DNA from: Candidatus Heimdallarchaeota archaeon
GTDB lineage: Archaea; Asgardarchaeota; Heimdallarchaeia; Heimdallarchaeales; Kariarchaeaceae
Reading direction: 5' to 3'
NCBI GenBank assembly: GCA_015523565.1
Contig: WAKA01000067.1
Span: forward strand, 1 to 12,074
Length of the DNA: 12,074 bases
In this document: piece by piece, positions 1 to 12,074 of the stretch
Position numbering within the stretch: the stretch's first letter is position 1
Layout: each line of letters begins with the position of its first letter
Notes under the pieces: model-generated
Told to the model about the DNA's origin: nothing
The model's database searches: none
The model's input: only the letters and a program-made list of their open reading frames with translations
Program-made: the position numbers and the translations under genes

Positions 1-498
1 AGCCACTGCTTTCTCATATTTATTTTCACTCCATTTCTTGACTGATGCAAGGGTTGCAGTAATTGCCCATAAATCAAATCTTACCAGCAAAAGGAGGGGG
101 ATTGGGAGGAAATAAACCCACAAATAAATAACTTCTTTCAAATTTTCATTTTGGTTTAGCTCTAAAAGCAGTTTGAGGGCAATCATGTCTGGGATTAACT
201 GAAATAACGCAAACCATGTGCCATAAGGCAATATTCCAATTATCTTAAAAAAAATATATGGGACATAGATTATCAATAGAAAAAGGGGGGGGAACTCCAA
301 TTGAAAGTCCACATAGGGGACATACCCTTCCCAAATCCATTGGGCATATTTTATCCAAACAAAATAAATGTCTCCATAATCAAGCAGACCGTCAAAATGC
401 TCATTGGCATATTTCCCTGTTTTCAGCAACAATGTTGAAACCAAAATGATTGAAATCCGAATGGCAATCATATGCCAAAATAATTTTTTTTTGCTCAT
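1..498 (-). CDS. GT-C fold membrane glycosyltransferase (GT87/DUF2029-like), 3' end runs off the window
   Basis: Manual translation from ATG at 498 is open to position 1 (166 codons): MSKKKLFWHMIAIRISIILVSTLLL...DYGDIY...GYVPYVDFQLEFPPLFLLII...LLLLVRFDLW. PYxDFxxE(Y/F)PP and RFD motifs plus several hydrophobic helices are typical of GT87-like enzymes. Absent from the ORF track because no stop codon lies inside the window. Confidence 0.8.
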   Translation of the reverse strand, partial: MSKKKLFWHMIAIRISIILVSTLLLKTGKYANEHFDGLLDYGDIYFVWIKYAQWIWEGYVPYVDFQLEFPPLFLLIIYVPYIFFKIIGILPYGTWFALFQLIPDMIALKLLLELNQNENLKEVIYLWVYFLPIPLLLLVRFDLWAITATLASVKKWSENKYEKAVA

Positions 499-545
499 TC
501 GACAATTCTCAAATTGTTTTTGTCTATTTAATTAGTAAGATATTT

Positions 546-1304
546 TCAGGACGCTCTTCTACTGCTTGAGTGATTCCTGATAATTTTTCTTTTTTGATCT
601 AGCATTGGGATTCTATTCGTCTTATCAATTTGTAGACAATATTCGATATCCTCACCTATTGTATTGGTCTTTTCAATATAGTAGTTCTCATCATGGAATA
701 CTGCCGCATGGATTTTTTCTTCTTTAGTGAAAAAGGGTGATTGCTTTCCATTTGCGTTAATAATTTTTGATGCAATCAATTCTGCTGTTACATCGTCTTC
801 TGGAGTTCTTAAATATTTATTTCCTCTTTTTGTTCCAAGAGGGATAATGCTTATCTTGTAACCATTCTTCATATACTCTGTTGCTAATGCTGAAACTGCT
901 GATATGTTTCTAGGGCTTGCCACCCATATCTCTTTAGAGCCAATGGAATTAAGAAGCCCTTGTGTTCCGTTTGTAGTTCTAATTACAACTTTTTTCCCAG
1001 CAATTTCATGCCCTATTTTTTCCACTAGGACTGGTGAATTTGTGTAATGAAATTGCTTTGGTTTTTCTCCCGATACTTCCCCAATAAGGATGTCCGCATT
1101 TGTTGCAAGTGCCTCTTCTATAGTTGAAACTGGAATGATTTCTTCAACAAAATTCAATAATGCTAATATTGTATTTGACGCTCTGAAAGTATCTATGATT
1201 ATATTTATCCCTTTTCTTTTTGCGGCTATCTTTGCCCCTGTTGGGAACGGATCTATGTAGAGATCTTGCTCAATTTCCATAACCCTTGTCATGATGACGT
1301 TCAT
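546..1304 (-). CDS. comB: 2-phosphosulfolactate phosphatase family protein (ComB-like)
   Basis: Family motifs IIDTFRASNTI, GEVSG, TNSP, TTNGT and EDD in the expected order; 252 aa. Confidence 0.85.
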   Translation of the reverse strand: MNVIMTRVMEIEQDLYIDPFPTGAKIAAKRKGINIIIDTFRASNTILALLNFVEEIIPVSTIEEALATNADILIGEVSGEKPKQFHYTNSPVLVEKIGHEIAGKKVVIRTTNGTQGLLNSIGSKEIWVASPRNISAVSALATEYMKNGYKISIIPLGTKRGNKYLRTPEDDVTAELIASKIINANGKQSPFFTKEEKIHAAVFHDENYYIEKTNTIGEDIEYCLQIDKTNRIPMLDQKRKIIRNHSSSRRAS

Positions 1305-1385
1305 AAAAACTTCTAATTATTTTATCGTCTACAATTGTGTTTTTTTCTCTTTTTTTCCATGTCTTGTTCTATCAAAGCAAAATAA

Positions 1386-2186
1386 ATGTATAAAGCAATT
1401 TACAAGTTACAAATCATGGATCCACTTCCAGTTGTAATACTTGCTGGGCGACCTCCCGAACGCGATACCCTGATGGAATACGTCAATGTTGACAACAAGG
1501 TATTGATTGAGCATAATGGGAAAAAACTCATAGAGACATGTATTAACGCCGTAAGACCATACTCATCACAAATAGTTGTTGTCGGACTTTCACAAGATAT
1601 TCTTAAAGATCCGTCAATTGAGGTTATAGAGATGGAAGGTGAGCAATATGATAAAATATTTGCCGCGATAAAACATCTTCATTCACACCAAGAATGGTTT
1701 ACAAATCAAAGACATGCTCTCTTTCTTTCAGGTGACCTCCCCCTTCTTACTCCTCAAATTGTTTCAAGGTTTTTGGAGTCCACATTCCCCCGAACATTTG
1801 ATTTTTATTATTCAATTGTACCTAAATCTGTTTTTCAATTAAAGGCTCCCTCCCTTCAATGGGGATATATGAAAATAAGGGATGGCGAATTTGCATCTGG
1901 TAATCTCATTTTGATTGATCCATCCAAGGTGATTGACAAATATGACATGATCAAATTTCTGTCAACAAACCGTAAAAGCTTTCTTTGGGGTGTATTCAAG
2001 GCATCTCCCATTATTTTCCTGAAATTGGTATTTGGAAGGGTTCGGTTGGGTGATGCAGAAAACTTAATGACAAAGATTTTTGGGATCTCCTCAAAATTGG
2101 TTGTATCCAGTGATTATGAAATTGCTTTCGATTTAGATCTCCCTGAGCATTATGATTGGCTAAAAAATAATTTTTCTGTTTCCTGA
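1386..2186 (+). CDS. MobA-like NTP transferase (NTP_transf_3) family protein
   Basis: VVILAG...NKVLIE N-terminal nucleotide-binding motif, LSGDLPLL, and C-terminal EIAFDLD. The true start may be ATG 1416 (MDPLPVVILAG), which has TATAAA at 1389-1394 upstream. Confidence 0.8.
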   Translation: MYKAIYKLQIMDPLPVVILAGRPPERDTLMEYVNVDNKVLIEHNGKKLIETCINAVRPYSSQIVVVGLSQDILKDPSIEVIEMEGEQYDKIFAAIKHLHSHQEWFTNQRHALFLSGDLPLLTPQIVSRFLESTFPRTFDFYYSIVPKSVFQLKAPSLQWGYMKIRDGEFASGNLILIDPSKVIDKYDMIKFLSTNRKSFLWGVFKASPIIFLKLVFGRVRLGDAENLMTKIFGISSKLVVSSDYEIAFDLDLPEHYDWLKNNFSVS

Positions 2187-2211
2187 AATTCTCTTGCTCA
2201 AATCAAGAAAA

Positions 2212-2460
2212 CTAAAGAAGTTGAATTAAACCATTCTTTTCCCTATTGTTGAATGTAGAAAACGGACATTTCCTATTGCATGATCTAGTGCAATTGACGT
2301 TGCAATCTTTTGTTTCCTGAAACTTGATGATCTCTTGTTCACGAAGCACTTCAAGTATCTCCTTCAATTGGTTTTTACTTATCTCTAACTTTCTAGAAAG
2401 ATGGTTAATTGATATGACCTTGTTTTTTTGAATTTCATGGTAAATTAACGAGAGTCTCAT
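2212..2460 (-). CDS. feoC: FeoC-like winged-helix protein with C-terminal Cys cluster
   Basis: HTH-like ISINHLSRKLEISKNQLKEILEVLREQEII followed by CNVNCTRSCNRKCP; ATGA overlap with the feoB stop (2457-2460). Confidence 0.7.
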   Translation of the reverse strand: MRLSLIYHEIQKNKVISINHLSRKLEISKNQLKEILEVLREQEIIKFQETKDCNVNCTRSCNRKCPFSTFNNREKNGLIQLL

Positions 2461-4301
2461 AATAATATCCCCGCGTAAAAAATGAAAATTGAGACAAGAT
2501 AGGCTATTAGCAAACTATAAAGTACTGAAGCCAATGCCACCTTCTTTCCGAATTCCCGTTTCATTGCAAAAACAGTTCCAAGACATGGAACATACAAGAG
2601 GACAAATACCAACAAGGAAAGTAAGGATATCGGTGAATAAAACATTTGAATTCCGTTAATTAAGTTAGATGAGCCATACATCATTCCCAATATGCCAACC
2701 ACCAATTCTTTTGCGACGAATCCAAAAATAAGTGCGACCACAATCCGTTCATCCCATCCCATTGGCTTGAACATTGGTTCAAATAGTGTCCCCACCATAA
2801 ACGTAAATGATTTCTCAAAATATTCTTGGTTCTCAAACGCTTGTCTTCCAATATAACCTGTGGGTCCAAATACTGTCATCATCCATACAAGGATGATACC
2901 AATCCCCATCCCTTTTCCAACGCCTGTAATAAAATCAAGCAACTGGTTGTACACTGTTTTCAATATGTTCCAAATTGGTGGCTTTTGTAAATCTGGGAGT
3001 TCCATGATTGTTGCTGTATTTTGTTCCCTATAGACGAAAGTTCTCAACAACCATATTGTAACTATTGCCACAATTATTCCCAAGAAATACGCCATTGTCA
3101 CTATCAATTCTGCATATTTTTCTGAGATGACACTTGCAAGGATTATAAGGACGGGAAATCTGGCACTGCATGACATGAAAGGTATGGTCAGAGCCACAAC
3201 TTTCCTTTCAGTTGGATCATCAACTGTTCTAGTACTAAGTATTGCGGGAACATTGCACCCAAATCCTAAGAGCATAGGGGCTATTGATTTGCCTGTAATG
3301 CCAACCTTTGCCAAAAATTTCTCCATAATGAATACTACTCGTGTCAAATACCCTGACTGTTCCATTATCCCTATAAGCAAAAACAAAATGGCAAGTTGGG
3401 GAATAAAAACAAGAACAAATCCAATGCCTGCAATAATTCCGTCCGCCAAAAATGAGACAAGTATTCCCTCTGGCATTTTATTGAGAACCAATTCCTGCAG
3501 TTGAGCAATCCCTTCTCCTAATAATCCTGAAACAAATCCACCTACTGTGAACGTCAACTTAAATGAGAAGAACATGACGAAGACAAATAAAATAAGCCCT
3601 GTCAACGGATGTAACATGAAACGATCCAATTTCTCATATTTTGACTGATCTAAGTCTATTTTTTCATCGTCATATGGAAGGATTGACTCTATCGTTTCAT
3701 ATGTCTTGTCAATAAATCTAATTCTTTCGTCTTCACTGATATCTTCTAGATCCAATTTTGGAATTTCTTGATTTGAATTGCTGGGTGGCGTGAAACCTTC
3801 AATAGTTCCAATTAACTTGTCAATTCCTTGACCTGTAAACGCAGAAATTCGCACTACTGGAATCCCTAGTTTTCTAGAAATTGGTTCAAGATTTGTCTGT
3901 TGTTTTTTCTTATCTGAAAAATTCAATACCAAAATGATGTTCTTTGTTATCTGAAGAAGTTGAAGTGTAAGAAAAAGGCTTCGTCTCAATCGGGTGATAT
4001 CTACTACATTCAAATAAAGACATTCTGGATTTTCTCTGACAAAATCACGAGTCACTTTTGCATCCAATGTCTCTGAAAATAAACTATATATTCCAGGTAA
4101 GTCCATTATTTCTTTTTCTAGTCTTGCAATCTTCCCTTTTTTTGCCTGTACAGTAACTCCTGGAAAATTTGCAACTTTTTGGTTTAACCCAGTCAATCTG
4201 TTGAAAAGCAGACTTTTGCCGCTATTCGGATTCCCGATTAATGCAATCATGTTCTTGGATAATGTTAAACCTTCGTGTTCCAGTGTACAGCAGTTTTTCA
4301 T
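2457..4301 (-). CDS. feoB: Ferrous iron transporter B
   Basis: G1 GNPNSGKS, G2 NFPGVTV, G3 DLPGIYS, G4 NFSD, G5 ISA; membrane gate motifs GFGCNVPA, PFMSCSAR, MELP and LYVPC. Confidence 0.97.
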   Translation of the reverse strand: MKNCCTLEHEGLTLSKNMIALIGNPNSGKSLLFNRLTGLNQKVANFPGVTVQAKKGKIARLEKEIMDLPGIYSLFSETLDAKVTRDFVRENPECLYLNVVDITRLRRSLFLTLQLLQITKNIILVLNFSDKKKQQTNLEPISRKLGIPVVRISAFTGQGIDKLIGTIEGFTPPSNSNQEIPKLDLEDISEDERIRFIDKTYETIESILPYDDEKIDLDQSKYEKLDRFMLHPLTGLILFVFVMFFSFKLTFTVGGFVSGLLGEGIAQLQELVLNKMPEGILVSFLADGIIAGIGFVLVFIPQLAILFLLIGIMEQSGYLTRVVFIMEKFLAKVGITGKSIAPMLLGFGCNVPAILSTRTVDDPTERKVVALTIPFMSCSARFPVLIILASVISEKYAELIVTMAYFLGIIVAIVTIWLLRTFVYREQNTATIMELPDLQKPPIWNILKTVYNQLLDFITGVGKGMGIGIILVWMMTVFGPTGYIGRQAFENQEYFEKSFTFMVGTLFEPMFKPMGWDERIVVALIFGFVAKELVVGILGMMYGSSNLINGIQMFYSPISLLSLLVFVLLYVPCLGTVFAMKREFGKKVALASVLYSLLIAYLVSIFIFYAGILL

Positions 4302-4534
4302 TGTGTTGCCTCAACTACCTTTATTTTTTTGGCAATGCTTGCAGAGAGGATAAATGATCCATCTTTTCCTTTTGCACATACTGGACCGTTTCTTATTGCT
4401 TGTATCACAAAAATTTTTCTTCCCTTATCAAATCCAATCTCTTTGAGCTTGACCAATTCATGTAATGGCACATCCATATTCTCAATTATATAAGGGATTC
4501 CCTTTTTTGCTTCTGATAGGCTAGAGTTTTGCAT
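4298..4534 (-). CDS. feoA: Ferrous iron transport protein A
   Basis: KLKEIGFDKG...GPV...FILSASIAKKIKV SH3-like FeoA pattern; ATGA overlap with the feoB start. ATG 4534 is preferred over TTG 4549. Confidence 0.9.
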   Translation of the reverse strand: MQNSSLSEAKKGIPYIIENMDVPLHELVKLKEIGFDKGRKIFVIQAIRNGPVCAKGKDGSFILSASIAKKIKVVEATQ

Positions 4535-4550
4535 TGACCTTTCAAGCAAA

Positions 4551-4568
4551 ATTTCGTATTCCCGAAAT
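4551..4568. promoter_or_regulatory. Palindromic operator-like site 1 upstream of feoABC (ATTTCG-N6-CGAAAT)
   Basis: Perfect 6-bp inverted repeat with a 6-bp spacer, lying between an AT-rich TATA-like stretch (4568-4585) and the feoA start. Confidence 0.65.
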
Positions 4569-4618
4569 ATAAATATTATATTAAATTCTTCAACAAATCC
4601 AAAGTTAATCCATAAATT

Positions 4619-4636
4619 TATTCGTCTGTCCGAAAT
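4619..4636. promoter_or_regulatory. Palindromic operator-like site 2 upstream of feoABC (TATTCG-N6-CGAAAT)
   Basis: Second TTCG-N6-CGAA copy 68 bp from site 1; the two share TTCGTnTnnCCGAAAT. Confidence 0.55.
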
Positions 4637-4684
4637 TTTTGTATTTGCGTTATTCTATTGTTATCTATTTTATTTATCGTTGAC

Positions 4685-5437
4685 TTATAATCCGAAAACC
4701 ATTGGGAAAAATGTTCCCAAAAGGATAATTGCCATTACACCTCCCATAAATACCCCATCAAAAGTTCCTGCTCCACCAATTGAAACCATGGGGCTTCCTA
4801 AGCTATGTATCTTTTTTAGGTTCATAAGATCTGCCCCGATCAATGATCCCATTGATGCAGTAATATAGATAACCTCCACTAGGTGTCCAACACCTCCTGT
4901 AATTGACAAGGAGATCAGGGAAACAAAAACCGAAATTGTGGGTGCATAAAGTGCTGGAAGTGTCACCCCCATTCCTGGCACTAATTTTGCACCTTTGTTT
5001 ATTAAAACACTCGTGACTGCTAATGGAATGAGAAGGTGGGGAAATGCCATTGGGTCCTTAATAAGCAAAAGGGTTGAAACCAAAATAGGAATTATTGCAC
5101 CACCGAAATTAATGGCTACAAGTGTTTTCGAATTGATGAATTTTGGCACAATAAAACTATATCCAAAGAATGAGACTGGAATTTTCACATCTATTTTGTA
5201 GGTTGATTCGACCGAATAAAGAGGGATATTGACTCCACTTCCTATATAGGACAAAAGAAGGAGAAAGAAAACTGCCTCTGGCGGAAACCCCAATGCAATG
5301 AATGCATCTCTTGCGGCAATAAGATACAGTGTCATGATTAAAAATGTAAAAAATGTTGCCTGTTGATGATATTTATATCTTAAGGGATGTTTCGTCATAA
5401 GGTGTGATGAAATGCCTTGTAAAAGAATGTTCTTCAT
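4685..5437 (-). CDS. DUF1614 family integral membrane protein
   Basis: GSGVNIP, AINFGGAIIP, GSLIGADL and SIGGAGTFDGVF are characteristic DUF1614 motifs; multiple TM helices. The start may be the later ATG at 5398. Confidence 0.88.
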   Translation of the reverse strand: MKNILLQGISSHLMTKHPLRYKYHQQATFFTFLIMTLYLIAARDAFIALGFPPEAVFFLLLLSYIGSGVNIPLYSVESTYKIDVKIPVSFFGYSFIVPKFINSKTLVAINFGGAIIPILVSTLLLIKDPMAFPHLLIPLAVTSVLINKGAKLVPGMGVTLPALYAPTISVFVSLISLSITGGVGHLVEVIYITASMGSLIGADLMNLKKIHSLGSPMVSIGGAGTFDGVFMGGVMAIILLGTFFPMVFGL

Positions 5438-5553
5438 TCCATTAAGATATTATGGAAAAAATGCAAAATAATTTTGTAGAATTTGCCCTTCTACAAGGAA
5501 AAATAACATATTTGATAATGTAAAAAAAATACTTAGGTTCAGAGGTTTTCAAT

Positions 5554-6234
5554 ATGCAATCCCCCATTGATATTCAACCTTCAACCCTTTCAGAATTTTC
5601 TGATTCATATGATTTGCGTTTCAAGTATCATCTTGCTCCATTAAACCTTGAGAATGATGGCTATACAATTATTAATCACTGTCCCCAAACTGGTTCAGTA
5701 ATTTTTGGTGATGAAGAGTATTTTCTTGAACAATTTCATTTTCATAGTCCGAGTGAGCACAAGATCAATGGCTTCCAATTTCCTTTTGAGATGCATTTTG
5801 TTCATAAGTCTACAGACGGTTATTTTTTGGTTATTGCCGCATTGTTCGGGATAAAATATCCATCCATGCTTTTAACCCAATTTTGGGATAATCTTCCTCC
5901 AATCTCCAAAAGCTTCAAATCAGAAAGAAAATTGGTTTTGACAACCTCTCTCACAAGAGTGGAGGGGTATTTCCATTATATGGGCTCCTTGACGACCCCT
6001 CCTTATACTGAAGGTGTCAATTGGATAATTTTGGATACAATTTTCACACTTTCTGATAATCAACTCCAAAATTATAGAAACATATTCGGGAAACCGACAA
6101 ATAGAGAGATTCAGCCTGCAAAACCAAAAAGTGTTGTTCATTTTGGTGATCGCGGTGATCTTTCTCGCCTATTAAATATCGGTGATATTATAGAAAAGAA
6201 ACCATTGGATACTCTTTATTCCATTCTATACTAA
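5554..6234 (+). CDS. Alpha-class carbonic anhydrase, no signal peptide
   Basis: QSPIDI, QFHFH, SEH, EMHFVH, YMGSLTTPPYTEGVNW and NREIQP; three Zn-binding His (H62, H64, H81) are intact; GAGGT at 5542-5546 precedes the start. Confidence 0.93.
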   Translation: MQSPIDIQPSTLSEFSDSYDLRFKYHLAPLNLENDGYTIINHCPQTGSVIFGDEEYFLEQFHFHSPSEHKINGFQFPFEMHFVHKSTDGYFLVIAALFGIKYPSMLLTQFWDNLPPISKSFKSERKLVLTTSLTRVEGYFHYMGSLTTPPYTEGVNWIILDTIFTLSDNQLQNYRNIFGKPTNREIQPAKPKSVVHFGDRGDLSRLLNIGDIIEKKPLDTLYSILY

Positions 6235-9062
6235 GGATTTTCCTTCCATGATGCAATATATGTTGGACACCTGCAAACACTACAGAGCACAAATTGGTCT
6301 TTTGATGGGGTTGCATCCGAAAGGGAATTGCCACAATTGACACAGGCAAAATAAAAATCTGGAAAAGTAACTGATGCTTGCTGATCCATTTGTATGAATT
6401 TCTCAATTACTTTTTCAAGAAGTTTATCTGCGACTGTCCTATCAACAGTGTCGATAGTGAGTTTTGCAATCATGAATGTGTCTGTCTTTATGTCCGAGTA
6501 TTCTGTAAGTATTGCTTTATTGTCAAAATTACCTCCCCACACTGTAGTCTCTATATTGTAGCCATCGAATTCCTGTTTTGAATTGAAGACAACGGGGACT
6601 TCTTTAAGAACTTCCTTTAATATGCCTGATGCATCATTTTCTGTATAATAGTTAATTGTAGCTGTTGTAGAGTGAATCCGTTTTGATTTCGCTTCAATCT
6701 TGAACTCGTCAACTAAGTTATCTGCACTTAATTGCCTCTTATTGATTGCCAAATTTGTTGCCGCAAGCTCATCAAGTTTTTGCATGTATTGTGAAATTGA
6801 TTTCTCTAATTTTCCGAAGTCATATTCCACAACATTCTCAAAGTATTCTTCATCATAAGCTCCTTTTACCACTCCCTTTTCTAGGCACATGTCAAAGAAA
6901 CGGGGCAAATCTTCCAATTCTAGGTTGATTTGAGAAGCTATTTTATCAATCTTGATTTTTGTCTGGTTTTTGACTAATTTCAAAAACTTTTCAACTCTCA
7001 TGATCATGGATTTTGCTATTTCATGTTCCTTACTATAAATGATGTAGCATGGAATGCCTTGGTCTGTTTCCAGTTCTGCTATTATCTCTCTAACCATGTT
7101 TATGTTATCTTGGGTTATGGGTATCTCAAAGTTCTCGAGAACGTCTTTAAGCAAATGGTCATTGCCTTTTGAAGCCTCATCAAGCAACCATGAAATGATT
7201 CTTGAAAACAAATGAGATTTCTCATAGATACCTTCATAGGTTACAACAATGTTTTTGCCTTGAATATGGTCGACAAGGAAGTTTCCAAGTTCTTCTCTGC
7301 GTCGTTTACTCAATTTCGCCCTTCTTTTCAGCAATGCCATGAAATCTTCATAGTTTACTTTCTTTTGTTTTTGAAATATGTTCAATGTTTCCATAATTGT
7401 GTCTTCTGTGAAATACAACAAAAGTTCCAATCCCTGAAAAACAAAAACACCGGATTCATAACTCAAATCAATAAATATTTCCTTAATCGCTGATTCAGGC
7501 ACATTATATCTTGTTTCAAATTCATTTTGGGAATAAATTCCTGGTCTCTTTGTAATTGTGTCATATATTTTCCTTCTAAGATAGGACGGTTTCATAAAAA
7601 TCTCTTGATCTTTTGTAAGAATATGCCCCCGGCTGACCAAATAACTGGCAATAGATGTCAATTCCACATCTGGAAGGAATTTCTTGAACTCGTTGAGTTT
7701 ACCCTTGTTTTTTCTGTCAAAATGTTTCTTATAGACTGGATAAATTAAATCAAAATCTCCAGTCTTTCCTTTTGCAATGCTGAATTGATCACTTCCACAA
7801 TTGGGACACAGTTGTTTTTCTCCCTTTTTGAATAGCATTTCTGTCCCACAATTTTCGCAAATCATATTGATGACACTGATTTCTGAGGTTTCCGCTAAAG
7901 ACAGTTCACTTATTTGGTCAATATGTGCCAAGGGGATTGTTTCAACAAATTTCGGATTGAGTGTGATACTTGCCTCTTCATCTTTTTCAATATTCATCAT
8001 GGCCCTGAATAAGTCAAGCACTTTGTTAACTGCCTTATCGTTTTTCAATGTCTCTGATGAATTAATCAGGTTCTCAAACTTCTGAAGAATGTCTGAATGC
8101 CGAATTTCAGATCTTTCAAGCCGGTTTGCAGATGTTTCAAATAATTCGTCCTTATTTATCCCATCTACCACTTCCTGCTGAAATAATATCTTTGTTGGTC
8201 GTTTTAATGACTGTTCATACAGATGATGAATTAGTAAATTATGTGCCAACTGTCTGAACCCTGCCCTCCAATTCCAGCTTAATATCCTTGCACCTGTTTT
8301 CATTTCAAACAGGTCATTGTTGTCCACATAGTCATAAATATCACAGACTTTACTTTTGTACTTTTCACAAAACGCAGGATGCTTTACAATTGTACATTTA
8401 AGACAGGTATCTGTGAAAACTCTTACCTTAAATTTATTTTTCAACCTCGATGGAATCTTAATGATTCCGTATTTTACCACAAGATTTGGTTCCAATATGG
8501 TGACATTTTCATCAATCAAGACATCTCCATAAATCAGGCTTCCATACATTGTCACATTTTTCAAGGCTGCTTTCCCTCTTTCATCTTTTGAAATCCCTGC
8601 CCTTACTTTTCCTCCGACCAATAGCATGTCTTTGGGACTAATGTTGAGTTTTGAAATGCCATAGATGTCCCCTCGTACGATCATATATCCACATTTAATT
8701 TCAACAGCTTCCCCAATAATATTACCAACAACGATTATTGCCCCTCCCTTATCTCCTGAAATAGTTATTTTCCCTTCTGAAGTTATGTCCCCTAATATTA
8801 CTGTTGGGTTTTCTTGGGTGCCTGAGTAAATTTCAATGGATTTCAATGAATACATATTGCCATTTACAAAACACCCTGATCCACACGTGATTTTGGAATT
8901 GGCGAACATATCGTTTCCCACTTTAGCATTGGCACCAACCTCTATTACATTAAAATTCACAATAGGGAAAATTCCCTTATACGTTTTATCCAATGAGATA
9001 TTCCCTTTAACCTCATCAACATGGGCTCCAGATTCGTTGTGCAGTTTTTCCTTGCTAAGCAT
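6231..9062 (-). CDS. Large multidomain protein: bactofilin-like beta-helix, Cys4 modules, tandem winged-helix/PCI-like region, C-terminal Zn ribbon
   Basis: Long ORF (946 aa from 9071; GGAGG at 9072-9076 favours ATG 9062). Repeating hxGxh...hxh units at aa ~40-205; Cys clusters C223-C243, C405-C425 and C910-C933; PCI-like segment at aa ~690-748. Residue numbers follow the 946-aa ORF. Domain calls are by eye. Confidence 0.7.
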   Translation of the reverse strand: MLSKEKLHNESGAHVDEVKGNISLDKTYKGIFPIVNFNVIEVGANAKVGNDMFANSKITCGSGCFVNGNMYSLKSIEIYSGTQENPTVILGDITSEGKITISGDKGGAIIVVGNIIGEAVEIKCGYMIVRGDIYGISKLNISPKDMLLVGGKVRAGISKDERGKAALKNVTMYGSLIYGDVLIDENVTILEPNLVVKYGIIKIPSRLKNKFKVRVFTDTCLKCTIVKHPAFCEKYKSKVCDIYDYVDNNDLFEMKTGARILSWNWRAGFRQLAHNLLIHHLYEQSLKRPTKILFQQEVVDGINKDELFETSANRLERSEIRHSDILQKFENLINSSETLKNDKAVNKVLDLFRAMMNIEKDEEASITLNPKFVETIPLAHIDQISELSLAETSEISVINMICENCGTEMLFKKGEKQLCPNCGSDQFSIAKGKTGDFDLIYPVYKKHFDRKNKGKLNEFKKFLPDVELTSIASYLVSRGHILTKDQEIFMKPSYLRRKIYDTITKRPGIYSQNEFETRYNVPESAIKEIFIDLSYESGVFVFQGLELLLYFTEDTIMETLNIFQKQKKVNYEDFMALLKRRAKLSKRRREELGNFLVDHIQGKNIVVTYEGIYEKSHLFSRIISWLLDEASKGNDHLLKDVLENFEIPITQDNINMVREIIAELETDQGIPCYIIYSKEHEIAKSMIMRVEKFLKLVKNQTKIKIDKIASQINLELEDLPRFFDMCLEKGVVKGAYDEEYFENVVEYDFGKLEKSISQYMQKLDELAATNLAINKRQLSADNLVDEFKIEAKSKRIHSTTATINYYTENDASGILKEVLKEVPVVFNSKQEFDGYNIETTVWGGNFDNKAILTEYSDIKTDTFMIAKLTIDTVDRTVADKLLEKVIEKFIQMDQQASVTFPDFYFACVNCGNSLSDATPSKDQFVLCSVCRCPTYIASWKENP

Positions 9063-10059
9063 TGAAACCATCCTCCAGATAGAATTTCTTGATTGCTGTC
9101 TTTCTTATCTTGTCTTTTTCAAGCATTGCAATCTCTTCTGCCAGTTTTTCATTTTCACTAGAAACCATGATATCATTTATCCTAATGAATTGCTGTATCT
9201 TTGGATCGTGAATATCTTTTACAATGGTGCTTGTTCGTTCCGCCAATGGCATGAGATTATTGATTTTTTCTGCCCTGCTTGGCAGGGTGTTTGTATCTGC
9301 AATTCCTAAGAAATTTAGCGTTTCAACCTCAAAAAGATTTACCTGTGGCGGAGATTTATAGTGTTTTTCTGCACCGTCAACCTTTTCATAGACAACAACA
9401 GGCACAGGCACTGTCAATATGAAAATATCTCCTTCCTTCAATTCCTGTGAAACTGGTAGCATTTGGTTGACATATAGGTCTTCAATTTTCTTGTAAAGCC
9501 TCTTGCGTTCATCTACAAAAGCTGACAGGTTTTCAGATCCCACCTTCAATATTTCTGTTGACTTTTCTGATCTAAACGAAAAGAGTGTTCTTGTTTCTTG
9601 AATTAACTCCCTTTCATCGTCTTGTGGATCTATTCTTTCAATGAAATCTTTTACCCTGTCCCTTCTTTTAATGATCCCTTTTAGTGATTCAAGTTCTGCA
9701 TGTATCATGTTCCCAAATTGTTTGATAGAATCCAATATTCCCTTGACAAAATCCCTTAGGATATCTGTTTTTGCACTTACCAATTTCAGTTCTGTTTCTC
9801 TCAGAACCTTGCTTTCTATTGCGGCAATTTCTTCAGCCTCAAGGAGGTCTGCCTCTGCATTGATGACACTCAATGCCTTTTGCACTTTTGTCTGTATTTC
9901 CACCGATTCATTTATTGTTCTCAGTCTTCTATCCAAGTTTTTCTCCATCTGCTCAATTGTTTTCTCAAGACCTTGAACCGCACGTTCCACTGCTTTTGTT
10001 GCGTTTTTTACATCTTTTGTGGCTTGAACCACATCTCTTATTGCACGCACTTCACTCAT
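9055..10059 (-). CDS. Uncharacterised coiled-coil protein
   Basis: 334-aa ORF with GGAGG at 10067-10071; heptad-rich helical N-terminal ~200 aa; stop overlaps the start of the next gene. Confidence 0.8.
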   Translation of the reverse strand: MSEVRAIRDVVQATKDVKNATKAVERAVQGLEKTIEQMEKNLDRRLRTINESVEIQTKVQKALSVINAEADLLEAEEIAAIESKVLRETELKLVSAKTDILRDFVKGILDSIKQFGNMIHAELESLKGIIKRRDRVKDFIERIDPQDDERELIQETRTLFSFRSEKSTEILKVGSENLSAFVDERKRLYKKIEDLYVNQMLPVSQELKEGDIFILTVPVPVVVYEKVDGAEKHYKSPPQVNLFEVETLNFLGIADTNTLPSRAEKINNLMPLAERTSTIVKDIHDPKIQQFIRINDIMVSSENEKLAEEIAMLEKDKIRKTAIKKFYLEDGFNA

Positions 10060-10071
10060 TTTTCAGCCTCC

Positions 10072-11706
10072 TCATAAGCTTTTCATCTCCCTAAGCTTCC
10101 TTTTCTCCTTTTCCAGCTTGGCATATGCTGAAACATATTGGCGTTTTGCATTGATCAGGGCCGTTTCCAACGGTGAAATTGAAGATTCCCGTTGTTGTTT
10201 TGTCGTCTTGAATGAATTGACATTTCTCACTATTACGTCTGATTTCTGTTCTATTTTTTGCAGATTCTCGAAAAACACTGTATTGTATGTAATTCCCAAC
10301 GGAAGCATTGAACGCGGCAATCCGATAGCCTCAGTTGTATTGCTGCATTTTTTGCAAACAAATTTGTCCCCTTTCTTCTTCATTCTTGGTAACTGGTCTT
10401 TTAATTGGACATAAACGTATTCTACTGGCAAGTCATGGATCAACGAGTTGACTGCCTCCTGAATTCTTGTCCGTTCTTGTGGAAATGCGTTGTATTTTTC
10501 TTTTATGTCATCAGACGTATTGGAATCATATGTGGTCATAAAAATTGGATCATCAATTACTCCCAATAAAATACGCTCTTTTACCCACTGCCTCAAATCC
10601 AAATCTATTTTCAGCGATTCAATTTTGTCACGGTATTCCTTTGTTTCCATGCATGGTTTACAGAAAAATATGTTATTGAATTCGAGATATGTCATCCTAT
10701 TACTGGGGATGGTTAACTGTATCAGTTTTGAAATTCCCTCTAGAATATCATTCAAATTCTCTCCTGTTGTTGACACTATGTCTGAAACGATATCCGCAAA
10801 CTCAACAATATCCTGGCCCAGTACCTCTTCTTGCCATGAATCCAAACCTTCCACCCAATTTGTGATTTGACTTGGTGAAACTGCAAAATTTAAGCTATGT
10901 TGCTGCGAAAACGCGTCCAAGTCATTTTCCAATAATTTTTGTTCATGAAAGGAAATGTTTTCCTTATTGGAAATTAAACTAATTATATTTTCCACAATTG
11001 GAGAAACCCCTGTGATTGTAGGGACATTCAACCTATACCTTTTAAGATTTTTTTCTCCTGTTGCGTATATGAATGGATTTGCATCCACCTCGATTGGCTT
11101 TTCAATCAACTTTTCCTTGAAAATAGATCGGGAATACTGTGTTTGGTGGATGTTCCGGATTTGTTCTGAAGAATTGCTTGTTATCAGTCTTTCATAAGTG
11201 TTCACAGCGTTACCTAACCTTTTCAGGGAATTGAGCAGTGCATTATTGTCCACATAGCTGGGAAAGATGAACTCTTCCGTTTCCGATGCATTTCCATCAA
11301 TGAAAATTAACCCTCTTTTCATTTGCTTTACCAAAAATGGATAGTTAATGGTAGTTAATGTTGTAATTTTTCTCAACGGAAGAAGTGATGATTTCTTTTT
11401 ATGATAATATCCAAAAAAGGCAAGCGCAAATGCAATTCCTGTTAATGCAATCCATATCCAATAGTCAACTGCCCTTTCCAGCAATATTCCTACTAATAGC
11501 AATAAAATTCCAATTCCTACAGTTTGGAATTGTTTTTTTCTTAATTCTCTGTATCTCTCATAATATTCCTTGTTTGCCTTTTCAAGCGCATATCCATAGA
11601 GGTATTTTTTGCTTTCATGTTCGTTCAAGGCAACATAACTTCCTCCATGTATCTCATAAACTGCACTTTTCAACTGGATAAAGCCATCTATGTCGTTTTG
11701 TCCCAC
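10072..11706 (-). CDS. Uncharacterised 2-TM membrane protein with split CxxC...CxxC and C-terminal coiled coil
   Basis: 544-aa ORF with GTG start and GGAGG at 11714-11718; hydrophobic hairpin at aa ~63-101 flanked by basic residues; CKPC (349-352) and CKKC (451-454). Confidence 0.8.
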   Translation of the reverse strand: MGQNDIDGFIQLKSAVYEIHGGSYVALNEHESKKYLYGYALEKANKEYYERYRELRKKQFQTVGIGILLLLVGILLERAVDYWIWIALTGIAFALAFFGYYHKKKSSLLPLRKITTLTTINYPFLVKQMKRGLIFIDGNASETEEFIFPSYVDNNALLNSLKRLGNAVNTYERLITSNSSEQIRNIHQTQYSRSIFKEKLIEKPIEVDANPFIYATGEKNLKRYRLNVPTITGVSPIVENIISLISNKENISFHEQKLLENDLDAFSQQHSLNFAVSPSQITNWVEGLDSWQEEVLGQDIVEFADIVSDIVSTTGENLNDILEGISKLIQLTIPSNRMTYLEFNNIFFCKPCMETKEYRDKIESLKIDLDLRQWVKERILLGVIDDPIFMTTYDSNTSDDIKEKYNAFPQERTRIQEAVNSLIHDLPVEYVYVQLKDQLPRMKKKGDKFVCKKCSNTTEAIGLPRSMLPLGITYNTVFFENLQKIEQKSDVIVRNVNSFKTTKQQRESSISPLETALINAKRQYVSAYAKLEKEKRKLREMKSL

Positions 11707-11707
11707 C

Positions 11708-11965
11708 TCATCCCCTCCTAACTATTTTTTGGTTTCCAAGAGTGTAAATCCTGAACAATCTACTGTCTCGTTCCATCAATCTGTCTATCACTTGAGAAAC
11801 TTCCACAATGTCAAGACCATGATCTCTTGCAAATTTCCGCAAATCGATATACCCAAACTCTTCCAATACTCTTTTCATCTGGTGATCCCAGTCTTTCTCA
11901 TTTTCAAAAATTTCTTGCATTATTTCCTGAACTTCTTGAATTGTCTTGTCCTCTTGTAAAACCAT
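11708..11965 (-). CDS. Small winged-helix-like protein
   Basis: GYIDLRKFARDHGLDIVEVSQVIDRLMERD fits a strand-helix-turn-helix-wing pattern; stop lies 1 nt before the next GTG start. Confidence 0.65.
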   Translation of the reverse strand: MVLQEDKTIQEVQEIMQEIFENEKDWDHQMKRVLEEFGYIDLRKFARDHGLDIVEVSQVIDRLMERDSRLFRIYTLGNQKIVRRG

Positions 11966-11987
11966 GTGAAAAACATGAAATAGTTTT

Positions 11988-11995
11988 TATTTAAA
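11988..11995 (-). promoter_or_regulatory. Putative archaeal TATA box (TTTAAATA) for the four-gene operon
   Basis: Lies 23-30 nt upstream of ATG 11965 with no Shine-Dalgarno site in between, consistent with a leaderless first gene. The region is AT-rich, so a chance match is possible. Confidence 0.5.
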
Positions 11996-12074
11996 ACTTA
12001 TTGGGTTGTTGTTGACAAATGGATTAAAATTAATTGCATATCTGTTATTTTGTTTATTAATATTTGATTACTAT

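Follow-up and report, generated by a model that had tools for sequence, protein, structure and literature searches.

The 12,074-nt window analysed here, which is the whole contig of a metagenome-assembled genome (MAG) of an Asgard archaeon from the order that also includes Ca. Heimdallarchaeum endolithica, carries four tightly packed genes in which the original prediction recognised no enzyme but a possible membrane-anchored, bactofilin-like scaffold, raising the question of whether these genes belong together and what their products may build. Of the cytoskeletal proteins that are widespread in prokaryotes, bactofilins are understood least. To our knowledge, what has been learned about archaeal bactofilins is almost entirely confined to the halofilins of haloarchaea and does not extend to Asgard archaea, a group whose cellular organisation is relevant to how eukaryotes arose.

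The four genes are co-oriented on the minus strand and encode proteins of 85, 544, 334 and 943 AA residues, namely P0001 (gene 1, 11708..11965), P0002 (gene 2, 10072..11706), P0003 (gene 3, 9055..10059) and P0004 (gene 4, 6231..9062), as seen in the ORF list and the sequence. The predicted spacing was found in both as well, with a gap of 1 nt between genes 1 and 2, a gap of 12 nt between genes 2 and 3, and an overlap of 8 nt between genes 3 and 4. This overlap assumes the ATG at 9062 as the start of gene 4; the ATG at 9071, which would give an overlap of 17 nt, was rejected as it leaves no spacing to the GGAGG motif. All three internal starts are preceded by such a motif, with AGGAGG 7 nt upstream of the GTG start of gene 2, GAGGAGG 7 nt upstream of the ATG of gene 3 and GGAGG 9 nt upstream of the ATG of gene 4. 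The single TATA-like box that had been claimed, TTTAAATA (11988..11995, minus strand), could also be read in the sequence and is centred ~26 nt upstream of the gene 1 ATG, a position that fits a leaderless archaeal transcript and suggests a putative promoter. This contig was also annotated independently in a second assembly, with the identical four products. No tRNA was found in the window, ruling out a tRNA-linked integration of the genes.

Genes 2–4, whose products represent the protein families A, B and C, respectively, proved to be conserved together. The order A-B-C is constant in 15 loci from Asgard and other archaea, spanning at least two archaeal phyla and GC contents from 30 to 58%, as expected from the proposed co-occurrence of the three large genes. 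Family A is present in the other 14 loci except two (L037 and L011), in which the contigs are too short upstream, and family B homologues were found in 13 other loci. The B and C genes overlap by 4 or 8 nt in 7 loci and gaps are short, and the identity matrices of families A, B and C give four identical subclusters. The trio is also rare. The full C domain occurs in 7 of 400 Asgard genomes (~2%) and family A in eight, comprising the seven with C and one in which the contig breaks off 427 nt past A; in a second archaeal phylum the module is present in 2 of 301 genomes, and it was found in none of three same-genus genomes (82–93% complete). An exhaustive phmmer search returned 23 proteins among 1.84 billion, and word-indexed searches with P0004 and with the family alignments A1 (C domain) and A2 (family A) retrieved nothing beyond the entry of the query itself or a single protein already known from phmmer. 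The nearest relative of the window's trio comes from a MAG that is not among the sampled close kin, rather than from a Heimdallarchaeum genome of the same order. In a comparison with the same-genus genome G001, the genes flanking the trio proved to be rearranged, and their divergence was too great for an insertion site to be placed. A literature search on bactofilins of Asgard archaea and on bactofilins linked to zinc ribbons or operons provided no description of the trio, in agreement with the claim that it is not a described system. Genes 2–4 are an undescribed, rare and conserved gene trio.

Gene 1 is a local add-on outside this conserved unit. Its small orphan product, P0001, had been described as a winged-helix protein, an assignment that was not borne out, given that no family match was obtained in Pfam, NCBIfam or PADLOC and that no homologue was present in 60 related genomes; the other trio loci have none either. 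The proposal of a single four-gene unit accordingly holds for genes 2–4 and not for gene 1.

The conserved part of gene 4 is its N-terminal domain (AA 1–290; 8193..9062, minus strand; alignment A1), consisting of a beta-helix, a cap with four cysteines (Cys4) and a helix in which W265 and R266 are invariant. The Cys4 residues C220, C223, C232 and C240 (8343..8405, minus strand) are likewise invariant in A1 and are predicted to bind zinc. An AF2 model of the C domain reached a pLDDT of 90.5 and a pTM of 0.90, with strands from AA 13 to 197 forming a beta-helix of ~190 AA residues. Structure alignment placed right-handed beta-helix proteins at rmsd 2.7–3.9 versus 11–12 for left-handed LpxA-type helices, and an LpxA/hexapeptide acyltransferase identity was rejected on these grounds. 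The model matched an archaeal bactofilin cluster of the ESM Atlas with a TM score of 0.84 by target and rmsd 2.2 over 140 AA residues. Foldseek against the PDB gave no match at E values up to 0.001. VIA-align retrieved generic right-handed beta-helix proteins at Z 10–15, and solved bactofilin chains were not among the matches listed, which excludes nothing.

Sequence profiles pointed in the same direction as the Atlas match. The A1 profile detected Asgard proteins at E values of 3e-12 to 1e-7 that themselves score 33–64 bits against the Pfam Bactofilin family PF04519, for which the gathering score is 27.9 bits. P0004 (AA 1–300) scored 11.5 bits (E 0.36), below this gathering score, and had no PF04519 match at E 0.01 in a whole-genome scan. 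PF04519 matched 10 of 17 C-family members at E values up to 1 (best 1.3e-6), the top member, P0007, reaching 25.8 bits and also staying under 27.9. The C beta-helix is thus, by its profile links to Pfam-verified bactofilins and by its model, a remote homologue of bactofilins, upholding the bactofilin-like character claimed for gene 4. As the Cys4 subdomain directly follows the last beta-helix rungs, it is uncertain whether canonical end-to-end stacking can take place at that end. At the other end, no N-terminal motif ahead of the first rung is conserved in alignment A1; the model has a short helix there (AA 2–8).

The remaining ~650 AA residues of P0004 form a tail with two sets of paired CxxC motifs, 402/405 with 419/422 and 907/910 with 927/930. 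The first set makes up a predicted zinc ribbon, CENC...CPNC (AA 402–422; 7797..7859, minus strand), with weak Pfam matches to HypA and zinc-ribbon families; a two-sequence profile matched it to the zinc-ribbon protein of PDB entry 6htj (E 0.00097), and a zinc ribbon after the N-domain is present in many C-family proteins. The second set constitutes a C-terminal ribbon, CVNC...CSVC (AA 907–930; 6273..6344, minus strand), that is kept in the protein P0005. A candidate PCI-like winged helix (AA 691–738; 6849..6992, minus strand) was detected between them by a joint profile of P0004 and P0005, which aligned with the DDRGK1 (UFBP1) winged helix at a marginal E value of 0.0067 over the full sequence (0.01 over this stretch). 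P0004 on its own had no match to Pfam PCI (PF01399), hhalign against PCI-positive neighbours of relatives gave E 0.034 at a probability of 1.5%, and a feature search of the ESM Atlas with AA 430–943 returned scores of 0.75–0.78 only. Unlike PCI domains, P0004 has neither the helical-repeat N-terminal part nor a link to lid, CSN or eIF3-type complexes. Of the 15 loci, 13 lack the tail, and the giant C-terminal half of gene 4 is common to one other MAG only; the tail is a lineage-specific accessory. Of the giant zinc- and PCI-type protein originally described as part of the module, it is the N-domain that is conserved; the zinc ribbons stand as predictions and the PCI-like winged helix as a marginal match.

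Gene 2 encodes a membrane protein, as evidenced in hydropathy, flanking charges and the AF2 model. P0002 contains a single hydrophobic stretch, AA 58–101 (11404..11535, minus strand), around which AF2 placed two helices (46–76 and 83–106), in line with the two transmembrane (TM) segments claimed for it and with a TM hairpin; the Lys/Arg-rich flanks suggest, by the positive-inside rule, that both termini are cytoplasmic. It has four cysteines in all, in the pairs CKPC (349–352) and CKKC (451–454), which together with the insert between them occupy 10345..10662 (minus strand). C349, C352, C451 and C454 are invariant in alignment A2 (9 homologues) and are predicted to bind zinc. A heptad-rich tail (AA 472–544) corresponds to a long C-terminal helix, so that the TM hairpin, the invariant Cys4 and the coiled-coil character of the described 2-TM/zinc/coiled-coil protein were all recovered, with zinc as a prediction only. 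Family A had no Pfam match, a PDB sequence search gave nothing below E 0.1 and a feature search of the ESM Atlas with P0002 found no usable match. AF2 with the nine homologues reached a pLDDT of 60 and a pTM of 0.28.

P0003 is heptad-rich over AA 1–144 and 168–198, confirming the long coiled-coil protein expected for gene 3, and contains no cysteine. Alignment A3 revealed a conserved strand-like region with a PxYV motif in family B, for which nothing curated matched beyond coiled-coil noise and a PDB sequence search gave nothing below E 0.1. When B (A3) and the C domain (A1) were predicted as a complex, the scores were 0.36, 0.00 and 0.00, which speak neither for nor against binding.

The absence of catalytic motifs noted by eye agrees with our searches, as none of the four proteins matched an enzyme family in Pfam, NCBIfam or PADLOC. 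A cryptic catalytic fold may still be present in A, which was modelled poorly (pLDDT 60), in B or in the gene 4 tail. No match to a known defence or secretion system was detected, the outcome that favours the original prediction: P0001, P0002 and P0004 had no match in PADLOC-DB 2.0, and P0003 matched DruC at E 6e-4 (16.4 bits), as the only one of 10 B-family members to do so. PspA/Snf7 or Band_7 was not among the Pfam matches listed for families A, B and C. Around the trio, the genomic neighbourhood differs from locus to locus. WD40 proteins are found in 4 loci, a PCI-like winged helix is fused or adjacent in 5 (in G040, the gene adjoining the trio passes Pfam PCI with 22.9 bits at a cut-off of 22), and an SPFH/Band_7 zinc-ribbon protein is a neighbour in one locus (L045). 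We take these accessory partners to be protein-interaction or membrane-scaffold modules.

Combined with the conservation, domain and neighbourhood analyses, our leading reading, held tentatively and at slightly less than an even chance, is that genes 2–4 encode a membrane-associated assembly without enzymes, located on the cytoplasmic side, with C as its scaffold. A would be held in the membrane by its helical hairpin and would carry a cytoplasmic domain stapled by Cys4 with a long helix at its end. B would be a heptad-rich helical partner, probably made in step with C because the two genes overlap (7 loci). C would be a long, divergent bactofilin-type beta-helix closed by the Cys4 cap, serving as a platform for lineage-specific interaction modules that are either fused or co-encoded; in the window these would be winged-helix units, including the PCI-like one, and the two zinc ribbons. 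Both the mutual binding of A, B and C and the scaffold role of C are inferences. That the genes are adjacent merely for historical reasons and do not act jointly is very improbable. Gene 1 and the gene 4 tail, which are not conserved with the rest, would suit such an origin, but it is close to refuted by the synteny: the constant order in 15 loci of at least two archaeal phyla, congruent subclusters in three families, overlapping start and stop codons, and the co-occurrence of A and C, 7 for 7 in 400 genomes. A bolder version of the scaffold reading, which we consider rather unlikely, is that the trio is an unrecognised membrane-bound polymer system of archaea, among them the Asgard lineages closest to eukaryotes, in which a zinc-capped bactofilin would sit on a dedicated TM receptor via a helical adaptor and would recruit eukaryote-style modules such as PCI-like winged helices and WD40 propellers.

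The patchy distribution (7 of 400 Asgard genomes, 0 of 3 in the same genus) would be unusual for a core cell-shape cytoskeleton, with which it fits badly, and it favours the main rival. According to this, the trio would be the constant part of an accessory system for sensing or for conflict (defence-type), with membrane-anchored A-B-C as the platform that responds or acts as effector and the variable modules as exchangeable sensors. We judge this unlikely on balance, though a serious competitor, as it would suit not only the rarity but also the different surroundings at each locus, a closest relative that belongs to a MAG from beyond the sampled close kin, the Eco57I-like methylase two genes upstream in the Ca. 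H. endolithica locus, and the variation of accessory modules, which in some loci include an nSTAND3 NTPase and a Ser/Thr kinase besides WD40. Neighbours of this signalling and conflict type count against the scaffold reading. On the other hand, no effector domain is recognisable, the PADLOC matches are single-member and of coiled-coil type only, and the neighbours are mostly housekeeping genes (feoAB, carbonic anhydrase, sugar epimerase, TauE), with no integrase or transposase in the loci read. Bactofilin scaffolds position ParABS components in Myxococcus, and the window's module could similarly tether or organise nucleic acid at the membrane, with the gene 4 product binding DNA or RNA through its zinc ribbons and winged-helix units. 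The several winged-helix-like units and three Cys4/zinc-ribbon sites, the resemblance of one ribbon to 6htj, which is deposited as nucleic-acid-binding, and weak matches of AA 703–773 to archaeal HTH regulators (E 0.35–0.73) are consistent with such a tether. It is nevertheless improbable, given that the best winged-helix match is the PCI-like protein-interaction domain of DDRGK1 and not a DNA-binding family, and that no ParA, ParB or Orc genes lie near the trio; because the tail is absent from most loci, such a tether cannot be the core function.

The present analysis delineates a small unit of three genes that comprises two protein families new to science (A and B) and a new, predicted zinc-capped branch of bactofilins; with the alignments and the confident model of the C domain, it supplies defined proteins for expression and imaging. 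Being present in ~2% of the sampled Asgard genomes, the trio carries limited weight and points to an accessory system, not to general Asgard cell biology. Bacterial bactofilin-partner modules, such as yhbDEF of B. subtilis and BacNOP-PadC-ParAB of Myxococcus, place a scaffold beside dedicated adaptors that connect it with other components of the cell. The trio resembles them in that a putative bactofilin-type scaffold is encoded beside candidate adaptors, but the partner families are others, A and B matching nothing curated.

Among archaeal proteins, the halofilins HalA and HalB of Haloferax volcanii (PMC11459167) are likewise divergent proteins of the bactofilin fold. HalB is polytopic and combines membrane anchoring with an extracellular bactofilin domain, HalA has two bactofilin subdomains head to head and a helical hairpin, and HalA homologues are reported from the Asgard group (PMC11459167); compared by description, halofilins differ from the trio in having neither the Cys4 cap nor the A and B partner genes. 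Canonical bactofilins (PF04519/DUF583), such as BacA of C. crescentus and TtBac of T. thermophilus, share with C the right-handed beta-helix with a glycine ladder, and neither contains a nucleotide-binding motif. According to the preprint on TtBac, this protein forms non-polar filaments by end-to-end stacking of its beta-helices and binds membranes via its N-terminal tail (bioRxiv 10.1101/617639). C differs from the canonical family in falling below the Pfam cut-off, in the length of its helix (~190 versus ~100–110 AA residues), and in its invariant Cys4/WR subdomain, which in the window is followed by the long tail. Nor was a conserved membrane-targeting tail identified in alignment A1, and membrane contact would instead be made via a separate TM protein.

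The four genes lie on the minus strand (11965-6231) of the window, itself an entire contig (C67; 12,074 bp, about 35-39% GC) from a MAG of 3.57 Mb and 90% completeness. They encode P0001 (85 aa), P0002 (544 aa, from a GTG start), P0003 (334 aa) and P0004 (943 aa, counted from the ATG at 9062, 9 nt downstream of GGAGG). The genes are separated by a 1-nt gap, a 12-nt gap and an 8-nt overlap, GGAGG-type sites precede the three internal starts by 7, 7 and 9 nt, and TTTAAATA is centred ~26 nt upstream of the first ATG, that of gene 1. The same four products were returned by an independent gene call of this contig in another assembly; together with the ORFs and the sequence, this bears out the co-oriented arrangement, with its gaps, overlap, GGAGG sites and upstream box, described in the original prediction. 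Gene 4 is convergent with a eukaryotic-type (alpha) carbonic anhydrase gene at 5554-6234 (+) (Pfam Carb_anhydrase, E 2.5e-30, profile positions 18-230 of 254), the stop codons of the two overlapping at 6231-6234. A second operon with overlapping stops and starts, 2212-4549 (-), carries feoA (4298-4549), feoB (2457-4301) and a gene for an 82-aa winged-helix/TFIIE-alpha-like protein (2212-2460), all on the minus strand.

Genes 2-4 recur as a trio, here called A (P0002), B (P0003) and C (the N-domain of P0004). Among 1.84 billion representative proteins, 23 relatives of P0004 were found, of which only P0005 (972 aa, 30% identity) is related over its full length, similarity in the remainder being confined to the N-terminal ~290 aa. 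At every locus with readable DNA, the family C gene is preceded by a B homologue and this in turn by an A homologue, an order found by BLAST in 12 loci and by profile HMMs in three further, more distant ones (L038, L044 and L045). Trio loci span 30 to 58% GC, and the hosts include three Heimdallarchaeia, three genomes of one Asgard family, among them Candidatus Thorarchaeota, one further Asgard family (genome G132) and an 'uncultured archaeon' from another phylum, where the C domain turned up in 2 of the 301 genomes sampled. A homologous locus is present in Candidatus Heimdallarchaeum endolithica PR6 (CP084167.1), which belongs to the same taxonomic order as the window's genome and to another family; this assigns the window to an Asgard archaeon within the Heimdallarchaeia. 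Intergenic gaps within the trio are short, B and C overlap at seven loci (by 4 or 8 nt), and all three families fall into the same four subclusters by pairwise identity, showing that the genes travel as a unit. A complete C domain was detected in 7 of 400 Asgard genomes and family A in exactly those seven plus one whose contig stops 427 nt after A; these genomes are species representatives, mostly incomplete MAGs, in which 'not found' does not equal absent. Since A occurs in the same genomes as C and the order is kept, the expectation that the large genes co-occur elsewhere is upheld, and their co-occurrence is strong. The proposed four-gene unit thus holds for genes 2-4 but not for gene 1: P0001 has no family match, so that 'winged helix' is only a putative label for it, and no homologue in the other trio loci or in 60 related genomes; it is a local addition. 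In a same-genus genome (L043, G001:C9:68000-81798), homologues of the window's 165-aa, 252-aa, 266-aa and DUF1614 genes are grouped in a different order; feoAB, the carbonic anhydrase and the four-gene operon are not among them.

Alignment of 17 family C N-domains (A1) revealed a ladder of invariant glycines and the invariant residues C220, C223, C232, C240, D250 and W265-R266. The AlphaFold2 model built from A1 (pLDDT 90.5, pTM 0.90) comprises strands from aa 13 to 197, a small mixed subdomain with the cysteines and a long helix. It groups with right-handed beta-helices (Z 10-15, rmsd 2.7-3.9); a left-handed acyltransferase helix was rejected, superposing only at rmsd 11-12. An ESM Atlas archaeal cluster annotated as bactofilin (142 aa) matches the model with a TM of 0.84 (by target) and an rmsd of 2.2 over 140 residues. 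P0004 alone scores 11.5 bits against Pfam Bactofilin, below the cut-off of 27.9; 10 of the 17 aligned sequences match this model with E-values no higher than 1, the best at 1.3e-6, and the A1 profile picks up 220-400-aa proteins from other Asgard genomes that exceed the Pfam cut-off (33-64 bits). Taken together, the structure matches, the Pfam matches and the reach of the profile show that C is a remote bactofilin homologue, in line with the bactofilin-like beta-helix originally proposed for gene 4, and it represents a distinct, longer branch with a predicted zinc cap, outside Pfam's reach. Ordinary Pfam bactofilin genes lie elsewhere in the window's genome (G000:C185:16519-16911, 38.9 bits combined on C185, and a weaker one at G000:C161:17699-18106), so the putatively zinc-capped C is an addition rather than the sole bactofilin. 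The C-domain profile gave four partial hits (L050-L053) in G570, a genome of a second archaeal phylum: one is an ORF that covers the Cys4/WR subdomain alone (positions 181-298), and one covers the beta-helix alone. The two parts may occur separately.

Protein A carries one hydrophobic hairpin (aa 58-101), which agrees with the earlier assignment of one protein as a membrane anchor. Both flanks of the hairpin are Lys/Arg-rich, and both termini are therefore predicted to be cytoplasmic. All four of its cysteines are invariant across 9 homologues and its C-terminal helix is heptad-rich, the AlphaFold2 model being poor (pLDDT 60). Protein B is heptad-rich through its first ~200 residues and contains a conserved proline-flanked, strand-like motif. 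Searches of Pfam, NCBIfam, PADLOC and PDB sequences with families A and B gave nothing beyond noise.

What follows the C domain varies. The 650-aa tail of P0004 is common only to P0005 (23% identity), with two conserved zinc ribbons, and aa 691-738 of P0004 align with a PCI-like winged helix, that of DDRGK1 (E 0.0067). In genome G040, a gene adjoining the trio passes Pfam PCI (22.9 bits, cut-off 22), its winged helix resembling a Ca. H. endolithica neighbour and part of the G132 C protein (937 aa). Other genes after C encode a WD40 propeller at four loci and, at one locus each, an nSTAND3 NTPase and a zinc-ribbon protein. In metagenomic L045 (4223-7384) the genes downstream of the trio encode first an SPFH/Band_7 protein bearing several zinc ribbons and next a Ser/Thr protein kinase. 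In Ca. H. endolithica (L004, 13080-14024) and two members of the family that includes Candidatus Thorarchaeota (L034, 4040-4804; L035, 12908-13684), a TauE/SafE-family exporter gene lies no more than a few kb from the trio. Its relative position differs between them, and it may be there by coincidence or as a relic of a common context. L004 also encodes, at 2494-4509 and two genes upstream of its A gene, an Eco57I-like methylase that includes a TaqI_C specificity domain; no other defence-type neighbour was seen among the loci read.

The best-supported reading, to which we assign a little less than an even chance, is that the trio builds an enzyme-free assembly anchored in the membrane and facing the cytoplasm. 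In it, A would act as the anchor, B as a stoichiometric helical partner of C, and C as a bactofilin-type platform, perhaps polymerising, that bears lineage-specific interaction modules. Established here are the genes themselves, their conservation and shared inheritance, the anchor, the invariant cysteines, and the fold and remote homology of C; contacts among the three proteins, zinc binding, topology and any polymerisation are predictions. The main rival, an accessory sensing or conflict system, would accommodate the rarity of the trio, the negative search for it in three genomes of the same genus (82-93% complete), the way its neighbourhoods change and the STAND, kinase and WD40 partners; however, no consistent defence-model match and no effector domain were found and the neighbours are mostly housekeeping genes, and we regard it as less likely than the membrane assembly. 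It is possible that the P0004 tail in the window tethers nucleic acid, but this cannot be the trio's core function.

The closest known relatives are the canonical bactofilins, described as forming non-polar filaments and binding membranes via an N-terminal tail (bioRxiv 10.1101/617639), with the haloarchaeal halofilins also close (PMC11459167); no description of the trio was found in the literature. Compared with both, the C protein of the trio has a long helix and a Cys4/WR cap, membrane contact is predicted to be delegated to a separate TM protein, and the two partner families match nothing curated.
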